The notes under the pieces: generated by a model
Told to the model about the DNA's origin: nothing
Seen by the model: the letters and a program-made list of their open reading frames with translations, nothing else
Database searches by the model: none
In this document: one piece after another, positions 1 through 64,000 of the stretch
How the letters are laid out: each line of letters opens with the position of its first letter
Numbering within the stretch: the stretch's first letter is position 1
Program-made: the position numbers and the translations under genes
Sequence record: NC_018859.1
From: Escherichia phage ECBP2
Reading direction: 5' to 3' (one strand)
DNA length: 64,000 nt

Positions 1-1716
1 CTTCCCTTTGCAGCGATTGGTTCTTATGTCAAGGACTCTAAGGGTCGCACCATTGGTGTAAATCGTACTGGTATCAACTCTGATATCAAACAGCTCACTC
101 AGAAAGTAACCTTTACACAACCTGTAACTGTTCCTGATGCAGTTGGAGATTATGATGCAGTAACTTTGAGACAGCTTCGTAATAGTGGTGGTGGTTCTGG
201 TGGTCCTACCATGAGCGGTATCTCCAACTTTGGTATTGGTGATTTCCATCTTCGTGACAGTCGTGCTTTCATTCCTGCATTTGAAGTTGTGTCTGATGGG
301 CAGCTTTTAAACCGCGCTGACTATCCAGATCTGTGGGCTTATGCACAATTATTGTCACCAATCGAGGACTCTTTGTGGCTTTCTGACAAGTTCAAGCGTG
401 GGAGATATAGTAAAGGGGATGGTTCTACTACCTTCCGTGTTCCTGATAGGAATGGCGTTCAGGCTGGTTCTATTCGTGCTTTATATGCTCGCGGTGATGG
501 TGGTTCTTCTTCTGCTAACGGAGATATTTTTGAATCAGCAGCACCAAACATTACAGCTGATGTGACCTCGTATTCTTCAACCTCATACTCACAGGTATTT
601 GGGATAACTCATGGTGCTATGTATGTAGACAACAGCACTTTCCCAACTGGTGATGGTGATGCTATCCCTTCAACTGGAAACATTGCCATCAAAGGTCGAT
701 TCAATACCTTACACCTAGACGCATCGCGATCAAACTCAATTTATGGTGCATCATCTGATGAAATCATGGGTCGTAACTTTGTTGGTGTTTGGACTATTCG
801 TGCTCATGGTGGTTTTACTGCTGCTAATACTTCTTGGTCTGTTATTAACAGCGACTCGACAGAGCCTCCTAGCGGTACACCGATTACTGGTGGTTTAGTT
901 TCTTCTAAATACTTAGTTGGAGGTGTTGATAAGTATCGGTCTTCTTTCCAATTGCAAGGGTCTAATGAAGTTGATTTATCAACTAGAATTACCACCATAA
1001 ATGATAAATATTCCATCGGAGCTGCAACTTGGGATTTTAAATTAGATGGTAAACTTCTTTTCAACAAGAGTCTAACTCCTAATGGAACAGGAAACGCTCC
1101 TGGAAATACCTACTTAACTCTAGCTAATACTTGGATGAGTTCTTCATACTCTGGATATGTAGGGTTTGTTGGTGGTGGGGCTGGGGTTTCTAATGGGGGT
1201 TGGAGAAACTTTATTTCTTTAGGGGCTCTAATCTTCCCAGACTCTAACCATCCATCCGCTGTTATTTCTCAAGTTTATGACTATGACCTTCCTACAGGAA
1301 ATCAACCTAATGGAGACATTGTCAGAAATACCTATTTCAGTGCTGAGAGCTACGACATTACCTTCGGGAACAACAGTGGGACTACTAATTACATCTTCAG
1401 TAAATCTCCAGTCTCTGACGAACGACTCAAGCATAGCATTAAGGAAGAAGGGACAGCCACAGCTCTTTCTAACTTAAACAAGATGGAGTATAAAACCTTT
1501 ATCTATAATTATGATGAGAAAGCAACTGTAAGGCGTGGGTTTATTGCCCAGCAACTTGAAGCTATTGACCCTCAATATGTTAGGAAGTATAAAACTTTCA
1601 AAGGGACTGATACCCTAGCTTTAGATGAGAATGTGTTGCTTTTAGATGCAATTGCTGCAATCCAAGAACTTACCAAAAAGGTTGAAGTTCTAGAAGCGAA
1701 GTTAGCAGAGAAGTAA
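1..1716 (+). CDS. Tail fibre/tailspike protein (5' end outside window) with C-terminal intramolecular chaperone (peptidase S74-like) domain
   Basis: Frame 1 is open from nt 1 into ORF 166..1716. It has a collar-like motif ADYPDLWAYAQ. The C-terminus SDERLKHSIKE...GFIAQQLEAIDPQYV...LLLDAIAAIQELTKKVEVLEAKL matches the auto-cleaving chaperone module of endosialidase/T5 pb1-type fibres. A hairpin terminator follows. Confidence 0.85.
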   Translation, partial: LPFAAIGSYVKDSKGRTIGVNRTGINSDIKQLTQKVTFTQPVTVPDAVGDYDAVTLRQLRNSGGGSGGPTMSGISNFGIGDFHLRDSRAFIPAFEVVSDGQLLNRADYPDLWAYAQLLSPIEDSLWLSDKFKRGRYSKGDGSTTFRVPDRNGVQAGSIRALYARGDGGSSSANGDIFESAAPNITADVTSYSSTSYSQVFGITHGAMYVDNSTFPTGDGDAIPSTGNIAIKGRFNTLHLDASRSNSIYGASSDEIMGRNFVGVWTIRAHGGFTAANTSWSVINSDSTEPPSGTPITGGLVSSKYLVGGVDKYRSSFQLQGSNEVDLSTRITTINDKYSIGAATWDFKLDGKLLFNKSLTPNGTGNAPGNTYLTLANTWMSSSYSGYVGFVGGGAGVSNGGWRNFISLGALIFPDSNHPSAVISQVYDYDLPTGNQPNGDIVRNTYFSAESYDITFGNNSGTTNYIFSKSPVSDERLKHSIKEEGTATALSNLNKMEYKTFIYNYDEKATVRRGFIAQQLEAIDPQYVRKYKTFKGTDTLALDENVLLLDAIAAIQELTKKVEVLEAKLAEK

Positions 1717-1722
1717 TCTAAT

Positions 1723-1741
1723 AGCCCCTTCGGGGGCTTTA
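1723..1741 (+). terminator. Hairpin terminator after tail fibre gene
   Basis: AGCCCC-TTCG-GGGGCT followed by TTT, 7 nt after the stop codon. Confidence 0.6.
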
Positions 1742-1810
1742 GTAGTAAGTCTGTTCAAGAAGTAATGAAACTACTATATCACAAAAGGAATACACATAGG
1801 AGATACGAAG

Positions 1811-2029
1811 ATGAAAATGATGAAACAAATCAGTTATGGGTTAGCTTGTGTTGCTACCGGTTTTGCTGTGTCAGTGGCTGTTCCTGTTAACGCAGTGCAT
1901 CCTCTGGTAACACAACCTGCACCAGTTGAGAAATTGAGTGCATCATGTAAGCAGCGTACAATTCAGAATAATCTTGTGGTTATTTGTCCGGACTCTGATT
2001 CTAGTGCTCTGAGAAATATGCTTCAGTAA
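1811..2029 (+). CDS. Small protein with N-terminal signal/TM segment (possible lysis accessory or holin-like protein)
   Basis: SD AGGAGA lies 7 nt upstream of the ATG. The hydrophobic N-terminus is QISYGLACVATGFAVSVAVPVNA. The gene sits directly upstream of the lysozyme gene. Confidence 0.45.
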   Translation: MKMMKQISYGLACVATGFAVSVAVPVNAVHPLVTQPAPVEKLSASCKQRTIQNNLVVICPDSDSSALRNMLQ

Positions 2030-2059
2030 TTTAGGGCTGACTGGAAAAGGAGGTGAAAA

Positions 2060-2551
2060 ATGGATAATGTCGCATTGCCACCGATACAACTGAGCTTAAG
2101 CCCAGAAGGGATGGAATTCATCATGAAGCATGAAGGTATGAGAACTCGTGCTTACCAAGATTCCGCAGGTATCTGGACGATATGTGTTGGGGCTACGCGC
2201 GATATGAATGGGTATCCAGTTAGACAGGGATTAACGTATTCTATAGAGGATTGTCTAGCTCTGCTAGATAGAGACACACAAGACTCTGTTCGTGCCACTC
2301 AGAAAAATATTAGGGTTCCTTTGCTAACCCACGAGTTTGATGCTCTCACCTCTTTCAATTTTAATGTAGGAGGAACAGCTCTATCAACTTCTAAGCTAAG
2401 GAAAGTGATCAACGGAGATGCTAAGGGTGATGTTTACTCAGAGTTCTTACGTTGGGATAAGATAACAGTCAGAGGTGTAAAACAACAGAGTCCGGGACTT
2501 CACAACCGAAGAGTTGCAGAAGCAGACCTATACACCATAGGTAAATATTAA
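2060..2551 (+). CDS. Lysozyme, glycoside hydrolase family 24 (T4/lambda-type muramidase)
   Basis: Motifs MKHEGMRTRAYQDSAGIWTICVG and FDALTSFNFNVGG are typical of phage GH24 lysozymes. SD is AAGGAGGTG. Confidence 0.85.
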   Translation: MDNVALPPIQLSLSPEGMEFIMKHEGMRTRAYQDSAGIWTICVGATRDMNGYPVRQGLTYSIEDCLALLDRDTQDSVRATQKNIRVPLLTHEFDALTSFNFNVGGTALSTSKLRKVINGDAKGDVYSEFLRWDKITVRGVKQQSPGLHNRRVAEADLYTIGKY

Positions 2552-2563
2552 TGGAGGTGCCTT

Positions 2564-3367
2564 TTGGCTATTGAAACTACAGCGGTAGTAACTACCGATT
2601 TAAATCCCCTGTACCCTCGTGACAGGGACTACATCTACGAAGGGGCGGCTCAACTCCGCCTCATTAAACAAGTGTTGATTAATACATTCCCTAATATCAC
2701 TGAACCAGTGAACCTGTCCTCTGAATCCTTTAAGGCTTTGTCAGAGAAGATCACATTTACTGGCGATGCAATGGATGTTGGTAATCTGATGATTAAGAAC
2801 CTAACTCCGGGTACAGGTGATAAAGATGCTGTAACCAAAGGTCAGATGGAAGCTTTCATGTTGAATTGGATGCAGAATAAACTTTATCGTATTGGTGCTT
2901 ACTATATCACTGAAGAAGATATCAACCCCGGTGATTCTAGCTCTCTCGGCTTTGGCTCTTGGGCTAAAGTTACTGGTGTTGTTATGGGTACTGGTGTTGT
3001 CAACCCCGATGGATCTGTTCCTAACGCCCAGCGTGTTGAGTTCCAAGCAGGCGGTACAGGTGGTCGTGTGTTCAATACAGTTCGTGCTGATAACATGCCT
3101 CTGACGACAATCAACGGTTCTAGTTTCCAAGTAAGTTCTTACTCTCACGCACACGGTATTACGATGGGTCGTGGTGATGCTAGTGGTCACAATAGCAACC
3201 CTAACTGGTATAGTCCGGGTGGTGGTTATACTCAGACAACTGATACAAATACTCACTCACACTCAATCTCTGGTTCTGTTAGTTTTGGTTATGATGATAT
3301 CTCTCGTCAGCCTATTAACACTTTACCACCGTTCCGAGCAGCACACATTTGGAGACGTATTAGCTAA
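2564..3367 (+). CDS. Tail fibre-like structural protein
   Basis: TTG start 5 nt after GGAGGTG. The G/S/T-rich beta-type sequence ends in LPPFRAAHIWRRIS, a fibre-like C-terminus. Located in the structural block. Confidence 0.5.
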   Translation: MAIETTAVVTTDLNPLYPRDRDYIYEGAAQLRLIKQVLINTFPNITEPVNLSSESFKALSEKITFTGDAMDVGNLMIKNLTPGTGDKDAVTKGQMEAFMLNWMQNKLYRIGAYYITEEDINPGDSSSLGFGSWAKVTGVVMGTGVVNPDGSVPNAQRVEFQAGGTGGRVFNTVRADNMPLTTINGSSFQVSSYSHAHGITMGRGDASGHNSNPNWYSPGGGYTQTTDTNTHSHSISGSVSFGYDDISRQPINTLPPFRAAHIWRRIS

Positions 3368-3376
3368 GGAGGTAGC

Positions 3377-6300
3377 ATGGCTCTCTATCCGATTAAATCA
3401 TTAGGCGCAGTTGGGGTTATCGCTGACCAAGCACCTACTGACTTAGCACCAAATGCTTTCACTAACGCTATTAATGCTCGGTTTGTTGAGCAGAGAGTCT
3501 TTAAGACGGGGGGTAATGCCCCTCTTTCTTATGTAGACGAAGATAAAGATCTGACTCCTCTCTCGTTCCTTTCAATGCCTTTCGATTATTATAGCGCAGG
3601 TACTAGCTTCCTTGTGGTAGGTACAGATAAGAAACTGTATAAACTTACCGATGAAAGTTTAACTGATATCAGCCGTAAGGTTGCTACAGCTACGAAGAAA
3701 GCATCAGCGACAATTAAGATTTATCCAGTGGTCTCTAGTATTTCCCCTAAAGAGACTTCTGTATCCATGAACTTTAACCAGACCAAGATTCTTGAAGTTG
3801 AAGTTAAACCAGTAGATGCACAGAATGCTAACCTAGTTTGGGAAGTGAGTAACTCTTCTTATGGTAGTATCGAGGTTGACCCTACTGATTCTAAGAAAGC
3901 TACACTGACTTCTAAATCAGTTGAAGGTAATCTAGTTGTTACGGTCAGTACAGCTGACGATTCTATCTCAGCTCAGATTGCAGTTAACATCATCGATGGT
4001 GATTCTGGTATTTATCTGAGTCAAGATACACTGACTATGCGTAAAGGTGGTACTTCTACTCTTACAGCTATCACAGGTAAACCTTCTGTAACTTGGACTT
4101 CTTCTAACCCATCTTTGATTTCGGTTTCTCCTAATGCTAACACTAAGACGGTTGTTCTTACAGCTCTTGGAGAAGGACAGGCAACTATCACCGCTGACAA
4201 TGGGACAAAGACTGCATCTTGTGTAGTAACAGCGATTCCTCAGATTGATAGTATCTCATTAAGCCAGACAGATGTTCAAATGAGTCGTGGTACTCAGTAT
4301 ATCTTGACAGCAACTGTTAGCCCAGCTAATGCTCCTAACCAAGCAATCACTTGGACTTCTTCTAATACCAATATTGCTACAGTAAGTGGTACAGGTACAG
4401 AAGCTACCATCACTGGTTTGCTTGCAGGTTATACGGAGATTACAGCAGTGACAGCAGAGGGAAGTCGTTCAGCAGTTTGTACTGTTCGAGTTGACCTATC
4501 CTCTCGTTTGGCAAGTAGGGCTATGTCAGCAATGGCTATCACTACAGAAGCTCCTGTAGAAGAACCGGTTGTTGAGTCAGAAGAAGTTACTTATTTTGAC
4601 ACTGATACAATTGGTATTGATACGTCAGGGATGTCAGAAGGGAATAACTTCTACGACTACTCCAACGTTATGGACTTGGAAGGATTTGGTAGAGCAGCAA
4701 TGCTTGCTAATGATCCTCCTCTCACTGGAGTTACTCTTGATGTTATTGATGCTTCTCTTGATGTAGGTGAAGAAATTGTTATCACAGCTACAGCATCTCC
4801 TACTGGAAGTTACACTTACAAGTGGACGGTTGATAAGAGTGGTTATGTTTCTACTACCTCTACAACTAACCCTACTTTGAAACTTACTGCTATTCGTAAG
4901 GGTGAGATTAAGGTGACTTGTACTGTAAGCCAGATGGTCCAGAAAGACTATGATGCGTTTGAAGATTATCCTTGGTATCATGCGATCATCTCTAACTGTG
5001 CAGTAGCAACTACTCACTACGAAACTCCTCAGGTTAAGGAATTCGATTCTGAATACTTCACTGATCTTCCGGGATGGGGTGAACAGACAGTTGTTGATGC
5101 AGATGGCAACCCTTCTGTTAAGAAGTATAACTGGAAGTGTGAACGAGTAAGGGCTTTTAATAATAGGTTGTTTGCTCTGAATATGAGAGAGTCTAACGCT
5201 TCTGGTGTTACTACTCATTATCCTCTTCGTTTACGTTGGTCTAACTTTGCAGAGGAAAACAAGGCTCCTGAGCTTTGGGATGATTATGCATACGACCGAG
5301 CAGTAACTTCTGACCTAGCAGCTAACATCGTAGGACAGACAGAAGCTCTTGAGAATGGTTACGCAGGGTATATTGACTTGGCTGACTCTAACGGTAGTTT
5401 GTTAGATGTTCTTCCTCTGAAAGATTACCTGTTCGTGTATACTGAGTTTGAAACCTACATTGGTTCTCCTACTAACAACACCTATCAGCCTTTGATGTTT
5501 AAGAAGCTGTTTAACGATTCAGGTATCCTTGCTCCTGAATGTGTGGTGGAAGTTGAGGGTGGTCACTTTGTAGTAACTCAGAACGACGTCATTCTACATA
5601 ATGGTGCTTCTAAGAAATCTATTGCTTCTAACCGAGTGAAGAACATGCTCATTAATGAGATTTGTCTGGTGAACCCAATTGCTACACGAGTTCATCTTCA
5701 TCAGGATAAGAAAGAAGTGTGGGTTCTTTATGTAGGTCCGGGTGAACCTAAAGAAAGTTTTGCTTGTACTAAGGCAGCTGTATGGAACTACGAGTTTGAT
5801 ACTTGGTCTTTCCGTACGATTCCTTACTCTTACTGTATCGGTCTGGTTGATCCTCCTGTTCTGGAACGTGGTCCTATCTGGGCTGATTTCCAAGAGATCA
5901 CTTGGGATGACCCTTCGATTGACAAACTGGTGTGGAGAAAAGATGCAACTAACTTCCGTCAGCGAGTTACAATCATAGGTTCTTTCTTGAAAGGATTTTA
6001 CCAAGTTGATATAGGAGCTTTGGATTATATCTATGACAGAACAAATGATGTGGTTATAGAGAAGCCTCTGGAAATGAGACTAGAGAGAACGGGGATTGAT
6101 TTTGATAACGTCACTAATGAATGGAATCAGAAACACATTAACCGATTTAGACCTCAAGTAACAGGAACAGGGACTTATACTTTTGAAGCAGGTGGTAGTC
6201 AATTCTCTAATGAGTATGGACACAACCACTCTACTAAAGAGTTTAGGGTTGGTGTAGATCGTCACGTAGCAGTCAGACTGAACCATCCATACCTATTCTA

Positions 6301-6382
6301 TAATGTTATAGATAATGATGTTAACAGTAATGCGTCTATGAATGGTTTAACCATAGAGTTTGCTGTTGGCGGTCGAAGATAA
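3377..6382 (+). CDS. Large virion/tail protein with tandem bacterial Ig-like (Big_2) domains
   Basis: At least three repeats have the pattern I..I.LS...V.M..G....LTATV.P.NA.NQ..TW.SSN..IATVS..G...A...G...ITA. The protein is 1001 aa and a terminator follows. Confidence 0.7.
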   Translation: MALYPIKSLGAVGVIADQAPTDLAPNAFTNAINARFVEQRVFKTGGNAPLSYVDEDKDLTPLSFLSMPFDYYSAGTSFLVVGTDKKLYKLTDESLTDISRKVATATKKASATIKIYPVVSSISPKETSVSMNFNQTKILEVEVKPVDAQNANLVWEVSNSSYGSIEVDPTDSKKATLTSKSVEGNLVVTVSTADDSISAQIAVNIIDGDSGIYLSQDTLTMRKGGTSTLTAITGKPSVTWTSSNPSLISVSPNANTKTVVLTALGEGQATITADNGTKTASCVVTAIPQIDSISLSQTDVQMSRGTQYILTATVSPANAPNQAITWTSSNTNIATVSGTGTEATITGLLAGYTEITAVTAEGSRSAVCTVRVDLSSRLASRAMSAMAITTEAPVEEPVVESEEVTYFDTDTIGIDTSGMSEGNNFYDYSNVMDLEGFGRAAMLANDPPLTGVTLDVIDASLDVGEEIVITATASPTGSYTYKWTVDKSGYVSTTSTTNPTLKLTAIRKGEIKVTCTVSQMVQKDYDAFEDYPWYHAIISNCAVATTHYETPQVKEFDSEYFTDLPGWGEQTVVDADGNPSVKKYNWKCERVRAFNNRLFALNMRESNASGVTTHYPLRLRWSNFAEENKAPELWDDYAYDRAVTSDLAANIVGQTEALENGYAGYIDLADSNGSLLDVLPLKDYLFVYTEFETYIGSPTNNTYQPLMFKKLFNDSGILAPECVVEVEGGHFVVTQNDVILHNGASKKSIASNRVKNMLINEICLVNPIATRVHLHQDKKEVWVLYVGPGEPKESFACTKAAVWNYEFDTWSFRTIPYSYCIGLVDPPVLERGPIWADFQEITWDDPSIDKLVWRKDATNFRQRVTIIGSFLKGFYQVDIGALDYIYDRTNDVVIEKPLEMRLERTGIDFDNVTNEWNQKHINRFRPQVTGTGTYTFEAGGSQFSNEYGHNHSTKEFRVGVDRHVAVRLNHPYLFYNVIDNDVNSNASMNGLTIEFAVGGRR

Positions 6383-6388
6383 CAACTA

Positions 6389-6410
6389 GGGAGCTTCGGC
6401 TCCCTTTTAT
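6389..6410 (+). terminator. Rho-independent terminator
   Basis: GGGAGC-TTCG-GCTCCC followed by TTTTAT. Confidence 0.75.
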
Positions 6411-6431
6411 TGTTTATAATTGGAGGTATTT

Positions 6432-7442
6432 ATGGGTGCTGGAGGTTTTCGTAAGAATACTGGAAGAAACAACACCACACTTCCCTACAACGTTGGGTTT
6501 CTAAACAATGTAGAGGATACGGATAAATATAACGTTGCAGTTTATGATGAATTACAGAAAGTCAGTACAGCAACCAATCAAATGTTCCAAGCAATCGACG
6601 AGATTCATGATGAGATAGATGTTCGTATTAAAGCTCTTCATGCAATGAATCTACAGTTCGATGAACTTGAGAACCGAATTACTACAGAGATTGAAACAGC
6701 AATTGCTGATATCCAAACACAGATGGGTAATCTATCCACTGAAGATATTTGGGATAGAAGCACTAATCCTCCTACTAAATTGGATGGTACAGTTGCAGGT
6801 TTCAAAACTTCTATTGAAGGTAATGACTTAAAGATTCAGACAGTACAAGGGATTGTGAACGAACAGGGAGAGGAGATTGCTTTAGTTCAAACAGAACTTA
6901 CTGCTCAGGGTACTCAGATTGCTGAAGTGGATGGTAAGGTTACTACCGTACAGAACTCTCTTTCTCAATACATGAGATTAGACAGCTATGAAGCTACATG
7001 GGGTGTCAACTCTTCTGTTAACGGTCAGTATGCTGGAGTTAAACTTACTAACAACGGTACGAATAGTCAATTCCAAGTAACAGCTAACAAGTTTATTGTC
7101 GGTGATGGTAACTCAGGTAACACACCTTTCGTATTTGAAGGCGGTAGGGCTAGGATGGAGTTCGCTGATATTAAGAACGTCAACATTACCACAGCTCAGA
7201 TTGCTAATGCTCGTATTCAGTTTGCTCAGATTGATAACGTGTGGATTACTGACGGTCAGATTGCTAACCTTACTGCTAACAAGATTACTGCTGGTTCTAT
7301 GAGTGGTTCTAATTGGAGACTTACAGTTGGTGGAGATTTTGTTATGGGTGGTACAGGTGGGGCACAGCTGTGGATGAATGGTAACAGGATTGATTTCTAC
7401 GATGGTGGTGGTGCTTTGAGAATTAGAATAGGGAGTTGGTAA
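6432..7442 (+). CDS. Tail fibre / host-specificity-like protein
   Basis: ATG at 6432 lies 5 nt after GGAGGT; the TTG at 6420 in the ORF track is unlikely to be the start. N-terminal coiled coil. The C-terminal repeats KNVNITTAQIANARIQFAQIDNVWITDGQIANLTANKITAGS resemble lambda J/fibre repeat regions. Confidence 0.55.
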   Translation: MGAGGFRKNTGRNNTTLPYNVGFLNNVEDTDKYNVAVYDELQKVSTATNQMFQAIDEIHDEIDVRIKALHAMNLQFDELENRITTEIETAIADIQTQMGNLSTEDIWDRSTNPPTKLDGTVAGFKTSIEGNDLKIQTVQGIVNEQGEEIALVQTELTAQGTQIAEVDGKVTTVQNSLSQYMRLDSYEATWGVNSSVNGQYAGVKLTNNGTNSQFQVTANKFIVGDGNSGNTPFVFEGGRARMEFADIKNVNITTAQIANARIQFAQIDNVWITDGQIANLTANKITAGSMSGSNWRLTVGGDFVMGGTGGAQLWMNGNRIDFYDGGGALRIRIGSW

Positions 7443-7443
7443 T

Positions 7444-8463
7444 ATGGCGTATGGAATATGGTGTCAACCAGTGGGGCCGGGTCCAGCTACTCCGGCTGCT
7501 TTGTTTATAGATAGTAATTTAACATTTCCACAATATCTAGGGGCTTTTAGTATATCCCCTTCTTGGAGTGCAAGGAATGCCTCTTTTACTGTCGGTTCCT
7601 TTGACGGACAAGGTGAGTTGCTTATTGTTCCTACTAGTCGGTTGATTCAAGATTATTATGTTGGTACAGACCTGATGCCAAGCTTCAGCACTGTCACTGG
7701 CATAGGAACCTCTGGTCAGACTGTTAATATAAATATAGACCCAGCTGGTGCGAGTGGTAACAACAACCGTAACTTCCCCATGAGCTTTCAAGCCTATAAA
7801 CTCTGGCCTAGAGGTAATAGGAGTTATGGTATCACTTTCTCTAACTCAGCTGACTTCTTCTCTATCTCTGATAGTGGAGTTGTTGGTCAATGCACTTGGG
7901 CATACAGAGGTGGTGTTGGTGACGGCTTCACTGTTCCTAATGCTGGACCTAATGCTCTGGTTTTTGCCAATTGGAGTCAGGGAGGTGTGTGTGTTGGTTA
8001 TAATCCAAGTAATAGTCAAATGATTATTACTCACAATAGATCTAATCAATCTGGTAATAACAGAGGGGCTTCTGTTGGAGACATGCGAATAGCAGTATTT
8101 GCCAGTGGTGTAGGAGTTCCTGAGCACAATGGTGGCCTAAACATCTATTCACCGGGGACTACTTCTTGTGTCTTTTCTACCTACAGAACTCCTTTTGCCA
8201 TAAACAGATTCTTCCCTTCTAGTGGAGGAGGTACTGGATTAGGTATTCCTATGATGTGCCTTAATACTACTAATGGAGCTATAACTGGTCAAGGTGGGGG
8301 TTGGATGTGGGTTCATGAAAGAACACATACAATGGAGAATGGTACTGTTGGTACAGGTTTTGGACCTCTGGTTGCTAACTGGACAGATCAATATCCAATC
8401 AATGTAAATATAAATTTGAACTTCACATACCCAATGCTAGAAGGTTCTTTAATATACGCTTAA
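7444..8463 (+). CDS. Structural protein, unknown function
   Basis: The start overlaps the upstream stop (TAATATG). Beta-rich G/S/N/T composition. Located in the structural block. Confidence 0.5.
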   Translation: MAYGIWCQPVGPGPATPAALFIDSNLTFPQYLGAFSISPSWSARNASFTVGSFDGQGELLIVPTSRLIQDYYVGTDLMPSFSTVTGIGTSGQTVNINIDPAGASGNNNRNFPMSFQAYKLWPRGNRSYGITFSNSADFFSISDSGVVGQCTWAYRGGVGDGFTVPNAGPNALVFANWSQGGVCVGYNPSNSQMIITHNRSNQSGNNRGASVGDMRIAVFASGVGVPEHNGGLNIYSPGTTSCVFSTYRTPFAINRFFPSSGGGTGLGIPMMCLNTTNGAITGQGGGWMWVHERTHTMENGTVGTGFGPLVANWTDQYPINVNINLNFTYPMLEGSLIYA

Positions 8464-8472
8464 GGAGGATTT

Positions 8473-9267
8473 ATGACAATACGCATGGGAGTGTCCGAGC
8501 TAGACCCTATGGTCCAGCAAGCTTCTAAAAAGTACGGCATTCCTGCTGCTCTTATCCATGCAGTTATTCAGAGGGAGTCTAGTGGTAGACCTTCTGTTGC
8601 ATCAGGTACAGGGCCGGTAGGTTTAATGCAAATAAGTAAAGGGCTGGCTAAGGATTATGGCTACAAACTAGAAGATCGTCTAGACCCTGCTAAGAATATT
8701 GATATGGGTGCTAGGTATATCAGAGACAACTTAAAAGCTTTTGATGGTGATGTGAAGAAAGCTATGGTGGGATATTCTGAAGGGACTGGTGGAGCAAAAC
8801 AAATGTTCGCTGGTAAGAAAGGATTCACACCTCAGGCTTTGGATTCTATGAACAATAAGAACTTTCTTCCTTTCTATACAGCTAATGATGCTGCTGGTCA
8901 GGTTGCTAACCCGATGGGTGCTTTACAGTCAGTACAGCCAGTGAATCAGTTCTCTCCTGAATTGGTTACTAGAGAAGGTGCTGCTAATGCTCCTACTCAG
9001 GCTGAGATTGCTGCTGCTAAGACAGGTGCTCTTGGTGGCTCCCCTACTGAGTTCTATTCTGATGATGTAGAGGAAGCTGGAGAAGATCAGAAGCCACAAC
9101 AGAACTTTGGTAATGCTGCACTAGCTGCTGCTGCAATGTTAGCGGGTAAGGCTCCTAAGTCTCAAACAGTTCAGAGAGCACATGCACCAACTCAAGCAGG
9201 TTCTCAATACAGCCCACATACACAAGCCGTTCTTAGACGTTTGGCAAGTGTTGGTGTTATTAAATAA
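8473..9267 (+). CDS. Virion-associated lytic transglycosylase (SLT domain)
   Basis: ALIHAVIQRESSGRPSVASGTGPVGLMQIS contains the catalytic E-S and GLMQ motifs of soluble lytic transglycosylases. SD is TAAGGAGG. Confidence 0.8.
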   Translation: MTIRMGVSELDPMVQQASKKYGIPAALIHAVIQRESSGRPSVASGTGPVGLMQISKGLAKDYGYKLEDRLDPAKNIDMGARYIRDNLKAFDGDVKKAMVGYSEGTGGAKQMFAGKKGFTPQALDSMNNKNFLPFYTANDAAGQVANPMGALQSVQPVNQFSPELVTREGAANAPTQAEIAAAKTGALGGSPTEFYSDDVEEAGEDQKPQQNFGNAALAAAAMLAGKAPKSQTVQRAHAPTQAGSQYSPHTQAVLRRLASVGVIK

Positions 9268-9279
9268 TAAGGAGGACGT

Positions 9280-10329
9280 ATGTCTTTATTCGGGTCTGCT
9301 TCTAAGACTAAAACTACAGTGGCTCCATCTTCTCAGGTTGATGCTCTGTTAAAACAGATTGTAGCTAATGCTCAGAATATGAATAGCAATGATGCAGGTT
9401 TCATCTCTCAGCAATTGGCTGGTCTCAATCCTAATCAACAAGCTGCTCTTTCTAACCTAGCTAACTCCTCTACCCTGAACCAGTTGAGTGGTATGTATAC
9501 TCCTCGTACACAGCAGGGCTTAGATCAGATGAATACTCTGGCTCAGAAGTATTCTGCTCTAGGTAACAACTCTATTGGTGCTGGTGATGTTAATAACTTC
9601 AGTTCTGGACTTAATAACTCAGCTCTTGCTCAGTCAACTGGTAAAGCAGCTTCTAATGTATCTCTCGGTAATGGCTCTGACTCAGGTTCTCTCCGTCGTG
9701 CTTCTGCTCAAGGTGCTGCTTTGAACTCTGCTAATACTAATCTGTCTCGTAGCATCTCTGGCAAGAATTTGGGTGTTAATGCGCTCCAGTCTAATAACTC
9801 TTTCCAACAAGGATTGCTTAATGCTCAGACTGGATTAGCTGGACAGAATTTGAATCTTGGTGCTCAAGGTACACAAGCTGCTCAACAGGCTATTCAGAAC
9901 CAACTTACTGCTGGTAATCTACAGCAACAGCAAGATCAAGCACAAGCTGACCTTAATTGGCAGAACGCTATTGGTAGTCAACAATATGGGTGGAATCAAC
10001 TCAACAACCAACTGAATGTATTAAACTCAGTAAGTCCTATGGCTGGTTACACAATTACTAACAAAGGAGCCGCTCCTAATACAACTCAACAGCTTCTTGG
10101 AGCTGGTGTCACTGGTCTAGGTATTGCAGGTCGGTTAGGTGCATTCACTCCTAGTCAACAAACTACGAATGCTTGGAACTCCTACAATGCTTCTGGTGGT
10201 CAATCTGGTATGGCTGGTCCTATGATTGGTGGGTCTAACCTTTCCAACTCTTCTGGTCAGAGTAACTGGTTGTCTACAGCTGGGAGTAATATTTTAGGTG
10301 GTGTTCTCGGAGCCTTCGGGGCGAACTAA
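9280..10329 (+). CDS. Q/N/S/G-rich low-complexity virion protein
   Basis: SD TAAGGAGG. Starts MSLFG. Extreme Q/N/G/S/A bias. Paralogous in style to the next gene. Confidence 0.55.
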   Translation: MSLFGSASKTKTTVAPSSQVDALLKQIVANAQNMNSNDAGFISQQLAGLNPNQQAALSNLANSSTLNQLSGMYTPRTQQGLDQMNTLAQKYSALGNNSIGAGDVNNFSSGLNNSALAQSTGKAASNVSLGNGSDSGSLRRASAQGAALNSANTNLSRSISGKNLGVNALQSNNSFQQGLLNAQTGLAGQNLNLGAQGTQAAQQAIQNQLTAGNLQQQQDQAQADLNWQNAIGSQQYGWNQLNNQLNVLNSVSPMAGYTITNKGAAPNTTQQLLGAGVTGLGIAGRLGAFTPSQQTTNAWNSYNASGGQSGMAGPMIGGSNLSNSSGQSNWLSTAGSNILGGVLGAFGAN

Positions 10330-10338
10330 GGAGGAGTT

Positions 10339-11307
10339 ATGGGTTTATTTGGTGGAGGGGGTAGCACGTCTACTTCCAAAATGACAAGACCTGAATATAT
10401 TCAAAATTATATTGACCAACTAGTCAATCAGGTGAATAACACAAGTTCAGGCGATTATGTTTATAAAGACAATGTAGGTTTTAATCAGAACCAAACTGAG
10501 GCTCTGAATAACCTTTCTCAATCAGGGGCACTAGGTGCTCTCTCTTCTCAGTACATGGGTGCTGCTCAATCTGGTCTAGGTTATCTTGACCAAGCTAATA
10601 CTGGTTACAACAATCTGACTAATTCAGGTCAAATCACTGGAGAACAGATTGGTGCTTTGGCTGGTCAACTCTATGATGATGACGCTGTTCAGGCTGCTAT
10701 TACAGCTAATAACGAACAGACCCAGCAAGACTTGGCTCGTAATGCTCTTCCTCAATTGGCTCAACAGTATGCTGGTCAGCAAGGTTCAGGTGCACGTATG
10801 GCTAAATCTTTTGCTCAGGGTGATGCTCTGAATCAGATGCAGAATACAGCAACCAATATTACTAACAGTGCTTATGACTCTGCTGTCAATCAGGCTCAGA
10901 GTATCCTGTCTGGTAATAGACAATCTCAGGCTTCCGCTCTAAGTGGTCTCTCTGGTATCGGTAACACTATGTCTAACCTTGGTACTCAGGCAGGTCAACT
11001 TTCTCAACAGCAGATGCAGAATCAATGGGCAGCAGGTTTGCAACAGCAACAACAGCAACAGTCTGAATTGGACAATGCTTATACTAATGCTCAGAATGCA
11101 GCCAATTGGGGCTATCAAGACATTAATAACCAACTCGGTGCAGCAGGCGTACTCAATGGTGCTTTAGGGACAACGACTACTAATAAAGTTTCAGGTGGTG
11201 GAAGTGGTTTCTTAGGTGGTGCTATGAGTGGCGCAGCAGCAGGCTCTTCCTTTGGACCTTGGGGTGCGTTAGCAGGTGGGGTCATTGGTGGGTTGGCTAG
11301 TTCTTAA
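10339..11307 (+). CDS. Q/N/S/G-rich low-complexity virion protein (paralogue of 9280..10329)
   Basis: SD TAAGGAGG. Starts MGLFGGGG. Has the same composition, polyQ tracts and glycine-rich hydrophobic tail as the upstream gene. Confidence 0.55.
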   Translation: MGLFGGGGSTSTSKMTRPEYIQNYIDQLVNQVNNTSSGDYVYKDNVGFNQNQTEALNNLSQSGALGALSSQYMGAAQSGLGYLDQANTGYNNLTNSGQITGEQIGALAGQLYDDDAVQAAITANNEQTQQDLARNALPQLAQQYAGQQGSGARMAKSFAQGDALNQMQNTATNITNSAYDSAVNQAQSILSGNRQSQASALSGLSGIGNTMSNLGTQAGQLSQQQMQNQWAAGLQQQQQQQSELDNAYTNAQNAANWGYQDINNQLGAAGVLNGALGTTTTNKVSGGGSGFLGGAMSGAAAGSSFGPWGALAGGVIGGLASS

Positions 11308-11321
11308 TTAGGAGATTAATT

Positions 11322-12953
11322 ATGCAACAAACATCTTACGCGTATCTTCGTAGTCAAGACCCGCGCAATCAGATTTATGGTGATCGTCAGAGAGGGGTTA
11401 CGGCCTCTCCTTACATGTCTAGACCTGCTGGTCCAGCTGCTGACCTTTCTATGTATCAGCGTCCTGCTGTACCTGCTGGTTTGGATGAACAAGTACAACA
11501 AGCTCAGGCTGATCAACAGGCAATGGTCAATCCGGGATTCAAGCAACGTTTGTATGAACAGCAAGGCATTTCTGTCCCTACCAGTTTGGCTGGTATTGAC
11601 GCTGGTATTAATCCGGGTGAAGAAGGCTCTATGATACCTCCTGATGTAGCTCCTGCTTCTAGTCCTCTTCCGGTTACTGCTCCTGCTAAACCAATTGAAG
11701 AGTCAGATAAAGAATTTGCCCCTGAACAAGTACAACAGGCACAAGGTGTGATGAATACTATCGCTTCTGGAGTTCCTCAGGGTGAAGGTATGAGCGGTGC
11801 TACTCGTGCTGCTGACCAAGAACGTGTTAACCAAGATATCCTTAAAGTTGCACAATCTAAGAACCCAGCAGAAGCTTGGAAGACTATGCAGAAACAACCT
11901 TTCTATCAGAACTCTAGTTTCTATACTGGTTTGATGGGTGTAGGTCTTTCTATTATGTCTGGTAAGTCTCCGATTGAAGCATTCCAGATTGGTTCTGGTA
12001 TGGCATCTCAGGATGAAGCTAAACAACAGTTGGAGTTGAACCGTGATAACCTGATTGAACAAGGTTACTCTCAAGATTCTGTAGCTGCTGCTATAGCTTC
12101 TGGTGATCCTTCGATGTTGAAGATGCGTCAGATTAGTCCTCAGGAGAAGATGGCTCTTGCTGCTCAGGATGAAGCTCGTGCTAATCAAGAGTGGGATAGA
12201 CGTCAACAGATTCAAGACCAGTCGGTTCGTGAACGTGCTGCTGAAACTCGTCGTGCTGCTGAAGAACGTGCCGATGCACAGTTTGCTAAACAGAAAGAGC
12301 TTATTGGCTATCGTGATCAGGTTAAAGCAGACCGTGCAGAACAAGCTGCTCAGAGCTTCAACTTCAGTACGAAAGAGCTTCGTAACGTTCAGAATACTGC
12401 TGAAGGCTCTGTTGCTAAACAGTGGGCAGAAAAAGCAGCTCTGTTTAAACAGTCTCACAAAGACTTGGATTTGGCAGACAAAGCCATTAAAGATGGTGAT
12501 TATCAATCTGCTCGTACCGCTTACATGCAGGCTATCATGAACTCCGCAAGGGCTGAAATTGGTGCTAACCGCTCTCTGCAAGCAGATGACTTATCCCACT
12601 TTGCAGAAGACCCGTCAATCTTTGTTAAGACTGGTAACACTTGGTCTCTCAAAGCTGGTTATCGTCCTTCTGATGCAGCTCTGTCTTATGCTCGTAAGCA
12701 GGCAACAGTTGGTGCTTCTTCCGCTGATAAGGGTGTTCTGGAATCTAAGAAAGCTACAATTGATGCTTATATTGGTTCTGGCATGGATAAGAAGCGTGCA
12801 ACTGCTGTGGTTAACCGTGGTATCCCTTCTGGTGGTTTCTATGACCCATACAAGACTTTTGATGCAGAAGCTGATGAAGCTGTTGGTGGTGCAGCAACTA
12901 ATCCCAAACTTAATGGTGCTCTGTCTTCTAATGTTGATTGGATGATTCAGTAA
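11322..12953 (+). CDS. Virion/internal protein, coiled-coil rich
   Basis: 543 aa ORF in the structural block with a charged helical central region. No catalytic motif recognised. Confidence 0.5.
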   Translation: MQQTSYAYLRSQDPRNQIYGDRQRGVTASPYMSRPAGPAADLSMYQRPAVPAGLDEQVQQAQADQQAMVNPGFKQRLYEQQGISVPTSLAGIDAGINPGEEGSMIPPDVAPASSPLPVTAPAKPIEESDKEFAPEQVQQAQGVMNTIASGVPQGEGMSGATRAADQERVNQDILKVAQSKNPAEAWKTMQKQPFYQNSSFYTGLMGVGLSIMSGKSPIEAFQIGSGMASQDEAKQQLELNRDNLIEQGYSQDSVAAAIASGDPSMLKMRQISPQEKMALAAQDEARANQEWDRRQQIQDQSVRERAAETRRAAEERADAQFAKQKELIGYRDQVKADRAEQAAQSFNFSTKELRNVQNTAEGSVAKQWAEKAALFKQSHKDLDLADKAIKDGDYQSARTAYMQAIMNSARAEIGANRSLQADDLSHFAEDPSIFVKTGNTWSLKAGYRPSDAALSYARKQATVGASSADKGVLESKKATIDAYIGSGMDKKRATAVVNRGIPSGGFYDPYKTFDAEADEAVGGAATNPKLNGALSSNVDWMIQ

Positions 12954-12973
12954 GACCTAAGTCCTATCTCTTA

Positions 12974-12982
12974 TAATGTATA
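12974..12982 (+). promoter_or_regulatory. TAATGTATA motif (candidate phage-sigma-dependent middle/late promoter)
   Basis: Exact TAATGTATA lies 37 nt upstream of the ATG at 13019, in one of the few intergenic gaps of the plus block. The same 9-mer recurs at other gene-array boundaries. Confidence 0.5.
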
Positions 12983-13018
12983 TAGGAGGTAGGACATTTT
13001 TATTTATAAGGAGAAATT

Positions 13019-16000
13019 ATGGCTAACTTAAAACCGTGGGAAGAAGCTTCTAAAAGCCCTGCGTATTTGAACGCCTCCCCTGAGCAACAGTCTCAGATGC
13101 GAGAACAATATAAAGCAGCAGGTGGAACAATTCCTGAGGCGGCTCCAGCTCCGAAACAAGAAGAACAACCGGGATTAATTGGTGACTTTGCTCAAGGTGT
13201 GTCCAATGCTATTCAATCAGGTGGTGCTAATATTGCAGCTAGTGCTGCTAGAGGTATTGGTGGATTAGTTGAGATTGGAGAGAATCTAACTGGTTCACAG
13301 ACAAGCTATGGTAAGCGTATTCAAGAGAACTCTAAGAATTTATTAGAAGAACGTCTCTCTAAGATTGAAGATGGTATTGGGAAGTCAGCTGGTCAGTATG
13401 CTGGTGTCGCTGCTGATATCGGTTTGACAGTTGCTAACCCTGCTATAGCTGCTGCTGTTATTGCAGCTCGTGAGACAGGCCGTGCTTATGCAGACCAAAC
13501 TCCAGAAGAGGGTGAAGAGAAGTCTGTTCTTGATGCTGGTTTAGTTGGTGGTGCTAACTTTGCAGCTCAGAAGATTCTTCCGGGGATGACAGGCACTGCT
13601 TCTACTACTCTAGGTCGTGTTGGTCAGAGTGTAGCATCTAATGCAGTGGCTGGTGCTAAAGGTGGTGCTCTTGTAGGTGCTGCTGAAGCACAGAACAAAT
13701 ATGGTGATGACACTACTCTTGCTAATATTATTGAAGGTGCTGTAGAAGAAGGTGCGATGGGCGCTGCTTATGGTGGGGCTATTGGTGGGGTTCATGGATT
13801 GATCAGTCGTCCTAGTCCTCAAGTATTTGACCGTACTCCAGAGCATGTTAAAACTGATATTGCCGCTGAAGATGAAGCGATACGTAGTGCTACTAATGCT
13901 GATGAATTACGTGAAGCGTATTCTAAAGCTGACAATGCTAACACTGCTTCTGCCCTTAACCTTCTGGACGAGAATGGTTTCCGTGTTACTGATGCTGTGG
14001 CTATGGATTCTCCTGCTGCTCAGCGTATCCTGAACACTGACCAAAGTCGTGCTGAGAAGGCTGCTACCATTCTGGAAGATCGTTCTAACGTTCCGGGTTT
14101 GAACCCTCTTGCTGCTCCTAACAAGCGTCAAGGTAAAGCGAACGCTGATAACGAACACAACCAGAAACAAGCCGTAGCAATGAAAGATGCGATGGCTGAC
14201 TATACGAAAGACAACACTAAGTCTCTATCTGACGTACTGGACAATCTTGACCGTGAATTAACATCTGCTCGTGCTAGTGGTGACTTTACTGGTAGTGCTA
14301 TGGATATTAAGAATCGTACTCAAGCTGACCGTGACTTCATTGATGCTTACAAAACTTTCTATAACGAAGCTAACCGATTCAAAGCTCGTGATGGTGAAGA
14401 CTTCAACAACTTCATCGAGAAAGCAACTGAACTACAGAAGCTAGCTGATAATGTTTCTCCAGAGATGAAGACTGCTATTGGTGGTTTGAAGAAACTCAAA
14501 GGTATGCCTGAAGGTTTCAACCCAATCCAAGATGCTTTCACTCTGAATAACACAGCTAAGTTAATGAGTAACCAAGACCGTGGTTGGACCTCTCTAACTG
14601 CTGACGGTTTCAAAGAAGCTGCTCCTCCGGTTCTGATTAAGAATCCACTTGGTGCTGCTAAACATGTTCTCAACCGTTTCCGTTCTGACCGTGCTCGCTC
14701 TCAACGTGAAGGCCAACAGGCGGCTAACAGCGAAGCTATTCGTTCTCTTGCTCGTAGTGATATGGAAGTAACTCGTGCTCGTGCTCAGGCTGATGAAGCT
14801 CGTGCTGCGATGGAGAAAGAACCTGAAGTTGATGACATTAAATTTAGAACTCAAAATGACCCGGAAATCGAACCGGTTCGGGAGCCTTCTGCTACTACTG
14901 TGACGGAAGAAATTTCCTCTCCTCAAACCTCTCCTTTAACTGCTCGTGATTTGGTCGCACAAAGACGTGCTTTGAAGGAAGCTCAAGCTAGACGTCAGGA
15001 AGCCGAAGCTAGTAAGATTCAGGAAGAGCCAACTCCCGAGCCAGAGCCACAAGAACCAGTTACTACAGCGAGAGATTTAGTTGCTCAACGTCGTGCTGTT
15101 TCAGAAGCTCGTAAACGTCAAGAAGCAGAAGAGGCCAGCAAGGCTGCTGAGAGCGCCCCCGAGGAACCAACTGTTCAAGCAGAGCCATTGCCTACCCGTG
15201 CTCCTAAAGCTCCTGAGGTTGAGGCTGAGCCTGTTAAACCGGCTACTGGAATCGAACGTCTGGCTGCTATGTCAAGTGCTGCTCGTCAAGCTACTAAAGA
15301 CCGTGCAGATCGCTTTGCTCGTTCTCTGTATACGGCAGGTGCGAAGGCTAAAGCTACAGCTGAAAACTTCCTTTCTTATAAAGGTGACCCGAAAGAGTTG
15401 ATGCGTCGTATTCGTCAGGAAGACCAAGCGAACAACTCCGAACGTCATGCTGAGATGGCTCGTAACCAACTTGCTTCTCAACAGGGTATTGCTGCTGCTA
15501 AGTCACAACGTGTTCGTTCTTCGTTTGCTGATTGGGTTAAGGAACGTGGTCTGCCTTCTGATATTGCTACCAAGGCATTACGTGCTGAGGAGAAAGGTAT
15601 TGGTGGGAACGTGACTAGTTTGGATTCACTGAAGCGTAGGTCTGAACGTCTGTATCAGAAACAACGTGATGATGAATTTAACAAACTATATGAGGAAGCT
15701 CTTGCAGAGAATAAGAAGATTGACAAAGCTGATGCCCCTAAACTGGTTGACCAGAAGAAAGAGTTACACAGTGAAATCAATACACTTCTTGATGCAGAGC
15801 CATTACGTCCAGCTCAGAAAGATGCTATGCGTAAGATGATGGAAGATTTTGTAGATGGGAAGTTTAAAGCTTCAGAGAGGGCTGGAAGGGAAGATGCTTT
15901 GGAAGTGGGACAGATGAAGGATATATGGGATGGCTTTATCAACACCTATAACCGTGAAGTTAACATGTTCAACAAAGCTAATAAGAACTCTCAGTACGAA

Positions 16001-17437
16001 GCAGCAGCTAAACACCTGCAAGCACGTCAGGAACGTCTTGATACGCTCCGTAACAGGGCTAAGGCTCGTAGTGATGCCAAGGCAGCGGTAGAGACAGAAA
16101 GGCAGTCTCTCGAAGCTATAGCGGCTCAGAAATCGGAGATGGAGAAACTGATGAAAGATCTGCCAGAGTCAGTACGTGAAGCTCAGGAAGGTCGTACGCT
16201 GAAACAGTTAGCAGCTCACCATGAGAAGAACTCTCCTGTACCACCAGAGCGTTTCCGTAGTATCATTGAACGTATCCACAACGCAGAGAGTGATTACATC
16301 GACCGTAAACGTCGACTCACTGAAGCGGAAGAAGATGCTCGTGAAGCTAAGTGGAATAAGATGTATGAGCAAGCGGAAGAGATGAACCGTAAGTTCGATA
16401 TTGACTCTCGTGTACAGCGTGATAAGAAGCTCAAAGAAGCTCAGGAAGCAGAGAATGACCGTATGGCAGTACAACGTCAACGTGATGACATTCACAAGCG
16501 CCTGATGCGTTCTATGGAGGATAAGGGTATTCCTAAGGAAGATGCAGAAATCTTTGCAGGTTCTTATATGGATAACCGTTACTCTCTTCTGGAGAAACCT
16601 ATGACTCCTACTGAGCACCAGAATGCTCGCTCTCGTATTGAATCTGATATCTCTAAGTTTGCTAAGGATTTTGAGAAGATGACACCAATCGAGAAAGATA
16701 TTGCTAAGGCAACTGGTGATATGGATGGGAAGGTAGAGGTGGATGCAGACACTTCGAAAGCTATCGAAGATGCGAAGAAGGTAGATTCTGAGTTGAAGAA
16801 ACTTCAGGATGAAGAGTTGGAAATGGAGAAAGTTCGTTCGGCGTTGCCGGAAGATGAAAGATCTCAAGCCTCCTCTGATATACTGGAAAGTATTAAGAAG
16901 CAGGAAGATGACTTTGCTAACAAAGCAGAGAAAGCTTTTATCGAAGGGAAAGACTTGCAGGAGCTGGCTAGTGTAGCGGAGGTTCTAGATAGGGTTCATG
17001 GTGCTGACAAAGCTGGTAATAACCGTCGCTTTGTGCGTGCTTTACAAACGGCTGCGGAGAACAAGAAACAATATGGAGATAATCCAGTGGCTTGGTTTAG
17101 TGCTGATGATTACTCTGCTATTGCGAAACTTGGTGCTGCTTCAGCGGGTGGTAACAAATCTAGAGCACTGGAGAAAATCTTTGGTTCTACTGCTGAACAA
17201 GCTAAAGGGAAACTTTTAGGGCGGGATGATGTAGCGAAGATTAGACATGTGATTGAAGAGAATCCTGATGTTAAGATTCCTTCTTACAAGACAACTACTC
17301 GACAAGAGTATTTACAGTTCTTGGAGAAGTATAATGACGAGGGAGAGTTGAAAGTCAAACGTGGTTCTCTGTCTGACAAGTTGGAGAGAGGTAAGCGTCA
17401 AGCTAAACTCCGTGTTAGAGTTCGAGCTAAGGAGTAA
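13019..17437 (+). CDS. Giant internal virion/ejection-type protein (1472 aa)
   Basis: Gly/Ala-rich hydrophobic N-terminal region, then a very long charged coiled coil with an internal tandem repeat (ARDLVAQRRA..EA..RQEAE twice). Last gene of the structural block; a terminator follows. Confidence 0.6.
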   Translation: MANLKPWEEASKSPAYLNASPEQQSQMREQYKAAGGTIPEAAPAPKQEEQPGLIGDFAQGVSNAIQSGGANIAASAARGIGGLVEIGENLTGSQTSYGKRIQENSKNLLEERLSKIEDGIGKSAGQYAGVAADIGLTVANPAIAAAVIAARETGRAYADQTPEEGEEKSVLDAGLVGGANFAAQKILPGMTGTASTTLGRVGQSVASNAVAGAKGGALVGAAEAQNKYGDDTTLANIIEGAVEEGAMGAAYGGAIGGVHGLISRPSPQVFDRTPEHVKTDIAAEDEAIRSATNADELREAYSKADNANTASALNLLDENGFRVTDAVAMDSPAAQRILNTDQSRAEKAATILEDRSNVPGLNPLAAPNKRQGKANADNEHNQKQAVAMKDAMADYTKDNTKSLSDVLDNLDRELTSARASGDFTGSAMDIKNRTQADRDFIDAYKTFYNEANRFKARDGEDFNNFIEKATELQKLADNVSPEMKTAIGGLKKLKGMPEGFNPIQDAFTLNNTAKLMSNQDRGWTSLTADGFKEAAPPVLIKNPLGAAKHVLNRFRSDRARSQREGQQAANSEAIRSLARSDMEVTRARAQADEARAAMEKEPEVDDIKFRTQNDPEIEPVREPSATTVTEEISSPQTSPLTARDLVAQRRALKEAQARRQEAEASKIQEEPTPEPEPQEPVTTARDLVAQRRAVSEARKRQEAEEASKAAESAPEEPTVQAEPLPTRAPKAPEVEAEPVKPATGIERLAAMSSAARQATKDRADRFARSLYTAGAKAKATAENFLSYKGDPKELMRRIRQEDQANNSERHAEMARNQLASQQGIAAAKSQRVRSSFADWVKERGLPSDIATKALRAEEKGIGGNVTSLDSLKRRSERLYQKQRDDEFNKLYEEALAENKKIDKADAPKLVDQKKELHSEINTLLDAEPLRPAQKDAMRKMMEDFVDGKFKASERAGREDALEVGQMKDIWDGFINTYNREVNMFNKANKNSQYEAAAKHLQARQERLDTLRNRAKARSDAKAAVETERQSLEAIAAQKSEMEKLMKDLPESVREAQEGRTLKQLAAHHEKNSPVPPERFRSIIERIHNAESDYIDRKRRLTEAEEDAREAKWNKMYEQAEEMNRKFDIDSRVQRDKKLKEAQEAENDRMAVQRQRDDIHKRLMRSMEDKGIPKEDAEIFAGSYMDNRYSLLEKPMTPTEHQNARSRIESDISKFAKDFEKMTPIEKDIAKATGDMDGKVEVDADTSKAIEDAKKVDSELKKLQDEELEMEKVRSALPEDERSQASSDILESIKKQEDDFANKAEKAFIEGKDLQELASVAEVLDRVHGADKAGNNRRFVRALQTAAENKKQYGDNPVAWFSADDYSAIAKLGAASAGGNKSRALEKIFGSTAEQAKGKLLGRDDVAKIRHVIEENPDVKIPSYKTTTRQEYLQFLEKYNDEGELKVKRGSLSDKLERGKRQAKLRVRVRAKE

Positions 17438-17444
17438 ACAAGAA

Positions 17445-17484
17445 AAGCCCCCAACCTGTAAAAAGGAAGGGGGCTTCTTTATTT
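17445..17484 (+). terminator. Terminator at convergence of plus and minus gene arrays
   Basis: AAGCCCCC...(16 nt loop)...GGGGGCTT followed by CTTTATTT. Confidence 0.65.
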
Positions 17485-17672
17485 CTAGATATAGATTCGA
17501 CATTTTGATATCAAACCTTTATCACTTCTCTTGCCATATCTACTATACAGTAGGGGTGTGTCCTTGCTCTTAATAGAAACCATTAGAACAAAGAGAAAAC
17601 CCAAGGCTATTAGAATCCATCGAATTCATCATACATCCCAATTTTCTTCTTCGAAGTCAATCATAAGACCTC

Positions 17673-18032
17673 CTAGATTAGATCATAATACTTAATAATA
17701 TCAGAGAGCTTAAACTCTCGAATGTCATTCTTGTCATTGTCCCAAGCGGTCATTATCCAACAAGGTTTGCCCCCATTATGATAACGGGAAGAAGCAACTG
17801 AGGTTCGTATAGGAACAACGGAGCGGTCTGCAATTTCACCTCTCCAATTACGATAGCTAAAGCGAAGAGTTTGTGTCGTAGATACTTGATCATTTGTATT
17901 TTCCTTGTTCATAGATTCAAAGACTTCCTTCTCTTCAGGAGTCTCTAGATTTTTTAAATTCGCGTCTTGCATCATTCTCTTCCTTAGTTTTAATCTTATG
18001 GCAAGGTTCTTTACACAAGACTTGAAAGCCAT
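17673..18032 (-). CDS. Hypothetical protein, WYL-like C-terminal pattern; start uncertain
   Basis: R..VVPIRT....Y..GGKPCWIMTAWDNDKNDIREFKLSDI resembles the WYL-domain pattern. The 5' part overlaps the upstream HNH gene, so the true start is probably an internal Met. Confidence 0.4.
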   Translation of the reverse strand: MAFKSCVKNLAIRLKLRKRMMQDANLKNLETPEEKEVFESMNKENTNDQVSTTQTLRFSYRNWRGEIADRSVVPIRTSVASSRYHNGGKPCWIMTAWDNDKNDIREFKLSDIIKYYDLI

Positions 18033-18339
18033 CTACCTCAACCAAAGCTCTCTCAATGATTTCATCCCAAGATGCTTCATGGTCCACTGGAACAATAGGA
18101 TTAATGTGGTCAACAGCTACTTCCTTAAGAGGAGAGTCATTACCACACATGGCACACTTGTAGTGCATTGCCAGCTTGCCAGTCTTAGGGTTGATCTTAC
18201 GTTCTGTCTGAGCTTCTTTGAGAGCATCAAACATAGGCTTCCACTTTCTAGTCAGAGAACGAATCCCTGACTTGATGAAGGAATTATAACGTGCTTCAGT
18301 CCACTGGTTTGAACATCTTGTTTTCTCAGCCTTCGCCAT
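17935..18339 (-). CDS. HNH endonuclease
   Basis: CAMCGN...VDHINPIVPV...QVLCKEPCHKIKT is an HNH core with flanking Cys pairs. Confidence 0.75.
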   Translation of the reverse strand: MAKAEKTRCSNQWTEARYNSFIKSGIRSLTRKWKPMFDALKEAQTERKINPKTGKLAMHYKCAMCGNDSPLKEVAVDHINPIVPVDHEASWDEIIERALVEVDGFQVLCKEPCHKIKTKEENDARREFKKSRDS

Positions 18340-18517
18340 AACCTACATCCATATCAGCGTCTTCCCAAATACGTTTGTTAATACGATGTGATTCTTTTTC
18401 AGCACGAGGGATACGTCCAGTACGACGATCAAATGCTTGATGTTTAATCTTCTGGTCTTTACGAGACTCACGATTAGAGGAATTTTCATCATACGAACGA
18501 TAGTCAAATTTACCCAT
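18326..18517 (-). CDS. Small basic protein
   Basis: SD AAGGA. 63 aa, R/K/D/E-rich. Coupled to the downstream gene by overlap. Confidence 0.4.
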   Translation of the reverse strand: MGKFDYRSYDENSSNRESRKDQKIKHQAFDRRTGRIPRAEKESHRINKRIWEDADMDVGYGEG

Positions 18518-18530
18518 TATAATATCCTTA

Positions 18531-19349
18531 TTACCAAGTTTTATCTAACCATGACCATTCAAAGAGGTCACCTTCAGCTTGTCCGACGAAGAGCAATCGA
18601 GCATTTTCTAGCATCTTAGCTTCTGCTTCTTCCTCGAACCTCTTATAGTATTCCATTCGTATAATGTGATAAAGAGTACACTTATCGAATACCTTCTCAA
18701 TAAGTTTGATTGCAGCCTTGCTACCAATACCTTTACGACGCATAACTAGGTTGCCACCCCACATCATTTCAACTTTCTCACCACATCCGGGGATGTTGTC
18801 TGTACTGTCCCCAATCAACATCTGATAGAAGAAGTTCTGCCATGCTACTTCCTCTGATACATAATGAGGAGGTACTTCTTTCTGTCGTTCACCACAAGCC
18901 CAGCGATAATGCCATCCGGGAGTGATTAACAAATCCTTATCACGAGTACAGATGATAGTGTTCTTCTCAATACGTTGTCGTTCAGCGAGTGCATCATCTG
19001 CTTCTCTACCAAACACCTCAACGTACTGATAATGTTCTTTGATGTAATCACTAACGTTCTGCCAATGATGTGGCCTTTCTCCCGGAGGTCGGTTAGCTTT
19101 GTAACCTTGTTGCTGAGCAATATCAAATCGGAAGTTACCACCTTCACTAAAATAGAAGACAGTTCTTTCACAACCAGCTCTTGAGATGATTACATCAATC
19201 TTATGTTGGAGACGTTCAATCAAGAATCCATAATCAACTGGAACACGACCTGTGTCTAGAAAAGGATGCTCTTGTGTAAGAGCACCAACCTCATACCGTA
19301 GAACATCTCCGTCCACAATCGCTACTTCTGGATAAGATATATCACTCAT
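18531..19349 (-). CDS. 5'-3' exonuclease / flap endonuclease (T5 D15 / Pol I 5' nuclease family)
   Basis: Motifs EADDALAERQ, TRDKDLL and IGDSTDNIPGCG. The start is set at MSDISYPEV (ATG 19349), which has GGAGG 5 nt upstream. Confidence 0.85.
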   Translation of the reverse strand: MSDISYPEVAIVDGDVLRYEVGALTQEHPFLDTGRVPVDYGFLIERLQHKIDVIISRAGCERTVFYFSEGGNFRFDIAQQQGYKANRPPGERPHHWQNVSDYIKEHYQYVEVFGREADDALAERQRIEKNTIICTRDKDLLITPGWHYRWACGERQKEVPPHYVSEEVAWQNFFYQMLIGDSTDNIPGCGEKVEMMWGGNLVMRRKGIGSKAAIKLIEKVFDKCTLYHIIRMEYYKRFEEEAEAKMLENARLLFVGQAEGDLFEWSWLDKTW

Positions 19350-19785
19350 GATTTCCTCCATGGTGTCGGATAAGGTGACAATTAGCACAGAGCATGACAT
19401 ATTTATCTAACTCTGCCTTAAGTTTAGGCCAGTACCGATAGTATGAAGGGTTTTCGTCTTTTGTTTGTTCATCCAGATGATGGAACTGCATAACACAAGG
19501 TGGGTATTCTTTTTTACAATCTAAGCAAACACCTCCCATGTATTCTATTGCTTTTATCTTAAGATCTCTATTTGCCTTATTAGCAACCTCTTGCCGTCTT
19601 TTTCTATTGGCAGCATACCAAGCTCTTTTCTTTTCTGCGGTACAAATCTTACAAGTTCCAGTCACACCCTTAGTGCACACCTTATTGGGGTGATATTCTG
19701 TTAGGGCTTTTTCAACCCCACAAACGTTACACACCTTAGTATCTGCATCCACAATTGCTACTTCAGGATAGATTACATCAGGCAT
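19342..19785 (-). CDS. HNH-type homing endonuclease-like protein, free-standing insertion
   Basis: Cys-rich N-terminal half plus FHHLD...K...LCANCH..RHH. Its first 15 codons duplicate those of the flap endonuclease gene. Start MPDVIYPEV (ATG 19785) overlaps the upstream stop. Confidence 0.7.
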   Translation of the reverse strand: MPDVIYPEVAIVDADTKVCNVCGVEKALTEYHPNKVCTKGVTGTCKICTAEKKRAWYAANRKRRQEVANKANRDLKIKAIEYMGGVCLDCKKEYPPCVMQFHHLDEQTKDENPSYYRYWPKLKAELDKYVMLCANCHLIRHHGGNHE

Positions 19786-20377
19786 AGAGATCTCTCCGTG
19801 TCTGTGCAATACTGTACTCTAAATACTCCACTGCCTCTTCTACAGAACCATCATTAAAGAGAAGATAGGTTGAAAGGTTCGTGCCTTCAATATAGGAACG
19901 AGAGTCTCCTTCAAAAGTACATCCATCCCGATAAATCTGAATTACTCGAACATCGAAATGCTTTTCCAGTTCTTCAACTTCTGCTTTGAATCCACCATCA
20001 GAGAAAACGATAACATCGTTCTGTCCTAGCAGTTGTTGTTGTTGAATGCTGCTAACAGCAAGTTTACCCATGCAGGTATCCCCAAACATTGGCTTCAGAT
20101 AGTTCTCACTAGTTGAAATCATCAAATCTCGAACTGACTTACCGCCCCATTCAGGACGGTTATGTTCTTTCCACTCACGGTCGTTGTACAGCTCCATGAA
20201 CTCATGAAGAGGGAGACCTAATGCAGCAGCAGCCACTCGATACATAGGCTCCTTAAAAGCCTTTACATGAGGTCTAAACTCATCGTTACCGAGTGTCTTC
20301 TCTAACCAAGAATTAGCGATTGTATCTTTACCACAACCCGGTGGTCCATTCAGAATTACTACTAATGGTTTACTCAT
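19778..20377 (-). CDS. P-loop nucleotide kinase (dNMP kinase-like)
   Basis: Walker A ILNGPPGCGKDT at the N-terminus. Size and layout match small phage deoxynucleotide kinases. Confidence 0.55.
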   Translation of the reverse strand: MSKPLVVILNGPPGCGKDTIANSWLEKTLGNDEFRPHVKAFKEPMYRVAAAALGLPLHEFMELYNDREWKEHNRPEWGGKSVRDLMISTSENYLKPMFGDTCMGKLAVSSIQQQQLLGQNDVIVFSDGGFKAEVEELEKHFDVRVIQIYRDGCTFEGDSRSYIEGTNLSTYLLFNDGSVEEAVEYLEYSIAQTRRDLYA

Positions 20378-21027
20378 TATTGAATCATCCCTTGAAGATC
20401 TTCTTTATCAAAGTGCTTCTCTACTACCGCTTCATACAGATCACGATTCTCTGCATAACGGCGATAGAAAGTTCCGTGTGAAATTCCCAGCTCCTGCTGG
20501 ATGTGATCATGAGGTATTCCAAGGAAGAGCATAGAGAACATGCTTGCCATTTTCTTGGTATCCATAATATCACTTAAGTCTTGGAAGAAGAAAAAGATTC
20601 TAGATTCCAAGAATGGGTCTCCAGTAGAGTCATGCTTATCCATCGCAATCTCTAAAGGACTTTCCCACGAGTTCATCTCAGGAGGTCTAAACATATCAGC
20701 CTCTGGAATAGAGTAGATACGTCGGTCTCCAACTGTCTGACGGTTAGAACGAATTGACCAGATGATATTCTTAACACGATAAGTCATGTGCTCAATATCT
20801 TTTTCATCAGTGAGCAGAAGTTCTTCTTGCTTTGCAAACACAAAACGCCAAGCGTTCAGTAACACTTCCTGAGCAACATCCTCTGCTTCGTGATAATCTT
20901 TAATGTCATACATAAAATACTTATGCACAACTTTCCAGTTCTCCCGATAGAATTCATCGAAGGTTGGATAATACTTAATAGGAATGCCATGAATACGATA
21001 GCGTGTAGGTGTTGTCTTTTTCTTCAT
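20377..21027 (-). CDS. ECF-like sigma factor
   Basis: Region 2-like [17 protein letters not shown] and region 4 HTH-like [27 protein letters not shown]. Confidence 0.75.
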
Positions 21028-21051
21028 AAGTCGTCCTTAACTTACTTTACA

Positions 21052-21276
21052 TTAAACTACGCAGAATAAATACATAGCCGTTTCAGGGCAAGGGATGGCT
21101 GTCTGAATGCCACTCACTTTAATCCACATATCCTCTTCAGAGTCATAATAGGCCCAATAGGATTGATCTCCATCTACAAAGAACTTAAAGGTTCGTCCCC
21201 AAATCTGGTTGTTATACTCCCATACTGCATGAAATTGAGTAACACCTTCTGGTATTGTAAGTTCCGCTCTGATCAT
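21052..21276 (-). CDS. Hypothetical protein
   Basis: 74 aa ORF with an ATGA overlap onto the upstream gene. Confidence 0.5.
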   Translation of the reverse strand: MIRAELTIPEGVTQFHAVWEYNNQIWGRTFKFFVDGDQSYWAYYDSEEDMWIKVSGIQTAIPCPETAMYLFCVV

Positions 21277-21533
21277 TGTATCCCTCTCTTCTTGAGAGCT
21301 TTCAGTAAACCATTATGGTTAGCAGCACAGGTTGTGTAGTTGTCCTGATACCACTCTAATGTTGTTGCAAATGCCACTCCCTGTGCACTCTGAAGCAAAG
21401 GGAGATCAACATCACATTCAGCTTTTAGGTTTGTTGGTAAGGGCACTAGCTGCCTGCTGTTGTCGCTCGTTGAACAAGCTGACAAATTCATCGCTAGCAC
21501 ACACATTGTAAAAAACTGGCTTAGTCTTTTCAT
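21273..21533 (-). CDS. Outer-membrane spanin subunit (o-spanin, lipoprotein)
   Basis: Signal peptide with lipobox LSAC. The ORF starts inside the i-spanin gene in another frame, the classic overlapped Rz/Rz1 arrangement. Confidence 0.65.
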   Translation of the reverse strand: MKRLSQFFTMCVLAMNLSACSTSDNSRQLVPLPTNLKAECDVDLPLLQSAQGVAFATTLEWYQDNYTTCAANHNGLLKALKKRGIQ

Positions 21534-21765
21534 AATGCATCTCTTTGTAAATAGTTTCTGTGTTCTTCTTCCAGTTTGATAAACCAGTTAGAACTTTCTG
21601 AGCTACTTCATCAGCAGCCTTAGCTCTCTCTATCTCTATCTCTTGCTGTTTCTTCTCTTGGTCAAGAGCATTACTATCATTTCGATATTGCTCAAACTTC
21701 ATACCACCAAAGAAAACCAGAGCTGTAAAGATTAAGAAGCCGATATTATTTTGAAGCTTTTCCAT
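21418..21765 (-). CDS. Inner-membrane spanin subunit (i-spanin)
   Basis: N-terminal TM IGFLIFTALVFFGG followed by a charged coiled coil. The start is set at MEKLQ because the upstream alternative start lies inside the terminator hairpin. Confidence 0.6.
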   Translation of the reverse strand: MEKLQNNIGFLIFTALVFFGGMKFEQYRNDSNALDQEKKQQEIEIERAKAADEVAQKVLTGLSNWKKNTETIYKEMHYEKTKPVFYNVCASDEFVSLFNERQQQAASALTNKPKS

Positions 21766-21776
21766 TTTAACTCCAA

Positions 21777-21801
21777 CGAAAAAAGCCACCCGAAGGTGGC
21801 T
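21777..21801 (-). terminator. Rho-independent terminator after SSB-like gene
   Basis: Minus strand reads AGCCACC-TTCG-GGTGGCT followed by TTTTTT. Confidence 0.75.
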
Positions 21802-21824
21802 AAGCTATTACAAGGAGAGATTCA

Positions 21825-22565
21825 TTAGAAAGGGCTGTCATCTTCTTCAAAGGTAGATTGCGGCTCTTCATTAATAGTAGGGATACTTGGAGTCGCGTCT
21901 TTCTGTTCAGTGTCAGAAGCGCGAGTAACTTCACGACCGGCCAGAGGAATGTTTTTAGCATCGTTAGCTTGAGTCAGAAGGTTACGTTGGAATGGAAACA
22001 TAGCTTGATAAGCAGCCAAGTTGGCGTCAGTTTCAGCGTACGGTTCGAAGAAGATAAGGTCGCTACGAGGAGCACCTACTGCATCACGATACTTGGTCGG
22101 GATTGGAGTGATGCTCTTGATGGAGTTTTTCTTCTCACCAGCTTTGTTGGTGTAAGAGTTAACTAGAATGTTGACAGGCTGACCAAGCAGCATATCTTTG
22201 AACCAACCCAAATCACCTTTCAGTGCTTGAACACTTGGGTCGATCATTTTAATTAGGTTCAGAATACCAGAGTTCTTAGCTCGTGGGTTTACATCGAAGG
22301 ATTTAAACTGACAAGCAGGACGTGGGTCCAATGCCTTACCATCACTATCTGTACCAGTTGCGTCAACACCAATCAGTTCAAATGCCAAGTCCATACGGAA
22401 AGCTGGGTTCTTAGGAGTAACTGCTTTGGTCTTAGGGTCAATCCAAGGGTCACGATTGTGAACACCTAAACCTACTACACGAACAATTCGTGCTTCGTAC
22501 TCGCCATCAGGGATTACATCGTAGTTGGATTTACGGGATACAGACAGTTCAGGGATCATAGACAT
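21825..22565 (-). CDS. ssDNA-binding protein, T7 gp2.5-like
   Basis: Size and the acidic C-terminal tail ending in aromatic F (STFEEDDSPF) match gp2.5-type SSBs. First gene behind a TAATGTATA motif. Confidence 0.5.
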   Translation of the reverse strand: MSMIPELSVSRKSNYDVIPDGEYEARIVRVVGLGVHNRDPWIDPKTKAVTPKNPAFRMDLAFELIGVDATGTDSDGKALDPRPACQFKSFDVNPRAKNSGILNLIKMIDPSVQALKGDLGWFKDMLLGQPVNILVNSYTNKAGEKKNSIKSITPIPTKYRDAVGAPRSDLIFFEPYAETDANLAAYQAMFPFQRNLLTQANDAKNIPLAGREVTRASDTEQKDATPSIPTINEEPQSTFEEDDSPF

Positions 22566-22624
22566 ATTAATATTTCCTTATATAAATTTAAGATTGTTGC
22601 TCTCTTTGAGCGGTTGGTATACTA

Positions 22625-22633
22625 TATACATTA
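22625..22633 (-). promoter_or_regulatory. TAATGTATA motif (candidate phage-sigma promoter) driving the SSB-like gene leftward
   Basis: Minus strand reads GGTGTAATGTATATAGT, 60 nt upstream of the ATG at 22565. Confidence 0.5.
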
Positions 22634-22695
22634 CACCTATACAGATAAGGTTCTATTATACTATAACCTTTTTGGTAGTAGATAACAGTAAGTAG

Positions 22696-22704
22696 TAATG
22701 TATA
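22696..22704 (+). promoter_or_regulatory. Inverted second copy of TAATGTATA motif facing rightward
   Basis: GTAATGTATATA at 22695-22706 is a perfect 12-nt inverted copy of 22623-22634. It faces a structured ORF-free 200 nt segment. Confidence 0.35.
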
Positions 22705-22913
22705 TATGGTATAGTTAGTAAAACTATTGCACGGGACCGACGACTATAAGGCGCGGACAACCACCTCTCATAAGTTTGTTAGAAATTGAGAGACTACCGG
22801 AAGGGCAGGAGACACCTGCGAGATAAAAATAGAGAATTAAGGAAATCCTTGATTTAGGTTGAGGACTCCTAGGACTTTGATTCTCTATTAAAATCAAAAG
22901 AAAACTAATTAAC

Positions 22914-23492
22914 TTACCATTCAATAAACTGATTTAGATTAGTATACTTAACTTCTCTCTGAAACTGAAGATTAGATTCTCTCTGTTTAGTAAGAAGATT
23001 AAGTTCATCTTCCTTTCTTTTATCAAACTCTTTTCTAATCTCTTGCAGAGACACAGCTCTGTAATCAATTTGTTCCATAGAAGTACAAAAGTATCTCCAA
23101 TCTTTGATAGTAGAGTTATGAGTATGAGCATAGATATTATACTTTCCTCTCATTTCATCAGAGTGAATAGGAATATGAGTTACCCAAAACTCTTTGTACT
23201 TATAATCACCACTGATGTGTCTAAAGACTTTCATCATATCAGGGAGAAGTTCTAATCTGTCATGATTTCCTAAGACAAGATGTTTCTCTCCTTTTACTTC
23301 AGCGATGATATCAAGGGCATACTTTTCAAACACCCAATCACCGGTAAAGAAAGTTTTATCACGTTTAGTAACATGGTCAAACGCTGCTAAGATAGCTTTG
23401 TCGTGTTCTTCAATACTACTAAACCTCTTCCTAAAGCTACAGATGTTACGATGGCCTAGGTGACCATCACCTGCAAAATAAACTTCAGCCAT
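22914..23492 (-). CDS. Metallophosphoesterase (calcineurin-like phosphatase)
   Basis: Motifs YFAGDGHLGH, FTGDW and VLGNHD. Start MAEVYF overlaps the upstream stop (ATGGCTGA). Confidence 0.75.
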   Translation of the reverse strand: MAEVYFAGDGHLGHRNICSFRKRFSSIEEHDKAILAAFDHVTKRDKTFFTGDWVFEKYALDIIAEVKGEKHLVLGNHDRLELLPDMMKVFRHISGDYKYKEFWVTHIPIHSDEMRGKYNIYAHTHNSTIKDWRYFCTSMEQIDYRAVSLQEIRKEFDKRKEDELNLLTKQRESNLQFQREVKYTNLNQFIEW

Positions 23493-23652
23493 TCTCGTAT
23501 GTGTCCTCATAATATGAGTAGTTGAAGGATTCAGCTTTCGTTTCAGCCTCCTCCATATCGTCTGTTTCCAGAATCACTCTCCAGCCAGAACCGTTAGGAT
23601 ATTCAGCTCCCTCATCTAGCCAGACTTTGTATCGTTTAGATTGTGCAACCAT
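23485..23652 (-). CDS. Small acidic protein (paralogue of 24220..24399)
   Basis: Shared pattern with its paralogue: KY.VW..E......GW...L.TDD.EEAE......NY..YYE. Confidence 0.45.
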   Translation of the reverse strand: MVAQSKRYKVWLDEGAEYPNGSGWRVILETDDMEEAETKAESFNYSYYEDTYENG

Positions 23653-23839
23653 CGCAGATGTAATCTCCACTAAGAGACTCTTGTAGGAGTCGAGATTGCT
23701 CATCGGCATACAGAGCATCAATTTCTTCCTTGAGCTTTGCAAGTTCTACGAAGTTTATCAATTGACCATAATCCGTCGCATCAGTGACGAATTGAAACAA
23801 ACCTTTACCTTCAGCTTTAACAATATACTCTTTAGACAT
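23636..23839 (-). CDS. Hypothetical protein
   Basis: 67 aa ORF in the coupled array. Confidence 0.45.
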   Translation of the reverse strand: MSKEYIVKAEGKGLFQFVTDATDYGQLINFVELAKLKEEIDALYADEQSRLLQESLSGDYICDGCTI

Positions 23840-24063
23840 TATAAGATCTCCCTTTGTTTGCTGTTAATGACCGTCATCGCTGTGACTGGATTGTTTGTTC
23901 CAAGATATTCCAGAACAGGGACACCCTTAGTCGGTTTATCAGCCTCTGTGTAATTCTTAACCTTGCCACCAAGAACCGCTAGAGAAGCCTGAGCTTCCGC
24001 TTCATCATAGTGAATTCGGTCAACTGTTTTCTTTCCAATCCTATAAGTGTGAACGTAAATCAT
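23839..24063 (-). CDS. Hypothetical protein
   Basis: 74 aa ORF with start/stop overlaps on both sides. Confidence 0.45.
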   Translation of the reverse strand: MIYVHTYRIGKKTVDRIHYDEAEAQASLAVLGGKVKNYTEADKPTKGVPVLEYLGTNNPVTAMTVINSKQREIL

Positions 24064-24266
24064 TTAACTTCCTCAATATCAACTAATTCAAAACTTCCTA
24101 TTTCTTCAAGCTTAATAATCTCTTTAACCTTCTCAACAGCTTTAATAGGGTTTTCTTCTTCTACAACTTTACACCCTGATACTTCAAGACTGCCTGTTCC
24201 ACGAAGGTATAAATTCAACTTATAAACTACTTTGTAGTATTTCATCGTGCTCCCAATTTCTTTCAT
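24060..24266 (-). CDS. Hypothetical protein
   Basis: 68 aa ORF with an ATGA overlap. Confidence 0.45.
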   Translation of the reverse strand: MKEIGSTMKYYKVVYKLNLYLRGTGSLEVSGCKVVEEENPIKAVEKVKEIIKLEEIGSFELVDIEEVK

Positions 24267-24399
24267 AATATCCAGAGTTGTAGTTTAGGGCGCATTTCTC
24301 GGCCTCTTCTATGTCATCTGTGTTTAGGATATTAACCCAACCACCAACTTCATCAAAACCCTCTTCTTCTTCATTAAACCATACGCTGTATTTCTTCAT
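24220..24399 (-). CDS. Small acidic protein (paralogue of 23485..23652)
   Basis: Start MKKYSVWF. Paralogue pattern as for 23485..23652. Confidence 0.45.
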   Translation of the reverse strand: MKKYSVWFNEEEEGFDEVGGWVNILNTDDIEEAEKCALNYNSGYYERNWEHDEILQSSL

Positions 24400-24575
24400 C
24401 TTGATAAGACTCTCCCCCAATCCTTGATGTAACAGCGACCGTCAACCCACTTTGTATCTGACTTAAATTCTTGAGACAGTCTCACTTCACAATCTTCTCT
24501 ACTGGCATCCCCTCCGATATCAATCAGATACAGGAATAGGGCTATACCTAAAGCCCAAAGAATTAACTTCTTCAT
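24396..24575 (-). CDS. Small membrane protein (59 aa, below ORF-track cutoff)
   Basis: MKKLILWALGIALFLYLIDIGG... ATGA overlaps at both ends fill an otherwise empty 150 nt gap. Confidence 0.4.
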   Translation of the reverse strand: MKKLILWALGIALFLYLIDIGGDASREDCEVRLSQEFKSDTKWVDGRCYIKDWGRVLSR

Positions 24576-24964
24576 CGTATCACCAGAGGCTCTTCAGAGT
24601 ATACAGGAGAGGCTATTTCTACCGGAGGTGCTGCTCTAAGGTCATTAAGCCTTACGCCCTTCAGCATACCATCTAGGTGGTCCATTTTAGGGATACCTAC
24701 AGGGAAGTCATCAATCCAAACATCCACAAAGAAACCCAAGCTCTGGGTGACGGAATCCTTCTGAACACCGTTGCAAAAGATAACAGGAATATCTAGACTT
24801 GCTGCATCTGCTAGAAGCTCCTCATTTGAATACCCATTGGGTTGAGCAAAACGATAGGTGACAATACGTACATCATGTCCACGAGATTTCATAAGACCTA
24901 CAATGTGGGTCCACATCTCTTTGTCCACTGTAAAAGTATCATCATAATCTAAACCAATATTCAT
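24572..24964 (-). CDS. HAD-superfamily phosphatase-like protein (possible 5' nucleotidase)
   Basis: N-terminal DxDxT motif (GLDYDDTFT) and a late acidic motif (VWIDDFP). SD AAGAGG. Confidence 0.55.
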   Translation of the reverse strand: MNIGLDYDDTFTVDKEMWTHIVGLMKSRGHDVRIVTYRFAQPNGYSNEELLADAASLDIPVIFCNGVQKDSVTQSLGFFVDVWIDDFPVGIPKMDHLDGMLKGVRLNDLRAAPPVEIASPVYSEEPLVIR

Positions 24965-24981
24965 ATTAGCCTCTTAGACAA

Positions 24982-25003
24982 GAAAAGCCACCCGAAGGTA
25001 GCT
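24982..25003 (-). terminator. Rho-independent terminator
   Basis: Minus strand reads AGCTACC-TTCG-GGTGGCT followed by TTTTCTT. Confidence 0.65.
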
Positions 25004-25245
25004 TATTTATTTTGTGTTTCCAGCTCGATAATACGAACCTTCAATCCATTGATTTCTGCATCAGCAGCTTCTAACTTAATCAAACTTTCTTCAGCGTTAG
25101 CTTCAATCTGGATAACAGCAGTAGTCAGTTCATACAAAGCTTGACGTAAGGTATCCTTACCCATAGAGTGAATCTGTGCAAGGAGGTGTTGTTTACCTTC
25201 AGATGTTTCCAGAGTTTCTTTTAATTCTTTAGAGGTTAGAGTCAC
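25003..25245 (-). CDS. Coiled-coil protein
   Basis: GTG start after AAAGGAA. 80 aa helical heptad sequence. Confidence 0.45.
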   Translation of the reverse strand: MTLTSKELKETLETSEGKQHLLAQIHSMGKDTLRQALYELTTAVIQIEANAEESLIKLEAADAEINGLKVRIIELETQNK

Positions 25246-25247
25246 TA

Positions 25248-25415
25248 TTAATTCCTTTCGTAGATTTTGAGAACTGTACCACCATCTTCTTCAATCTGAG
25301 CAACGACTTCATCGCGTTCTTCATCAGAATAAACTAGTTGGTTATGAAATTTACCAGTGGAGTCTTGATAATAGATATTCCACTTTGGAGCAGGTTTACG
25401 AATCAGGTCCATCAT
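25248..25415 (-). CDS. Hypothetical small protein
   Basis: The start is moved to MMDLIRK because AGGAGA lies 8 nt upstream. Confidence 0.4.
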   Translation of the reverse strand: MMDLIRKPAPKWNIYYQDSTGKFHNQLVYSDEERDEVVAQIEEDGGTVLKIYERN

Positions 25416-25546
25416 TTGGCTTTCTCCTCTCGTTCTACCCATGTTTGAAATAATTCACCGTAATCTTTGGCGTCTTCAAAACGCCCTTCATCCTGTGCGA
25501 GCTTCTGTTGATTCAAGCACCATTCAGAACTTTTTACTTCTTCCAC
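25412..25546 (-). CDS. Hypothetical small protein (44 aa, below ORF-track cutoff)
   Basis: GTG start 8 nt after AAGGAG. The stop overlaps the next start (ATGA). Confidence 0.3.
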   Translation of the reverse strand: MEEVKSSEWCLNQQKLAQDEGRFEDAKDYGELFQTWVEREEKAK

Positions 25547-25627
25547 TTCCTTGTCTCCTTAAAAAGAACTAATCAATAAGACTAGTTCATTTCGTAATAC
25601 CATTCAACTCTTCCACTGAACTAATCA

Positions 25628-25939
25628 CTACTTCTCCACCACAAAGAGGTTAACTTCAATGAAAGTTTCGTATTGTGTTGACTCCTGCTTACGGGTGTAG
25701 TAGAAATGACGACCTTCTAATGCACCTCCGTACTGAGTGGCACATCTTTTAACCATCTCTTTTATCACATCTATAACTGATACGCCTTTCCACGGACGTA
25801 ACCCATGAGTAGGAATTTCTGCTGTGCAGGTTACTTGTGTATAACCTACATCTTGTAGAGGTGTCTCAAGAATCAGCTTTGCCCAAGCATCAAAATTAAG
25901 CTTGGGGTTATATTTAACTTCAGTTTTGATATCAATCAT
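25628..25939 (-). CDS. Hypothetical protein
   Basis: 103 aa. The start overlaps the stop of the polymerase 3' exon (TAATG). Confidence 0.5.
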   Translation of the reverse strand: MIDIKTEVKYNPKLNFDAWAKLILETPLQDVGYTQVTCTAEIPTHGLRPWKGVSVIDVIKEMVKRCATQYGGALEGRHFYYTRKQESTQYETFIEVNLFVVEK

Positions 25940-26091
25940 TAGTGAGTATGATTCCAGTTTAATCCAATCTTACAATCAGATGCAAGAGGACATTCCATCT
26001 TGAGATATTCCCCTGCTTTACGGACACACTCTTCAGTGAGAGTGCGCAGAATATTAACATCATCACGATGTACAGTGAACTGGCCTTCATC
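25939..26091 (-). CDS. DNA polymerase (family A) exon 2 / C-terminal fragment
   Basis: Reads DEGQFTVHRDDVNILRTLTEECVRKAGEYLKMECPLASDCKIGLNWNHTH*, which is the remainder of motif C (HDE) plus the conserved PolA C-terminus ending in H. Confidence 0.75.
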   Translation of the reverse strand, partial: DEGQFTVHRDDVNILRTLTEECVRKAGEYLKMECPLASDCKIGLNWNHTH

Positions 26092-26698
26092 CATTCAGTT
26101 ATTCCCAAATTACTTCGGGTGTCGGACTATATCATAACAGCATAGCTAATTTGCTGTTGTTGGCGCTTCGAGGGTTTCCCTGTTAACCCCCTACTCCCTT
26201 AGGATAGTCTCTACACTTTCCACTTCCGAATCCATCTACAACCGATTCCGAAGCTCACACCAAACTTCTCTGCAAGATGTACACCAGAGCATTCTGTTTC
26301 TAGCCAATAGAGCCTTGCAGCCTCTTGCCTATCTCCATTTCTTCCAGTGTTTGATTCTATTGCATGTTCTGAACCTTCAAGCATTTCTAAGTGCTCAAGA
26401 TTGGAACAAGCTCTATTCTTGCATTTGTGATTTATTTCATAACCGTCAGGAATAGAACCAAAAGATTCTTCCCAAACATGCCTGTGATACATGACCCATT
26501 TGCCATCTATTACTTTTCTGAAATAACCATTTTTATTAAGTTTGTGTGAGATAGGGATGATACACCCTGTTTCGGTTGTTTCCAAAACAAGAGTTTTCTT
26601 AGCCATATCATCTCCTAATAGCTTAGCTCGGTATTGCCCTCAACTTAATGGTAGGGTTTCACCGAGTTCACCAACTTTTACATGCACAATGAAAGTTT
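26092..26698 (-). mobile_element. Group I intron (607 nt) in DNA polymerase motif C, carrying an HNH homing endonuclease gene
   Basis: Exon 1 ends in U. Intron nt 12-19 (GUGCAUGU) pair with the last 8 exon nt (ACAUGCAU), giving a terminal U.G wobble (P1). Intron nt 6-11 (UUCAUU) pair with the exon 2 start GAUGAA (P10). The intron ends in G. Splicing restores VIDMH-DEGQF. Confidence 0.7.
26211..26606 (-). CDS. Intron-encoded HNH homing endonuclease
   Basis: HRHVWE...EINHKCKNRACSNLEHLE (HNH_3/I-HmuI-like) with a C-terminal HTH-like segment. Own SD is AGGAGA. Confidence 0.8.
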   Translation of the reverse strand: MAKKTLVLETTETGCIIPISHKLNKNGYFRKVIDGKWVMYHRHVWEESFGSIPDGYEINHKCKNRACSNLEHLEMLEGSEHAIESNTGRNGDRQEAARLYWLETECSGVHLAEKFGVSFGIGCRWIRKWKV

Positions 26699-28393
26699 AT
26701 GCATGTCGATAACCTTCGCACAACGAACACCATCACGCTCAATCCATTTATTGAGGAATAGCATTGCATACTTCATAACAATCGCCCCAGCGCTCTGTAA
26801 GAGCGTATTTAAGGCTTTATGGACCATAACCTTTCCAGTTGCATCTCTTCTCATTGTAATACGACGTCCATCCACACCGTAGATGTATCCACTTTGTGCT
26901 TTCTCGGTCATACGTTCAATAAGGATTGCAATACAAGGATTCTCTGCTAAGAATCTTGCTCTCATAATAGCCCCTTCGTCAGAGCCACCACCTACGATAC
27001 TTCCTAGTTTAGCGTCACCTGCCCCATAGTTAAAGGCATATATAAACGTCTTAGCGTTATCGCGAGTAGGAAGACCAGCAAGTTTTTGGTTATGTGAGTG
27101 AATATCTCCTTCTAAAAGAATATCTCTGTACATAACAGCAGAAGCTAGACCACGTTCAGCTTCTCGTTTCTTAGCTGGGTTGTTTTCTCGCTCTGCTTCA
27201 GCGAGCATCTCACGACATTCTTTAATAAGGTAGTGAGCTAGCATCCTCAGCTCAAGACCAGAGCCATCGTAACCTAAGAAGATTTCACGACCAGCAGGTA
27301 CATAGAACTTATAGGCACCTACAGGTTTGTCTTTCTTGCCCGGTTTTCCCACTTCGTAGATAATGTTAGTACCTTTTCGTACGTAACACCCATCAGGGAT
27401 ATGGTTGGTAATGATGAAAGGATAGTTATGACTATCGTCTGAGGAATAGTCAGATTGAAAAAGACTGCGGCACTCGTGACCAAACAAACCGCGAGAAGGA
27501 ATATTAACAACAATACGGTGTTTAAAACGAAATGTCGGAGTAGCGCAGCTATTAGCTTCGGCGGACAACTTACCATCTTCTCGTTCCTTGTCTATAAGAC
27601 CATTAATCAAGCCAAGCCTGTGAGCCGCTACAACACGTCTCTTAAGCAAACCTCCCACACCCCCTAGCTCACCCCCAAGACCTTCTTCAAGCGTCTCCTC
27701 GAGGTTTGTAGGAGCTGTAGGCCACTTGTTTGACATGGCTAAAGCTTTCTTAATTTCATCAAAGGTTACAGGCTTCTTCCTGTTCGGATTCAAGCCTAAA
27801 CCACTGACGTAGGCTTTCATGTAGTTGACAGTGTGATAACGGAAGTGTTTATCCAAGAACCGACGAATGTCAGCATCAATCATCTCAGCTGTCTGTTTTT
27901 CTTTAGCGTTTCCTCGCATCCAAGCAGAATACCAAGCAGCATATGTGCCATACTTCTTCATCGCTTTACGGATTTCGTAAGTATTCCAAGGTTTCTTGGA
28001 TGTGTTCCACTCTGGAGGAATGAAGCCTTCATCCATCAAGGCTTCTTTGATACGTGCATCTTTCGATGGGTCGAAGTCTACATACTCAACGCAAGTAAAC
28101 GCCCCACCGATATCTTCTCTTTTAAGACCAACTCTGTCACAATAAAGCTGAGGCCACTTCTGTAAAGCACCTGACTTCTTAAAAGGTTTCGAATAAGTTG
28201 AACCATCCACCCGCATTTTGGGGAGGAGAGGAATCAGTTCTTTATCAATATTGACAATAATCTCTTTGAGAAGGTGAACAAACCACCGAGCGTTTCTTCT
28301 GTGGAAGTTGACGCCATGCTTCGCCTGCTTTGAGATTATATCAGCGACTGTCATCTCCGTTATGAAAGGTAACTTATCAGGGTTATCCATCAC
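26699..28393 (-). CDS. DNA polymerase (family A, T7-like) exon 1: polymerase domain without 3'-5' exonuclease
   Basis: Motif A YDGSGLELRMLAH and motif B DNAKTFIYAFNYGAG. The ORF reads through only 6 codons past ...VIDMH. SD AAGGAG. Confidence 0.85.
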
Positions 28394-28406
28394 CCACTCC
28401 TTATAG

Positions 28407-28760
28407 TTATTGATATATTAAATCAGTGAACGCTTGGTTATCCTCAACGATATCTAACTGTTCGTAGGATTCCGTTAGTTCATCCACATAAAAGACTGCT
28501 GGAATATCTTCTGCTCGCTGTCTACGAGCTTCTCTTCGTTCGTTACTGTTCCTCTGAACCTGTGCAAGTTTCATACCCCACACCTGCTCATACAACTCAG
28601 GATACTTATCACTAACCACTACAAAGTTTCGAGCTGGTTGGTTTCGGTTAATCTTCGCTGTTAATTCAATAAACTGACGAAACTCTTGAATGGAGAGGTT
28701 GTCATGAATATTGTCCCATTTGAGAACGCAGTGACGTTCTAGGCGTTGAGGTACTGGCAT
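28407..28760 (-). CDS. Hypothetical protein
   Basis: 117 aa ORF in the coupled array. Confidence 0.5.
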   Translation of the reverse strand: MPVPQRLERHCVLKWDNIHDNLSIQEFRQFIELTAKINRNQPARNFVVVSDKYPELYEQVWGMKLAQVQRNSNERREARRQRAEDIPAVFYVDELTESYEQLDIVEDNQAFTDLIYQ

Positions 28761-28763
28761 AAC

Positions 28764-29021
28764 TTACTCCACTGTCGGGAAAGGTTTCAGATTGTTCATA
28801 GCTGTACGAACATCATCACAGATTTCAGGGTCACGATAAGAGAGGAATTTACCATCCTTACCACGAATCATTACATTCGTCCGTGCTGTTTTATTAGGCA
28901 ATAAAGAAATCCCTCCAATAAGATGGTTGGTAGGGTGTTGTCCTTGATTAACCTTGTAGTCATGAGTCTGAGCGTCACCATTAAAGAGATGATCACGAAT
29001 TTGGATTAAGCTAATCTTCAT
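28764..29021 (-). CDS. Small protein, tandem paralogue A
   Basis: Shares TARTNV.IRG.DGKF.S.RD......NLKPFP with 29023..29274. Start MKISLI follows directly after the upstream stop. Confidence 0.5.
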   Translation of the reverse strand: MKISLIQIRDHLFNGDAQTHDYKVNQGQHPTNHLIGGISLLPNKTARTNVMIRGKDGKFLSYRDPEICDDVRTAMNNLKPFPTVE

Positions 29022-29022
29022 A

Positions 29023-29274
29023 TTATGCACCAAAGTTAGGGAAAGGTTTCAGATTTTCAATAGACTCAGCAATACGCTTAGGAACAGCCTTATCACGGAA
29101 GGAGATGAACTTGCCATCAGGACCACGAAGGGCTACATTAGTACGAGCTGTTGTTTTGTTAAACTGAATCATCTCAACAGAGCTTGTAACATTTTCTACA
29201 GGAAAAGTATAGCTCTCAGTTGTGTTCAGAGAAGGGAGGAAATCAGTTACAGTGATGTAAGTTACTTTAGACAT
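29023..29274 (-). CDS. Small protein, tandem paralogue B
   Basis: See 28764..29021. Confidence 0.5.
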   Translation of the reverse strand: MSKVTYITVTDFLPSLNTTESYTFPVENVTSSVEMIQFNKTTARTNVALRGPDGKFISFRDKAVPKRIAESIENLKPFPNFGA

Positions 29275-29295
29275 ATTTATTACCTTAGGTTACAT

Positions 29296-29325
29296 AAAAG
29301 AAAAGGCCACCCGAAATGGGTAGCC
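29296..29325 (-). terminator. Rho-independent terminator
   Basis: Minus strand reads GGCTACCC-ATTTC-GGGTGGCC followed by TTTTCTTTT. Confidence 0.7.
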
Positions 29326-29330
29326 TTATA

Positions 29331-29657
29331 TTAACTTGAGCTTAAAGCTCCTTTTCTAGACTTGACTCCGCCTGCTGATTTTCCAGCACGATCTCCACTT
29401 TTGCCGCCGTTCGAGCGATTTCCAGAGATTGATTCAACACGTAAGTTACTTGACGCATTAGAACCTCCCGACTTGATTGATCGTTTATGTCCAACGTCTT
29501 TACCTCGGACAGCAGCTTTTCCATCGCGCTTTTCAACGATGCGACGTGCACGGTGGCGCTGAGCATCTCCGCTCTTGCTACCAACACCTGTCTCCCCACG
29601 TTTGATTGCAGTTCTTCGTTCTTGTGCATAATCACGTTTCGCCTTATCGGTCATCAT
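29331..29657 (-). CDS. Highly basic G/S/K/R-rich protein
   Basis: SD AAGGAG. Codon third positions match the rest of the phage better than the overlapping alternative frame (29342..29635). Confidence 0.45.
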   Translation of the reverse strand: MMTDKAKRDYAQERRTAIKRGETGVGSKSGDAQRHRARRIVEKRDGKAAVRGKDVGHKRSIKSGGSNASSNLRVESISGNRSNGGKSGDRAGKSAGGVKSRKGALSSS

Positions 29658-29689
29658 AACTCCTTAATATATCAGTGTACACTAAGGAG

Positions 29690-29698
29690 TATACATTA
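29690..29698 (-). promoter_or_regulatory. TAATGTATA motif (candidate phage-sigma promoter)
   Basis: Minus strand reads CATAATGTATACTCC, 33 nt upstream of the ATG at 29657, in the 44 nt gap after phoH. Confidence 0.5.
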
Positions 29699-29701
29699 TG
29701 T

Positions 29702-30439
29702 TTATGATTTTTCAGATTCCATTGCTTTAACAATAGCTTTACAGAAACCTGAACGAACAATATCATCCGATTCGCCATCTACTAGAGCGGCAAATTCAAA
29801 TAACTGGTGACGGTAGATGAAATCAGTAGCCCAATCAAGACCACTCTCACCACGCATGTCGTGCTGGTTAGTGTCCCCCATGCAGAACATCTGAGAGGTT
29901 TCACCAAGACGTGTCATGATTGAATATGCTTCATCAGGAGTAGTGTTCTGGAACTCATCAACAATCACGATAGCATCGTTGAACGAGCGACCACGTAGAT
30001 ATTCCAGAGGTACGAACTCAATATTACCATTACCTACTTGACATTCGTAGAAACCTTTACCGTAGCGCTGAGTAATAACATCAACGATTGGCATTAGGTA
30101 TGGTTCAAACTTCTCACGAAGCCCACCGGGAAGTAATCCAAGACTATTACCCATACCAACAGCAGGTCGGCTTAGGATAATCTTCTCAATCTTCCCACTC
30201 TTCAGAGCATCAATCACTGTAGAAGTGATTACGAAGGTCTTACCACAACCAGCAGGAGCATCTGTGAATACAACCTGTTTGGTTTTAATTGCATCAAGCA
30301 GCTCACTCTGGAATTGGTTCTGAGGTACTACCGGCTTAGCAAGAACTACTTCTTCAAATTCCCGCTTTCCTTTCTTGGTGACGAGAGCTTCACGACGTAA
30401 TTCTCTCCGTGACGCTTTCCGAGATTCTCTACGACTCAT
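29702..30439 (-). CDS. phoH: PhoH-like ATPase
   Basis: Walker A DAPAGCGKTF, IVDEFQN and the RG.S motif region are typical of PhoH. Confidence 0.85.
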   Translation of the reverse strand: MSRRESRKASRRELRREALVTKKGKREFEEVVLAKPVVPQNQFQSELLDAIKTKQVVFTDAPAGCGKTFVITSTVIDALKSGKIEKIILSRPAVGMGNSLGLLPGGLREKFEPYLMPIVDVITQRYGKGFYECQVGNGNIEFVPLEYLRGRSFNDAIVIVDEFQNTTPDEAYSIMTRLGETSQMFCMGDTNQHDMRGESGLDWATDFIYRHQLFEFAALVDGESDDIVRSGFCKAIVKAMESEKS

Positions 30440-30617
30440 TTCCTACCTCCGTGTTCTTCATATAAGAAGCTACAGGATTTACACTCTGAGCAATGGATAC
30501 CTATAACCTTAATTTCGACAAACTTCTTATTCTTCCCTTTAGTCGGGGAGCCTTTGGCAAGCTCCCGTATTACTTTCGAGTTCAAATGGAGAAGAGTTGA
30601 TTCACATTTAAAACATT

Positions 30618-30938
30618 TCAGATTGATTTGTCCTTATGTAAACGGTATACTTCAGTAGCCATACAAGCAATACGCTCGTCATGTGGGAGATGCATACCAG
30701 TAGAGCCGTTCCATCCTTCGAACTCTGAATCAAAGAATCCAACAGGCTCGGGATACATCTCTTGCAAAGTGGTTAAGTCATCAGCCACTTGTTGCCATTT
30801 GTCATCAGACCAGATTGGGTCATCCAACCAATAATACAGATAGGAATGGATAAGCATCTGCGTTCTGTGTCGTTTAATCACTTCAGCAGGACTAATCTCG
30901 TTTCCGTTAACAGTCCTAAATGTATTATCATTAATCAT
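30618..30938 (-). CDS. Stand-alone protein resembling domain Ia of NAD-dependent DNA ligase
   Basis: HSYLYYWLDDPIWSDDKWQQVADDLTTLQEMYPEP aligns with E. coli LigA [35 protein letters not shown]. No adenylation domain follows. Confidence 0.45.
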   Translation of the reverse strand: MINDNTFRTVNGNEISPAEVIKRHRTQMLIHSYLYYWLDDPIWSDDKWQQVADDLTTLQEMYPEPVGFFDSEFEGWNGSTGMHLPHDERIACMATEVYRLHKDKSI

Positions 30939-31414
30939 TCCAAAACCCTTTCTTCTAAATCGTAAAAGATTTGATTTGTCCCATTATTCTCAACAAGCAC
31001 TGTTCCATTATCTAACAGGGTAGCAACTTGGGAATAAGGAATGTTCTTTAACATCAGAGCATTAATGGTCGGCTTATTTTTGAAGTAAGCGACAGGCTCA
31101 ACATAGAAGGAAATCCCACGACTTCCTTTAATTGGAGTGCTAGAAGATAGAACCCAAATTGTTTCTGGCTTGTCTATTTCCTTTTCAACACCAACCTCAA
31201 CAAGTGAGTCAGCAGCGAAACCTACAGGACGACTAGAAGAGCCAAGTGCCCGAATAAATCCTGGCAATTTTGACATGTTAGACCAACTACCAGTGTTTTC
31301 ATTAAACACAGGTCTTACGTCTCCATATGCCCAAACCAGATTATCATAGTCACGGGCTATGTATTTAACCCAATCAGGAACATCATACTCCCTTCCTTCA
31401 AAAATAACTTTCAT
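30935..31414 (-). CDS. Hypothetical protein
   Basis: 159 aa with an ATGA overlap. Confidence 0.5.
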   Translation of the reverse strand: MKVIFEGREYDVPDWVKYIARDYDNLVWAYGDVRPVFNENTGSWSNMSKLPGFIRALGSSSRPVGFAADSLVEVGVEKEIDKPETIWVLSSSTPIKGSRGISFYVEPVAYFKNKPTINALMLKNIPYSQVATLLDNGTVLVENNGTNQIFYDLEERVLE

Positions 31415-31684
31415 TTAGATAACCTTGTGCTTATAGATGTTAGGGTTGAAGTAGTGCAACCAGTTTATATATTGTTTCTGTTCGAGGTAGTGCCTGCAAT
31501 CATGACAAAAAGCATGACCCAAACCTGTTTCCTCATTCAGTTTGAAATTGATAAGAAGCTTCTGCTTTCGACAGAAGCTACATGCTTTAGTGGGCTTCAC
31601 GTAATGCATCCCAAGAGATTGGATATATTTTACGAAGCTCTTCATCAATTGTTGATGCGAACACTCGTACTTCGTACTGAGCAT
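31415..31684 (-). CDS. Small zinc-ribbon protein; start uncertain (overlaps thyX 3' end)
   Basis: CSFCRK...CHDCRH Cys pairs. The true start is probably an internal Met. Confidence 0.4.
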   Translation of the reverse strand: MLSTKYECSHQQLMKSFVKYIQSLGMHYVKPTKACSFCRKQKLLINFKLNEETGLGHAFCHDCRHYLEQKQYINWLHYFNPNIYKHKVI

Positions 31685-32237
31685 GGTCTGACAGTCGCTG
31701 ACGACACAACTCTGACCAACCGTATAGAGAACCAGTCCATACCCACTCAGTGATCATACCCTGAGGTAATACGAATCGAGCTTGTTCTGGAGCAATGAAC
31801 TTAATCAATTCATCGTACGACTCAAGAGCTGTTTCATATGCTCGGTTAATCAGAACTAGTGCAGAGTTTTGTGCTCCTGTGGTGAGGAGATTCCCTGCAC
31901 CTGCATGGAGGTCCGAAGGTCTTTCAAAAATCTCTTTAGGGATGAAGAGTTCAACTGCTCCATCTTTATACCGCCGGGACATTTCGTTCCACGAGAATCC
32001 AACTTGGTGTTTATTGAGTTGTCTAGCAATTGCAATGGGAGCCTTACACCGAAAGGTGATTTGAGGGTGTCGAAAAGGAGTCACATGACGTTCCCGAGCT
32101 AAGAATTTAATCAACCGCTCGTCACGTTCGTTCAGATCACCATCTCGTGTCACACCAAAGGAAACCCTTGCTGCATTGACCACAGATTTGTCGGAACCCA
32201 TGTGCTCTACCAGTGTTGCTTTTAAAAAATCAGACAT
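31587..32237 (-). CDS. thyX: Flavin-dependent thymidylate synthase (ThyX-like, divergent signature)
   Basis: RHVTPFRH and KHQVGFSWNEMSRRY sit at the positions of ThyX H.SP.EH and RHR..S....S.R. The first and third Arg of the signature are replaced. Confidence 0.7.
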   Translation of the reverse strand: MSDFLKATLVEHMGSDKSVVNAARVSFGVTRDGDLNERDERLIKFLARERHVTPFRHPQITFRCKAPIAIARQLNKHQVGFSWNEMSRRYKDGAVELFIPKEIFERPSDLHAGAGNLLTTGAQNSALVLINRAYETALESYDELIKFIAPEQARFVLPQGMITEWVWTGSLYGWSELCRQRLSDHAQYEVRVFASTIDEELRKIYPISWDALREAH

Positions 32238-32697
32238 ACTTCAACTTCTCCTTGTTGTAAATTTCTTCTGCCTCTTCGCAAGAAGCAAAAGTTCCTAAAT
32301 GTATATTCTTACCTTTGACGCCGATAATGGCTCGATATTTATCACCAGAAGCTGTCTTACGAAGATACACACCTCTAGGAAGATTTCCTATCTTGTTATC
32401 AACATCGTACTGCCTTCTGTTATGACAGTTAGTAGATGGATTCACATCTCTTAGGTTATCAATTGAGTCATTAAGTTTGTTCTGGTCAATGTGGTCAATT
32501 TCAAACTCAGGGAATTTTCCATGAACAAAGAACCAAGCAAGACGGCAAGCTCTGTAGCTTTTCCCTTCATGCTCAATGTAACGATAACCTAGAGAAGATA
32601 CATACCCAGCTTGATTTCCTTTAACCCTTCGACCTTTTGTGTTCTTCCAGAAGAAGTCTCCAGTCTTAGGGTTGTATTCCAAGTCGTCTTGTATCAT
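32230..32697 (-). CDS. HNH homing endonuclease with AP2 DNA-binding domain (free-standing)
   Basis: IDHIDQNKLNDSIDNLRDVNPSTNCHN (HNH) and GVYLRKTASGDKYRAIIGVKGKNIHLGTFASCEEAEEIY (AP2). Confidence 0.8.
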   Translation of the reverse strand: MIQDDLEYNPKTGDFFWKNTKGRRVKGNQAGYVSSLGYRYIEHEGKSYRACRLAWFFVHGKFPEFEIDHIDQNKLNDSIDNLRDVNPSTNCHNRRQYDVDNKIGNLPRGVYLRKTASGDKYRAIIGVKGKNIHLGTFASCEEAEEIYNKEKLKYV

Positions 32698-32704
32698 TTC
32701 TTAC

Positions 32705-32920
32705 TTAATAGTGAATCTTTTTATAAATCAGGTTGCTTCCACTTTCTGTTTCAATCCCTTTCTGGATTGTAACTTTAGAAGCACCGGTATTAGCAATTTT
32801 TAAAGCTCGCTTAAACCGGCGAGCCTCTTTCCGTGTGGAGTATGTTGAGAAGCTAGGGATTGTGCTATCAAAATTAAACCACTTAACTACCCAAAAAGTA
32901 ATCCAAGGTTTCTTTTCCAT
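32705..32920 (-). CDS. Small basic protein, family member 1 of 3
   Basis: Shares W-rich N-terminus, TR.EAR..K and the C-terminal K(V/I)(H/Y)Y with 34785..35000 and 35000..35212. Confidence 0.5.
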   Translation of the reverse strand: MEKKPWITFWVVKWFNFDSTIPSFSTYSTRKEARRFKRALKIANTGASKVTIQKGIETESGSNLIYKKIHY

Positions 32921-32921
32921 A

Positions 32922-33197
32922 TTAAATACCTTTCAGAGCCGTGTCTAAAAATGCACGGAGATTAGATTCAGTTTGCATACCTGATAAACTATAATGAGCA
33001 CCACTATTCTTATCAGGGACGACAAAGGCTGGGATACTGCGAACACCGTATTCAATGGCTCGCTCTCGACCATTACCTTCAGAGATATTTACTTCTTCAA
33101 CTTCTACACTGTAGTCAGCCACAACCTTCTTAAACACAGGAGCCATAGCTGCACATGGAGCACATGAATTACTATAAAACTTAATTACTTTACTCAT
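32922..33197 (-). CDS. Thioredoxin
   Basis: FYSNSCAPCAAMAP CxxC active site. Start MSKVIKF has AAGGAA upstream. Confidence 0.8.
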   Translation of the reverse strand: MSKVIKFYSNSCAPCAAMAPVFKKVVADYSVEVEEVNISEGNGRERAIEYGVRSIPAFVVPDKNSGAHYSLSGMQTESNLRAFLDTALKGI

Positions 33198-33198
33198 T

Positions 33199-33375
33199 CT
33201 ATTCCTTGTTAATAAACAGGTTGATATGACGCTGGGTAGCAGGAACAACAATAAAAGATTTATACTGACCTTTTGCTAAGTCATGAGCAATCTTCTTTGT
33301 CTGACCAAGACCCATCACACAGCCACTAACGATAATGGCATGTGCTTGTAATTCTTCAGGTAGGTTTAGTTTCAC
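33199..33375 (-). CDS. Hypothetical small protein (58 aa, below ORF-track cutoff)
   Basis: GTG start 9 nt after AAGGAA. Fills an otherwise empty 190 nt gap. Confidence 0.3.
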   Translation of the reverse strand: MKLNLPEELQAHAIIVSGCVMGLGQTKKIAHDLAKGQYKSFIVVPATQRHINLFINKE

Positions 33376-33387
33376 TCTTTAGATTCC

Positions 33388-33573
33388 TTATAGCATACAA
33401 AGAATAATAACAAGAGGTAGTGTTATAGCAAAATGTACCAGAACAACACTACCTAGCTTGATAGCTTTAACATCCTCTTCTGCTGGGTTTTCTTTAATTG
33501 CTAAATTTCGAGCTTTATATATAACAGTACCAACTATTAACGACCACACGGCCCACACAATCAGTGAAATCAT
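33388..33573 (-). CDS. Two-TM small membrane protein, tandem paralogue A
   Basis: ISLIVWAVWSLIVGTVIY...KENP....K.IK.GS..LV.F aligns with the adjacent gene. Confidence 0.5.
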   Translation of the reverse strand: MISLIVWAVWSLIVGTVIYKARNLAIKENPAEEDVKAIKLGSVVLVHFAITLPLVIILCML

Positions 33574-33582
33574 ATCAAACCC

Positions 33583-33762
33583 TTATGCAGTCAACAGGTG
33601 GAGAAGGAAAGGAATGACAACAGAGAAAATTACCAGAGCAATGCTGCCATGTTTAATGGGTTTAGCATCATTCGGATTTTCTTTAAGCATCTGTTTCTGA
33701 GCCAGATAAACGATACCACCAACAAGAATTGCCCACACAGACCATACGATTGCTGAAAACAT
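33583..33762 (-). CDS. Two-TM small membrane protein, tandem paralogue B
   Basis: The start is moved to MFSAIVWSVW (SD AAGGATG) to match its paralogue. Confidence 0.5.
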   Translation of the reverse strand: MFSAIVWSVWAILVGGIVYLAQKQMLKENPNDAKPIKHGSIALVIFSVVIPFLLHLLTA

Positions 33763-33825
33763 ATTCACATCCTTATAAAGAAGTTCGCCCCACCTCTTAA
33801 ACAAAGAGACAGGGCGGAGGTTTGA

Positions 33826-34392
33826 TTAGTAAGACACGTCACCACTAGAGTGGGACATGTTGCTCTTGACGAAGTAACAGAACTTGCCAAGACCTTCATT
33901 AATTTCTTGAAGCATACTCTGGTCTACTGGATAGGTGCACAAGTCTGAATCAAACTCGTCCATCTTTTCAATGATACACATCAGAGTCATGCACATGTCG
34001 GAAAGCATACCGTCCATGTCGAGATCAGCACTACCTTCTCTGAACCAAGCACAACTAAGATAGCTACTAGCTGTTGCATCCACTTTGATACAGTGATAAC
34101 GCATTCGCTCAGCTACTCGGTCTCCTGTTTCACGAGCATAGTCTTCTAATTCATCGAACATACCATGAACACCTTGGAAACCAGCTCCAGAGACGTTCCA
34201 GTGGTAATTCTTTGCTTTGATGTGTAGAAGCTCAAGGTTAGCCTGCACACCGCATAGGATGTGCTCTAGACTGTTACCGCTGATCAGTTTATTCATTCCC
34301 TCAAGACGAGAGATAGAGGAGTCAGTTGTAGAGAATGGGTTACTAGAACCCACTCGTGTTAGTTCAGGTAAGTCGAAGACATTATTATGCAT
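33826..34392 (-). CDS. Dps/ferritin-like protein
   Basis: KAKNYHWNVSGAGFQGVHGMFDELEDYARETGDRVAERM matches the Dps ferroxidase-site helix pattern (HWN..G..F...H..F.E). Confidence 0.7.
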   Translation of the reverse strand: MHNNVFDLPELTRVGSSNPFSTTDSSISRLEGMNKLISGNSLEHILCGVQANLELLHIKAKNYHWNVSGAGFQGVHGMFDELEDYARETGDRVAERMRYHCIKVDATASSYLSCAWFREGSADLDMDGMLSDMCMTLMCIIEKMDEFDSDLCTYPVDQSMLQEINEGLGKFCYFVKSNMSHSSGDVSY

Positions 34393-34714
34393 TAGGAGTC
34401 TCTCCTTCTAAGTTGGTTGAATTGGCTACGTTACGAGCAATGTTGTCCATGACCTGCTGGGTAATAACAATGCAATTCTGTGGGTCTACAGACTTAGAAC
34501 GCCCCATTTCAGGGTCATAAACCTTAACACGTTTGGCTGTTGAGCCAGTAACTTGCAACACTTTGAGAAGATAACCTTGATTTCCAATAGACCATGCAAC
34601 AACATCACGATTCTTGATATAACGACCAAGCATATCACGATGATAGAACTGCTGCATAACTTTAGCTTTGCTAATCTCTTCAGATGGCGGGGCCACTTTA
34701 CTCAAATCTAACAT
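34385..34714 (-). CDS. Hypothetical protein
   Basis: Start set at MLDLSK because AGGAGAG lies 5 nt upstream. Lies behind an AAATGTATA motif. Confidence 0.5.
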   Translation of the reverse strand: MLDLSKVAPPSEEISKAKVMQQFYHRDMLGRYIKNRDVVAWSIGNQGYLLKVLQVTGSTAKRVKVYDPEMGRSKSVDPQNCIVITQQVMDNIARNVANSTNLEGETPNA

Positions 34715-34751
34715 AACTCTCTCCTGTTTCATACAATATTCTTATACTGTA

Positions 34752-34760
34752 TATACATTT
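34752..34760 (-). promoter_or_regulatory. AAATGTATA (one mismatch to TAATGTATA), candidate phage-sigma promoter
   Basis: Minus strand reads CAAATGTATATACAG in the 52 nt gap upstream of 34385..34714. Confidence 0.4.
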
Positions 34761-34784
34761 GAGAGTTATCATATCTACTACCAA

Positions 34785-35000
34785 CTAGTAATAAACCTTG
34801 CTGGATATGAATCCAGCACTGTTCTGGATATTTTCAATCCAACGATGAATCTCCACCTTTTCAGCGATTCCTAAAGCTTTTGTAGCTTTTATAGTTTTCT
34901 TAGCAAGACGAGCCTCTTGTCTTGTGTTGAATAATTGAATACAATCACCACCAAGAGCTTTGTTAGCCCATTTAGTACGAACTGCCCATAATTTATCCAT
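34785..35000 (-). CDS. Small basic protein, family member 2 of 3
   Basis: See 32705..32920. Confidence 0.5.
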   Translation of the reverse strand: MDKLWAVRTKWANKALGGDCIQLFNTRQEARLAKKTIKATKALGIAEKVEIHRWIENIQNSAGFISSKVYY

Positions 35001-35212
35001 TAGTAATGTACCTTTCCGCTGATATAGAAACGACCTGATTTAAAGTCTTGAGCTTTGTGGATAGTGATCTTATTAATTGTGCTTTCACAACTTAACAAGA
35101 ACTTCTTATGAGCGCGAGCTTCTTGACGGGTATTCCTAATACCCATTGACTCTGTACCACTGCTCCAGTGAATACGAACTACCCAACGTCTTTTCATTGT
35201 TCCAAACTCCAT
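35000..35212 (-). CDS. Small basic protein, family member 3 of 3
   Basis: See 32705..32920. Confidence 0.5.
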   Translation of the reverse strand: MEFGTMKRRWVVRIHWSSGTESMGIRNTRQEARAHKKFLLSCESTINKITIHKAQDFKSGRFYISGKVHY

Positions 35213-35403
35213 TATCTGTCAACCGATTTAGGGACAAACTGCATTACACAGACCTGATTACGAGGGAGATTTATTTCACAAGCGGCTCTTCTCGTCTCAA
35301 TCTTAACGCTAGAATCTGGACCAACGTTAGATATAAATACTCCCATAGCAAATGCCCCAACTACAAAACCAATAGCTAAGTAAGTAGCTTTTTCTTCTTT
35401 CAT
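35212..35403 (-). CDS. Small membrane-anchored protein
   Basis: N-terminal TM YLAIGFVVGAFAMGVFI. Confidence 0.45.
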   Translation of the reverse strand: MKEEKATYLAIGFVVGAFAMGVFISNVGPDSSVKIETRRAACEINLPRNQVCVMQFVPKSVDR

Positions 35404-35408
35404 CTTGG

Positions 35409-35942
35409 TTATACACCTTTAGATGCAACTACACCTTCAGAGTTATTATAACGACCCTTCACTGCATAGGAGTGTTCCCCTGCATGAGAGTGCTCAAACA
35501 TCACCATCTGACCAACACGCATACCAGCACGAACTCGTAAGCTGTGGTTGTGAGTAACGTTATGGAATTCAAAGGTTAGCTTACTGCTATTAAACCCTGC
35601 ATCAGCCCAACCAGCATGAAGGTGGTTCAAACCACAACGAGCCATTGAGGAGCGGAGTACAAACAGGCTTGAGATATTATCTGGAAGGTTAAACTCTTCC
35701 ATCGAGTGAGCTAAGAAGAACTGTCCCGGAGTGATAACGATACCATCTTCAGGGATTTTTACTTCTTTCCACTTGAGGTTTTCTTTAGCATCAATGTCAA
35801 CAATGCCGTCAGCCTGTTCTTCAACAAGGATAGTATCACCAATACGGATATCCACGCTAGCAGCGTTAACATATTTATGCTCCGCATCTAAAAAGCCATT
35901 ATCAATAACGCTGTGTAATTCTTGAGAACCTAAAAGACTCAT
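35409..35942 (-). CDS. dcd: dCTP deaminase (dUTPase-fold)
   Basis: ASVDIRIGD, LRSSMARCGL and AGWADAGF...L.FEF.N align along the whole length with E. coli Dcd. Confidence 0.85.
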   Translation of the reverse strand: MSLLGSQELHSVIDNGFLDAEHKYVNAASVDIRIGDTILVEEQADGIVDIDAKENLKWKEVKIPEDGIVITPGQFFLAHSMEEFNLPDNISSLFVLRSSMARCGLNHLHAGWADAGFNSSKLTFEFHNVTHNHSLRVRAGMRVGQMVMFEHSHAGEHSYAVKGRYNNSEGVVASKGV

Positions 35943-37387
35943 GAGTTTCTATTTCCTTGTACAGATGATGCCAAATTGTTAATCATGTTGCGAGCTGTTT
36001 CACGAGATAGTGTAACACCTGCTAAGTTGTTATGAAGCTCACCAGATAGTTCACGAGCAGCAGCTCGAAGTTCTGCACCAAGTGCAGTGTCAGAGTGAGC
36101 CAGACCGTTACGACGACCGACAGGTCGAGGAGTATTGTTAGCATCATTAGCTAAAGATGGAAAATCAATACGAGCAGCTTCACGAGCCGCTATCGCTGCT
36201 ACTCGATCTTCCGTAGGGGTTGGCAAATCACCAACTTCTACACGTTCTATATCACCAGCACATAGACCCTGAACAACTGAGCTTACTGTTTCCCATGAAC
36301 GATGAGAACGCTGTAAATCACCCATTGACGGAGAAGGAATAGGACGAGCAGTTCCCCCTTGAACATGCCATGTACGGTTGTGGGTGTCCGTCCCAGAAGA
36401 ACGTGCACTACCAAAACTACCATTAAAAGTATTACGAGGGTCCATTGTAGAAGGGGCTGCGAATCTTGGGACTTCCTGTTGCCAAGAGTCACGTCTGTTG
36501 GTTCCCGGAGTCCAAGGTTGTGTGATTGCTTCAGCACCGATAGTGGTTAATCCACTAGACCATTCTGTCTGTAGGTTAACTTCCTCGTCCAGATAACTAC
36601 GACCCCTTTCCTGAGGAATGTTTAATATAGTTTCCATCATCTTCAGGGTATAATGACGACGCTGATTCTGATATAAATTTACACCAGCCATAGGTCCAAC
36701 TAAATCACTAATCAGGTGAACTTCTGGCTCACCGAAAGCTCCCATTGCAAGGTGCATATATTCGGTAGAACTGCTATAAACTGCAACAGTTGCTTCAGGC
36801 CACTTCTTGTGAACGTACTTCATTTCACGACTAGATACCACAGGAATGTCACGAGTGTATGACATTGCAAACAAACCTTCGTTTGACACATACAGATTAC
36901 CAAGAGTCATAAACCCTTGACAGATCATAGGGAAGCGACGGCTTAAAGTATCCATATCCAAAGGTAGATTAATCATCATCTGGATTTTAACTTGATCAAT
37001 CTCAATTTCCAGAATCTCTTGGAAAGTGAAAAGCGCTTCAGCATAGGTTGTCCCGTTAACAGGCTGAATTAGTCGAGATGTAACTTGAAGCCCCTTACTC
37101 TCTGTCCAAGACAAGAAGTTGTCAAGGAACAGTGCAGCATTACTTACGTTAGCAGGGCTGTTTTCCTGACGAGTGTTCCAACGGAATCCCCCTTGAACTA
37201 GGAAGATATCAACATCATTCGGAGTTCGATTTTGGAAGAACGTATCACGGATAGCACCACCTGCAATGACAGGATAGATACCATCAGGGACTACGTTATC
37301 TCTGATCAAATTACGAATTAGGTCAAGCCCTACACTGAGGGCTTCTCCTTCTTGAAGGTTCAATTCAGACAATGGAATCTTAATCAT
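35939..37387 (-). CDS. Pol-beta-superfamily nucleotidyltransferase (CCA-adding/poly(A) polymerase-like head) with long low-complexity C-terminus
   Basis: VIAGGAIRDTFFQNRTPNDVDIFLV fits the GG.(V/I)RD...(n)D.D signature of tRNA nucleotidyltransferases. The rest is not recognisable. Confidence 0.45.
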   Translation of the reverse strand: MIKIPLSELNLQEGEALSVGLDLIRNLIRDNVVPDGIYPVIAGGAIRDTFFQNRTPNDVDIFLVQGGFRWNTRQENSPANVSNAALFLDNFLSWTESKGLQVTSRLIQPVNGTTYAEALFTFQEILEIEIDQVKIQMMINLPLDMDTLSRRFPMICQGFMTLGNLYVSNEGLFAMSYTRDIPVVSSREMKYVHKKWPEATVAVYSSSTEYMHLAMGAFGEPEVHLISDLVGPMAGVNLYQNQRRHYTLKMMETILNIPQERGRSYLDEEVNLQTEWSSGLTTIGAEAITQPWTPGTNRRDSWQQEVPRFAAPSTMDPRNTFNGSFGSARSSGTDTHNRTWHVQGGTARPIPSPSMGDLQRSHRSWETVSSVVQGLCAGDIERVEVGDLPTPTEDRVAAIAAREAARIDFPSLANDANNTPRPVGRRNGLAHSDTALGAELRAAARELSGELHNNLAGVTLSRETARNMINNLASSVQGNRNS

Positions 37388-37389
37388 TT

Positions 37390-37938
37390 CTACATTTTCC
37401 AGTTGAGAGATGGGGGATTCTTATAATCAAATCCTGCCATTTGGCAAAGACACATATAAACCTTAACTGTTAAGTTAACGTCTTGCTCACAATATGTGAA
37501 CATGTCTTCAGTGAATGCATCCCATGCTTCTTCCTGCTCACCATAATCACCCTTCAGCTCACCCAGAAATTCGCCCCATTGCTTGAGGCCGTGACCACGA
37601 GGGCCATGTCTTGGGTCGCCTTTGGGATATTCTGGATTGTCTCCAATACGGTCAGGCTTGAGATAACGACTCAGGCAAAGTGTATCGAAAACATTGAAGT
37701 GGAAAGGTATTACATGAGAGTAGAATTTAAAGAGAGCTGGAAGGTCGAAGTCGATAATGTTATGACCTACAACTACATCAGCTTCTTTCAGTTTGTGAAG
37801 AGCTTCTTCAATTTGGTGAGGGCGATACCCCCACCGTTCACCTGTAAGAGCATCAAATATCCAGATACACCAGACATTTTGGATGCCCTCATAGAGATTA
37901 TCACCCTCGATATCGAAGGCGAATATTTTCTTTACCAA
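37390..37938 (-). CDS. 3'-5' exonuclease domain of T7-like DNA polymerase, encoded as a separate gene
   Basis: [10 protein letters not shown] (ExoI), [13 protein letters not shown] (ExoII) and YCEQDV (ExoIII) align with T7 gp5 residues 1-190. TTG start after GGGGAGG. Confidence 0.8.
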
Positions 37939-39722
37939 GGTCGTGCCTCCCCGTCTTGTGTGAGCAGAGAAGCTGCATCCTCACCATTGGTCAAGACAAA
38001 CGGATTAGCTTCATCAACTTCATGATCTTCTCGTTCTACAAGTCGACCTGTTTCATTGATGTACTTGGTGTAGCAAACACCTGTCTGACCATAGTTACGC
38101 TCTTTGAGGAGTCGTATGATTGACAAGTTCTTGCCTAACCCATCAGCTTGCTTATCTCGTTCAAAACCAATGATGCACTGACACCAACGCATTAGTGAAC
38201 GTGAACCAGTGAACTGAACCTCTTTCACCTGTCCACCTTCTTCGTGAGGAGCACCACCTGCCGGAGCATTCAAGTGAGATAATACAAAAGCAGTGAAGTC
38301 TAATTCCTTACACATACCAGCAAGCTCTGAGGCAATCTTACTGATTTCTGTATTCACTTCAGATGGGGTTAGGTGAGAGACTAGCGCAGTGATGTTATCA
38401 AGAATGATAAACTTACACTGATTCTCGACTACCCAGAAGCGAATACACTGCTTAATATCATCCCACTCATTCTGACCGAAGTTATCATACAAGAAGAATT
38501 TATCAGCATAACGAAGTGCTTCATCACGTAGCTGAGATTCCTCATATTCAACATCAGGTCGGTGGAAAGGTACAGATGCTGACTTACCTGCAATGTTTTT
38601 AACAGACATGCCTACCTTCTCTTCCAAGAAGAAGCCACCACCATTAAACCCATGTTCAAGGCAAAGCCATGCTACCAGTTCGTGTGCGATCAGGGTTTTA
38701 CCTGAACCAACACCACCACCGATTGCAACCATCTCTCCCCAACGAATACCGAAGGTCATTTCATTCAGAGTTTTCCACGGATAAGGAATACCCCACTCCG
38801 CTTTCTTCAGAGCATCTTCTAAACAATCAAAGACAGTAACAGCACCAGCAGGTGATTCCCGCTTCGCTGAATATTTCAGATTGTTGAATAACTCTTGACC
38901 TCGACCAGCGAGTAACATGTCATTTGCATCTTTGATTTCCTTCTCTTGACCATTGTAAGTGAAGGTTCCTTTCGGAATACGAGCAAATTTAACATGGGGG
39001 TATAATGCACGACCTTTAGTTAATGCAATCTCACCTGCATCATCATTGTCCATGCAGAGCACAATCTCCTCAAAACCATTCAAGAAGTCACGGTTACGTG
39101 AGAGAACGGAAGAGATTGAACCTGCACCAAACGGTAGAGATACACACGCAGGTTTGATGTTTGTAGCGTTCGTAAACGCAGTGAGCACATGGAAGCCAGA
39201 CATACAAGAGAGTGGGTCTTCAAAGATGAAGAGCTTCTTGTTGTACACGTCACCACGTTGTGCTTGAGCCATACCGAATAGGTCAGCTTCTTTAACACTG
39301 CCGATGTAATAGAATTTCTTGCTGTCCAGAAGCTTAACTTCATAACCAACAATGTTTCCATCACGTTCACGAGGGAAGAAATAACTATCAGGAGTTTGCC
39401 CATCCGTCTGACTTAAACCGATACGACATTCATATCGTTCAGAGACAGCTTTAGGAATCAAACGACGAGTAAGCTCGCCCTGAGGTAGCTCTAAGCAATC
39501 GTCTAAGATCTCTCGGAGTTCTTCAGGGGATAGTTCTTTCTTCTCATTCGGTGTAGGAGTTGTTCCCTTTTCGAAAACTTCATAACTGCCACAACGATTA
39601 CAACTGCCCCACTCTTCACCGGACTCTTCGTTTCGGAAGAGAATCATGTGATTGTGGGTCTTATCACGACCATGAGAGATACATTCCTTACAACCTGTAT
39701 CTCCTAGGATGATCTTTGACAT
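37932..39722 (-). CDS. Bifunctional primase-helicase (T7 gp4-like)
   Basis: N-terminal Zn ribbon (CKEC...CNRC), a TOPRIM region, then a DnaB-type helicase with Walker [10 protein letters not shown] and Walker B FIILDN. Confidence 0.85.
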
Positions 39723-39758
39723 GCTCTATCCTCCTTGGAATTCCTTGAGCAGACTTCT

Positions 39759-39965
39759 TCAATAAAACGAACGTATTTCTTCCCACACATCATCTTGAAG
39801 ACTTTTAAAACCCTGTAAAGCTGATTGGGTTCTCATGATAAAATCTTCAGAATGTTTATTGCGGTCAAGCATACTGACAAACTTATCATAACGGTTAATC
39901 TTCCACCGTAACTTTAAGTAATCAGACTCAAGCTTTCTCAGCTTCTGTCGCTCAATTACTGTCAT
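39759..39965 (-). CDS. Hypothetical small protein
   Basis: Start set at MTVIERQ, which overlaps the upstream stop. Confidence 0.4.
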   Translation of the reverse strand: MTVIERQKLRKLESDYLKLRWKINRYDKFVSMLDRNKHSEDFIMRTQSALQGFKSLQDDVWEEIRSFY

Positions 39966-40383
39966 CCTGTTCACCTGCCAGATACGCTGTCCAATCACCA
40001 GATTCAACCAGAACATCTTGTTCTTCGTCGATATGATAAATCCACGCTTCCACAGTTTCACCACTATCCAGCACTACTGGAATTAGTGTACGATTATAGA
40101 AGGTATATGGGTTGTCTTTACCACGATAACCTTCCAGACCGTCATATGGACCTTCCAGACCAGCTTGAGTTGTTTCAAACACTTCCACACGAACAGGCTT
40201 ACCATTACTGTCATGTTCCAGAGATACACTTGGGAAGTATGCTGTGCAATACTGATACAGGTTACAGTTGTTTACTGTCCACCCTTCACCAATAGACACA
40301 CCACCTGCACGAGCGTTGATAGCGTGGTTGTGTTGACCTTTACGAAGAGAACCATACGTTGCAACTAATACTTTATCAGACAT
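39952..40383 (-). CDS. Gamma-glutamyl cyclotransferase-like (AIG2/GGACT fold) protein
   Basis: ATYGSLRKGQHNH at the N-terminus (YG(T/S)L..G signature), later YFPS, GLEGY and AWIY. Confidence 0.7.
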   Translation of the reverse strand: MSDKVLVATYGSLRKGQHNHAINARAGGVSIGEGWTVNNCNLYQYCTAYFPSVSLEHDSNGKPVRVEVFETTQAGLEGPYDGLEGYRGKDNPYTFYNRTLIPVVLDSGETVEAWIYHIDEEQDVLVESGDWTAYLAGEQDDSN

Positions 40384-40387
40384 TACA

Positions 40388-40585
40388 TTACCTTTTGTTT
40401 AGAATTTCTTTTGTACAAGAAGTCCCGTTACACACGAGAATTGTTTGAGTTACAGAATCGACAACCGTTACATGGCTGCCACATTGAGTTATAATTTGAC
40501 CTCTCCCTGAATCTTTAGAGATGCATTCATCAGCGGCGATTGCTGATACGCTGAATAAGGAGAGGAGGAGTAAAATCTTTTTCAT
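40388..40585 (-). CDS. Small secreted Cys-rich protein
   Basis: Signal peptide MKKILLLLSLFSVSAIA and four Cys residues. Confidence 0.5.
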   Translation of the reverse strand: MKKILLLLSLFSVSAIAADECISKDSGRGQIITQCGSHVTVVDSVTQTILVCNGTSCTKEILNKR

Positions 40586-40591
40586 GACTGT

Positions 40592-41008
40592 TTACCAATC
40601 GTATAGGAAACCAGAATATCCGGAGAAAATGATTGATCGAACATCTTTTTCAGAGATTAGTTCAAAACTCTTCTTAACAGCTTCCACAAGATCACTGTTC
40701 GACAATTCTTTTTCCTTGAACCAATACTCTTCAAAAATATCAGAGAAGGTGTAGGTTCGATATCTCTCCAAGTCATAATAATGGTCTACTGCATAGTTAA
40801 TAACTCTGCTGATAGAGCTAGAAGCCACAGGGAAAAGGGAGCTGTGCTCCATAAACAGGCACCAGCGATTAAAGAGTGGTATGTCTTCATCTTTCAGAAG
40901 ACTCTCTAGCTCTTCCTTTGCCTCTTTCTTATGCTTCTCAAAGAGGTTTTTGGAATACTCTACGTCTAAGATACGACTTTTAAACATATCCAGTTTATTA
41001 TCAACCAT
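40592..41008 (-). CDS. Hypothetical protein
   Basis: 138 aa ORF. Confidence 0.5.
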   Translation of the reverse strand: MVDNKLDMFKSRILDVEYSKNLFEKHKKEAKEELESLLKDEDIPLFNRWCLFMEHSSLFPVASSSISRVINYAVDHYYDLERYRTYTFSDIFEEYWFKEKELSNSDLVEAVKKSFELISEKDVRSIIFSGYSGFLYDW

Positions 41009-41064
41009 TTACAACCTCCAGTTAAATTCGAACTAGCCTCCTCTTTCGAAGAGGCTAAAGCAAA

Positions 41065-41250
41065 TTATTCTACTTCGAAGTGTTTGATCACACCAGTCAA
41101 CACATCAGATTGGAATGTACCTACCAACTCCACTCCTCGGAAGAAGTTAACACTTGTTCCAAGCGATTCAAAACGCTCTGCTTGAATATCTAGAGATTGA
41201 ATATTACCTTCTGAGTTTACTGTACGAAACATGATTGTGTATTTATTCAC
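41065..41250 (-). CDS. Hypothetical small protein
   Basis: 61 aa with an ATGA-type overlap onto the upstream gene. Confidence 0.45.
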   Translation of the reverse strand: MNKYTIMFRTVNSEGNIQSLDIQAERFESLGTSVNFFRGVELVGTFQSDVLTGVIKHFEVE

Positions 41251-41489
41251 AGAGTTGTTACTCCCTTATCTTCTTGTGCAATTGCGATGATACGCTCAAC
41301 ACATTCCATTGAATATTTATCACCTCGTTTAAGGAAGGTGACAATTGCAGAGAACTGATTACCAATCATTCTCTTGTTTGTGATTCCAAACTCTTCACAG
41401 AGTTGGTTAATAGCTTTACGAGAACCAACAATCAGAGGTTCTTTTTGTTCGGTCATTCCACGACTGATCAAATCTTCGATAGACAACAT
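41247..41489 (-). CDS. Hypothetical small protein
   Basis: 80 aa. SD AAGGAA. Confidence 0.45.
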   Translation of the reverse strand: MLSIEDLISRGMTEQKEPLIVGSRKAINQLCEEFGITNKRMIGNQFSAIVTFLKRGDKYSMECVERIIAIAQEDKGVTTL

Positions 41490-41514
41490 TACAAATTCCT
41501 TTTGTTTTTTTTAA

Positions 41515-42762
41515 TTACAGAGTTACTGCTACTTCACTACCTTCAACAGTTACAGACTCTAACTTACGAGGGTTATTAATCTGTGCTGGATGGACTGGAA
41601 CGTTCCAACCACTGCGGTAGAAGTTACGACCATCGCAGAACAGAATGACATTGGCAGACATTGCATTAGGTTGCAGGTTGTTGTAAACATGACGAATATT
41701 TGCAATCCAGTAACCACGAGACAAAGTATAACCAGTAGGTGCATTACGAATAGTTTGAGTATTCATCTGACCTTCCAGTTGCATTTCTTCAGGAACCACA
41801 TCAACTGAATCAACCGGTTGTGCTACTTGGCCTTCCAGTGCAAAGTTTTCATCGTCAGCACTTTCACTGTCAGCAACCAACTCACCGTCTCCGTCTTCGA
41901 TTGGAGCTTCAACAGGAGTCTGGTAAACTACTTTATACTGAGGAGTATAGAGAGGGTTTTGAGCTTTAACAAACTCAAGGATGTTGTGACGGTAGATATC
42001 CAGAGTTGTGCCAGTTAGGCCCGGTGCTGTATTAACTTCCAGTACCCATGCTTCTTGACCTTTGGTGATGATATCAACTGCACCGAAATCTAGACCCATT
42101 GATTCAACAGCTTTCACTGCGTTGATCAGAGAGGCATCGTTCGGAACGTCTGTGAAGGAACTTGAGTAAACCCAACCAGTGTGATGGTTACGAACATCTT
42201 CACGATAGTTAGGGTCTTCACGATAACCGTTACGACGAATCTTTTTCTGAACATAGGTGATAGCACCTTTGAACACATGGACACGCCATTCACGACGTGG
42301 GCCTTGAATGCCTTTAGTGTACAGTTCAGCTCGACCAAGACCATCACCCGGTTCTACAACAACAATGCCCGAACCAGAGTGACCAGTCAGCTCATGGCGC
42401 TCATACACAATATTACCAGTGTTTGACCACTCTTGAGCAGTCTCTTGAACATCTGTGTATTCCACAGTTTTAACACCTGCTTGGCCCATCACGCTGAAAG
42501 CACGACGTTTGTTCGCTGCCATATGTAAGGCTGCGGTACGGTTAAGGACGGTTGCAGAACCAAAGAATGATTCAGGATAGCGACGGTTCCCGTAGTTAAC
42601 AACCACATCACCTTCACGAGAACGCCAGCGGCTATTCTCTGAAAGAAGACCCATCACGTTAGCATTGATGCGTTCATCACGGATAGTATCACTGATAGCA
42701 GATACCAGAGCGTTAACAGAATCAGACGGGCCATACGGAAGAACACGGATACGAGTAGTCAT
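41515..42762 (-). CDS. ATP-grasp ligase (RimK-like) with C-terminal extension
   Basis: Has the ANKRRAF, SGSGIVVV and EWRVHVF blocks and the C-terminal block DFGAVDII....AWVLEVNTAPGL typical of ATP-grasp enzymes. Confidence 0.75.
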   Translation of the reverse strand: MTTRIRVLPYGPSDSVNALVSAISDTIRDERINANVMGLLSENSRWRSREGDVVVNYGNRRYPESFFGSATVLNRTAALHMAANKRRAFSVMGQAGVKTVEYTDVQETAQEWSNTGNIVYERHELTGHSGSGIVVVEPGDGLGRAELYTKGIQGPRREWRVHVFKGAITYVQKKIRRNGYREDPNYREDVRNHHTGWVYSSSFTDVPNDASLINAVKAVESMGLDFGAVDIITKGQEAWVLEVNTAPGLTGTTLDIYRHNILEFVKAQNPLYTPQYKVVYQTPVEAPIEDGDGELVADSESADDENFALEGQVAQPVDSVDVVPEEMQLEGQMNTQTIRNAPTGYTLSRGYWIANIRHVYNNLQPNAMSANVILFCDGRNFYRSGWNVPVHPAQINNPRKLESVTVEGSEVAVTL

Positions 42763-42763
42763 T

Positions 42764-42994
42764 TTAGATACCTTTTAGTTTAAGAATTTCGTTACGACAG
42801 GATTGAATTTTAACTTCGATTGCCCAATACTCGGCGAACATTTCGTCTTCTTGGTCATCGTTTGGTGAATCAATTAGGTTGAAAGCAAACGGATACAGCT
42901 TTCGCTGCTCCGTCACCATTTGTTGAAGTCGGAGCTGTTGATACTCCAGCATTGTCAGGTGAGGCTTAGCTCCCTTGCTTGACATGAGGCTCAA
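42764..42994 (-). CDS. Hypothetical small protein
   Basis: 76 aa, coupled to the ATP-grasp gene. Confidence 0.45.
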   Translation of the reverse strand: MSLMSSKGAKPHLTMLEYQQLRLQQMVTEQRKLYPFAFNLIDSPNDDQEDEMFAEYWAIEVKIQSCRNEILKLKGI

Positions 42995-43199
42995 CTTTAA
43001 TCCCCTTCATTTTCACGTAGTCAGCCAACACGTTGTTAATAACGGTTGGAAAAGGGATTTCAACTGGAGAGTCAACCAGCTTCCCAATACCTTCTTGCAT
43101 CCACTTCTGAATGGCTCGAAGGTTATCACATCCTGTGCTTGTCATTGGGATACGTCGAGTAGTTACAACGTTATCCAACATCAATTTACGAACTTCCAT
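42966..43199 (-). CDS. Hypothetical small protein
   Basis: 77 aa. Confidence 0.45.
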   Translation of the reverse strand: MEVRKLMLDNVVTTRRIPMTSTGCDNLRAIQKWMQEGIGKLVDSPVEIPFPTVINNVLADYVKMKGIKVEPHVKQGS

Positions 43200-43210
43200 A
43201 ACTTCACCTC

Positions 43211-45244
43211 TTAATGTTTACCTTTACAGTAATCTGAATTACAGATCACCCTGTTTTCTTTGTTTAGTGAGCAAATTTCTGCATCACGCCACGGAATTTG
43301 TTTATAACAGACTGCACAAAACCCAATTGAAGTCCAGAGGGCTTTTGTGAACTCAGCTGTTCGTTGTCCGTCGTAACTGACAACTGTTTTTCGGAGAGTT
43401 GTTTGCTTTTCTGGAAATGTCTCCGCTTTCTCAGCGGGCACCTCCTTTGGGGCATTCTTTGGACCATAAACAGAGATGGCATAGGTATCGCCACCACGTT
43501 TTTCCAAATAAGAGTTTGGAACATCAGACAATTCAATGTCACCAGAACGTTTAGCTGAGCTGACCATTACAATCATCCGGCTAAGCATACGCTGATCAAC
43601 ACGAACTGCTACTTCAGGGCGGCGTGGGTTAGTTGTGTCAACTGCTTTAGTCCAAATGTAACCTTCAGACAATGTAGTGTTAGTCACTTTGTCTTTGATT
43701 TCTTTGGCACAGACATAACAAATGTCTTCACCACGCAGTTTACTCATTTCATTATCAAACTCGAAATCAGTTTTAACATTACCACACACAGCACAGACAC
43801 CCAAAGGAATGTCTTCATCTTCTTCAGATGGTTTGGAGAGTGCTTCGAAACAGGCCGGATGCCAATATGCTTGGTAAGCGAACACAGCTTTCTTAGCATC
43901 TTTCCAATCAATGTGCTTATCACAACCACCACAATCACCGTGAGAATGTGATTCCCAGAACTTACGAGTGACTTCTACACCATTCTTAGTGATGAAGGAG
44001 TCTTCTAAGTCAAAAGGGATATCATCATCAAAATCAGCGGTGGTGCTTTGAGGCTCCTTATCGGTAGCGTCAACAAACAGCCCTGAAGTTAGTACGAGGC
44101 GAATCATACTGTCCACTTCGGAGATACAAGCAACTGTCCCGCGATACACTACCTTTGGGTTTTCGAGAGCCTTCAAGTACTCACTCTTGGCTACATTATG
44201 AACATCACCCTCAACATATTCTTGAGCAGCATCATCATAAATATAACCAACCATCTTACCACGGTCAGTGTTGTTGTAAGCATGGAACTCGTGAGGGATG
44301 ATATCCACACGACCATCACGACGATATGGAAGACCACGATCGGCAGCCAGTTTATTCTGATCTTCAATCGCTTTACGACGGCGAATGTCTCCGCTTGTCA
44401 CGCCGGGCTTGTCGTCTTTGTTTCCGTAAATGTCGCTTGTGCTGCTGCTTGATTTGTTTGTCTGTTGGCTCTGATATAGTGAGGAGTTCGAGTAATAGCC
44501 GCCCCAGCGACTCGTTACCGTAAAAACCGGAAGCTTGTGCTCCACCTCTTGAGTCAGAGTCATACGGTTGCCAGACAAATCAAAGATGTATTCAGTTCCC
44601 ACTTTACACTCAAAGTGATCATTGATACGGTTCTTGTGTGACTTGGAACGATTAAGAATCCACATCAACATATCTTCTTCAGAAGCACCAAACCAATCCA
44701 GACCACAACGGGCCAGATGGAAAGGACGTTCATCGTTACGAATGATATGCAGAGTATTGTCTTTGGCGTCATGCCAGATTAAAGTGAACGCACCATCCAA
44801 CTTCTGGATAGTCTCTGCTGCACCAATGGTGTTGATTGAATGACAGATGTTTTCGCTATCAACTTCGAAGTTCTTATGGTCAGGTAACAGCTCTTGGTCC
44901 ATCAATGTACCATTGTGAACCAGAGTAATGTCACCATGAGAGAACGGGTGAGCATTTCGAGCATTGACAGCGCCACGAGTGGCATGTCGGCTATGACCAA
45001 CAATCCACGCTGGAGGAACTACATAGTTCGTAAGCCCCTTAGTAATATTCGTGTACTCTGTCTGAAGCATGAAAGCATAAGAAGGAAGTGCTTCTTTATA
45101 AGAAAACACTCTTGCATCACTTTTACGCTGACCGAACACACCAGTTGAGTGCTGACCACGGAAGACTCCGGCATACAGAAGCTGGTTGAATACGTCTAAG
45201 TCTGTGGAGGTCATGTTGCCCCCAGCTAATACGATACCACAAAT
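43211..45244 (-). CDS. Class II (Ntn) glutamine amidotransferase fused to a multi-zinc-ribbon C-terminal region; AUU start
   Basis: In-frame upstream of the track ATG the sequence reads TAG AAA ATT TGT GGT ATC GTA, that is (M)CGIVLAGG, the canonical Cys1 N-terminus of PurF/GlmS-type enzymes. AGGTGG lies 8 nt before the ATT. Later motifs are HSRHATRG and LVHNGTL. The C-terminal half has several CxxC pairs. Confidence 0.8.
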   Translation of the reverse strand: MCGIVLAGGNMTSTDLDVFNQLLYAGVFRGQHSTGVFGQRKSDARVFSYKEALPSYAFMLQTEYTNITKGLTNYVVPPAWIVGHSRHATRGAVNARNAHPFSHGDITLVHNGTLMDQELLPDHKNFEVDSENICHSINTIGAAETIQKLDGAFTLIWHDAKDNTLHIIRNDERPFHLARCGLDWFGASEEDMLMWILNRSKSHKNRINDHFECKVGTEYIFDLSGNRMTLTQEVEHKLPVFTVTSRWGGYYSNSSLYQSQQTNKSSSSTSDIYGNKDDKPGVTSGDIRRRKAIEDQNKLAADRGLPYRRDGRVDIIPHEFHAYNNTDRGKMVGYIYDDAAQEYVEGDVHNVAKSEYLKALENPKVVYRGTVACISEVDSMIRLVLTSGLFVDATDKEPQSTTADFDDDIPFDLEDSFITKNGVEVTRKFWESHSHGDCGGCDKHIDWKDAKKAVFAYQAYWHPACFEALSKPSEEDEDIPLGVCAVCGNVKTDFEFDNEMSKLRGEDICYVCAKEIKDKVTNTTLSEGYIWTKAVDTTNPRRPEVAVRVDQRMLSRMIVMVSSAKRSGDIELSDVPNSYLEKRGGDTYAISVYGPKNAPKEVPAEKAETFPEKQTTLRKTVVSYDGQRTAEFTKALWTSIGFCAVCYKQIPWRDAEICSLNKENRVICNSDYCKGKH

Positions 45245-45321
45245 TTTCTAATCCACCTGAAGGGTAAACCCTTTCATCTAATTAACCTTTAAATGCGCCC
45301 TTTATCAGAGCGCCCATTGTA

Positions 45322-46422
45322 TTACAGCAGTCGTTCTAATTGCATTTCCAGATGGTCTGGAATATAACCAGTGACGTTATCATCACTGCTACCCGATTCA
45401 CGCATCAATGCAAACATGTGACGAATTTCACGAACCGTTGCGATTCGAGTGCTTTCAATCTGAGGGGTGTAATAGGTCATGATCTCTTCATAGACAGCGT
45501 TGGCATTACCACGAACATATCCCAAGAAACCATAGAAGTCACCCATATCACGCAAGTTGATAAGGACTTCACCATCAGGGCCAGTCTGTTGTACACGAAC
45601 ACGACCAACCAGAGTAACAGAATGTTCACGACAGAACAGAATATCACGAGCCAAACGATAACCACCAGTCAGGTCATCATCATTAGGTGTGTAGTCCAGA
45701 GGCAGATACTGAATCATAGGAGCGAAGCGTAGCTCATTCAGTTTCTCAACATATGCTTCATTGTCCAAATCTGCATACTCAACAGCCAGTTTCTTAAGAA
45801 CCAAGAAGCGGTTGACCAGATTAAGGAGTTGGCTTTTCTTCCACTTTGGCTCTGAGATACGAAATTCAACAGAACCAAACTGAGCCAGAGGTAATAGGTT
45901 AAGGGAGGTGTACTTGTCCCAGCTATTAACAAGAGTATTGAAGAAGGCTTCACCATCTCGGTTGAACGCTGAGGAAGCATTCATTACCTGTGCTTGAACA
46001 ACAGCAAAGGCAGGACAGAAGTTGCTACGATAACGATGATATCCAGAACATTTGAACATCATCTTTTCATAGAACGTCCATCCAAGAATTACTTTCTTCA
46101 GGATATTACTATCAGCGTCACGCATATCCATATGAACGTGAGTAGAGCAGCGCCAAGTCCCTTCAGCTTCAGAGTCTTGTACTGCTTCACTCAGATTGTT
46201 AATAGCACTAAGCAATTCTACACCGTTGTAAGGCCGTGCACAAACCATCTCACAGCCATCACGAAGTGAACCATCTTCAGTACAGACCCAAAGATCTGCA
46301 TCAATTTCAGAGGTTCCTTCAACTTCCAGCTCGATGCCAATACCACACTGAAAAGCGATGCTTGGGTGCGGCTCAGCCAGACGAGCATTACGGTATCCAA
46401 AAACTTGTGCTACGGTTGTCAT
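45322..46422 (-). CDS. Glutamine-synthetase-like amidoligase
   Basis: GIGIELEVEG, CTEDGSLRDGCEMVC and RCSTHVHMD fit the amidoligase (GS-like carboxylate-amine ligase) pattern. Confidence 0.65.
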   Translation of the reverse strand: MTTVAQVFGYRNARLAEPHPSIAFQCGIGIELEVEGTSEIDADLWVCTEDGSLRDGCEMVCARPYNGVELLSAINNLSEAVQDSEAEGTWRCSTHVHMDMRDADSNILKKVILGWTFYEKMMFKCSGYHRYRSNFCPAFAVVQAQVMNASSAFNRDGEAFFNTLVNSWDKYTSLNLLPLAQFGSVEFRISEPKWKKSQLLNLVNRFLVLKKLAVEYADLDNEAYVEKLNELRFAPMIQYLPLDYTPNDDDLTGGYRLARDILFCREHSVTLVGRVRVQQTGPDGEVLINLRDMGDFYGFLGYVRGNANAVYEEIMTYYTPQIESTRIATVREIRHMFALMRESGSSDDNVTGYIPDHLEMQLERLL

Positions 46423-47045
46423 AACGTTTCCACCAACTCTACATTATATGATGACAGATCTGAAGAAATATGCTTGAACTTCTCCAGAAGGTTTAAAGAT
46501 TGACGACCATTGTCGCCGTTACCAGCAGAAAGATCAACTTGACCTACAAAAGCCCCTTTGTAGTAAACTTTACCATCAACAGGGTTAATATAGATGAAGC
46601 GAGTAACCAGACCTTCAAAGTCAGGGTTGAACAGGTTATACACCAGCTCTCCTGGAATCGAACGTCCCATTGAAGGAGGTGCACCACGCAGCTTGTTCCC
46701 CATCAGACCCTTAGCTCGCTGACGAACAGGGTTGATATGAGTCCAGCTTACCATGTTGTTACCATGTTGCAGATAGCCCACATCTGGAGATTCCAGAATC
46801 AGGCTCTGATCAAACACAGGAATACCCTGAACAACCTGTCGCTCAAACTGCCCTTCGGAGTTCTTAGACCAGCGTTCAACTTCAAAGGTTAAGGCCATTT
46901 CGGCTTCGTGAGAGAAGTCGTCTTCCCCAAAGCGGTTTGGTTGGGTTACGTTAAGCACATACAGAGGGAGATTAATCCCTCGTTCTGCGCGTTGGGCAAT
47001 CCATGTTCCGCAATAATAATGCTGAAAATCTCTTAACAGGCTCAC
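46419..47045 (-). CDS. Hypothetical protein of the amidoligase block
   Basis: GTG start after AAGGTG. ATGA overlap onto the amidoligase gene. Confidence 0.5.
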   Translation of the reverse strand: MSLLRDFQHYYCGTWIAQRAERGINLPLYVLNVTQPNRFGEDDFSHEAEMALTFEVERWSKNSEGQFERQVVQGIPVFDQSLILESPDVGYLQHGNNMVSWTHINPVRQRAKGLMGNKLRGAPPSMGRSIPGELVYNLFNPDFEGLVTRFIYINPVDGKVYYKGAFVGQVDLSAGNGDNGRQSLNLLEKFKHISSDLSSYNVELVETL

Positions 47046-47054
47046 GATAACACC

Positions 47055-47861
47055 TTAGATAATCTGAAGTTGAGAGGAGAACTTATCCGCTTCTTTAACA
47101 TCATTGCTGTTAATGATGTTGTGAAGCTTTTCGATAGGCAAACGGGAGTGCAGAGACATGAGGATTTCCATGTCACAGCCCTGAATAACCTTATCAACTT
47201 GATCGTAAACAAACTTACGAGTGGACTGTTCACCAATCCAGAAGTTCGACAGAGAACGATATTCAATACCGTAATCTTTATAACGAATCGCCGATGCCTT
47301 ACCGTAAAGTTCTTTACGACGAGTGTCCTTGTCCATCACAACCGCTGGAAGTGACAGGAAGTAATCGCACAGCACACCCAGCATCATCTGAGTCTGACGA
47401 CTAATTTCCAGTGTACCAGTAACACCGAGGTGAACGTGACCTCCAGCGGTACGCAGACCTTTGTCTGTCGCTACCGGAGATGGGTTTTTCTGACCAGTGA
47501 AGGCGTTGAAATCAGGAGTACAGCCAAATACGAAGGCTGACGGGTGGAATGATTCCAGCTCTTCAGCAGTATACACATGAGAGCTAATCCCAAGCGCAGC
47601 TTCCATACCACGTTCATGGAGAACTTTGTTGGTCAGATCAATACCACGCTGGATGTTATCATCAAACGCTTCAAACCCTTTCTGTGGGTTAATATCAAAT
47701 TCAGCCAGAACGTTGTCTTCTTGAAGACGAACATCAGGGGCCAGATCGATTTTGTTATCTTTAGAACAGCCCAGCTTACCAGCCACAGAGGTGATAACAC
47801 CAGAAGCAGTACGAACAAACATTTCAGGGTCAGAACCAATAAGGAAAGCACGCTTAGTCAT
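47055..47861 (-). CDS. Second carboxylate-amine ligase (phage COOH-NH2 ligase type)
   Basis: IGSDPEMFV, LQEDNVLAEFDINP, GCTPDFNAF, AGGHVHLG and EYRSLSNFW. Start MTKRAF overlaps the upstream stop. Confidence 0.55.
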   Translation of the reverse strand: MTKRAFLIGSDPEMFVRTASGVITSVAGKLGCSKDNKIDLAPDVRLQEDNVLAEFDINPQKGFEAFDDNIQRGIDLTNKVLHERGMEAALGISSHVYTAEELESFHPSAFVFGCTPDFNAFTGQKNPSPVATDKGLRTAGGHVHLGVTGTLEISRQTQMMLGVLCDYFLSLPAVVMDKDTRRKELYGKASAIRYKDYGIEYRSLSNFWIGEQSTRKFVYDQVDKVIQGCDMEILMSLHSRLPIEKLHNIINSNDVKEADKFSSQLQII

Positions 47862-48804
47862 TGTAATACTCCACAAGTTCATCAAAAAGGGAAACAACAC
47901 GGGCACCAGCTTCTTCTGGTGTCATTGAGGAAGGTACTGCTTGCATCAAGCGTTCAATAAAACTGCGAACAGTAATTCTGTCCATACGCTGATCTAATAC
48001 TTCACGTTTATGGCCTGCACACATTGACCAGAGACGTAACCACTCACTCATACTTTCATAATAGTCAGGGTCTTGGTCACGACGACGGGCCATACTACGA
48101 AGAACTCCGTCATTATGGTTTCGTACATAACCATCTCTGTTAGCGTCAATACCAAATATATTCTGAACCCATACGTTTTCAGAAAATTCATCAGTTGAAC
48201 AGACCAGTGGCAAAAATGCGATTGCACTCATTTCACCGGTAAAATAGGTCGCTGCTGATTCATCATCAGTATCCACATCATGTGAATAATCCCAACGACC
48301 AAAGAAGTTACGACTTAAACCAGCTAAGCGTAAAGCTAAGCCGATTCGTTGTCGCTTGAGTAACTCTTCCTTGTCTTGAACGCCTTCCTGAAGGAACTCC
48401 ATTCCCATAAAATCCCCATCCAGATAACTCCGGAGGGTCATTAATCCAGTAAACACCTTGTCTGCTGGATGGTCTCGAAGGTTCACGGCAACTGAGTTCA
48501 CCGAAGTGACAGAGAACATGTTTTTATAACAAGACATTGAGTTAAAAATGTCTGTTGCTTCAACTAAAGCTCTTTCGATATCTTTAGCTGGTGTGCTATA
48601 AAAGTTGTGAGGCCAGAAGTTAATAACTCCAATTTCTGAAGTTCTATCACGAAGGCTTGAGAGATTGATACTGTCGCCATTAATGTCTGTAACAGAATAC
48701 ATATGCTGACAGTTGAAAGTACCAAAACAAGCTCGCCCTCTGAACACTGACTCACCAAAGTCCTCTGATGGTGTTACCGGAGCAGTCGATGCGGAGATTG
48801 ACAT
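47854..48804 (-). CDS. Hypothetical protein of the amidoligase block
   Basis: 316 aa, coupled on both sides. Confidence 0.5.
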   Translation of the reverse strand: MSISASTAPVTPSEDFGESVFRGRACFGTFNCQHMYSVTDINGDSINLSSLRDRTSEIGVINFWPHNFYSTPAKDIERALVEATDIFNSMSCYKNMFSVTSVNSVAVNLRDHPADKVFTGLMTLRSYLDGDFMGMEFLQEGVQDKEELLKRQRIGLALRLAGLSRNFFGRWDYSHDVDTDDESAATYFTGEMSAIAFLPLVCSTDEFSENVWVQNIFGIDANRDGYVRNHNDGVLRSMARRRDQDPDYYESMSEWLRLWSMCAGHKREVLDQRMDRITVRSFIERLMQAVPSSMTPEEAGARVVSLFDELVEYYND

Positions 48805-48812
48805 ATTCGCCT

Positions 48813-50033
48813 CTATTTATTGAAGAATAATTTTTCCAAAATGTTTTCCCACTCTTCTGAGGGACGTACTGTATAATTACTACCTGTCAGTCCATTGGAC
48901 ATACTACTGATAATGTTATACATGTTGTAGCTTCGAGCTGAAGCTGTTTCATTGTTCCAGTTATAACCGAACACAATTTTAGCAAAAGATGTTTCAGATT
49001 CAGCCACCTCTCGGATAAATTCAACCAAGAGTGACTTTTCTGTGATGATTGGGCGGGTATCTTCCGACAGATGGCAATATTGAGGCAAAAGGATTGGCAA
49101 GAACATCGAGTTGTTCACTCGACAATCACGAACACCTTCACTGCGATAGATCAGACTGGAGAAGTCTTCATCACGCAGGTGGCCTTCACCTTCAGTGTAT
49201 TCACACTGTCGCCATTTGGTCTGGCGAGGCTCAATCATCGTACTACCAACACCCACTGTATACAGAGATGCTTGGAAGATACAGGAATCGTAATCATTCC
49301 CTGTTAAAGCAACACGTTCGTTACCGAATACATTCACTGAAGAGTTGATCAGTCGGCTGAATGCAAGAGAGGCTAAAGGAGACCAGCCCTTCTTATACAT
49401 CTTGTTCAACATTTCATACACAGCAGATTTTTCATCATCTGTATAGAATGTGCGATTCAACATCAGATAGAACAGAGCACGATCAGCGGGACAGCCATCA
49501 GTGCAAACACCCATGAACCCCACTTCATGCCACACCAGACATGAGTCAGAGTCTTTGTCCATAAATGCTGCAAAGGTTTCCATAACAACACGATCAGTGA
49601 TGTCAGGACGGTTGTTTTCTTCTGCCCATGTTTCCACATGAGAAGGAGGACGAGGGTCTTCATTTTCTAACCCTTCACGGAAATACTGAGTAGCGATATA
49701 TTCAGTATCACCATAACGTCTTACACCGTGAGCTGGAAGATGTGTTCCGGAGTTCCAGATATACTTGATTTCAGACATAGGCAACATATTCTCAAGAACG
49801 TTCTCTTCAGCAGTGCCTTGACGAACCATCATATTTTTACTCCACACCTTGATGCGGATATTCCAGCCGTAGTTGCTGTCATACGTGTTGTAGTAGTCAG
49901 GATCATCGTCTTCATCATCTTCATCATAATCACCACCCTGATAGTAACCTGCTTTAAGGAAACCATAACAAGGAGGCCAGACGGTTACAACATCTTCTGA
50001 TTCTTTCCAGCTTTGAAGTGTTACAGGGAACAT
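48813..50033 (-). CDS. Hypothetical protein of the amidoligase block
   Basis: 406 aa with an acidic DEDDEDDDPD tract. SD AAGAGGT. Confidence 0.5.
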   Translation of the reverse strand: MFPVTLQSWKESEDVVTVWPPCYGFLKAGYYQGGDYDEDDEDDDPDYYNTYDSNYGWNIRIKVWSKNMMVRQGTAEENVLENMLPMSEIKYIWNSGTHLPAHGVRRYGDTEYIATQYFREGLENEDPRPPSHVETWAEENNRPDITDRVVMETFAAFMDKDSDSCLVWHEVGFMGVCTDGCPADRALFYLMLNRTFYTDDEKSAVYEMLNKMYKKGWSPLASLAFSRLINSSVNVFGNERVALTGNDYDSCIFQASLYTVGVGSTMIEPRQTKWRQCEYTEGEGHLRDEDFSSLIYRSEGVRDCRVNNSMFLPILLPQYCHLSEDTRPIITEKSLLVEFIREVAESETSFAKIVFGYNWNNETASARSYNMYNIISSMSNGLTGSNYTVRPSEEWENILEKLFFNK

Positions 50034-50044
50034 CTTTTACCTCT

Positions 50045-50407
50045 TTACTCTGCTACCAGAAGGCCCAGAGATTTGCGAATGTAGGCAATGCTACGGAAGT
50101 TTCGGTAGTTTTCTTGGAAGCGCATTTTTTCGAATTCTGCTTCCTGAAGTTCTACCTCTGCTGCATTGTATCCTGCCACAGCCAAACTCACCACATCCTG
50201 AGGTAAGGTATTACGACGACGAATAAGATATTTATTCGCCTTTAACTTGCTTTGTGCACGAGCCATTTTGGCCTTTGCCGCCTTGATGCCATGAGCAATC
50301 CAGAGCAATTGCTGCTCCAAATCATTCTCGTCCATGCCACCCAAATCATTTGCTACTTTATGCAGCGTAGACAGGTTCACATGGCCTTTGATGGGGCGTA
50401 GGTTCAT
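50045..50407 (-). CDS. Hypothetical helical protein
   Basis: 120 aa. Confidence 0.5.
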   Translation of the reverse strand: MNLRPIKGHVNLSTLHKVANDLGGMDENDLEQQLLWIAHGIKAAKAKMARAQSKLKANKYLIRRRNTLPQDVVSLAVAGYNAAEVELQEAEFEKMRFQENYRNFRSIAYIRKSLGLLVAE

Positions 50408-50571
50408 AACTTCTCCTGTTTATCACATTGATTGGTAAGCCAGTTATAAGACCCTCTGTTGTTCTTGCTTAATTCACAAGATACAAAGGAAGTCACACGG
50501 GCAAACCCCACGGTGGCTAAGCAAATAAAGATTGCTGCCAATAAGAACTTAACTTTCAACTTATTATCCAT
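50404..50571 (-). CDS. Small membrane/secreted protein (55 aa, below ORF-track cutoff)
   Basis: SD AAGAGG. Hydrophobic segment FLLAAIFICLATVGF. The stop overlaps the next start (ATGA). Confidence 0.4.
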   Translation of the reverse strand: MDNKLKVKFLLAAIFICLATVGFARVTSFVSCELSKNNRGSYNWLTNQCDKQEKL

Positions 50572-50591
50572 ACAACCTCTTCTTTGAACTT

Positions 50592-50616
50592 AAAAAAGGA
50601 CTCTCCTAAGAGAGCC
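50592..50616 (-). terminator. Rho-independent terminator inside spacer A
   Basis: Minus strand reads GGCTCTC-TTAG-GAGAGTCC followed by TTTTTT. Confidence 0.7.
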
Positions 50617-50812
50617 AAGCTTTAAGGCCAATTAAATAGATATCACCCAATATCTGTGGATAACCTGCTCTTAAAATATTCTATCCGACGGATGTTCGAG
50701 GACTGTTCCTCTCCCTAGCATCGGCCCCATACGGGTAAGATTAAATTAAGTTTAGGTTAGTTGAGCCAGAATAGCTCACATAGCCCTCTGATACTCACAA
50801 GGGCTATAGATG
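50617..50812 (-). ncRNA. Candidate structured RNA element, copy A (homologous to 56233..56462)
   Basis: ORF-free. Begins with hairpin ATAGCCCT-12 nt-AGGGCTAT straight after a stop codon, then a TTTAAT box, then a nested stem whose base pairs covary with copy B. Ends at a terminator. Confidence 0.35.
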
Positions 50813-51064
50813 TTACTCTGTGGCTCCGTCGAAGCGTAGGATTGCTGTTGGAACAGGAATCACAACCATGTCAATCTCTAAACGGAAGAGATGGCCTGTG
50901 CTTAGCTGAACTGCTGTTACCGGTTTAGCGATACCACCAACAGATGCTGAGGGGATTCGAATAAAGAAATCCCCCGGATATTCCGTTGCACGAAATACAT
51001 CTCCCGGTGACATATCCTTTACTTGGGTAATTGATTCAGGAGGGGTTTTATTAGCAATTTGCAT
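50813..51064 (-). CDS. Small protein of the GD(V/I/F)F family (1 of 7)
   Basis: Has the shared N-terminal pattern ...(L/V)..(L/M).(P/L/A)GD(V/I/C/F)F... and a beta-rich 75-87 aa body. Confidence 0.55.
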   Translation of the reverse strand: MQIANKTPPESITQVKDMSPGDVFRATEYPGDFFIRIPSASVGGIAKPVTAVQLSTGHLFRLEIDMVVIPVPTAILRFDGATE

Positions 51065-51297
51065 TACAGACCTTTCTTAGCACGATCTTTGGCAGTTTTG
51101 CCAGTGCGGATACGGTGGGAAACATTAACCAGCTCGCCGCCTTCGACGATGGTCACGCTTTTGTTTTTCGCAATATCAAACACAGACTTCTCTGTACCAC
51201 CCAGACGAATCTGACGCGGTTCACTTTGGGTCTGAGTTGACTTGGATTCAAACTGGAACGGCTGACGGATGGCATCAATTGCGCTAACTTTAGACAT
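51064..51297 (-). CDS. Hypothetical small protein
   Basis: SD AAGGTAA. 77 aa. Confidence 0.5.
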   Translation of the reverse strand: MSKVSAIDAIRQPFQFESKSTQTQSEPRQIRLGGTEKSVFDIAKNKSVTIVEGGELVNVSHRIRTGKTAKDRAKKGL

Positions 51298-51325
51298 GTT
51301 TTTATTACCTTAAATTAAAGAGAGA

Positions 51326-51739
51326 TTAAACAACGAATTGGAACGCTTCGTATCCAAACTTGTACGAGAAACCGTGCTTGAACTTCACTACACGACCACG
51401 ATCACGGAAAGCTTTCAGACGACTGCTGAACCCAGCCATCGGCTCAGGGTCAATAGGGCTGCGAATCTTCATAGCTACAGAGTGCAGCTTGAAGCGCTTA
51501 CCAGTGCTACAGGCCATCATCACGTACTCCATACGAGTAGTCCAGATGTTAAGCACCATGCTTGTTTTCTCCGCTGACCAACCAGTCTTGCGGGCGATTT
51601 CCTTATGGATGTTAAGTTCCAAAGGAAGTGGGAATTGCTTGTTGAATGAAGCCGGATAAAGCTTGACCAGAAGATCAATGTTTTCTTTATACGTTAAGTA
51701 AGCCAATTTCTTGCTTACGTTGGGGAATTTCCCAGCCAT
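51326..51739 (-). CDS. ProQ/FinO-domain RNA chaperone-like protein
   Basis: KENIDLLVKLYPASFNKQFPLPLELNIHKEI....WSAEKTSMVLNIWTTRMEYV......GKRFKL aligns with E. coli ProQ KEVIAFLAERFPHCF...RPLKIGIFQDL...[20 protein letters not shown]...GATRVDL. Confidence 0.6.
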   Translation of the reverse strand: MAGKFPNVSKKLAYLTYKENIDLLVKLYPASFNKQFPLPLELNIHKEIARKTGWSAEKTSMVLNIWTTRMEYVMMACSTGKRFKLHSVAMKIRSPIDPEPMAGFSSRLKAFRDRGRVVKFKHGFSYKFGYEAFQFVV

Positions 51740-51807
51740 TTTTGAAGCTCCAAAACAGCGCCGAAAAGAGAGGCGTCATAGTAGCTAAAGGGAGGAGAGA
51801 AGAGGGC

Positions 51808-51924
51808 TTATTTACTTGCCTTTTTCTGTCCGTTAATGTACCAGATAACTGAACCATCAGGCTGTCGTTGACCGAAGCCTTTCAAGTTAACCATTTCTTC
51901 TTCAGAGTAGGCACGTTTTCTCAC
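51808..51924 (-). CDS. Hypothetical micro-protein (38 aa)
   Basis: GTG start 7 nt after CAGGAGA. Basic. Confidence 0.3.
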   Translation of the reverse strand: MRKRAYSEEEMVNLKGFGQRQPDGSVIWYINGQKKASK

Positions 51925-51937
51925 TGATTTTCTCCTG

Positions 51938-52195
51938 TCAGTAGAAGGTGTGTGTAGAGTCGTCGTTCATAGATAACCAAACGAAGAAGACAATCACACA
52001 GAAAGCAATAATACCGAGAGTTGCAAGGATTATAGTGTTAGCTAATGTGATATCTAACACTCTTTGCAGGTACATAAAGAATTGTATGATACCACATAAC
52101 CCTAGCACGACCCCAATAACAATAAGGAGCCAGTACGTGCAGAGAAGGACTGCATCCAATAGTGATACATACTTTGGATCATCTTTATGTTTCAC
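51938..52195 (-). CDS. Small membrane protein
   Basis: Two to three hydrophobic helices (LLIVIGVVLGLCGIIQFF, IILATLGIIAFCVIVFFVWL). Confidence 0.5.
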   Translation of the reverse strand: MKHKDDPKYVSLLDAVLLCTYWLLIVIGVVLGLCGIIQFFMYLQRVLDITLANTIILATLGIIAFCVIVFFVWLSMNDDSTHTFY

Positions 52196-52448
52196 TAATC
52201 TTCTCCACTAAATCCAGAGTTGCCGATTCAAATACAACACCAACTGGCATATTGGATGCCATATTACGAACATATCCACTCTGCATCGACACAGCTCGGT
52301 GGTATTCACAACCATTAGAGCTTTTGTTTACTTTCATGTAAATGGTTTGTTCTTTATCTTCTTTCAAAGTAAAGAAAGAGCCGATAGAAACACCTGCCAC
52401 CATTAGAGGAATATCCGCAATACGAGTTTTGTTAATGGTCAGAGCCAT
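52185..52448 (-). CDS. Small protein, distant GD.F family member (2 of 7)
   Basis: SD AAGGAG. IGSFFTLKED sits at the family motif position. Confidence 0.45.
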   Translation of the reverse strand: MALTINKTRIADIPLMVAGVSIGSFFTLKEDKEQTIYMKVNKSSNGCEYHRAVSMQSGYVRNMASNMPVGVVFESATLDLVEKISET

Positions 52449-52451
52449 TGC

Positions 52452-52706
52452 TTACTCCTTAATAGTTGCTTCAGCTTTGATAGGAATAACAGCAACATCT
52501 TTACGAGGCGCTGTCGCTCGGCCTGTGTTAAGACAGGCTACGAGTCTGTGCTCATCCGCACCTTTAATGCAGAGTCGAGTTGAGAACTCGGTAGACAGCA
52601 AGATGTATAAATCACCATCTTCACTGTTAGGATACATAAAGCAATCCCCAAGTCGCAAAGCACTGAGGGGTATTGAATTTTTACCTGCTGGCATGTTAAC
52701 TTTCAT
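52452..52706 (-). CDS. Small protein of the GD.F family (3 of 7)
   Basis: LSALRLGDCFMYPN motif. Confidence 0.5.
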   Translation of the reverse strand: MKVNMPAGKNSIPLSALRLGDCFMYPNSEDGDLYILLSTEFSTRLCIKGADEHRLVACLNTGRATAPRKDVAVIPIKAEATIKE

Positions 52707-52716
52707 TTCATCACCT

Positions 52717-53013
52717 TTATTTGTGAGAGTTTACGAACTCTTCAAGAACATTAACTGCATCTCGATATGCATTGGTAACTTTATACCAGTGATCAGTACC
52801 GAATGCACTCGGTTTGACGATTCTAACCAGACGACGGTGATAACGCACTGAGTAGACTAGATTCTCATAAGTCACCCTCAGTTCGTTTTTGCGTTCCATC
52901 TGAATAGATTTAAGGTGTCGCTTTGTTTTCCAGACTGTTACCGGCATAACCCTCTTACCTTGTTGTAAAGTATGGACCAATTTATGAAAGAACTCTCGGA
53001 AGAATGCTTTCAT
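52717..53013 (-). CDS. Hypothetical basic protein
   Basis: 98 aa. Its ATG directly follows the hairpin GGGAGG-8 nt-CCTCCC. Confidence 0.5.
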   Translation of the reverse strand: MKAFFREFFHKLVHTLQQGKRVMPVTVWKTKRHLKSIQMERKNELRVTYENLVYSVRYHRRLVRIVKPSAFGTDHWYKVTNAYRDAVNVLEEFVNSHK

Positions 53014-53231
53014 AAATAGGGGGAGGGGACGAATCCTCCCATATCCTATTAATTAATGTTGCATGTAAGACCTAACAATCCGATGCTGTAGTGGATAGCG
53101 TAAAACGCTTACCGGCATTAAACCCAGCCCATGAGGGGCTTATGTGATTAAAATGCTCAACATTGAGCGGTTAGTTGATAGGAGATCTGAAGTCCTATCT
53201 CAAAGGACTCTCGTAAGAATCCTTCACGATA

Positions 53232-53486
53232 TTACTTAGTAATAAAGACTGTCACCTTATCCATTACCCAGCCTATCAACATAAGGAAAGGTAAGAAGAG
53301 GATAAAGATCAGCATAAAAGGCCAGAAGAATATTACCGTCCAAATAGAATATTCATCAGGCTTACCACTCCATGAGGAATGGAAGAAGTTGTAGAGTGTA
53401 TTGGTTTTGAAGCACCATTTAACTACAATGGCTGCTAACCACCAACCAATAACATAAATCAGGAGGACATACGCTGCTGTAATCAT
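53232..53486 (-). CDS. Small membrane protein
   Basis: Three hydrophobic helices, W/F-rich. Confidence 0.5.
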   Translation of the reverse strand: MITAAYVLLIYVIGWWLAAIVVKWCFKTNTLYNFFHSSWSGKPDEYSIWTVIFFWPFMLIFILFLPFLMLIGWVMDKVTVFITK

Positions 53487-53713
53487 TCACCGTTCCATTG
53501 ATAGTTGCGAGTTACCACGTTTCCGTGGATAAGGAAGTGCTGGCGGCGAAGGATATCTTTAACGTTGTAGTAGGCAGCGTTACCGAGATGGCCTTCTTTA
53601 ATAAGCCAACGAAGATTACGGATATCAACCAACAGCATTTTTACTTGCTGTTGGCATGAAGTTTGAGCTGCTGTTTCAAGTAGAGCTTTCGTATCAGAAT
53701 AATGACCGGACAT
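53483..53713 (-). CDS. Hypothetical small protein
   Basis: 76 aa with an ATGA overlap. Confidence 0.5.
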   Translation of the reverse strand: MSGHYSDTKALLETAAQTSCQQQVKMLLVDIRNLRWLIKEGHLGNAAYYNVKDILRRQHFLIHGNVVTRNYQWNGE

Positions 53714-53714
53714 A

Positions 53715-54041
53715 TCACCACTCCTTACCTGTTGTTGTCACAGAGCCACCACACAGCTCACCACGGGAGATGAAGTCATAACGTGACCAATCACCTTGGG
53801 TAGCCATATCACGCTTTGCATAAGCCTTCTCGTCAACAGCACCGCCATTGGAACAAGAAGCACCAGCATAACGCATATCAATTTCACCACTAGGAATCTT
53901 CTCCCCGCTGTGCCAACGGGAAACACAGACACCTTCTACCGATAATGCACACCATCCATCAGGACGATGCTGTACGCAGCCTGTAAGAGCTACACAGGCG
54001 ATAAAGATACAGGTTAAGGTAATTACACCACCCCAGCTCAT
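53715..54041 (-). CDS. Lipoprotein, Cys-rich
   Basis: Signal peptide with lipobox LTGC. Confidence 0.55.
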   Translation of the reverse strand: MSWGGVITLTCIFIACVALTGCVQHRPDGWCALSVEGVCVSRWHSGEKIPSGEIDMRYAGASCSNGGAVDEKAYAKRDMATQGDWSRYDFISRGELCGGSVTTTGKEW

Positions 54042-54178
54042 GATCCCTCCTGAAGCGCCTTACGGCGGCTATCTCGCCAAGCCATCCAAGTGTAGATTTT
54101 GAGTTCTTCTCTTTCTTCTTCACTGAACAAACGAGGAGTGAAGATATCATCAAACCATTTATTAAACTCAGGGGTCAT
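54038..54178 (-). CDS. Hypothetical small protein (46 aa, below ORF-track cutoff)
   Basis: SD GGAGGG lies 4 nt before the ATG. The stop overlaps the next start (ATGA). Confidence 0.4.
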   Translation of the reverse strand: MTPEFNKWFDDIFTPRLFSEEEREELKIYTWMAWRDSRRKALQEGS

Positions 54179-54294
54179 ATACCCTCCTACGTTGATTGGT
54201 AGCCCCAAGATGCCGTATCTTATCCAACGACCCCATACAGACCTATAGGCTATTGTATGGCGCCGAAGGAGTACGCAAGCATCTTAGGGACATA
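54179..54294 (-). ncRNA. Candidate structured RNA immediately 3' of tRNA-Arg
   Basis: An 11-bp long-range stem CCCUAAGAUGC/GCAUCUUGGGG encloses a 7-bp hairpin CCAUACA...UGUAUGG. It shares GUAUGGGG(U/C)CG with spacer A. Confidence 0.3.
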
Positions 54295-54370
54295 TGGTGC
54301 ACCCTACAGGATTCGAACCTGTAACCAACGACTTAGAAGGTCGCTGCTCTATCCATTGAGCTAAGGGTGC
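54295..54370 (-). tRNA. tRNA-Arg(UCU): tRNA-Arg, anticodon UCU, CCA encoded
   Basis: Minus strand folds as a 76 nt cloverleaf: GCACCCT TA GCTC AATGGATA GAGC A GCGAC CTTCTAA GTCGT TGGTT ACAGG TTCGAAT CCTGT AGGGTGC ACCA. Confidence 0.9.
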
Positions 54371-54379
54371 TTGAATTGT

Positions 54380-54688
54380 TTATAAGGAGAAAGACTTCTT
54401 ACAATCCTTATCTTCAAAAGTGTAGTAGCCTGTTGTATCAGGGAAGTAGGCATACTTTGTTTCTTTGCCATCAGTAGCCATGACACGATTACCAGAAGTT
54501 GTTTCTACAAACAGAAGCCCATCTCTTACCATACCATTAGATTCTTTGATACCAGTTAAGCTATGCTCTTTAAGAGTGCATTGCTGAACACTCTGATACT
54601 TAACTCCAATCTCTGCACTATTAACAGAGATGATACCAATGGTTGTCATTAGTAGTAAGGTTGAGATGATAAAATGCTTTTGTTTCAC
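54380..54688 (-). CDS. Secreted protein
   Basis: GTG start after AGAGGT. Signal-like N-terminus HFIISTLLLMTTIGIISVNSA. Confidence 0.5.
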   Translation of the reverse strand: MKQKHFIISTLLLMTTIGIISVNSAEIGVKYQSVQQCTLKEHSLTGIKESNGMVRDGLLFVETTSGNRVMATDGKETKYAYFPDTTGYYTFEDKDCKKSFSL

Positions 54689-54706
54689 ATTAACCTCTGG
54701 ATTTAT

Positions 54707-54916
54707 TTAACTGAAGATACGCAAGGCCACATCGTGATAGATATGACCGGGGACTTTGTGCTGTTCTATTTTCAAACAGCGTTTACAGACACGAGATACA
54801 CGAGACTCTTTCGCTTCAACTGGAGTGTCTTTAGCGTGAGTGATATGTAAGTTTTCAGTGATCACCCACTCGTGTTTACATCCAGAATCTTCGGGCTTTT
54901 TCTTACGAAAGAACAT
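54707..54916 (-). CDS. Small zinc-ribbon protein, tandem paralogue 3
   Basis: CKHEW...VCKRCLK. SD AAGAGGTG. Confidence 0.45.
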   Translation of the reverse strand: MFFRKKKPEDSGCKHEWVITENLHITHAKDTPVEAKESRVSRVCKRCLKIEQHKVPGHIYHDVALRIFS

Positions 54917-54924
54917 AACACCTC

Positions 54925-55089
54925 TTAGATCAAATCTGTTTTCTTGTGCTTACCACACACTTTACAGCGGGAGTAGATACGCAACCCTTGCTGCTCTCCT
55001 CCAGCAATACGATGTGTAACCTTTAGTTCATAAGTAGAAAGATCTTCCCACTCATGGAAATGAAAGAAACGTTTGAACCATTTAATCAT
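54925..55089 (-). CDS. Small zinc-ribbon protein, tandem paralogue 2 (54 aa, below ORF-track cutoff)
   Basis: MIKWFKRFFHFHEW...RCKVCGK. Confidence 0.4.
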   Translation of the reverse strand: MIKWFKRFFHFHEWEDLSTYELKVTHRIAGGEQQGLRIYSRCKVCGKHKKTDLI

Positions 55090-55098
55090 AACGATTCC

Positions 55099-55245
55099 TT
55101 AGATTATGTCACGATGACTAACTTCACCACACACTTTACACTGGATATCGTAACGTACGCCCCTTGAATCTCCACAGATCAGCGGACGGGTGGCAATAAT
55201 CTTCCAATCATGACAATGAAAGACACGCTTTATCCACGTAATCAT
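55099..55245 (-). CDS. Small zinc-ribbon protein, tandem paralogue 1 (48 aa, below ORF-track cutoff)
   Basis: MITWIKRVFHCHDW...QCKVCGE. Confidence 0.4.
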   Translation of the reverse strand: MITWIKRVFHCHDWKIIATRPLICGDSRGVRYDIQCKVCGEVSHRDII

Positions 55246-55246
55246 A

Positions 55247-55504
55247 TTAAACACACGCCGGTAGTTCAATTAACTGAGGAGCACGACAAGGACCATCTTC
55301 ATACACACCAACCAACGTTGGCATGTAAGGCCCAGCGCACTGGTATTCGTCGAACAGTTCGTTATAGTTAGGCTTCCACTTCCAAGCCCACACATAACCC
55401 ATTCGATCAATGGCAATGTAACGAGTGTTCAGAGGAACCTGCATCATCACATCACCAACTGCTATTACTTTCGTAATAACTGCTGCTCGGAAATTTGTCT
55501 TCAT
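55247..55504 (-). CDS. Hypothetical small protein
   Basis: 85 aa. Confidence 0.5.
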   Translation of the reverse strand: MKTNFRAAVITKVIAVGDVMMQVPLNTRYIAIDRMGYVWAWKWKPNYNELFDEYQCAGPYMPTLVGVYEDGPCRAPQLIELPACV

Positions 55505-55752
55505 GGCGCTTTAATCTCAATCTGAACATTGACAACAAATACAGTATGGTTTGCACTGTACACCGAAGTGCCTATGATTGGCTTGTCATCACTGAGGATT
55601 TCAACAGCGTGTTCAAGGTTGATCTTCAGATGAAGACGCCCTGATTCCATGAAGAAATCACCAGCACGTATCTCACCGAACTTGGCTGGCACACCGATAG
55701 AGGGTATCAGTATGTCAGTGCGACCTTTACGGTCAAATAAACGATTAAACAT
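55501..55752 (-). CDS. Small protein of the GD.F family (4 of 7)
   Basis: FGEIRAGDFFMESG motif. SD AGAGAGG. Confidence 0.5.
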   Translation of the reverse strand: MFNRLFDRKGRTDILIPSIGVPAKFGEIRAGDFFMESGRLHLKINLEHAVEILSDDKPIIGTSVYSANHTVFVVNVQIEIKAP

Positions 55753-55795
55753 ATCAACCTCTCTTGTTAGTTTAAGTAAGAGTTATCCCTTAATT

Positions 55796-55826
55796 AAAAC
55801 AACAAAGGCCACCCCGAAGGGCAGCC
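55796..55826 (-). terminator. Rho-independent terminator
   Basis: Minus strand reads GGCTGCCC-TTCG-GGGTGGCC followed by TTTGTTGTTTT. Confidence 0.7.
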
Positions 55827-55831
55827 TCTTA

Positions 55832-56029
55832 TTAAGCACTACGCAGTTTGTTATTCAAGAAGCGATCTTCTGCATTATATAGGAATGCATAGAATAATTC
55901 TTTTGCTACATCCCGATCGCAATTGAGACATTTAGAAACCTGTAACAACAGGCCATCGCGACTGTTAGGATGGTCAATTATCGCAAGACGAATAATCTCA
56001 CGGATACCAACATCATGCTCAGCCGCCAT
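55832..56029 (-). CDS. Hypothetical small protein
   Basis: Start MAAEHD overlaps the stop of the upstream micro-ORF. Confidence 0.45.
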   Translation of the reverse strand: MAAEHDVGIREIIRLAIIDHPNSRDGLLLQVSKCLNCDRDVAKELFYAFLYNAEDRFLNNKLRSA

Positions 56030-56159
56030 AGAACCAATCACCTTGACGCTTACGGATGTTAGTGGTCAGACGAAGCATGGCAGACTCAATCTTCAGAGCA
56101 CCATTTGCTACTGCATCCATACGTTCAGGACGGTTCATACGTTTGGTTGTCTTTTTCAT
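56019..56159 (-). CDS. Hypothetical basic micro-protein (46 aa)
   Basis: Reads MKKTTKRMNRPERMD... Below the ORF-track cutoff. Weak SD. Confidence 0.3.
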   Translation of the reverse strand: MKKTTKRMNRPERMDAVANGALKIESAMLRLTTNIRKRQGDWFYGG

Positions 56160-56197
56160 AACGTTCTCTCTTTGTTAATGGAGGCAGGATTGCCAGT

Positions 56198-56232
56198 TAA
56201 TATAAAGGGAAGCCCTACACGTTAAGGCTTCC
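56198..56232 (-). terminator. Terminator-like hairpin inside spacer B
   Basis: Minus strand reads GGAAGCC-11 nt-GGCTTCC followed by CTTTATATT. Confidence 0.5.
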
Positions 56233-56462
56233 GCTTGTACAAACTGTCGAGAACTCTCTACCCCTAGATTGTTCTCTATCCCAAACCGATACATACCCCT
56301 ACATATCGGAATGCCATTCGAAAATTAAACAGGTTTTAGTCTATCACCGGATGTTTGAGACAAGTCTCGCCCTAGCGGTGAGCCATATGGCATTGAGATT
56401 ATAGTTAATTGAGGAACATCCTCACATAGCCCTCTGATAAACACAAGGGCTATAAGTCGATG
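56233..56462 (-). ncRNA. Candidate structured RNA element, copy B (homologous to 50617..50812)
   Basis: Same order of parts as copy A: post-stop hairpin ATAGCCCT/AGGGCTAT, TATAAT box, covarying nested stem. It has two further hairpins with UAGGGGUA loops, then a terminator-like hairpin. Confidence 0.35.
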
Positions 56463-56687
56463 TTACTTATTAGTTAGTCGAACGTTAGGCACAAGTTTAA
56501 CTGCTGCTGTTTTCATCTCTCCAATGACCTTACCGGTAGAGAGATTAACAAAATAAGCAGTGACTTCACCACCACAAGCTGTACGCATATAATAACTGCT
56601 TCCAGTTCTGTCAAACTGAAAAACGTCTCCCGGCTTTACATCACCAAGAGTTGTGACGCTTTGCTTTTTATCAATATCAATCTTCAT
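56463..56687 (-). CDS. Small protein of the GD.F family (5 of 7)
   Basis: LGDVKPGDVFQFD motif. Confidence 0.55.
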   Translation of the reverse strand: MKIDIDKKQSVTTLGDVKPGDVFQFDRTGSSYYMRTACGGEVTAYFVNLSTGKVIGEMKTAAVKLVPNVRLTNK

Positions 56688-56918
56688 TTAACCACCAATA
56701 TTCGTTACTTGTACATTAGGTACAGAGATAACTTCATGATCTTCAGGTATCTGGAACAAAGTCCCCTGACCAAGACCAACGACACGGCGCATACCCTGCA
56801 CATAGGTGTCTGTCTTTAGGTAGAGGTGTTCAGTGTTATTTTGTAATCGGAATACGTCACCCGGACGTAGATCGCTGAGCTTTTTAGTAACAACTAAAGA
56901 TGGGAGATTAATTTTCAT
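56688..56918 (-). CDS. Small protein of the GD.F family (6 of 7)
   Basis: LSDLRPGDVFRLQ motif. Confidence 0.55.
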   Translation of the reverse strand: MKINLPSLVVTKKLSDLRPGDVFRLQNNTEHLYLKTDTYVQGMRRVVGLGQGTLFQIPEDHEVISVPNVQVTNIGG

Positions 56919-57157
56919 TACTTACTCTCGATAGCAATTTTGTATTCATACTTAGAGACTTCAGCGTCCGCAGAAACCTTAAGTATATCAGAGGTGTTGT
57001 TTAATTGCATTGCCGATGAATATTGAGATGATACCTTCATCCAGAAAAAGGTGTCACCATCGGGGTTTTGAAACTTGAAGATGTCCCCATTAGAGAGGTC
57101 ACCGAAAGTTAACTTATTTTGTTTAGGCTTGGGGATGATTTCGAAATTCATTTTCAT
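56918..57157 (-). CDS. Small protein of the GD.F family (7 of 7)
   Basis: FGDLSNGDIFKFQ motif. Confidence 0.55.
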   Translation of the reverse strand: MKMNFEIIPKPKQNKLTFGDLSNGDIFKFQNPDGDTFFWMKVSSQYSSAMQLNNTSDILKVSADAEVSKYEYKIAIESK

Positions 57158-57330
57158 TTGATTAACACCAAATCAGTACGACGTTCGAAGGAAGGGGAAG
57201 ACTCACCATTCCACTGAACAAGATAACAGAGAACACCATCAATTATTGTTCTCTGACGAATAACACCTGTAATAGTTCCACCAACAAGGCGAACGGTGTC
57301 GCCAATGGTAATTTTAACCTTTGAGCGCAT
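57154..57330 (-). CDS. Small SH3/KOW-like protein
   Basis: Start set at MRSKVKITIGDTVRL, after the upstream gene. Confidence 0.4.
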   Translation of the reverse strand: MRSKVKITIGDTVRLVGGTITGVIRQRTIIDGVLCYLVQWNGESSPSFERRTDLVLIK

Positions 57331-57619
57331 CTCCTGTTTCCTCATTCTGGCGTTTAATTTCTTCAGTGAGTTGCTTATTGAGATCTTGAATACGCTTAAT
57401 CTCCCAACCCAAAGAAGCCAAACGATCATTACGTGCTTCGATTTGCTCCTGCATCTTTGCCAGCTTAAGTCGAGTAGCATCATTAAAGTCTTCCTCTAGC
57501 TTAAGAAGGAACTCGTAACAACGCTTCCAGCTTGCTGATTTATTTCTTAAAATAATAAATCCTAGAGTAGAAATCGTTACAGTGAGTACGAAAAGAAATT
57601 TATAAACCTCTAAAGTCAT
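57314..57619 (-). CDS. Membrane-anchored coiled-coil protein
   Basis: N-terminal TM FLFVLTVTISTLGFIIL followed by a charged helix. SD AAGAGGA. Confidence 0.5.
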   Translation of the reverse strand: MTLEVYKFLFVLTVTISTLGFIILRNKSASWKRCYEFLLKLEEDFNDATRLKLAKMQEQIEARNDRLASLGWEIKRIQDLNKQLTEEIKRQNEETGDALKG

Positions 57620-57820
57620 ATCTTTATCCTCTTAAAGTAAGATATTATAAGAAATATTATTTAGAATTTATTATTTCTAAACTTAATTTCTATCAATAAT
57701 TTTCAGAGGTCTATATACAGTCATTACCTCTGGTTCCGAATCACTACCACTTTTTGCAGAGAAAATCATAAGTAGGTGATTTATAAAGGAATTTAGTTTG
57801 CCAATCTTGGCACCTATGAA

Positions 57821-58207
57821 TCAGTCACGGGCACTATTATTGAACACTAAATCACCACAATACATAGGATTGGTATACCACTTTGGCACCCCTTCACTCT
57901 TACTTTGAAAGTGTGTACCGCTGTACAAAGGCACATAATCTTTCTTCAGTGCACGTCTTGCAAGCCGCTCGCTCTCTCTGATTGACTTCTTAGTCAGAGG
58001 GTTATCATCACGAATCAGCTTTACATAACGCTTAAAAGGTTTCTCCTTCTTTAATAAGACGGGTATCCACTCGAACTGGTTTCGTTGGTTTATAACCTGC
58101 TCGGCAGTCAGTTTTCGTTGTGACATTCTGTTTATTACGGTATCCGCTACTAATGCTTTGCAAGCGGTTGGCTGATTCCCTGCCTCATAATAAATAGTCA
58201 ATGTCAA
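57821..58207 (-). CDS. Cell-wall hydrolase, SleB-like; start uncertain
   Basis: YYEAGNQPTACKALVADTVINRMS...NQFEW resembles the SleB/CwlJ hydrolase core (EA..Q....AVA.V..NR). Confidence 0.5.
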   Translation of the reverse strand: MTLTIYYEAGNQPTACKALVADTVINRMSQRKLTAEQVINQRNQFEWIPVLLKKEKPFKRYVKLIRDDNPLTKKSIRESERLARRALKKDYVPLYSGTHFQSKSEGVPKWYTNPMYCGDLVFNNSARD

Positions 58208-58258
58208 AAGTAGCTGGGCTGTCGTTATCAGAACTTACTACCCCCTTGTTTTACGGGC

Positions 58259-58286
58259 ATAAAAAAGCCCCATCCGAAGACGGGGC
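58259..58286 (-). terminator. Strong rho-independent terminator
   Basis: Minus strand reads GCCCCGTC-TTCG-GATGGGGC followed by TTTTTTAT. Confidence 0.8.
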
Positions 58287-58339
58287 GACCTGAAAGAGTG
58301 AACATGACCTCACTCATTTAAGAATCCTCGCAAAGACTC

Positions 58340-58495
58340 TTAAAAAAGCGGCCTCGTTAAAGGCCCGGTCAAATGACCATCCAATAGGGATTGAACCATG
58401 CCAATGATTCACAAAGGGAGTTCCCTTTAGGCATCACTAGCTACGCAAAAAGCCGCACAAAGGCGGCAGACACAAAGACGCTCAAGAAGAGCGTC
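58340..58495 (-). terminator. Cluster of three further terminator-like hairpins
   Basis: Minus strand has three hairpins: GACGCTC-TTCTT-GAGCGTC + TTTGTGT; GCCGC-CTTTGT-GCGGC + TTTTTG; GGCCT-TTAACG-AGGCC + GCTTTTTT. Confidence 0.5.
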
Positions 58496-58527
58496 ATAGT
58501 AGTTGACTACTGGTACAGAGAAGAGGC

Positions 58528-58971
58528 TTACTTCACTCTCGCTTCCTTGATGGGGTCAATGTATTTTTCAACTCCCCATTTATGCTGACTATCAGCGTAG
58601 AAAACATCCGGTGCACACTGGCTTGTCTTAGGGAAAGCCTGCGGGTCTTTCGTGCTACCCTTAAACTTCTGTTTACCACGGGTGCGACCATTACAGAAGA
58701 TTTCTAACTTCTTCTCTTCTTCGGTTTTAGCTCCCCCGCTCTGTAACAAAGAACGTTTATGATCAGCTAACAACAACGCATCAGCACGATGGACACGATG
58801 GCCTACACGTTTTGCCACACTGGAAGGAACATGGGATTCAGCCTCAGCCTTTGCAGCACGACGTTTTAAACTGCGCTTACTGACGTGATTGGTTGCCTTC
58901 GACTTCTCTTTCTCCAGTTCAGAGATAGAAAAACAACGCCCGCCCTTCATGCTGATTTTAGATTTAGCCAC
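58528..58971 (-). CDS. Basic protein
   Basis: GTG start after AAAGGAA. K/R-rich, 147 aa. Confidence 0.5.
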   Translation of the reverse strand: MAKSKISMKGGRCFSISELEKEKSKATNHVSKRSLKRRAAKAEAESHVPSSVAKRVGHRVHRADALLLADHKRSLLQSGGAKTEEEKKLEIFCNGRTRGKQKFKGSTKDPQAFPKTSQCAPDVFYADSQHKWGVEKYIDPIKEARVK

Positions 58972-59040
58972 AATCTTATTCCTTTTAGTGATAAGTTATA
59001 TCGGGCAAGCCCATCAAGGCGATAGGCTTGAACAAATAAC

Positions 59041-59250
59041 TTAATCAAGTAAACCGAATGACTTCCAACTGCGTAGCAGGATTGTACCGTCATCCATAGT
59101 TACACATAATTTTAGTAGTTTCTTATTGGCACTACTCACCGTTGTAATTCTTCCGGTTGTGCATTTACCTTTATTGCTGTAAAGATATACAACACGACGG
59201 CCTAACAGTCGGGAAGGAGCTTTCTTAAATTCTGAGATGTTAGTGATCAT
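59041..59250 (-). CDS. Hypothetical small protein
   Basis: 69 aa. Confidence 0.45.
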   Translation of the reverse strand: MITNISEFKKAPSRLLGRRVVYLYSNKGKCTTGRITTVSSANKKLLKLCVTMDDGTILLRSWKSFGLLD

Positions 59251-59471
59251 AATGCTTGATACCTTTGAATGTGTTCAATACGGGTAGATTGAGCAAAGGA
59301 CGCTTTAACAGCCATTTTCCTAACTTCTTCTTTACGCTGATTGGTGTGTACAGTATCCCAATGGTTGTTATCACGTTGGCGCTGTAATATCTTACTGCAT
59401 TTGCGATGGTTTCCCGTGCTGCGATGTTTCTCACAAATAGGACACTTGCCAAAATTGCTACTGAATATCAT
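59247..59471 (-). CDS. Small zinc-finger protein
   Basis: CPICEKH...H..C. Confidence 0.45.
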   Translation of the reverse strand: MIFSSNFGKCPICEKHRSTGNHRKCSKILQRQRDNNHWDTVHTNQRKEEVRKMAVKASFAQSTRIEHIQRYQAL

Positions 59472-59692
59472 TTTCTCAATCCCAACTTTCTTAAGATACG
59501 GCCTAACGTTGTTTCTTGCGTGATAATATAGCTGATCGCTTCACGTTCCAACGTTTCGATCTTCATTGGCGACGGATACCATTCACCGGTAATCACACAT
59601 TTACACTCAACGCCATACTTTTTAGATAGGCGGTAATGTTGACCGTTGACAAGGTTTCTATAAATCGTGGTATGCGTAATTAACATGATCAT
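59468..59692 (-). CDS. Hypothetical small protein
   Basis: ATG at 59692 follows AAAGGTG. Confidence 0.45.
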   Translation of the reverse strand: MIMLITHTTIYRNLVNGQHYRLSKKYGVECKCVITGEWYPSPMKIETLEREAISYIITQETTLGRILRKLGLRK

Positions 59693-59713
59693 CACCTTTG
59701 ATTAAATTCTTTG

Positions 59714-59739
59714 ATTAATGCACTGAATCAATGCACTGA
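59714..59739. repeat. Tandem 13-bp direct repeat AT(T/C)AATGCACTGA x2
   Basis: Lies between the terminator at 59741..59773 and the start of 59468..59692. Confidence 0.6.
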
Positions 59740-59740
59740 T

Positions 59741-59773
59741 AAAAGAAAAGGCGCTACCCGTTAAGATAGCGCC
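59741..59773 (-). terminator. Rho-independent terminator
   Basis: Minus strand reads GGCGCTA-10 nt-TAGCGCC followed by TTTTCTTTT. Confidence 0.7.
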
Positions 59774-59797
59774 TTATGTTTATTCAAATTGTCTTAC

Positions 59798-60697
59798 TTA
59801 TGCTGCCTGACGTGCTGCCATAATCTCAGCCGCTTTACGCAATACTTCTTCCTCTTCTTCTTTCGCAGCTTGTTCGGTACGGGTAGCAACCGTTGAAGAG
59901 ATACGACCGCGCAGGCTTTCTAACTTCTCCTGCATTTTGGCAATGGTGGATTCCATTTCATCGGCATACGAATCCAGTGATTCCAGTTCCTTGCTTGATG
60001 CGTTCATCAGATAATCATCAGAGATCGCTACCGTTGAAGCCGTGACTTTCTTGATGAGTGAGTCAAAAGACTTCTTAACCTTGCCTACTTCTTCACTCAG
60101 GGCAATAGTATTATCACTGGTAGCGCCGTTACGTTCATCAGCCAATAATTTTGCTTCAATACGGATTGCATTTAAGCGTTCAACCAAAGCGTAAATATCT
60201 TGGTTAAAATCTTCCTTGTTTTTCGCCGGGATTTGCAGGTGTGCCGCCACGTTGTCATTGCAACCCTTGTAAAAGTTAGGGTTATCTACTTCAATTTCAC
60301 GACCTAACGCAAAGTTTTCGAAAGCGTTCGACCAGCGAGCGCGATTCTGTTCCATTTTGGCCTTAATTTGCGCTTCTTTCGCATCTTCTTTCGCTTTCGC
60401 TTCACCTTCCAGATTAATCCACTTTTTACGACCGTTTGCCGCATCGGTGTTAAACTTGACAGGAGTCAGGAAAGTGATTGCAGTGGCGATCACATCCATA
60501 TCACGAAAACGCTCGGTTAACAGAAAATCGACCGCCGCCTGCAATACGTCTAACTTTTTACCGTTGCTGCGGAAGTGCTGCAAATGACCTAACAGAAAAT
60601 TAGAAACATCTTGCTTAATCGCCGCGTTATTGCTACGAATGTTGTTAGCCAGTGCGTTAAAACCAGACTCTTTTACCAGATTAAAAATTTTAGCCAT
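59798..60697 (-). CDS. First gene downstream of the promoter region: acidic coiled-coil protein
   Basis: ATG at 60697 follows AAAGGTGA. 299 aa; the C-terminal half is helical and E/K/A-rich. Confidence 0.55.
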   Translation of the reverse strand: MAKIFNLVKESGFNALANNIRSNNAAIKQDVSNFLLGHLQHFRSNGKKLDVLQAAVDFLLTERFRDMDVIATAITFLTPVKFNTDAANGRKKWINLEGEAKAKEDAKEAQIKAKMEQNRARWSNAFENFALGREIEVDNPNFYKGCNDNVAAHLQIPAKNKEDFNQDIYALVERLNAIRIEAKLLADERNGATSDNTIALSEEVGKVKKSFDSLIKKVTASTVAISDDYLMNASSKELESLDSYADEMESTIAKMQEKLESLRGRISSTVATRTEQAAKEEEEEVLRKAAEIMAARQAA

Positions 60698-60763
60698 GAT
60701 ATTCACCTTTCAATTGTAAGGGCACTATGCCCCGCTCTCTATGAGCTTTTTAAGTCGCCATTG

Positions 60764-60840
60764 ACTTATCAATATCCACTCATTGTTAAGTAATTATTGA
60801 TAAGTGGGGCGGTCTTATCAGAAGTTAACCTTGCCGCCCC
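60764..60840. promoter_or_regulatory. Perfect 11-bp inverted repeat (ACTTATCAATA / TATTGATAAGT, 20-bp spacer) abutting a 7-bp GC stem (GGGGCGG / CCGCCCC)
   Basis: Read directly: arms at 60764-60774 and 60795-60805, GC stem at 60806-60812 and 60834-60840. Lies 70-140 nt upstream of the ATG at 60697. Confidence 0.4.
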
Positions 60841-61618
60841 TTTATCTGTGATGTTTCATCTGGTATCTTTAATTAGTCGCTATAAACGAAGCCGACCTGA
60901 TAGCGATGATCAATCATCACAATAAGGCAGTGCGTCCGACTCTAATTAGTTACTTTATTGTAACCGTCGGCAATATCGTCTACTTTGCTTTCGCTCTCGC
61001 CTATCCTTTTATACTAACTCTCAATCGCTAACCATCGCCCACTACGGGAGGTTATTGCGAAAGAGTCATTAGCCGTCTAATATTCCGACGTTTTATATCT
61101 TTCGGCAAGTTTACTACATAACCCGACTATGTACTTTCATCTTATGATGAATCTCAAGCCGTTCACATCGTAAACGTTCACACTAAACCTTATTGTTAAA
61201 TAGCAATTTGCCACTTTTTAACCACTCCCCGCCGCTCTCAATTGAGCGTTAATTCGTCGGACTTGCCTACCCTGATTAACTTCTTTCACTGTAGCACCAT
61301 GTTAGCGATGGCCGCCGCTACCCTTAACCGTGGGCGATTAGCTTAAGCCTTTGCGTGTACTCAATGAATCCGTTTATCAGTGGTGACTTTTCCAGTAAGG
61401 GAATGTAAAACTGTTTACCCTGATATTTTAGGGAGTTTTACGCCGTTTTATCTGGTATGCTGTCCGATGGTTATTATCTTCCAGCATATTTAACCGATAT
61501 AGGAGAATGTTTAAATTGTTAAAGAGCGGTAAATCTATCAACGTGCTTTCTCACGTTATGCAACTGTTAGCCGTTGTTACGCTTTTCACTGAAGCGGTGA
61601 TTTGCTCAAGTGATGCTC

Positions 61619-61647
61619 ATTATGGACCATGTTGTTTTTGCCGTCAA
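61619..61647 (-). promoter_or_regulatory. Sigma70-type promoter P2 with A-tract UP element
   Basis: Minus strand reads GAAAAAGATTAAAAAAGTGA TTGACG -17 nt- CATAAT GAGCAT. Confidence 0.65.
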
Positions 61648-61921
61648 TCACTTTTTTAATCTTTTTCGTCGTTCCCGCTATTGGGAGGATATATCAACCC
61701 GCTTTATTGGGTTGAAGATTAAGCGATGAGGCTTAACCCATGATTCATATTGTTAAAGAGCGTTTAGCCTTTTATAGTGTCTGCTAATCACTACATCATT
61801 AAAGGCTTACTTGTTCATTAACGGGGCGCCTAAGCCCGAACTACCCGCTGCACTATGTGCCACCTTTCCCGCGATACGTTGATTTGGGAACTAGTTAACG
61901 TTGTTTTGTTAACTTGTGGTT

Positions 61922-61950
61922 AGTATGGACTACCTTAACCACGTTTGCAA
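61922..61950 (-). promoter_or_regulatory. Sigma70-type promoter P3 with A-tract UP element
   Basis: Minus strand reads GATGATAAAAAAGAGG TTGCAA -17 nt- CATACT. Confidence 0.55.
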
Positions 61951-62250
61951 CCTCTTTTTTATCATCTTCTTTTATTCTTTTCCCTTATCTCGCGTGAATC
62001 TATGCGAAAGGGCAAGATGATAAGTCTGATTTGTCTTTTAGGAATCTAGTGCGCTTTCAAGCATTGACCATTTGAAAGTATCGAACAAATGAGGCTTATT
62101 TTGTTGCTCATCGTCCGCATGTTCACGTATGAATCAGGAATCAATTCTAGTGGTCAACTAAGCGCCTTATAGTAATGACGTTCCCGCCACCTGTAAGACA
62201 AATCATATTTTTAAAGAGCGGGATTTTTCAAGTCATCGCTGACTATGCTC

Positions 62251-62279
62251 ACTATATATCAGGCTTTTTCCGGTGTCAA
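62251..62279 (-). promoter_or_regulatory. Sigma70-type promoter P1 with A-tract UP element
   Basis: Minus strand reads GAAAATACTTGAAAAAGAGTA TTGACA -17 nt- TATAGT GAGCAT. Confidence 0.7.
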
Positions 62280-62376
62280 TACTCTTTTTCAAGTATTTTC
62301 ACTTTCTAGCCTGATTTTTAAAGAGCGGGGCAATTTCTTGCCTTGTATGTTTTACATCGTACCCGATGAAATGAAG

Positions 62377-62385
62377 TATACATTA
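62377..62385 (-). promoter_or_regulatory. TAATGTATA motif inside the ORF-free region
   Basis: Minus strand reads GATTAATGTATACTTC. Confidence 0.4.
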
Positions 62386-62557
62386 ATCAGATGAGGTTGC
62401 AATAGGGTAAAGCAAATTATTTTAAACTTTTTCACTATAGGGAGGTAAAAGAGCGGGCGCACGTGATACATCATAGGAAACGGCTTGTAAAGCGATAAAA
62501 AGCGGCCTGAAACGCACTGTAGCGAGCTAAAAGGGAGTAAGGTATACAATCACCTTA

Positions 62558-62585
62558 GAAAAGAAAAAAGCCTCATAGCGAGGCT
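62558..62585 (-). terminator. Rho-independent terminator
   Basis: Minus strand reads AGCCTC-GCTAT-GAGGCT followed by TTTTTTCTTTT. Confidence 0.75.
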
Positions 62586-62597
62586 TATAAGAAGGGT

Positions 62598-62678
62598 TTA
62601 AAACATCAGATAGATTATGACCATAGGCATGACCACGGCACAATAAAGAAGGAAGATCAGTCCTATGGATTTAAGCAT
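62598..62678 (-). CDS. Hydrophobic micro-peptide (26 aa)
   Basis: Reads MLKSIGLIFLLYCAVVMPMVIIYLMF. The start overlaps the stop of the upstream micro-ORF. A terminator follows. Confidence 0.3.
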   Translation of the reverse strand: MLKSIGLIFLLYCAVVMPMVIIYLMF

Positions 62679-62772
62679 TACCCATAGCCGATAGTAAAAC
62701 ACCCAGCAGGAGAACGACCAGAAAAAACCCTACAACCGTTTTAATGATGAATTTAATAAACCACATAGCCAT
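62671..62772 (-). CDS. Hydrophobic micro-peptide (33 aa)
   Basis: SD AAGAGG lies 4 nt before the ATG. Reads MAMWFIKFIIKTVVGFFLVVLLLGVLLSAMGNA. Confidence 0.35.
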   Translation of the reverse strand: MAMWFIKFIIKTVVGFFLVVLLLGVLLSAMGNA

Positions 62773-62860
62773 AAACCTCTTTAATTAAAGGATGTAAGAA
62801 TAAAGCATATCAGCGACGAATAACGCCACTGTAACGACGAATAAGCACCGCCAAAAATAA

Positions 62861-63127
62861 TCATTCCCCATTTATATCACCCTCAATCAGCCCATGATTT
62901 AGCAGGTTAGCAAGTGATAATCCACCGTCAAAATATATAGAACGAAAATCATCGCGGGTAATTTCAAAATCAGCAAAGGCTAGCCAATCTTTAAGAGGCT
63001 GATATTCCATCCTGCAAAAAGTGATAACAGGTAACGTTATCTGACCATCAAGTGTGTTAAACATGATAGATTGCTCGCCAACAAAACAAGAAAAGCCGTT
63101 TGATAATTTAACTTCTTTAATAGCCAT
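62861..63127 (-). CDS. Hypothetical protein
   Basis: SD TGGAG. 88 aa. Confidence 0.5.
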   Translation of the reverse strand: MAIKEVKLSNGFSCFVGEQSIMFNTLDGQITLPVITFCRMEYQPLKDWLAFADFEITRDDFRSIYFDGGLSLANLLNHGLIEGDINGE

Positions 63128-63153
63128 TATTTATACTCCAAAAAATAGATTAT

Positions 63154-63645
63154 TTACTTACTAGCCTTAATGCAGTTGGCTAAATTAACGTGAACGGTAT
63201 AAACAGCGTTATCAGCGTTATTATAAACGGTAGTCGCAAGCATTGATTCGTTCATCGGGCCATAACTGACCAGATTCGTGACAGCTTTCGCATGGCTGTA
63301 ACGTTGTACAGTGCCAAATGTAACTAGTTCAGGATCGTTATCAGTACGCTTGAGAACTAGATCACTGTTAGGCTGATTGTCTAGTGTTTTGGTACTAACG
63401 ACCAGACCATCACGGGAAACGTTACTGAATTTAACTTTTAACACGATTTGATTGGTGTCACTATCCGCACCGTTACAAATCAGCCAACCTTTATTGATGG
63501 AACTAGCGAAAACGTCAGCGGCATTAGTTGCAGGAGCAGGACTAGCGATAGCCTTATCAGAAAGAGAAGTTACCAGTGTACTAACACCGATCGCGGCGAC
63601 TAGCGCATAACTTGCCAGATTAATAGCCTGCATTACTTTCGCCAT
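63154..63645 (-). CDS. Secreted/periplasmic protein
   Basis: SD AAGGAG. Signal-like N-terminus INLASYALVAAIGVSTLVTSLSDKAIA. Confidence 0.55.
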   Translation of the reverse strand: MAKVMQAINLASYALVAAIGVSTLVTSLSDKAIASPAPATNAADVFASSINKGWLICNGADSDTNQIVLKVKFSNVSRDGLVVSTKTLDNQPNSDLVLKRTDNDPELVTFGTVQRYSHAKAVTNLVSYGPMNESMLATTVYNNADNAVYTVHVNLANCIKASK

Positions 63646-63684
63646 TTTTGTTACTCCTTAGGTAGAATCAATTAACTATTGCCA

Positions 63685-63712
63685 ACTATATAATAAAAGG
63701 AAAGAGCGACAA
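63685..63712 (-). promoter_or_regulatory. Sigma70-type promoter P4
   Basis: Minus strand reads GCTAAAAATAAATAG TTGTCG -16 nt- TATAGT, 40 nt upstream of the SD of 63154..63645. Confidence 0.5.
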
Positions 63713-63917
63713 CTATTTATTTTTAGCTTTCTTATAACTCACTGAATCTTAAAGAAATTTAATTTACTAACTTCTCTCATTCAGGGCATAGCTTACTACT
63801 TCTATTGTTACTTTATAACATAACGCCAGACCGACGGGGAGAACGTGCCGCATAAACAGACCTACGGGGCAACGGTACAACGTAACCAGCACGGGGGAAG
63901 GATAAACGGGTAACCTA

Positions 63918-63926
63918 TAATGTATG
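63918..63926 (+). promoter_or_regulatory. TAATGTATG (one mismatch), candidate rightward late promoter at window edge
   Basis: CCTATAATGTATGTTG on the plus strand resembles the site at 12974 (CTTATAATGTATATAGG). It points toward genes beyond the window. Confidence 0.35.
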
Positions 63927-64000
63927 TTGTTACATGATGCTATTGTTAGCGGCTTGCGGGGATAATATACCAATCAAATAATTAACCCATCAAACTATCA

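What the first reader, a model, noticed from the sequence alone, without database searches (positions are those of the whole stretch)
51326..51739. Phage-encoded ProQ/FinO-domain protein sitting among the structured spacers
Residues 20-95 of the 137 aa product align with the FinO domain of E. coli ProQ. The aligned blocks are L..(F/Y)P..F, PL..(G/N)I, L..(Y/W)T....Y and G..R..L. FinO-domain proteins (FinO, ProQ, RocC) bind structured RNAs, typically terminator hairpins with 3' tails, and protect them or match them to targets.

This gene lies about 500 nt from spacer A. It sits within a 10-kb region that has six unusually long ORF-free spacers rich in hairpins and terminators: 50572-50812, 53014-53231, 54179-54379, 56160-56462, 57620-57820 and 58208-58527. 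A dedicated phage RNA chaperone with its own RNA clients would be a post-transcriptional host-takeover or timing module that I do not know to have been characterised in a virulent phage.
Basis: partly seen in the sequence, partly recalled or inferred. Interest (0 to 1): 0.65.

Follow-up and report, generated by a model that had tools for sequence, protein, structure and literature searches.

The report
Phage-encoded minimal FinO-domain RNA-binding protein
A small early gene of this virulent E. coli phage really does encode a FinO/ProQ-type RNA-binding domain, but automatic annotation has already flagged this phage protein family, and the nearby structured spacers are not its dedicated partners because most of them also occur in sister phages that lack the gene.

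Summary

The window is a Suseptimavirus-type phiEco32-like phage. The gene is a clean 473-bp indel relative to Kuravirus and sits in the presumed early leftward cluster.

It belongs to a phage-only clade, with no plasmid relatives. UniProt and some GenBank records already label members of this clade ProQ/FinO or "RNA chaperone". I found no experimental study of any member.

The link to the spacers is weak. One spacer holds tRNA-Arg. Three spacers are conserved in FinO-less relatives. Only part of one spacer co-occurs with the gene.

My verdict is a new member of a known kind, of moderate interest. The likely function is binding of terminator hairpin 3' ends during infection, which is untested.

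The parts
51326..51739 (-). CDS of 137 aa for a minimal FinO-domain protein. The FinO domain spans about residues 10-112. An extra C-terminal helix covers 114-128.
51748..51751 (-). Shine-Dalgarno GGAG, 8 nt upstream of the ATG.
   Evidence: Read directly from the sequence. An RBS is annotated at the equivalent place in SU7.
51752..51777 (-). Weak remnant of an intrinsic terminator: a 4-bp CGCC/GGCG stem followed by UGUUUU. It is homologous to the intact 6-bp terminator (GACGCU/AGCGUC followed by GUUUUCG) at this position in the FinO-less Kuravirus 4E8.
   Evidence: Sequences compared.
51293..51765 (.). A 473-bp segment present in Suseptimavirus-type genomes and replaced by 67 bp in Kuravirus 4E8. 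This is the gene cassette. It holds only the ORF, its RBS and the short junctions.
   Evidence: blastn of the window against L006. Homology runs 50000-51292 at 90% identity and resumes at 51766.
50590..50616 (-). Intrinsic terminator-like hairpin (GGCUCUCUUAGGAGAGUC followed by CUUUUUU) in spacer A. It is the first convincing terminator downstream of the FinO gene and so the probable 3' end of its transcript. It is also a generic candidate FinO ligand.
   Evidence: Terminator scan. A terminator is annotated at the homologous SU7 position.
58297..58527 (-). Part of the multi-hairpin spacer, with three terminator-like hairpins at 58495-58477, 58467-58452 and 58365-58350. It is found full-length only in the 20 phage records of the FinO-carrying type. 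It is context only, and no link to the protein has been shown.
   Evidence: Terminator scan. Fold of the whole spacer gives z=-5.56. blastn distribution.
   Evidence: ARAGORN. Rfam RF00005 at 73.8 bits.

Best explanation
The gene encodes a small, basic, single-domain FinO-type RNA-binding protein of a phage-specific clade.

Shown: it is a constrained gene, it is homologous to the FinO domain, and its predicted fold is the FinO fold. It keeps the invariant Tyr/Arg pocket that in RocC clamps the 3'-terminal nucleotide of a transcript ending in an intrinsic terminator.

Inferred from position: it is transcribed leftward with the presumed early, host-sigma70-dependent genes of this phiEco32-like virulent phage. 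It probably shares a transcript with seven unknown small genes and ends at the terminator in spacer A.

Inferred from the family: during infection it binds hairpin-plus-3'-tail ends of RNAs. It thereby shields them from 3'-exonucleases and polyadenylation, or modulates their pairing, as ProQ, FinO, FopA and RocC do. The most likely clients are terminator-ended phage early transcripts, host RNAs, or both, rather than one dedicated neighbouring sRNA.

It is an accessory function. The sister genus lacks the gene.
For: Homology and fold.

Pocket residues: Y72, R82, W66 and R69 are invariant in all 40 relatives, and T67 is kept. They map onto RocC Y87, R97 and T82, which bind the 3'-terminal nucleotide. 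RocC R97M costs more than 200-fold in affinity (PMC9674577). The N-cap Ser (S55 = RocC S70) is kept.

Charge: pI 10.08, with 24 Lys+Arg against 10 Asp+Glu.

Real gene: 18 synonymous vs 4 non-synonymous differences and a GGAG RBS.

Early-cluster placement: the gene is on the minus strand and lies downstream of strong sigma70-type promoters at about 62.28 and 61.65 kb. No exact phage-sigma (gp36) promoter motif TAATGTATA occurs between 50 and 60 kb. The motif and the genome layout come from PMC8948821.

Available ligands: terminator-like hairpins with U-tails are 2.6-fold enriched on the transcribed strand of this region.

Family mechanism: FinO domains bind intrinsic terminators (PMC9674577; PMC9977716).
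Against: No RNA-binding experiment exists for any member of this phage clade.

Two conserved FinO features are altered. The N-cap arginine (RocC R75, about 80% conserved; R75D costs more than 100-fold in binding) is Ser60 here, and it is Arg in only 5 of 40 relatives. The nearly invariant beta-turn Gly (RocC G52) is Asn43 here, although it is Gly in 35 of 40 relatives.

The Pfam score is only 0.3 bits above threshold for this single sequence.

The timing class is inferred from synteny and motif scans, not measured. No convincing promoter was found in the spacer just upstream of the operon.

The gene is dispensable for the phage lineage as a whole, because it is absent from Kuravirus.
Confidence: 0.6

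Rival explanations
1. The protein is a dedicated chaperone whose clients are small RNAs or structured transcripts encoded in the neighbouring long spacers. Together they form a self-contained phage post-transcriptional module, analogous to FinO-FinP or RocC-RocR.
For: The spacers are genuinely structured. The 58208-58527 spacer folds with z=-5.56 and carries four terminator-like hairpins. The 56160-56462 spacer has covariation-supported helices. The 58297-58527 segment is found full-length only in the 20 records of the FinO-carrying type (compare).
Against: Spacer A and the 53014-53231 spacer are conserved in FinO-less Kuravirus 4E8 at 90% and 77% identity. The 56160-56462 spacer is conserved in 97 records, including phiEco32 and other FinO-less genomes. 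One spacer is a tRNA gene. The FinO cassette carries no RNA gene of its own. Co-occurrence with 58297-58527 cannot be separated from shared ancestry within one genus. No promoter for a discrete sRNA was identified.
Confidence: 0.15
2. The protein is directed at the host. It competes with or mimics host ProQ, or it sequesters host sRNAs, mRNA 3' ends or RNA components of defence systems such as type III antitoxin RNAs or retron ncRNA. Either way it would rewire host RNA decay or disarm immunity early in infection.
For: The gene sits in the early cluster, which the phiEco32/7-11 literature regards as host-takeover genes (PMC8948821). It is an accessory, genus-specific and horizontally patchy gene, found in unrelated phage families of Erwinia, Salmonella, Aeromonas, Hafnia and Shewanella. 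That distribution is typical of counter-defence or takeover genes. FinO domains recognise a generic structure shared by many host RNAs.
Against: There is no direct evidence. There is no PADLOC or other defence-related match. The protein is very divergent from host ProQ, with no significant pairwise similarity, so precise mimicry of ProQ's partner set is not implied.
Confidence: 0.2
3. The FinO fold has been repurposed and no longer binds RNA 3' ends. It might act instead as a protein-binding adaptor or a DNA binder.
For: The N-cap Arg is lost across most of the clade, and Gly is replaced by Asn in the beta-turn of this protein. A clade-specific extra C-terminal helix at 114-128, predicted with high confidence, packs on the domain.
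Against: The 3'-nucleotide pocket Tyr and Arg are invariant in all 40 relatives, together with two additional invariant residues (W66, R69) on the same helix. The strongly basic pI argues for retained nucleic-acid binding. Asn is a common substitute for Gly in turns, which is general structural knowledge.
Confidence: 0.05

Closest known systems
NMB1681, the minimal ProQ of Neisseria meningitidis (PDB 3mw6)
   Different: Only about 20% identity. NMB1681 is chromosomal and a global RNA binder. The phage protein lacks the N-cap Arg and has a clade-specific C-terminal helix. Its targets are unknown.
RocC FinO domain of Legionella pneumophila, solved bound to the RocR terminator (PDB 7rgu/7rgt)
   Different: RocC R75, K71 and G52 correspond to S60, A56 and N43 here. 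RocC has a long C-terminal region and one dedicated sRNA partner that controls competence. No partner RNA is evident for the phage protein.
N-terminal FinO domain of E. coli ProQ (PDB 5nb9; PF04352)
   Same: It is the best sequence-profile match (E=2.3e-14 over profile positions 1-107). Y70 and R80 correspond to Y72 and R82.
   Different: There is no significant pairwise similarity. The phage protein has no linker and no C-terminal Tudor-like domain, and it gives no NCBIfam ProQ match. It is not a captured host proQ.
Plasmid FinO (F plasmid, PDB 1dvo) and FopA (pCol1B9)
   Different: The plasmid proteins work with a cis-antisense RNA encoded at their target locus (FinP/traJ, Inc/repZ; PMC9977716). 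No relative of the phage protein is found on 72,556 plasmids at E<=1e-3, and no antisense partner is evident.
Uncharacterised phage homologues: SU7 gp092 (UniProt A0A8F3C9D8), Salmonella phage 7-11 AEK82037 (G0X555), Erwinia phage phiEa21-4 gp115, and the Aeromonas LAh phage 'putative RNA chaperone' (PHROGs 18901 and 35316)
   Same: They belong to the same clade. SU7 gp092 is 97% identical, and the others are 28-38% identical over 50-89% of the length. Several are already labelled ProQ/FinO.
   Different: Some, such as the 7-11 type of 227-250 aa, carry an extra C-terminal domain. Their genomic neighbourhood differs: they sit next to PRPP synthetase and NAMPT genes.

Membership tests
FinO domain (Pfam PF04352, ProQ/FinO family) | Sequence match to the family profile at or above the curated threshold | tested here: met
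   27.3 bits against a gathering score of 27, E=3.7e-6. This is marginal for the single sequence. All 40 clade members match, with a best E of 1.7e-20. The clade profile hits five solved FinO-domain proteins at E 2.3e-14 to 2.7e-6.
FinO domain (Pfam PF04352, ProQ/FinO family) | Mostly alpha-helical FinO fold with a small beta-hairpin | tested here: met
FinO domain (Pfam PF04352, ProQ/FinO family) | Conserved Tyr and Arg of the 3'-terminal-nucleotide pocket (RocC Y87/R97; ProQ Y70/R80) | tested here: met
   Y72 and R82 are invariant in 40 of 40 relatives. The mapping comes from the HMM alignment and PMC9674577.
FinO domain (Pfam PF04352, ProQ/FinO family) | Nearly invariant Gly of the beta-turn that packs on the 3' ribose (RocC G52) | tested here: not met
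   This protein and its near-identical orthologue have Asn43. 35 of 40 clade members have Gly.
FinO domain (Pfam PF04352, ProQ/FinO family) | N-cap Ser/Thr at the start of the hairpin-binding helix (RocC S70) | tested here: met
   S55 here. The position is Ser or Thr in 29 of 40 relatives.
FinO domain (Pfam PF04352, ProQ/FinO family) | N-cap Arg/Lys that contacts stem phosphates (RocC R75, ProQ R58; about 80% Arg in the family) | tested here: not met
   S60 here. The position is Arg in only 5 of 40 relatives, and otherwise Ser, Gly, Asn or Ala. K58 (= RocC K73) is present.
FinO domain (Pfam PF04352, ProQ/FinO family) | Binds RNA hairpins followed by a single-stranded 3' tail | not testable with these tools
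   This needs EMSA, fluorescence polarisation or CLIP. Only indirect support is available: pI 10.08 and the conserved pocket.
ProQ proper (chromosomal gammaproteobacterial ProQ) | FinO domain plus a basic linker plus a C-terminal Tudor-like domain, with orthology to E. coli ProQ | tested here: not met
   The protein has only 137 aa. It gives no ProQ_C or other second-domain Pfam hit and no NCBIfam ProQ match.
FinO/FopA-type mobile-element repressors | Works with a cis-encoded antisense RNA at its target locus, with relatives on conjugative plasmids | tested here: inconclusive
   There are no plasmid relatives at E<=1e-3. The 473-bp cassette holds only the ORF. The only antisense-strand terminator-like hairpin, at 51719-51736, has no matching promoter. 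Absence of an antisense RNA cannot be proven without RNA-seq.
Minimal ProQ (NMB1681/Lpp1663 type) | [quoted passage not shown] | tested here: met
   97-99 of 137 residues align structurally. What remains is a disordered N-terminus of about 9 residues and one extra C-terminal helix. Global RNA binding is not testable here.

The most novel reading that the evidence does not exclude
The phage clade would be a functionally distinct FinO subfamily. It keeps the 3'-end pocket, has lost the N-cap Arg, and has its own invariant W66, R69 and E71 plus a C-terminal helix. Virulent phages would deploy it early to cap terminator 3' ends, stabilising their own early transcripts or displacing host ProQ from its regulon. 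In Suseptimavirus it might act on the genus-specific tandem-terminator array at 58297-58527. That would make it the first phage-encoded global or semi-global RNA chaperone shown to act in host takeover.
Probability: 0.2. Interest if true: 0.6.

Novelty: new member of a known kind. Interest (0 to 1): 0.35.

Why it matters
FinO/ProQ proteins are one of the three major classes of bacterial RNA chaperone. All characterised members are chromosomal or plasmid-borne, and none from a virulent phage has been studied in the literature I could search.

A phage-only clade with an intact 3'-end pocket but an altered hairpin-binding N-cap gives a natural variant for asking how FinO domains choose their RNAs. 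It would also show whether phages manipulate RNA 3'-end metabolism during takeover.

The system is tractable. Near-identical orthologues (about 96% aa identity) are present in the BASEL-collection phages Bas86, Bas87 and Bas88. FinO-less sister phages provide natural controls.

The domain assignment itself is not new, because automatic annotation already makes it. What remains to be gained is a function, not the discovery of the domain.

Tried and rejected
- The word-indexed homologue search returned only one near-identical cluster. The exhaustive phmmer search was needed to find the clade.
- phmmer of the single sequence against PDB sequences found nothing meaningful. Only the clade profile reached the FinO structures.
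- Pairwise BLASTP to E. coli ProQ was not significant. I therefore rejected the idea of a recently captured host proQ.
- Rfam found only the tRNA in the spacers, both at gathering thresholds and at E<=1. No known sRNA family is present.
- The phage-sigma promoter motif TAATGTATA has no exact match in 50-60 kb, and its 1-mismatch hits are at chance level.
- The sigma70 scan of the spacer upstream of the operon gave no convincing promoter. The operon's own promoter remains unidentified.
- NCBIfam and PADLOC gave no relevant matches, only weak ribosomal protein L31 noise.
- tblastn against plasmids gave no match.
- The afdb50 fold library was unavailable.
- All neighbouring genes in the putative operon fall in unknown-function PHROGs and gave no significant Pfam hit. 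Context therefore gives no functional hint.
- I considered and rejected the possibility that the ORF is spurious.
- I considered the plus-strand terminator-like hairpin at 51719-51736 as a FinP-like antisense RNA. No promoter was found for it, so it is most likely a chance palindrome (GGGAAATTCCC) inside codons 2-7.

Full report
**1. What is at the coordinates**

Positions 51326..51739 hold an ATG-initiated ORF of 137 aa on the minus strand. A GGAG Shine-Dalgarno lies 8 nt upstream of the ATG.

Against its orthologue in phage SU7, 18 codon differences are synonymous and 4 are non-synonymous, and 18 of 24 nucleotide differences fall at third positions. It is a real gene under purifying selection. 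The product is strongly basic, with pI 10.08, 16 Lys and 8 Arg against 3 Asp and 7 Glu.

**2. What genome this is**

The region is 92-96% identical in DNA to Escherichia phages TH34, TH43, Bas86, Bas87, Bas88, EK010 and vB_EcoP_SU7. These belong to genus Suseptimavirus, subfamily Gordonclarkvirinae, the phiEco32-like podophages.

In this group, early and middle genes run opposite to the late genes. The early cluster is the most variable part and is thought to serve host takeover (PMC8948821).

In the window, strong sigma70-type promoters on the minus strand lie upstream of the region. They are TTGACA-17-TATAGT at 62279-62251 and TTGACG-17-CATAAT at 61647-61619.

Exact copies of the phage-sigma promoter element TAATGTATA occur at 12974, 22625, 22696, 29690 and 62377. 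None occurs between 50 and 60 kb.

I therefore place the gene in the presumed early leftward cluster. This is an inference, not a measurement.

**3. Is it a FinO domain?**

Yes. The evidence is as follows.
- Pfam PF04352 (ProQ/FinO) matches residues 18-87 with E=3.7e-6 and 27.3 bits, just over the curated 27-bit threshold.
- An exhaustive phmmer search of 1.84 billion representatives found 44 relatives at E<=1e-3.
- All 40 relatives that I aligned match PF04352 on their own.
- A profile of that alignment hits every solved FinO-domain protein: E. coli ProQ-NTD 5nb9 at 2.3e-14, RocC at 1.2e-11, FinO at 5.9e-10, Lpp1663 at 8.5e-9 and NMB1681 at 2.7e-6.
- An AlphaFold2 model built on the alignment is confident, with pLDDT 91.9 and pTM 0.86.
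- The 26 best Foldseek hits in the PDB are all FinO-domain proteins.

NCBIfam has no ProQ match. This is not a captured host proQ.

**4. Functional residues**

I mapped the protein through the HMM alignment onto the RocC-RocR crystal structure paper (PMC9674577).
- The pocket that clamps the 3'-terminal nucleotide is intact. Y72 corresponds to RocC Y87 and R82 to R97, and both are invariant in 40 of 40 relatives. T67 corresponds to T82.
- The N-cap serine is kept (S55 = S70).
- Two features differ. The N-cap arginine (RocC R75; R75D costs more than 100-fold in affinity) is Ser60 here and is Arg in only 5 of 40 clade members. The nearly universal beta-turn glycine (G52) is Asn43 in this protein, although it is Gly in 35 of 40 relatives.
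- The clade has its own invariant residues, W66 and R69, and a nearly invariant E71 (38 of 40), all on the pocket helix. It also has a confidently predicted extra C-terminal helix at residues 114-128.

I read this as retained 3'-end recognition with a modified way of holding the stem. This is an inference.

**5. Distribution and prior knowledge**

tblastn against 50,697 phage records finds 20 near-identical copies (95-99% identity), all in E. coli phages of this type. It finds 53 distant copies (below 40% identity) in Erwinia (phiEa21-4-like), Salmonella (7-11-like and others), Aeromonas, Hafnia, Enterobacter and Shewanella phages.

About 87 further phiEco32-like records match the flanking DNA but lack the protein. 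There is no match on 72,556 plasmids. This is a phage-specific clade, covered by PHROGs 18901 and 35316, both of 'unknown function'.

The domain assignment is not new.
- UniProt names the SU7 orthologue and the 7-11 and Aeromonas homologues 'ProQ/FinO domain-containing protein'.
- Some GenBank records say 'ProQ/FINO family protein', 'sRNA-binding protein', 'proQ: RNA chaperone' or 'putative RNA chaperone'.
- The 2023 review of the family notes phage-encoded members in its heterogeneous branch (PMC9977716).

I found no paper that characterises any of them, and none that links Suseptimavirus or Gordonclarkvirinae with ProQ.

**6. The gene is a cassette**

Compared with Kuravirus 4E8, homology runs at 90% identity up to window position 51292 and resumes at 51766. 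The 473 bp in between, which are the ORF, its RBS and short junctions, are replaced in 4E8 by 67 bp that carry an annotated terminator. In the window only a weakened remnant of that terminator survives, at 51752-51777.

The gene is therefore accessory and came or went as a single-gene unit, without any RNA gene attached. Its seven presumptive operon partners and the downstream genes are all of unknown function.

**7. The spacers**

- ORF-free stretches of 120 nt or more occur only in the 50.5-63.8 kb part of the window.
- Terminator-like hairpins are enriched, 19 found against 7.2+-2.7 expected, and 16 of them are on the transcribed strand.
- Spacer A folds with z=-2.8 and the 58208-58527 spacer with z=-5.6.

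The proposed partnership with the FinO protein is not supported.
- 54179-54379 contains tRNA-Arg(UCU).
- Spacer A and the 53014-53231 spacer are conserved in FinO-less 4E8.
- The 56160-56462 spacer is conserved over more than 88% of its length at 79-84% identity in all phiEco32-like phages, including phiEco32 itself.
- Only 58297-58527 is confined to the 20 records of the FinO-carrying type. That cannot be separated from common descent.

**8. Most likely mechanism**

Shown: a constrained, basic, FinO-fold protein with an intact 3'-nucleotide pocket, encoded among presumed early genes.

Inferred: it binds hairpin-plus-3'-tail ends of transcripts during infection and protects or remodels them. 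ProQ, FinO, FopA and RocC do this at intrinsic terminators. Many such terminators are available on the phage's own early transcripts and in the host.

I put about 0.6 on this generic mechanism.

**9. Verdict**

This is a new, uncharacterised member of a known kind: a minimal FinO-domain protein of a phage-specific clade. It is worth an experiment, and the BASEL phages Bas86, Bas87 and Bas88 carry it. It is neither a surprise to specialists nor a new class of system.

**10. Things seen on the way**

The 56160-56462 spacer encodes a structured RNA that is conserved across the whole subfamily and has covariation support.
- RNAalifold predicts 86 pairs, and 98.9% of cells are paired.
- 14 pairs show changes on both sides, against 7.8+-1.8 in shuffles (0 of 500 shuffles reach 14) and 0-4 when the partners are slid.
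- Two adjacent hairpins both display the invariant loop UAGGGGUA. These are the only two exact copies of that 8-mer in the window.
- Its first hairpin, and further sequence blocks, recur in spacer A.
- No Rfam family matches it.

This element looks more unusual than the FinO gene itself and deserves its own follow-up.

Noticed in passing
window 56160-56462 (minus strand): This noncoding spacer is conserved over 88-100% of its length at 79-99% identity in 97 phiEco32-like phage records, and every genome inspected leaves it unannotated. A 14-genome alignment has long invariant blocks, and helices show compensatory changes: 14 pairs with changes on both sides against 7.8+-1.8 in shuffles, and 98.9% of cells paired. 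Two adjacent hairpins (about 56316-56293 and 56282-56254) both carry the invariant loop UAGGGGUA, the only two exact copies of that 8-mer in the window. No Rfam family matches. It is a candidate conserved structured RNA of the early region: an ncRNA, a long leader or a processing site.
   Followed up: partly
window 50775-50808 and 56421-56454 (minus strand): The same 34-nt hairpin (UAUAGCCCUUGUG..UAUCAGAGGGCUAUGUGAG, 94% identical between the two copies) starts both spacer A and the 56160 spacer, a few nucleotides after the stop codon of the upstream gene. It is followed by further shared blocks (GCUAGGG..GAG hairpin, AACAUCCG). It has no U-tail. It could be an RNase III/E-type processing site, an operator palindrome or a repeated RNA module.
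   Followed up: partly
window 58208-58527 (minus strand): This is a chain of about 8 hairpins, and four of them are terminator-like with U-tails (58495-58477, 58467-58452, 58365-58350, 58286-58267). The MFE is -118 kcal/mol with z=-5.56. Only the last 89 nt, including the strongest terminator, are shared with Kuravirus. The rest is specific to the 20 Suseptimavirus-type records. It could be a tandem terminator array or a set of small RNAs.
   Followed up: partly
window 60794-62351 and 62250-62390 (minus strand): This is about 1.5 kb without any ORF of 60 aa or more, lying just downstream of strong sigma70-type promoters: TTGACA-17-TATAGT at 62279-62251 and TTGACG-17-CATAAT at 61647-61619. An exact phage-sigma element TAATGTATA lies at 62377-62385. 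The box CCGCTCTTTAA(A/C)AAT is repeated at 61511, 61745 and 62203 on plus-strand coordinates. It looks like the early promoter/leader region and may produce long noncoding early transcripts.
   Followed up: no
window 50813-51064, 52185-52448, 52452-52706, 55501-55752, 56463-56687, 56688-56918, 56918-57157 (minus strand): At least seven paralogous early proteins of about 75-87 aa share a 'GD(V/F/C/I)F ... Y(L/M)K' motif. Of the three I scanned, two hit phrog_7832 and two hit phrog_12612, all of unknown function. The other four were grouped by eye from the shared motif. They form an expanded small-protein family that flanks the structured spacers.
   Followed up: no
L007 (Salmonella phage 7-11) 3483-7351; L003 6001-9197; L002 205-1518: In unrelated phages the FinO-clade gene repeatedly lies immediately upstream of, or within about 1 kb of, a ribose-phosphate pyrophosphokinase gene; in L003 and phage 7-11 a nicotinamide phosphoribosyltransferase (NAD+ salvage) gene follows it, whereas the 1.6-kb L002 contig ends before one could be seen. 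The 227-250-aa versions (7-11 type) add a conserved C-terminal domain with the motif GNHPFRDG...HTS.VV, loosely comparable to ProQ's extra C-terminal domain.
   Followed up: no
window 51719-51736: The near-palindrome GGGAAATTCCC lies in codons 2-7 of the FinO gene. It scores as a terminator-like hairpin on the antisense (plus) strand and would also fold in the mRNA right after the AUG. A similar GGGAATTCCC hairpin sits in the 67-bp junction of FinO-less phage 4E8. It is probably chance or a recombination scar.
   Followed up: no
window 54295-54370 (minus strand): A tRNA-Arg (anticodon UCU, reading AGA) is embedded in the early gene cluster. It is conserved in SU7 and in Kuravirus 4E8.
   Followed up: yes

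Follow-up and report, generated by a model that had tools for sequence, protein, structure and literature searches.

Between two early genes of the phiEco32-like coliphage ECBP2 lies a 303-base gap on the minus strand of the 64-kb stretch of DNA that was analysed (the window). This gap, spacer B, raises the question whether it encodes an RNA and, if so, whether that RNA works in trans or as part of the message in which it lies. A reading made from the letters of the sequence alone (the sequence-only reading) had described hairpins with reiterated G-rich loop motifs followed by a terminator and had likened them to protein-sponging sRNAs of the CsrB/RsmZ type. Kuraviruses (the phiEco32 group) are a well-sequenced coliphage genus and candidates for therapy, and their early region is annotated solely as small hypothetical genes.

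Setting and conservation of spacer B

The element begins within the stop codon region of the upstream gene: AAGTAAC was invariant in 20 of 20 sequences despite different upstream genes between phages, and AGUAAC provides a stop codon to any ORF found upstream. At the other end, a homologue of gp112 follows spacer B in every genome examined; this gene was found in 105 phage records, in 97 of them near full length. A related element, copy A, sits 5.6 kb downstream, and the sole tRNA of the window is a tRNA-Arg (54295-54370; ARAGORN and Rfam). The upstream genes vary between phages, B and A are 2.9 to 6.4 kb apart and the elements lie at the borders of mosaic regions.

At least 80% of spacer B is present in 97 phage records, all of the kuravirus group, and both paralogues were found in every kuravirus examined. 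Compared with NJ01, Bas94 and IMEP8, the window has a nucleotide identity of 79–80% in spacer B and 83–85% in copy A, whereas adjacent genes of the same genomes diverge more (gp112 72–74%, p120 62–63%). By this measure, the RNA domain is better conserved than the genes that adjoin it. A conserved reading frame was not found in spacer B: the longest stop-free stretches were 21–61 codons, their frames vary between phages, and indels of 1–2 nt occur in the alignment. Two ORFs are annotated within the spacer in Bas88; they were not conserved. Judged by its frames, the domain is non-coding.

The fold of spacer B and the strand on which it is selected

RNAalifold predicted 77 pairs in the alignment of spacer B (n = 20 sequences), 13 of them compensatory. 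The refined fold has 72 pairs, in which 98.8% of cells were paired vs 37–46% in slid controls; both sides had changed in 14 pairs (0–2 in the controls), and the covariation score of 0.216, as against 0.127, was reached by none of 500 shuffles. Since the covariation comes from about 4–5 sequence lineages, the independent events are modest in number. G-U cells numbered 148 and A-C cells only 2, which places selection for the fold on the mRNA-sense strand, the minus strand of the window. Conservation, covariation and strand bias together support the proposal of the sequence-only reading that spacer B encodes a functional, structured RNA on this strand. The same data bear on a purely DNA-level element without RNA function, such as operator palindromes, a single-strand initiation site or origin, or simply a linker for recombination that joins gene cassettes. 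P1 and P3 are indeed palindromic and the elements are found at borders of mosaic regions, but selection of G-U over A-C (148 to 2) points to one strand, the stems covary as their sequences drift, a behaviour not required of a duplex site bound by protein, and the folding strand is the transcribed sense strand; we consider a DNA-level element very improbable. The parts of the fold and their neighbours are listed in Table 1.

Table 1 Features of spacer B, of copy A and of the adjoining genes in the window
Feature	Position	Strand	Description
Spacer B element	56160-56465	minus	paralogue of copy A
Upstream ORF	56463-56687	minus	from the ORF list; UAA stop 56463..56465 within conserved element start AAGUAAC
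P1 (B)	56425..56454	minus	hairpin UAUAGCCCUUgUG-UUUAU-CAgAGGGCUAUG; invariant in B; z = -4.3
P1ext (B)	56416-56463	minus	downward extension of P1 in B by AACAUC:GAUGUU
P2 (B)	56411..56423	minus	alternative hairpin GAGG-AUGUU-CCUC; invariant in B, covaries in A
AU-rich linker (B)	56392..56410	minus	AAUUAACUAUAAUCUCAAU; between P2 and core
Core module P3 + P4 + P5 (B)	56344..56391	minus	covarying stems, invariant loop sequences
Single-stranded stretch (B)	56330..56343	minus	UAGACUAAAACCUG; invariant in 20/20 sequences
P6 (B)	56286..56309	minus	10-bp hairpin, GGGG tetraloop 56296-56299, displays GUAGGGGUA; z = -3.3
Linker P6-P7 (B)	56278..56285	minus	UUUGGGAU; invariant; copy A equivalent UUUGGAUU
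P7 (B)	56249..56276	minus	12-position hairpin, GGGG tetraloop 56261-56264, displays CUAGGGGUAG; z = -3.8
P8 (B)	56195..56245	minus	long irregular helix AGUU...AACU, AAG...UUU, GGAAGCCUU...AGGGCUUCC; covariation
P9 (B)	56183..56194	minus	hairpin GGCA-AUCC-UGCC; stems invariant; loop AUAA, AUCC or ACCC
Shine-Dalgarno-like AGAGAGA	56165-56171	minus	precedes AUG of gp112 homologue
gp112 homologue	56019-56159	minus	46 aa, basic; AUG 56157-56159; directly 3' of spacer B
Copy A	50572..50822	minus	internal repeat D6 of the window
Start of copy A		minus	GAGUAAC; includes stop codon of upstream ORF
P1, P2, P3 (A)	50779-50808, 50762-50778, 50726-50735	minus	consensus fold; also closing helices
P4 and P5 (A)	50719-50724 with 50685-50690; 50698-50711	minus	consensus fold; P4 around CUAGGGA / GAACAUC and P5
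G-run hairpin (A)	50639-50654	minus	UGGGUG loop
Intrinsic terminator (A)	50599-50616	minus	followed by U6 tract 50592-50597
55-aa ORF	50569-50571 (AUG)	minus	RBS and AUG after copy A

In P1, pair 11:52 is C-G, U-G or U-A. Copies A of other phages carry different apical parts (UUC-UUCG-GAG, UUCUUC-CGGA-GAAG) on one P1 base, UAUAGCC/GGCUAU, and thus the P1 stem covaries. P1ext of spacer B comprises 18 pairs with two small internal loops; in its lower stem, which copy A does not have, one pair covaries. The homologue of P2 in copy A is GAGCU/GGCUC, GAGUU/GACUC or GAGUU/AACUC. RNAalifold pairs the 3' arm of P2, UCCUC (56411-56415), with the Shine-Dalgarno sequence of gp112 (UCCUC:GAGAGA) without covariation; this pairing, like any that the GGGG loops might form with CCUC, involves invariant bases only. 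Downstream of P2, AAUUAAC of the linker is predicted to pair with GUUUAAUU (about 56322-56330) and to close the junction, and homologous closing helices are predicted in copy A (UAACCU:AGGUUA, CUUAA:UUAAG). Within the junction, P3 (GCC-AUAU-GGC) covaries between GCC/GGC and GGC/GCC, with CCC/GGG in copy A, and P4 (UCACCG/CGGUGA) surrounds the internal loop CUAGGGC / AAACAUC and the hairpin P5 (GAGA-CUUG-UCUC), every variant of which pairs. The sequence-only reading had instead drawn a long-range 8-bp helix. Both of its strands, AAUGCCAU (56387-56394) and AUGGCAUU (56310-56317), are present but the pairing is not conserved: all 8 pairs form in the window, Bas88 and TH34 alone and 3–5 of them in the other 17 of the 20 sequences, and its segments belong to two local hairpins, GAAUGGCAUUC and GCC-AUAU-GGC, the latter covarying with GGC/GCC.

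The two hairpins 3' of the core had been described before as CCGAUAUGUAGGGGUAUGUAUCGG (56286-56309) and GAGAACAAUCUAGGGGUAGAGAGUUCUC (56249-56276) on the minus strand. Both were found, and both fold better than drawn, the first (P6) as a 10-bp stem and the second (P7) as a 6+4-bp stem with a 2x2 internal loop, each with a GGGG tetraloop. In P6, 98.5% of cells pair, with one-sided variation at four pairs (C-G/U-G, G-U/G-C/A-U, U-G/U-A/C-G and G-C/G-U); its homologue in copy A is AGAUAU-UGGGUR-AUAUCU. P7 has changed on both sides at four pairs. All of its positions pair in the phiEco32 and NJ01 types, and the type of the window has the 2x2 internal loop; P7 was found in B alone and not in A, with one copy per genome. 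The following helix, P8, pairs in 100% of cells with both sides changed at seven pairs, and nine of the 20 sequences have a 58-nt insertion in its loop. Its apical part is what had been taken for a terminator of spacer B. The letters are there (GGAAGCC...GGCUUCC plus CUUUAUAUU at 56199-56232) but a terminator is not conserved, as a simple terminator test was passed in only 6 of 20 sequences, all of the clade of the window. The remaining 14 have CGCUAUAU, CCUUAUAU or UGCUAUAU as their tail, with 3–4 U of 8. Moreover, the helix reaches into the supposed U-tract, columns 238-240 pairing with 326-328 with changes from A-U to G-C and from G-C to U-G. The last hairpin, P9, overlaps a CCUCC motif (56180-56184).

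The G-run motifs proved to be invariant while the stems that carry them drift, so the claim of reiterated G-runs displayed in loops and joints was borne out. The 64-kb window has exactly two copies of TAGGGGTA, which lie 35 nt apart in spacer B. Across the window (C/G)TAGGG is not enriched (28 found vs 36.7 expected). Four of these 28, however, fall within 163 nt of the spacer B strand, for which 0.036 would be expected (Poisson P about 7e-8; with a correction for roughly 800 positions, about 5e-5). The displayed sequences are GGGG, GGGG and CUAGGG(C); GGA is found in some clades only (CUAGGGAGAG) and is not conserved.

Copy A and its relation to spacer B

Copies A and B fold alike, with P1 and P2 at the stop codon, the AU-rich linker, the P3-P4-P5 junction and G-run hairpins. 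P2, P3, P5 and P6 are common to both copies and have different stems and the same loops. A comparison of P4 across the two copies gave 99.2% paired cells vs 23–44% in slid controls, with both sides changed at three of six pairs; the internal loop is invariant in both copies as CUAGGG / RAACAUC. The G-runs are displayed as UA-GGGG-UA twice in B and as U-UGGGUR-A once in A. The motifs listed earlier for copy A (CUAGGGA, GUAUGGGG and the UGGGUG loop) were all present. The spacer next to the tRNA likewise contains GUAUGGGG and CUUGGGG as had been stated, but it matched neither the core module nor the model of P6 and P7 (R1). The 3' ends of the copies differ: A ends in a conserved terminator and B in P8 and P9, which lead into the RBS of the 46-aa basic protein. 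All 13 sequences of copy A retain the terminator with its T6-7 tail, about 25 nt upstream of the following start codon. Wherever a p120 homologue was present, in 10 genome stretches, copy A lies upstream of it. The order of a U-rich stretch, terminator and U6-7 tail resembles the 3' module of Hfq-type sRNAs and would suit an RNA acting in trans just as well, and a possible antiterminator, AAGAGC:GCUCUU, can be read from the alignment, all bases being invariant.

Searches for further copies led back to the same phages. A relaxed core descriptor found no copies in the window other than A and B, and model R1 finds a single P6-P7 copy per genome. Matches to the pattern GCTAGGG...AACATCCG were screened for the P4 and P5 pairings, and TATAGCC...GGCTATRTGAG was searched in IMG/VR and metagenomes; among the matches listed, those consistent with the structure were all on kuravirus-type contigs, and the exact P1 pattern in IMG/VR was on 3 contigs among the matches listed, all kuravirus. 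Four additional copies of A were found on IMG/VR and metagenome contigs. The pattern TAGGGGTA...TAGGGGTA had at least 120 loci, and in the 100 that were searched with R1 no match was better than E = 0.12. No similarity, as host mimicry would leave, was seen across 5,426 complete E. coli genomes. The gp112 homologue of Salmonella phage 7-11 lacks a leader of this kind, and R1 gave no match in that phage.

A sigma-70-like promoter was not found in spacer B, in agreement with the sequence-only reading, and the element probably lacks a promoter of its own. TATAAT in the linker of B occurs in the clade of the window only. In copy A, CTGACT-18-TATATT was counted by eye in 8 of 13 aligned sequences; since it is not conserved, it was rejected as a selected function. 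The phage sigma factor gp36 has the consensus tAATGTATA (PMC4281155); GUAUGUAUC in P6 is only loosely similar to it, and the similarity is lost in phiEco32 itself.

Strong intrinsic terminators were found inside the early operon at 58286-58267, 55829-55804 and 50616-50599, the second of them two genes after B and the third in copy A. Two related RNAs of one operon thus both stand before intrinsic terminators, and a gene for a conserved small basic protein comes right after B, an arrangement that could serve processive antitermination. Either the RNA would act on polymerase as a put-like element, or it would be a nut-like site read by gp112 as an analogue of N, in which case B and gp112 would correspond to nutL-N and A with its terminator to nutR-tR1. 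Good matches to boxA, repeats of the rrn/lambda type, cluster in the early leader (61190-62330) and suggest recruitment of Nus factors. The consensus of boxA is CGCUCUUUAACAA-like and in a lambda-type nut site adjoins the boxB hairpin. With up to two mismatches, GCTCTTTAACAA had no minus-strand match in either copy, their hairpin loops do not resemble boxB and the element is far larger than put or nut. Nor does gp112 have detectable similarity to N proteins: Pfam gave a sub-threshold DUF only and no recognisable RNA-binding domain, no solved structure is related, and PHROGs places it in a family of unknown function. A gp112 homologue without such a leader, that of phage 7-11, also speaks against the idea. 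An antitermination mechanism, undefined in kind, is expected for this phage group according to the 7-11 paper (PMC8948821), yet that A and B are its RNA part seems quite improbable.

Function and comparison with known RNA classes

The whole window contained only the tRNA when scanned with Rfam 15 at gathering scores, and a permissive scan of 56100-56520 gave two chance-level matches only. In the spacer, no Rfam family including CsrB/RsmZ reached the gathering score or E ≤ 10, and neither tRNA nor tmRNA was found at E ≤ 10 or by ARAGORN. In the literature searched, to which the primary papers PMC2587145 and PMC3275717 did not belong, there was no description of an RNA element, boxA or sRNA of phiEco32-like phages. 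As far as alignments and database scans can tell, spacer B and copy A are a new, previously undescribed RNA family that is absent from Rfam.

Would such an RNA be a trans-acting decoy? Freed by processing or by termination at A, it could titrate a host or phage factor with its G-run loops; this factor would be a protein or else an RNA rich in C and U, for instance the seed of an sRNA or the anti-Shine-Dalgarno sequence. The concept of sponge RNAs encoded by phages is well established, with AgvB and AsxR of EHEC prophages as examples, and the G-run loops are invariant on covarying stems. Copy A adds a conserved terminator preceded by a U-rich stretch, as in 3' modules of Hfq- or ProQ-bound sRNAs, and the clade of the window encodes a ProQ/FinO-domain protein near A. 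The analogy with CsrB/RsmZ did not hold, since there are only 3–4 G-runs, no conserved GGA, no match to this or another Rfam family and no independent transcription unit; B has neither a conserved promoter nor a conserved terminator, and the element is fused to the upstream stop codon and the downstream RBS. The FinO-like protein, which had been named as a candidate partner, is real (Pfam ProQ/FinO, 27.3 bits vs a cut-off of 27; gene two genes upstream of A), but tblastn found its gene in only 3 of 12 genome stretches, all of the clade of the window, whereas the RNA is in all of them, and therefore it is not a general partner. Overall, we regard a sponge as unlikely.

The abutment on the upstream stop codon and the downstream RBS fits a domain embedded in the mRNA better than a sponge gene. 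We therefore favour, at a probability of about one in two, that B and A are paralogous, kuravirus-specific structured RNA domains of about 230–310 nt, predicted to be part of the early polycistronic mRNA, and that spacer B is a cis-acting control or processing domain of that mRNA rather than an autonomous sponge of the CsrB type. Such a domain would act in cis, with the invariant loops and the internal loop as putative contact surface for a trans factor (protein, ribosome or RNA), for which the small basic protein encoded 3' of B is one candidate. Binding or folding would then set the fate of the downstream cistrons, at A by termination vs read-through and at B by access to the RBS and/or by cleavage and stability of the gp112 message, and the hairpins may in addition give protected RNA ends after processing.

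Two other proposals were considered. In the first, the element would serve processing and stability, RNase III and/or RNase E cutting the early RNA between cistrons and leaving hairpin-protected ends. Its position between a stop codon and the next RBS, its recurrence at two intergenic sites, the AU-rich single-stranded linker with hairpins on both sides and P1ext, which in B reaches about 18 bp, or roughly two turns of helix, interrupted by internal loops (z = -4.3), are all consistent with this. Left unexplained are the internal loop, the G-run tetraloops and the 14-nt invariant single strand; furthermore, P6 and P7, at 10–12 bp, fall short of a usual RNase III substrate, the lower part of the P1ext stem is missing from copy A and about 300 nt of conserved structure far exceed what a cleavage site needs, so that this proposal appears rather doubtful. 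In the second, A and B would represent a new class of RNAs that sense a ligand or factor, whether as riboswitch-like elements or as ribozymes that process themselves; one core, made up of P3, of P4 with the invariant internal loop and P5, and of the G-run hairpins, would have two outputs, an intrinsic terminator in A and access to the RBS or cleavage of the message in B. A conserved junction, invariant unpaired nucleotides and covarying stems, as in riboswitch-like RNAs, were found, and we hold this proposal, too, to be rather doubtful. If it is true, the phage could time or meter its early gene blocks by a host or phage signal.

What matters for the early region of kuraviruses is that its two best-conserved stretches are paralogous folded RNAs with invariant loops and not genes. 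This offers a concrete and testable starting point for asking whether early expression is divided up through termination, read-through, processing or translation. If a host factor or a small molecule proved to be the ligand of the loops, the two RNAs would represent a new regulatory class in a tractable E. coli phage.

Compared with known systems, the element shares single features with several. Like CsrB/RsmZ, it repeats a short G-rich motif in hairpin loops; those RNAs have 5–22 GGA motifs, whereas here GGGG/GGG occurs in 3–4 copies, and spacer B probably lacks a promoter of its own and has neither a conserved terminator nor an Rfam match. Ornate covarying folds that are carried by phages near a tRNA gene region are also known from RNAs of the ROOL, GOLLD and raiA type, from which the element differs in its smaller size (about 300 nt), the lack of a match, its abutment on coding sequence within an operon and its restriction to one phage subfamily. 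The two related elements of lambda (nutL-N and nutR-tR1) and HK022 (putL/putR) are, like A and B, part of early transcripts, and in lambda one stands before the gene of a small basic protein and the other before a terminator; boxA-like sequences, too, are present in the early leader of this phage. A and B themselves, however, have no boxA or boxB, are 4–5 times larger and are followed by a protein that is not N-like; put, a two-stem-loop RNA of about 70 nt that renders RNA polymerase resistant to terminators in cis, differs by description in size and architecture. The RNase III sites of the T7 early genes are conserved hairpins between stop codon and RBS in a polycistronic early RNA transcribed by the host RNA polymerase, as would be the case here. 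The kuravirus element is far more complex in having G-run tetraloops, a junction and loops that do not vary, and P1ext alone, with 18 pairs in B, nears the length of an RNase III substrate such as the T7 R-site (about 20 bp or more of coaxial dsRNA, in many cases with an internal loop where the cut is made). From riboswitch and attenuator leaders the element is set apart by the lack of an Rfam riboswitch or leader match, by switching pairings without covariation support and by a location between cistrons instead of after a promoter; with them it shares the place in the 5' leader of the regulated cistron and one sensor-like core with two 3' ends, a terminator in A and a helix that leads into the RBS in B.

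Setting and conservation of spacer B

ECBP2 is a phiEco32-like coliphage (kuravirus group, subfamily Gordonclarkvirinae) whose nearest record is Bas88, with 95.5% identity across 1.1 kb. Spacer B lies in the early region, in a part of the window where the genes run on the minus strand (see table). The gap was kept in 97 phage records with 79–98% identity. AAGUAAC, which holds the upstream stop codon, is the exact start of the conserved block, although the upstream gene changes from phage to phage. Compared with NJ01, Bas94 and IMEP8, nucleotide identity was 79–80% for spacer B and 83–85% for its paralogue copy A, but only 72–74% for gp112 and 62–63% for p120, the 120-aa protein encoded downstream of copy A; in these comparisons the neighbouring genes are less conserved than the gap. 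No reading frame in the gap was conserved across relatives and, therefore, the two ORFs annotated there in Bas88 are not credible.

In every genome examined, the gene after spacer B is gp112, which is present in 105 phage records. It encodes a basic protein whose N-terminal half (STKRMNRPERMDAVANGALK) is highly conserved and for which neither a known domain nor a solved relative was found. Salmonella phage 7-11 has a distant gp112 homologue without such a leader. A 710-nt gene-free stretch after this homologue (2639–3349 of the phage 7-11 stretch) contains two tRNA-like T-arm plus acceptor ends, GGTTCGAATCC... and GGTTCGACTCC...GCTCCA, and ends in the ribosome-binding context CUAACAAAGAGAGA, the same as in spacer B; its match to permuted tmRNA was below threshold (29.6 bits vs 47) and nothing was called by ARAGORN.

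For the element itself, no Rfam family, no tRNA- or tmRNA-likeness and no similarity in E. coli genomes was found. Pattern scans of IMG/VR and metagenomes did not detect it beyond kuravirus-type contigs among the matches listed, and no description was found in the literature on phiEco32-like phages.

Features of the element and its surroundings (numbering of the window unless stated otherwise)
Feature	Coordinates	Strand	Description
Gap with spacer B	56160–56462		303 nt
Upstream ORF	56463–56687		74 aa
Downstream ORF	56019–56159		46 aa, phiEco32 gp112 homologue
P1	56425–56454	minus	extendable to the stop codon via AACAUC:GAUGUU
P2			GAGG...CCUC, alternative hairpin
Linker			AU-rich, 3' of P2, before P3
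P3			GCC-AUAU-GGC, covaries with GGC/GCC
P4			surrounds invariant internal loop CUAGGG(C) / (A/G)AACAUC and P5
P5			hairpin within P4, CUUG tetraloop
Single strand			invariant, 14 nt, UAGACUAAAACCUG, between P4/P5 and P6
P6			CCGAUAUGUA-GGGG-UAUGUAUCGG, 10-bp stem and tetraloop, z = -3.3 vs shuffles
P6–P7 linker			invariant, UUUGGGAU
P7			GAGAAC-aa-UCUA-GGGG-UAGA-ga-GUUCUC, z = -3.8 vs shuffles
P8	56195–56245	minus	long irregular helix, seven pairs changed on both sides
P8 insertion	~2752–2809 of phiEco32 stretch (L001)		also in 172-1, EP335, Ptacy1479, Paul, 4E8, IMGVR_045988
P9			small hairpin, then Shine-Dalgarno and AUG of gp112
tRNA-Arg	54295–54370		sole tRNA of the region
ProQ/FinO-domain ORF	51326–51739	minus	137 aa; PF04352, 27.3 bits vs cut-off 27
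(K/S)PGDVF genes	56463–56687, 56688–56918, 50813–51064; probably 56918–57157, 55501–55752	minus	small early paralogues, 74–83 aa
Intrinsic terminators	58267–58286, 55804–55829, 50599–50616	minus	strong, within early operon; e.g. GCCCCGUCUUCGGAUGGGGC then U6
boxA-like region	61190–62470	minus	at least 4–5 sites, rrn/lambda type, gene-sense orientation
boxA-like CCGCUCUUUAACAAU	61516–61530	minus	
boxA-like ACGCUCUUUAACAAU	61750–61764	minus	
boxA-like CCGCUCUUUAAAAAU	62208–62222, 62315–62329	minus	two sites
boxA-like CCGCUCUUUUACC	near 62450	minus	

Fold of spacer B

In an alignment of 20 distinct spacer B copies, RNAalifold gave 77 pairs, 13 of them with compensatory changes. The refined structure has nine helices (P1–P9, 5' to 3' on the minus strand) and 72 pairs; 98.8% of the cells pair, compared to 37–46% in controls whose 3' partners were slid by 1–3 columns. 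Changes on both sides were seen in 14 pairs versus 0–2 in the slid controls, and the covariation score was above all 500 shuffles. The MFE z-score of the entire spacer, -4.07 on each strand, did not tell the strands apart. G-U pairs outnumbered A-C pairs by 148 to 2 and, therefore, the fold is selected on the minus strand of the window, the mRNA sense. Since this asymmetry is a signature of RNA and not of a duplex DNA site, an element acting at the DNA level is very improbable; we put the probability of a functional structured RNA at about 0.9.

All sequences quoted in the sequence-only reading were present at the positions it gave. Its two "UAGGGG" hairpins are real and form better folds than it had drawn (P6 and P7). 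TAGGGGTA occurs twice in 64 kb, both times in this gap; (C/G)TAGGG has no overall enrichment in the window, yet 4 of its 28 copies lie within 163 nt of the spacer strand. A CsrB-like sponge had been proposed from these loops, and such a processed decoy acting in trans is unlikely. The 8-bp long-range pairing AAUGCCAU/AUGGCAUU did not hold: all eight pairs form only in the window, Bas88 and TH34, other sequences have 3–5 of 8, and the pairing seems to be a side effect of two local hairpins. The hairpin taken to be the spacer's own terminator was flagged as terminator-like by a simple scan in the window (56232–56208), but it is not conserved and is the tip of P8, its supposed U-tract pairing with upstream AAG/AGU in a covarying P8 extension. 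A terminator-like tail (at least 5 U of 8) was confined to the window's clade (6/20 sequences) and, at best, the hairpin is a clade-specific weak terminator.

Nine of the 20 sequences, those of the phiEco32 clade, carry a 58-nt insertion in the apical loop of P8 (AACCUGAACUCUUAGGCAGAGAAGGUCGGCRAUGAGUACGCGGUCAGRAUUAGYCUMCUGA). Expansions of variable length such as this one are typical of structured RNAs.

Two further claims stood in part. The spacer downstream of tRNA-Arg (54180–54294, minus, 110 nt) does contain GUAUGGGG and CUUGGGG but matched neither the core descriptor nor the P6–P7 model; it also has a UCCUUCGG hairpin. The FinO-like phage protein exists as an ORF two genes upstream of copy A, but tblastn found it in only 3 of 12 genome stretches (window, TH34, EK010), all of the window's clade.

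Copy A and the block between the copies

Copy A was found in every kuravirus genome examined, beyond the window's clade too, and there are only two element copies per genome. Downstream of it are genes for a 51–55-aa protein, p120 and a 406-aa protein. Both copies have the AGUAAC start containing the upstream stop codon, the base of P1 (with differing, covarying tops in A, e.g. UUC-UUCG-GAG), P2 (in A GAGCU/GGCUC, covarying with GAGUU/GACUC), P3 (in A CCC-GUAU-GGG), P4 enclosing P5 and the internal loop CUAGGG(A/C) / (G/A)AACAUC, P6 (in A a P6-like hairpin, AGAUAU-UGGGUR-AUAUCU) and the linker UUUGGAUU. Across the paralogues 99.2% of the P4 cells pair, compared to 23–44% in slid controls, and 3 of 6 pairs changed on both sides. 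The 3' end of copy A is a canonical terminator with U6–7, kept in 13/13 sequences, and the next AUG is only ~25 nt further. P8 of spacer B lies at the homologous position and, as we infer, resembles a degenerate terminator.

The block between the copies (50823–56159; equivalents in the genome stretches L134–L141) consists of tiny ORFs and a tRNA and is highly mosaic. The B–A distance ranges from 2.9 kb (Bas94) through 4.3 kb (4E8), 4.9 kb (EK010) and 5.6 kb (the window) to 6.4 kb (Paul), and the conserved elements may be recombination anchors for cassette exchange. One (K/S)PGDVF paralogue lies directly upstream of each element in this phage, which suggests that gene and RNA element were duplicated or exchanged as one unit. 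Three of these small paralogues were scanned, and 56463–56687 and 50813–51064 match the same PHROGs (6570, 7832, 16423); the others were assigned by reading translations. Repeat D12 of the window results from this paralogy.

Possible function and comparison with known systems

[quoted passage not shown] A simple scan found no sigma-70-type promoter in the gap, in agreement with the sequence-only reading. Because the early operon has internal terminators, the genes beyond them must depend on read-through or antitermination. Most boxA-like sites, assigned by the boxA consensus, have a near-consensus sigma-70 promoter 30–130 nt upstream (e.g. ATTGACA-17-TATAGT near 62250–62279). Sites and promoters suggest that early transcripts undergo Nus-factor (NusB/S10) antitermination; no mention of boxA in this phage group was found in the literature. 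That the element itself is a put- or nut-like antitermination site is improbable.

Within the early promoter/leader region, TTAATGTATAC (62375–62385, minus) fits the phiEco32 gp36-sigma (middle/late) promoter consensus tAATGTATA (PMC4281155, PMC4331800). Beyond the early promoters, a downstream stretch of about 1.6 kb (60700–62300, minus) appears to be mostly gene-free leader with many hairpins and repeated segments (D2, D5, D8, D13, D14, D18).

The element is a conserved non-coding RNA of the sense strand, built of several helices. It exists as two paralogues, has invariant loops and, in A, a real terminator, and fills the space from a stop codon to the ribosome-binding site that follows. We see an even chance that it regulates in cis. 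It would then be a domain of the early polycistronic mRNA that serves regulation or processing, with the invariant loops and the internal loop as contact surfaces for a putative factor; the outcome would be termination versus read-through at A, and access to the ribosome-binding site, or cleavage and stability of the gp112 message, at B. RNAalifold pairs UCCUC (56411–56415) with the Shine-Dalgarno sequence of gp112 (56165–56171), and P2 excludes the lower stem of extended P1, which adjoins the stop codon of the upstream ORF; in both cases every base that takes part is invariant and so shows no covariation. These predicted pairings suggest that translational coupling may occur. Processing sites for RNase III or RNase E, a reading that overlaps with the cis-acting one, are slightly less likely than a decoy.

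In its presumed working the element comes closest to a structured leader or attenuator, a single sensor-like core being joined to two output platforms; its layout is similar to nutL-N and nutR-tR1. By sequence-defined criteria it fits neither CsrB/RsmZ, nut sites or tRNA-like RNAs nor any Rfam family. It is best seen as a new family of RNA whose general kind is known. To RNA and phage specialists it is of interest as an orphan fold that covariation supports and that occurs in a tractable coliphage.

Follow-up and report, generated by a model that had tools for sequence, protein, structure and literature searches.

Why does a phage whose genes are otherwise densely packed devote about 2 kb at the head of its main early operon to DNA without a recognizable gene? 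We addressed this question in a window of 64,000 nucleotides from Escherichia phage ECBP2 (NC_018859.1), a phiEco32-like podophage whose nearest relative is KBNP1711. The phiEco32-like phages are a model for the phage-directed reprogramming of Escherichia coli RNA polymerase (the sigma factor gp36 and gp79) and are often candidates for therapy. So far, the head of their early operon has been regarded as an empty spacer containing three promoters. Coordinates below are those of the window unless another genome is named, and those of the individual features are collected in Table 1.

The gene-free region and its surroundings

Counting both strands, the longest run of the window without an ORF of at least 70 aa extends from 60707 to 62860 (2,154 nt), and the runner-up is merely 558 nt long, in keeping with a preliminary description that had contrasted this region with a gene-packed remainder. 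The same description had stated that no minus-strand ORF longer than about 20 codons with a usable Shine-Dalgarno sequence exists between 60698 and 62597. As regards length, this is not literally true, as minus-strand mechanical ORFs of 65 (TTG start at 62549), 37, 32, and 31 aa are present. Most of the ~97 related phage records have no CDS annotation at 60698 to 62597.

These ORFs raise the possibility that one or more hidden small protein genes account for the sequence conservation described below. Mechanical ORFs of 21 to 65 aa occur on both strands, antisense ORFs of at least 25 aa share an end column in 17 to 19 of 24 distinct related sequences, and the SU7/PAS59/TH42 group has a genuine conserved gene of 66 to 79 aa within the variable upstream half of the region. 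However, the 65-aa ORF is disrupted in KBNP1711, which is 96% identical; most annotators called no CDS; and substitutions track base-pair partners, not codons. Small genes are thus a highly improbable explanation overall, and for the conserved part we rule them out, as no ORF of at least 25 aa on either strand is common to all 24 sequences.

The 5' border of the region is an intrinsic terminator, which ends the small early operon located upstream, whose genes are homologues of phiEco32 genes 128 to 125; a terminator at this position is annotated in SU10 and 4E8 and is listed in the SU10 S2 Table. At the other end, the first early gene, a homologue of gene 124 in the function-unknown family phrog_13018, starts at an ATG at 60697 that is preceded by the Shine-Dalgarno sequence AAAGGUG (60710 to 60704). 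No similarity to the region was found in 5,426 E. coli genomes, and therefore its RNA body is not copied from a host RNA. A protein-guided search of IMG/VR with gp124 returned only four genomes, all near-identical, and a 19-mer scan of metagenomes gave 29 loci, 8 of them true relatives and the remainder chance matches.

Table 1. Features of the early-operon head, in order of transcription
Feature	Coordinates	Strand	Sequence and remarks
Intrinsic terminator	62558-62586	-	8-bp stem AAGCCTCGCTATGAGGCTT, then T-run
P0, candidate promoter	62375-62402	-	TTGCAA-16-TATACT; scan match, 9/12
boxA-1	62314-62327	-	CGCTCTTTAAAAAT; exact motif match; present in relatives
P1 and UP-like A-tract	62251-62301	-	GAAAAAGAGTA-TTGACA-17-TATAGT-GAGCAT; 11/12; hexamers 62279-62251; predicted start ~62244
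boxA-2	62207-62220	-	CGCTCTTTAAAAAT; exact motif; ~+25 from predicted P1 start
Domain A, structured RNA (~185 nt)	62020-62205	-	Inverted repeat I4; closing helix 3 nt after boxA-2
P3, conserved block, and UP-like A-tract	61922-62013	-	ACTTATCATCTTGCCC...GGGAA, then TTGCAA-17-CATACT; 8/12; hexamers 61950-61922
Optional insert (~130-150 nt)	61775-61907	-	Between P3 and boxA-3 (alignment)
boxA-3	61749-61762	-	CGCTCTTTAACAAT; exact motif; columns invariant in 24 sequences
P2 and UP-like A-tract	61619-61669	-	TTAAAAAAGTGA-TTGACG-17-CATAAT-GAGCAT; 10/12; hexamers 61647-61619; predicted start ~61612-61614
boxB-like hairpin and boxA-4	61515-61557	-	NNNGUG-AGAAAG-CACNNN (61557-61540), 10-nt spacer, CGCTCTTTAACAAT (61528-61515)
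Domain I, structured RNA (~300 nt)	61216-61514	-	Helices 10-23; closing helix directly after boxA-4
Degenerate boxA-like motif	61204-61192	-	GCTATTTAACAAT; one mismatch; hairpin before; 3' half in long-range helix
Hairpin, boxA-like motif, and domain II (~280 nt)	60918-61215	-	Helices 24-37
3' hairpin run to Shine-Dalgarno/ATG	60698-60917	-	Helices 38-46

Promoters and boxA elements

Three minus-strand promoters, each with an A-tract in the UP-element position, had been read directly from the sequence. Two of them, P1 and P2, come close to the sigma70 consensus, with hexamers 17 bp apart (16 to 18 bp being the expected range) and matches at 11 and 10 of 12 positions, respectively; only 17 sites score at least 10/12 in 128 kb (both strands), and among these the upstream flanks of P1 and P2 are the richest in A+T (0.77). 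As had also been noticed, GAGCAT follows the -10 hexamer of both. The relatives and the SU10 annotation agree: the P1 position is occupied by SU10 promoter 73996, and its versions in relatives score 11 to 12/12, while P2 has its counterpart in SU10 promoter 73511, scores 11/12 in most relatives, and has -35, -10, and A-tract columns that are invariant or almost so in a 24-sequence alignment. The third, P3, fares less well in this genome, in which it is weak and was missed by our promoter scan; its position, nevertheless, is that of a strong promoter (10 to 12/12) in relatives, being homologous to SU10 promoter 73668 and to the TTGACA-16-TAGAAT of SU7, PAS59, and EK010, with the same A-tract. 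The block before P3 is common to all relatives, with a column identity of 92 to 95% in 11 phages. The A-tracts themselves (AAAAAGAGT at P1, AAAAAAGTG at P2, and AAAAAAGAG at P3) are plainly legible 1 to 2 nt 5' of the -35 hexamer, directly upstream as in an A-rich UP element, whose proximal subsite consensus Estrem et al. are said to have reported in 1999 as AAAAAARNR.

A fourth promoter, P0, which the preliminary description did not list, is likely from its sequence and would feed the first boxA (see below); the first boxA of phiEco32, SU10, EK010, and Paul is preceded by TTGACA-16-TAATAT (10/12). A further scan match at 62231 to 62202 is probably spurious and overlaps boxA-2. Promoter-like sites as such are not enriched in the region (13 versus 11.8 +/- 3.0 expected from shuffles), a count that would fit a nonfunctional spacer with promoter- and boxA-like strings arising by chance. 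The case for the promoters therefore rests on match quality, strand, conservation, and the literature. Relatives have two to five promoters of 10 to 12/12 at matching places, and the SU10 paper lists three promoters of this spacer as early and sigma70 type, "like phage phiEco32." The three-promoter arrangement is thus already known, having been published for SU10 and phiEco32; what is added here is a boxA after every promoter and a covariation-supported structured RNA.

The boxA in question, GCTCTTTAAMAAT, is that of the E. coli rrn leader, where it lies ~145 nt upstream of 16S and occurs in ~7 copies per genome (5,426 genomes). The phage region has four exact copies between 61515 and 62326, all on the sense strand, with no fifth exact copy in the 64 kb; with up to two mismatches allowed, the window has 16 matches, a number attained in none of 100 shuffles. 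The core GCUCUUUAACAA is exact in boxA-3 (61749 to 61761) and boxA-4 (61515 to 61527), and the other two copies carry an A for C at position 10, so that they end in AAAAAT rather than AACAAT. Among the 24 sequences, boxA-4 is invariant except at position 10. All 17 loci scanned, from relatives and metagenomes together, have four or five boxA elements each and none elsewhere in those loci.

Each copy of boxA is found 3' of a promoter and is preceded by a small hairpin, an arrangement shared with rrn. The distance from the -35 hexamer is ~45 to 120 nt in all phages mapped, with no ORF in between, and boxA is absent after the upstream promoter, whose transcript is immediately translated. The copies thus combine a match to the rrn core with conservation and an untranslated, promoter-proximal placement relative to the predicted starts. 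The hairpin before boxA-1 is predicted to be GGCAA-GAAA-TTGCC (62342 to 62329). That before boxA-2 is nearly 5' terminal (AGTCA-GCGA-TGACT, 62243 to 62230) and shows a compensatory change, AGTCA/TGACT being replaced by ATTCA/TGAAT in phiEco32 and 4E8. The boxB-like hairpin before boxA-4 (helix 8) has three compensatory pairs, one of them with four pair types, and its order, hairpin and then boxA, matches that of the E. coli rrn leader. The degenerate motif further downstream is doubtful as a true boxA because it is paired in the predicted fold.

The promoter-boxA design is also found in T7 (A3-boxA-gene 0.3), in phage PJNS034, and in the T5-like Proteus phage Stubb, where it sits in the pre-early terminal-repeat region. 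The papers on phiEco32, SU10, and phage 7-11 that were searched contain no mention of boxA.

Conservation and folding of the leader RNA

The part of the region that is constant in all relatives begins at boxA-3, and the ~1.07 kb from there to the first ATG is conserved like gene 124 or better: identity to SU7 is 90.8% for the leader versus 76.1% for gene 124, and mean column identity in the alignment of 24 distinct sequences is 86%. The consensus fold of this leader has 272 base pairs, for which 98.9% of the cells are paired, versus 32 to 46% when the partners are slid. Compensatory changes affect 82 of the 272 pairs, against 7 to 12 with slid partners and 38.7 +/- 3.2 in shuffled alignments, and none of 500 shuffles attained the observed covariation or pairing values. 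The fold is that of the sense transcript, as G.U cells (694) far exceed A.C cells (24). The leader is thus a conserved structured RNA with strand-specific compensation above controls. An intervening RNA "full of 6-8 bp stems" had been noted before; the stems are real, but the description understated a 272-pair fold supported by covariation. The same description suggested that the leader might have a function of its own, for which RNA structure and conservation provide strong support.

With these observations, the notion of a nonfunctional spacer is effectively refuted, and we give it practically no weight: the boxA copies cluster on one strand with more matches than in any of the shuffles and are conserved in every relative scanned, the promoters are published for SU10, and the conservation, on a par with coding sequence, comes with 82 compensatory pairs.

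Long-range closing helices of ~14 to 24 bp each begin 0 to 3 nt after boxA-2, boxA-3, and boxA-4. Upstream of the constant part, domain A occurs in ~42 related phages and also in PJNS034, an unrelated phage. With 10 sequences as input, RNAalifold assigns it 54 pairs; 7 of these show compensatory changes, two of them in the PJNS034 closing helix. The insert between P3 and boxA-3 is present only in this genome, KBNP1711, 4E8, and TH42 and has no Rfam or tRNA match. Just 1 to 6 nt after the predicted P2 start, a hairpin begins that has survived substitutions and indels in all 18 sequence variants. Covarying pairs are distributed over the domains that follow: in domain I, closing helix 10 has three and helices 12, 15, 17, and 18 have four or five each; in domain II, closing helices 25 to 27 have six, helix 29 has eight, and helix 30 has six; and in the 3' hairpin run, helices 41 and 43 have five each. 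This run includes GGGGCGG...CCGCCCC (60840 to 60806), without a U-tract, and GGGC-AUAGU-GCCC (60732 to 60718). A scan from P2 to the ATG at 60697 found no terminator-like site. Throughout the leader G is at least as frequent as C, and no rut-like window has C above G.

Two candidate interactions with gene 124 were rejected. Helix 9, which would pair the flank of boxA-4 with the gene 124 Shine-Dalgarno sequence 870 nt away, lacks covariation and is broken in TH42 and TH43, and for this reason we do not propose translational control through it. Likewise, the repeat AUACCAGAU(A/G)AAAC, complementary to codons 4 to 8 of gene 124, shows no compensatory variation.

The Rfam search that had been suggested for the leader yielded no family. 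At gathering thresholds, the only model to pass in the whole 64 kb is the tRNA at 54298 to 54370; at E <= 5 on 60500 to 62700, the best value is E >= 1.6, far under threshold, with 6S, introns, GOLLD, ROOL, OLE, and riboswitches among the families covered. A tRNA/tmRNA scan of the 64 kb found a tRNA-Arg alone, distant from the region. None of the phiEco32-related papers screened by title and abstract for noncoding sequence deals with this region, and the conserved ~900-base folded RNA does not seem to have been described before.

Strand-specific pairing also bears on whether the region acts as DNA, namely, as a transcription-activated origin (via an R-loop or primer, compare ColE1 RNA II and the T7 primary origin) or as a packaging or genome-entry element; the preliminary description had considered an origin, a packaging site, or a genome-end region. 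A large gene-free region with strong promoters is often the mark of an origin, a primer RNA would likewise covary, and the homologous region of phiEco32 (72787 to 74730 of 77,554) lies within the end-proximal few kilobases. The T7 promoters A1 to A3, moreover, drive transcription-dependent DNA entry. On the other hand, the region contains no iterons, long direct or inverted DNA repeats, or A+T-rich unwinding block; it is off the physical end, lying 2.8 to 4.8 kb from it in phiEco32, with four genes and a terminator in between; and boxA signals processive read-through, not primer formation. We accordingly rate a DNA or replication element as quite unlikely.

Comparison with rRNA operons and other systems

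The reading that we favor, and regard as reasonably probable, is that the region is an rRNA-operon-like launch pad of the main early operon, in which Nus-dependent antitermination enables RNA polymerase to traverse a long leader that is untranslated, structured, and functional. Host sigma70 RNA polymerase would start at three or four tandem strong UP-element promoters (possibly P0, then P1, P3, and P2), and at the 5' end of each transcript a small hairpin would precede a boxA of the rrn consensus. From the analogy to rrn operons, we infer that the boxA RNA binds NusB/NusE and nucleates a NusA/NusG/SuhB complex on the polymerase, which would thereby become resistant to Rho. Such resistance would be needed because the first 0.9 to 1.6 kb of the RNA is untranslated (~915 nt from P2 to the first ATG), and boxA, which the preliminary description overlooked, would be the key to transcribing it. 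As the composition and structure of the leader alone disfavor Rho loading, boxA may matter more for the downstream genes, for folding, or for speed; antitermination should also help the polymerase through the extended cluster of leftward early genes. What separates the last boxA from the first start codon (~830 nt after boxA-4, ~1.07 kb if counted from boxA-3) is a conserved RNA with extensive structure, not a spacer. Its domains are closed by boxA-adjacent long-range helices, just where an rrn-type complex would chaperone folding, and most likely it acts in cis, as a 5' portion of the early transcript that resists nucleases and Rho. The polymerase would then read through into gene 124, and the leader is possibly cleaved off by processing, like the leader RNAs from T7 A1 to A3.

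The E. coli rrn leader, with its P1/P2 promoters, its boxB-boxA-boxC antitermination site, and its leader-trailer long-range helices, offers the closest comparison. It shares the strong sigma70 promoters that are arranged in tandem and have A-tract UP elements, the small hairpin with boxA within a few nucleotides and the identical core GCUCUUUAACAA (a SU7 boxA copy is identical to the rrn sequence over up to 18 nt, GCTCTTTAACAATTTATC), and the long, untranslated, highly structured product in which the 5' strands of closing helices adjoin boxA. Unlike rrn, the phage RNA body has no sequence or Rfam similarity to rRNA, no boxC-like GU-rich element was identified in the phage region, there is one boxA per promoter (four to five per region) rather than a single copy each in leader and spacer, and the RNA continues directly into protein-coding genes. 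The rrn antitermination (Nus) complex has been proposed to act as an RNA chaperone in long-range folding, a proposal for which the repeated long-range helix strands beside boxA provide a natural test case.

The same features bear on a less probable alternative, that the structured RNA acts in trans, either as a highly expressed decoy or imitation of an rRNA operon that would titrate host factors early in infection or as a source of stable small RNAs with targets of their own. Candidate targets would be Nus factors/SuhB, ribosomal proteins, RNases, Hfq-type chaperones, or an RNA-sensing defense system, and boxA and the strong promoters would serve bulk RNA production beyond reaching the genes. 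The size and constant length of the RNA body and a purifying selection beyond the apparent need of a protective leader point this way; ~900 nt at near-constant length is not obviously required for pure cis protection. So do the several boxA elements per transcript and the multiple promoters with their nested transcripts, the shift of domain A as a module between unrelated phages, and the long-range helix of ~14 to 24 bp that closes each domain, like those of rRNA precursors. Against it, the RNA resembles no host RNA or Rfam family, no terminator or recognizable processing site separates it from gene 124, and no array of repeated protein-binding motifs was found beyond boxA. In its boldest and equally tentative form, the ~1-kb RNA would be a new class of large structured phage rRNA-operon mimic, made in bulk in the first minutes and acting in trans, and the promoter-boxA cassette a general, overlooked immediate-early device of T7-, T5-, and phiEco32-like phages. 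Such a mimic might absorb Nus factors, SuhB, or ribosome assembly proteins and so cripple host rRNA synthesis, or it might serve as a decoy against RNA- or transcription-sensing defense.

Returning to the launch pad, the likeness to the T7 early promoters A1/A2/A3 that had been pointed out is closer than claimed. Both systems have three tandem strong host promoters heading the early operon and untranslated leader RNAs; T7 has an exact boxA, GCTCTTTAACAA (T7 813 to 824), between A3 and gene 0.3, which has been noted previously; and a 15-mer spanning the UP element and -35 hexamer of A1, AAAAAGAGTATTGAC, is identical to that of P1. T7, however, has a single boxA and a leader of 175 to 430 nt, which is cut off at the RNase III site R0.3, whereas the phiEco32-like leader has a boxA per promoter and a covariation-supported fold. 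If boxA acts as in rrn, lytic phages would hijack host ribosomal antitermination without an N-like protein, and similar promoter-boxA arrangements at the leading genome ends of T7 and T5-like phages would, if this is true, explain how long early transcripts escape Rho. We know of no N-like protein in phiEco32-like phages. Lambda nut sites likewise place a boxA core (CGCUCUU) beside a small hairpin in a phage early transcript, but their boxA is weaker than the full rrn consensus found here, and their boxB, which binds N, lies 3' of boxA; in the phage region the hairpin is 5' of boxA (the rrn order), and directly 3' of boxA is a long-range helix strand.

Precedents for the Rho-protection rationale are host loci in which a consensus boxA soon follows the promoter of an unusually long untranslated transcript (2020, PMC7665894; Baniulyte et al. 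2017, PMC5725501), among them CRISPR arrays, whose transcripts boxA protects from Rho (PMC7665894). These differ in being host borne, in having a single boxA, and in yielding a repeat array instead of a large RNA with a fold. Counting against the launch pad are the AAAAAT ends of two boxA copies, the pairing of the degenerate fifth copy in the predicted fold, and the distantly related C3 phage 7-11: it has a ~1-kb gene-free head and lacks boxA, although its study raises antitermination of early transcription as an unsolved problem (PMC8948821).

Whatever its role, the ~900-nt RNA is among the larger covariation-supported RNAs of unknown function, and its role is directly testable because an easily manipulated E. 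coli phage carries it. It has in common with GOLLD, ROOL, and OLE, which comparative genomics uncovered and some of which are carried by phages, a length of hundreds of nucleotides, many covarying helices, and a noncoding nature. Those RNAs are stand-alone genes, mostly of Firmicutes and their phages, and none of them matches in the Rfam search, whereas the phiEco32-like RNA is the 5' part of a coliphage mRNA and is tied to boxA.

The gene-free region and its relatives

The 1.9-kb gene-free region is matched by ~97 Escherichia and Shigella phage records of the phiEco32 group (Gordonclarkvirinae, namely, Kuravirus, Nieuwekanaalvirus, and Suseptimavirus), with KBNP1711 as the top match (96.4%); its phiEco32 counterpart lies between genes 124 and 125. 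The flanking genes on both sides read leftward, which makes the window's minus strand the sense strand. The lack of genes noted in the preliminary description was borne out: 2,154 nt contain no ORF of at least 70 aa on either strand, and the runner-up in the window measures 558 nt. Its statement that nothing exceeds 20 codons is not literally true, because mechanical ORFs of 21 to 65 aa exist on the minus strand; the stretch is nonetheless by far the largest ORF-free one in the window. The 65-aa TTG-start ORF of the window is broken in KBNP1711, which is 96% identical, and a check of both strands found no ORF of at least 25 aa kept in all 24 distinct relatives. Nor did the region yield an Rfam match (at gathering thresholds or an E value of ≤5), a tRNA or tmRNA, or similarity to any E. 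coli genome; elsewhere in the window, a tRNA-Arg (anticodon TCT) is the sole Rfam or ARAGORN match. Judged by title and abstract, none of the papers found that mention both phiEco32 and noncoding sequence concerns this region.

An alignment of 11 phages divides the region into an upstream half (62600 to 61770), in which modules form a mosaic and indels are large, and a co-linear stretch of ~1.07 kb that begins at boxA-3, ends at the ATG of gene 124, and is 85 to 98% identical. The upstream half acts like a landing pad, in which promoter-boxA modules, RNA domains, and small genes are gained and lost; SU7, PAS59, and TH42 carry within it a conserved gene of 66 to 79 aa that has no counterpart in the window. 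Several records, and also PHROGs (phrog_14176), give small early ORFs (87 to 121 aa) "terminase" or "polymerase" labels, which are implausible at this size and look like propagated annotation.

Features of the leader and of related loci (window coordinates unless another record is named)
Feature	Record	Position	Strand	Remarks
P0		62402-62375	minus	candidate, 9/12, upstream of a boxA
P1		62279-62251	minus	11/12
P3		61950-61922	minus	8/12
P2		61647-61619	minus	10/12
boxA-1 to boxA-4		62314-62326, 62207-62219, 61749-61761, 61515-61527	minus	exact GCTCTTTAAMAAT, pattern search
boxA-like copy		61192-61204	minus	one mismatch to GCTCTTTAAMAAT, pattern search
Domain A		62205-62020	minus	~185 nt behind boxA-2, in the variable half
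Domain I		61514-61216	minus	closing helix starts directly after boxA-4
Domain II		61195-60918	minus	closed by a ~24-bp interrupted long-range helix
P3/boxA-3 insert		61775-61907	minus	~130-150 nt
AUACCAGAU(A/G)AAAC motif		61445-61458, 60853-60866	minus	two copies
Gene 124 codons 4-8		60674-60688		
Shine-Dalgarno; ATG		60710-60704; 60697	minus	gene 124 homologue
tRNA-Arg (TCT)		54295-54370	minus	
Labeled small early ORF		62861-63127		
Labeled small early ORFs, genes 125 and 127	phiEco32 (L002)	3445-3810, 4370-4633		
Counterpart of the region	phiEco32	72787-74730 of 77554		
Conserved 66-79 aa gene	SU7 (L004)	3838-4038		
Gene-free region	PJNS034 (L008)	2372-4195		1.8 kb
Terminal repeat, pre-early region	Stubb (L056)	1-6176		
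Gene-free right genome end	7-11 (L059)	5865-6917		upstream of gene 151

Promoters and the boxA array

Three tandem sigma70 promoters had been proposed from the sequence. A promoter scan recovered P1 and P2, which rank among only 17 sites on both strands of the 64 kb that reach 10/12, have the most A+T-rich upstream flanks of these 17, and are both followed by GAGCAT after the -10 element. P3 is a poorer match to the consensus, but it stands behind the same conserved A-tract, exactly where relatives have TTGACA-16-TAGAAT or an SU10-listed promoter. The region has no excess of promoter-like strings (13 found versus 11.8 expected), and the case for the promoters therefore rests on quality, strand, conservation, and the literature. 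SU10 promoter sequences are listed in PMC4281155 and its S2 Table; two entries correspond to P1 and P2, and a third is homologous to P3 by position. As regards the tandem promoters, the preliminary description is thus a rediscovery; the promoters are real and its analogy with T7 is apt.

The sense strand of the region also bears the string CGCTCTTTAA(A/C)AAT four times. There is no further exact copy of GCTCTTTAAMAAT in the 64 kb, and the 16 window matches with up to two mismatches were reached by 0 of 100 shuffles. In their core, the copies equal the E. coli rrn leader boxA: an annotated 16S gene was confirmed to have TGCTCTTTAACAA ~145 nt upstream, and across 5,426 E. coli genomes the median number of places with the rrn leader segment is 7 per genome. 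All of the relatives examined have 4 or 5 boxA copies on the sense strand of the gene-free region and none elsewhere in their 4- to 7-kb loci.

A map of 17 phages resolved a repeating module, namely, UP element, consensus promoter, GAGCAC, small hairpin, and boxA, which is present in 2 to 5 copies per genome and is followed by a constant part made up of boxA-3, P2, boxA-4, and then ~830 nt. Every boxA of the window has an upstream promoter (the candidate P0, P1, P3, and P2, respectively) and is preceded by a 5- to 7-bp hairpin. This order is that of rrn, where boxB precedes boxA, and is opposite to that of the lambda nut sites, where boxA precedes boxB. Compensatory variation is seen in the hairpins before boxA-4 (NNNGUG-AGAAAG-CACNNN) and boxA-2 (AGUCA-GCGA-UGACU versus AUUCA-GCGA-UGAAU). 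No boxA follows the promoter of the small operon upstream, which yields an RNA translated from ~40 nt after its start; this fits a role of boxA linked to untranslated RNA.

Conservation and fold of the leader RNA

Phage records, IMG/VR, and metagenomes together supplied 24 distinct leader sequences, whose alignment columns average 86% identity. In comparisons with the genomes that diverge more, the leader matches or exceeds the neighboring coding sequence in conservation (90.8% versus 76.1% for SU7, 87.6% versus 78.3% for EK010, and 89.8% versus 76.4% for TH43). RNAalifold predicted 46 helices with 272 pairs, in which 98.9% of cells hold standard pairs, versus 32 to 46% when partners are slid by 1 to 3 columns. 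Changes on both sides affect 82 pairs, versus 7 to 12 in the slid controls and 38.7 ± 3.2 in shuffles, and none of the observed measures was reached by any of 500 shuffles. For several pairs, three or four pair types occur, and the changes thus do not go back to a single inherited event; the 694 G.U cells versus 24 A.C cells indicate that the fold belongs to the minus-strand transcript rather than to its complement or the DNA.

The suggestion that the leader is itself functional is thereby well supported structurally, by conservation and a covariation-supported fold. The other option raised at the outset, an origin, packaging site, or genome end, found no positive support: we detected no iterons or long repeats in the region, it is not terminal in the genome, and the conserved pairing is strand-specific RNA pairing.

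A hairpin begins 1 to 6 nt past the predicted P2 start in 18 of 18 sequence variants despite substitutions and indels, followed by the boxB-like hairpin and boxA-4. Domain I is separated by a hairpin with a degenerate fifth boxA-like string from domain II, whose closing helix has six covarying pairs. Eight hairpins in series lie 3' of domain II, and the Shine-Dalgarno sequence and ATG are unpaired in the fold; no terminator-like sites occur from P2 to the ATG. In the variable half, domain A folds with 7 covarying pairs and a closing helix that starts 3 nt past boxA; it is common to the window and PJNS034, with 73% identity. Only the window, KBNP1711, 4E8, and TH42 have the insert that separates P3 from boxA-3; it is G+C-rich, looks foldable, and has no Rfam match. 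The invariant motif AUACCAGAU(A/G)AAAC is 87 to 92% complementary to gene 124 codons 4 to 8; no compensatory variation between the two was seen, and long-range pairing with the coding start is thus unproven.

Proposed rrn-type antitermination in early phage transcription

The promoters, boxA copies, hairpins, RNA fold, and the conservation of all of these are shown by the sequence comparisons; we read the region as a probable case of rrn-type antitermination used by a lytic phage on a large structured leader. Untranslated RNA is subject to Rho termination, and in rrn operons boxA RNA bound by NusB/NusE nucleates a complex of NusA, NusG, and SuhB that renders transcription Rho resistant. One model, proposed for the leader-trailer helix of 16S, is that the 5' strand stays with the polymerase, tethered through boxA, until the complementary strand has been made; strands of long-range helices lie directly 3' of boxA-2, boxA-3, and boxA-4, a placement that matches this model. 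The boxA signal also protects long untranslated CRISPR transcripts (PMC7665894; PMC5725501). We propose that polymerases from P0 to P2 would load the Nus complex at the first boxA transcribed, cross 0.9 to 1.6 kb of untranslated RNA, and proceed into the long leftward early cluster. Throughout the leader G is at least as frequent as C, with no window in which C exceeds G, and the RNA is tightly folded; Rho loading would be doubly disfavored by this composition and folding. As for the RNA body, the first-ranked reading is a cis-acting 5' module, resistant to nucleases and Rho, that may be cut off, as the T7 A1-A3 leader RNAs are; a trans-acting decoy or rRNA-operon mimic ranks second, a role as replication primer or origin third, and hidden small genes fourth. 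The system lends itself to direct tests in E. coli.

The boxA array and ~0.9 to 1.1 kb of covariation-supported RNA are the additions made here; the RNA is absent from Rfam and the literature searched. That literature, on phiEco32, SU10, and 7-11 and exclusive of the primary phiEco32 papers, does not mention boxA, antitermination signals, or structured RNA at this locus.

The same design recurs in other phages. In T7, GCTCTTTAACAA occurs exactly at 813 to 824, downstream of the A3 start (750) and ahead of gene 0.3 (925), and the 15-mer AAAAAGAGTATTGAC is common to the T7 A1 promoter and P1. The unclassified coliphage PJNS034 (65.7 kb) has its own gene-free region between divergent gene clusters. 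Of the three strong promoters in it, one scores 12/12; the first two are followed by exact boxA copies and the third by the one-mismatch GACTCTTTAACAAT. Apart from its copy of domain A, its leader (~475 nt) is unrelated to the window. A boxA-promoter-boxA scan of the collection retrieved the T5-like Proteus phage Stubb; the pre-early region within its terminal repeat has four consensus sigma70 promoters (11 to 12/12), each with an exact boxA within ~45 nt downstream, that precede A1/dmp/A2-type pre-early genes. This suggests that boxA in immediate-early phage transcription is widespread and underdescribed. In Salmonella phage 7-11, a distant C3 relative whose antitermination strategy "remains to be defined" according to the authors of its study (PMC8948821), boxA is absent from the ~1-kb gene-free head. 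This ~1 kb without genes lies at the right genome end, and the product of the gene 151 that follows it begins MAKLN, resembling the MAKIF of gp124.
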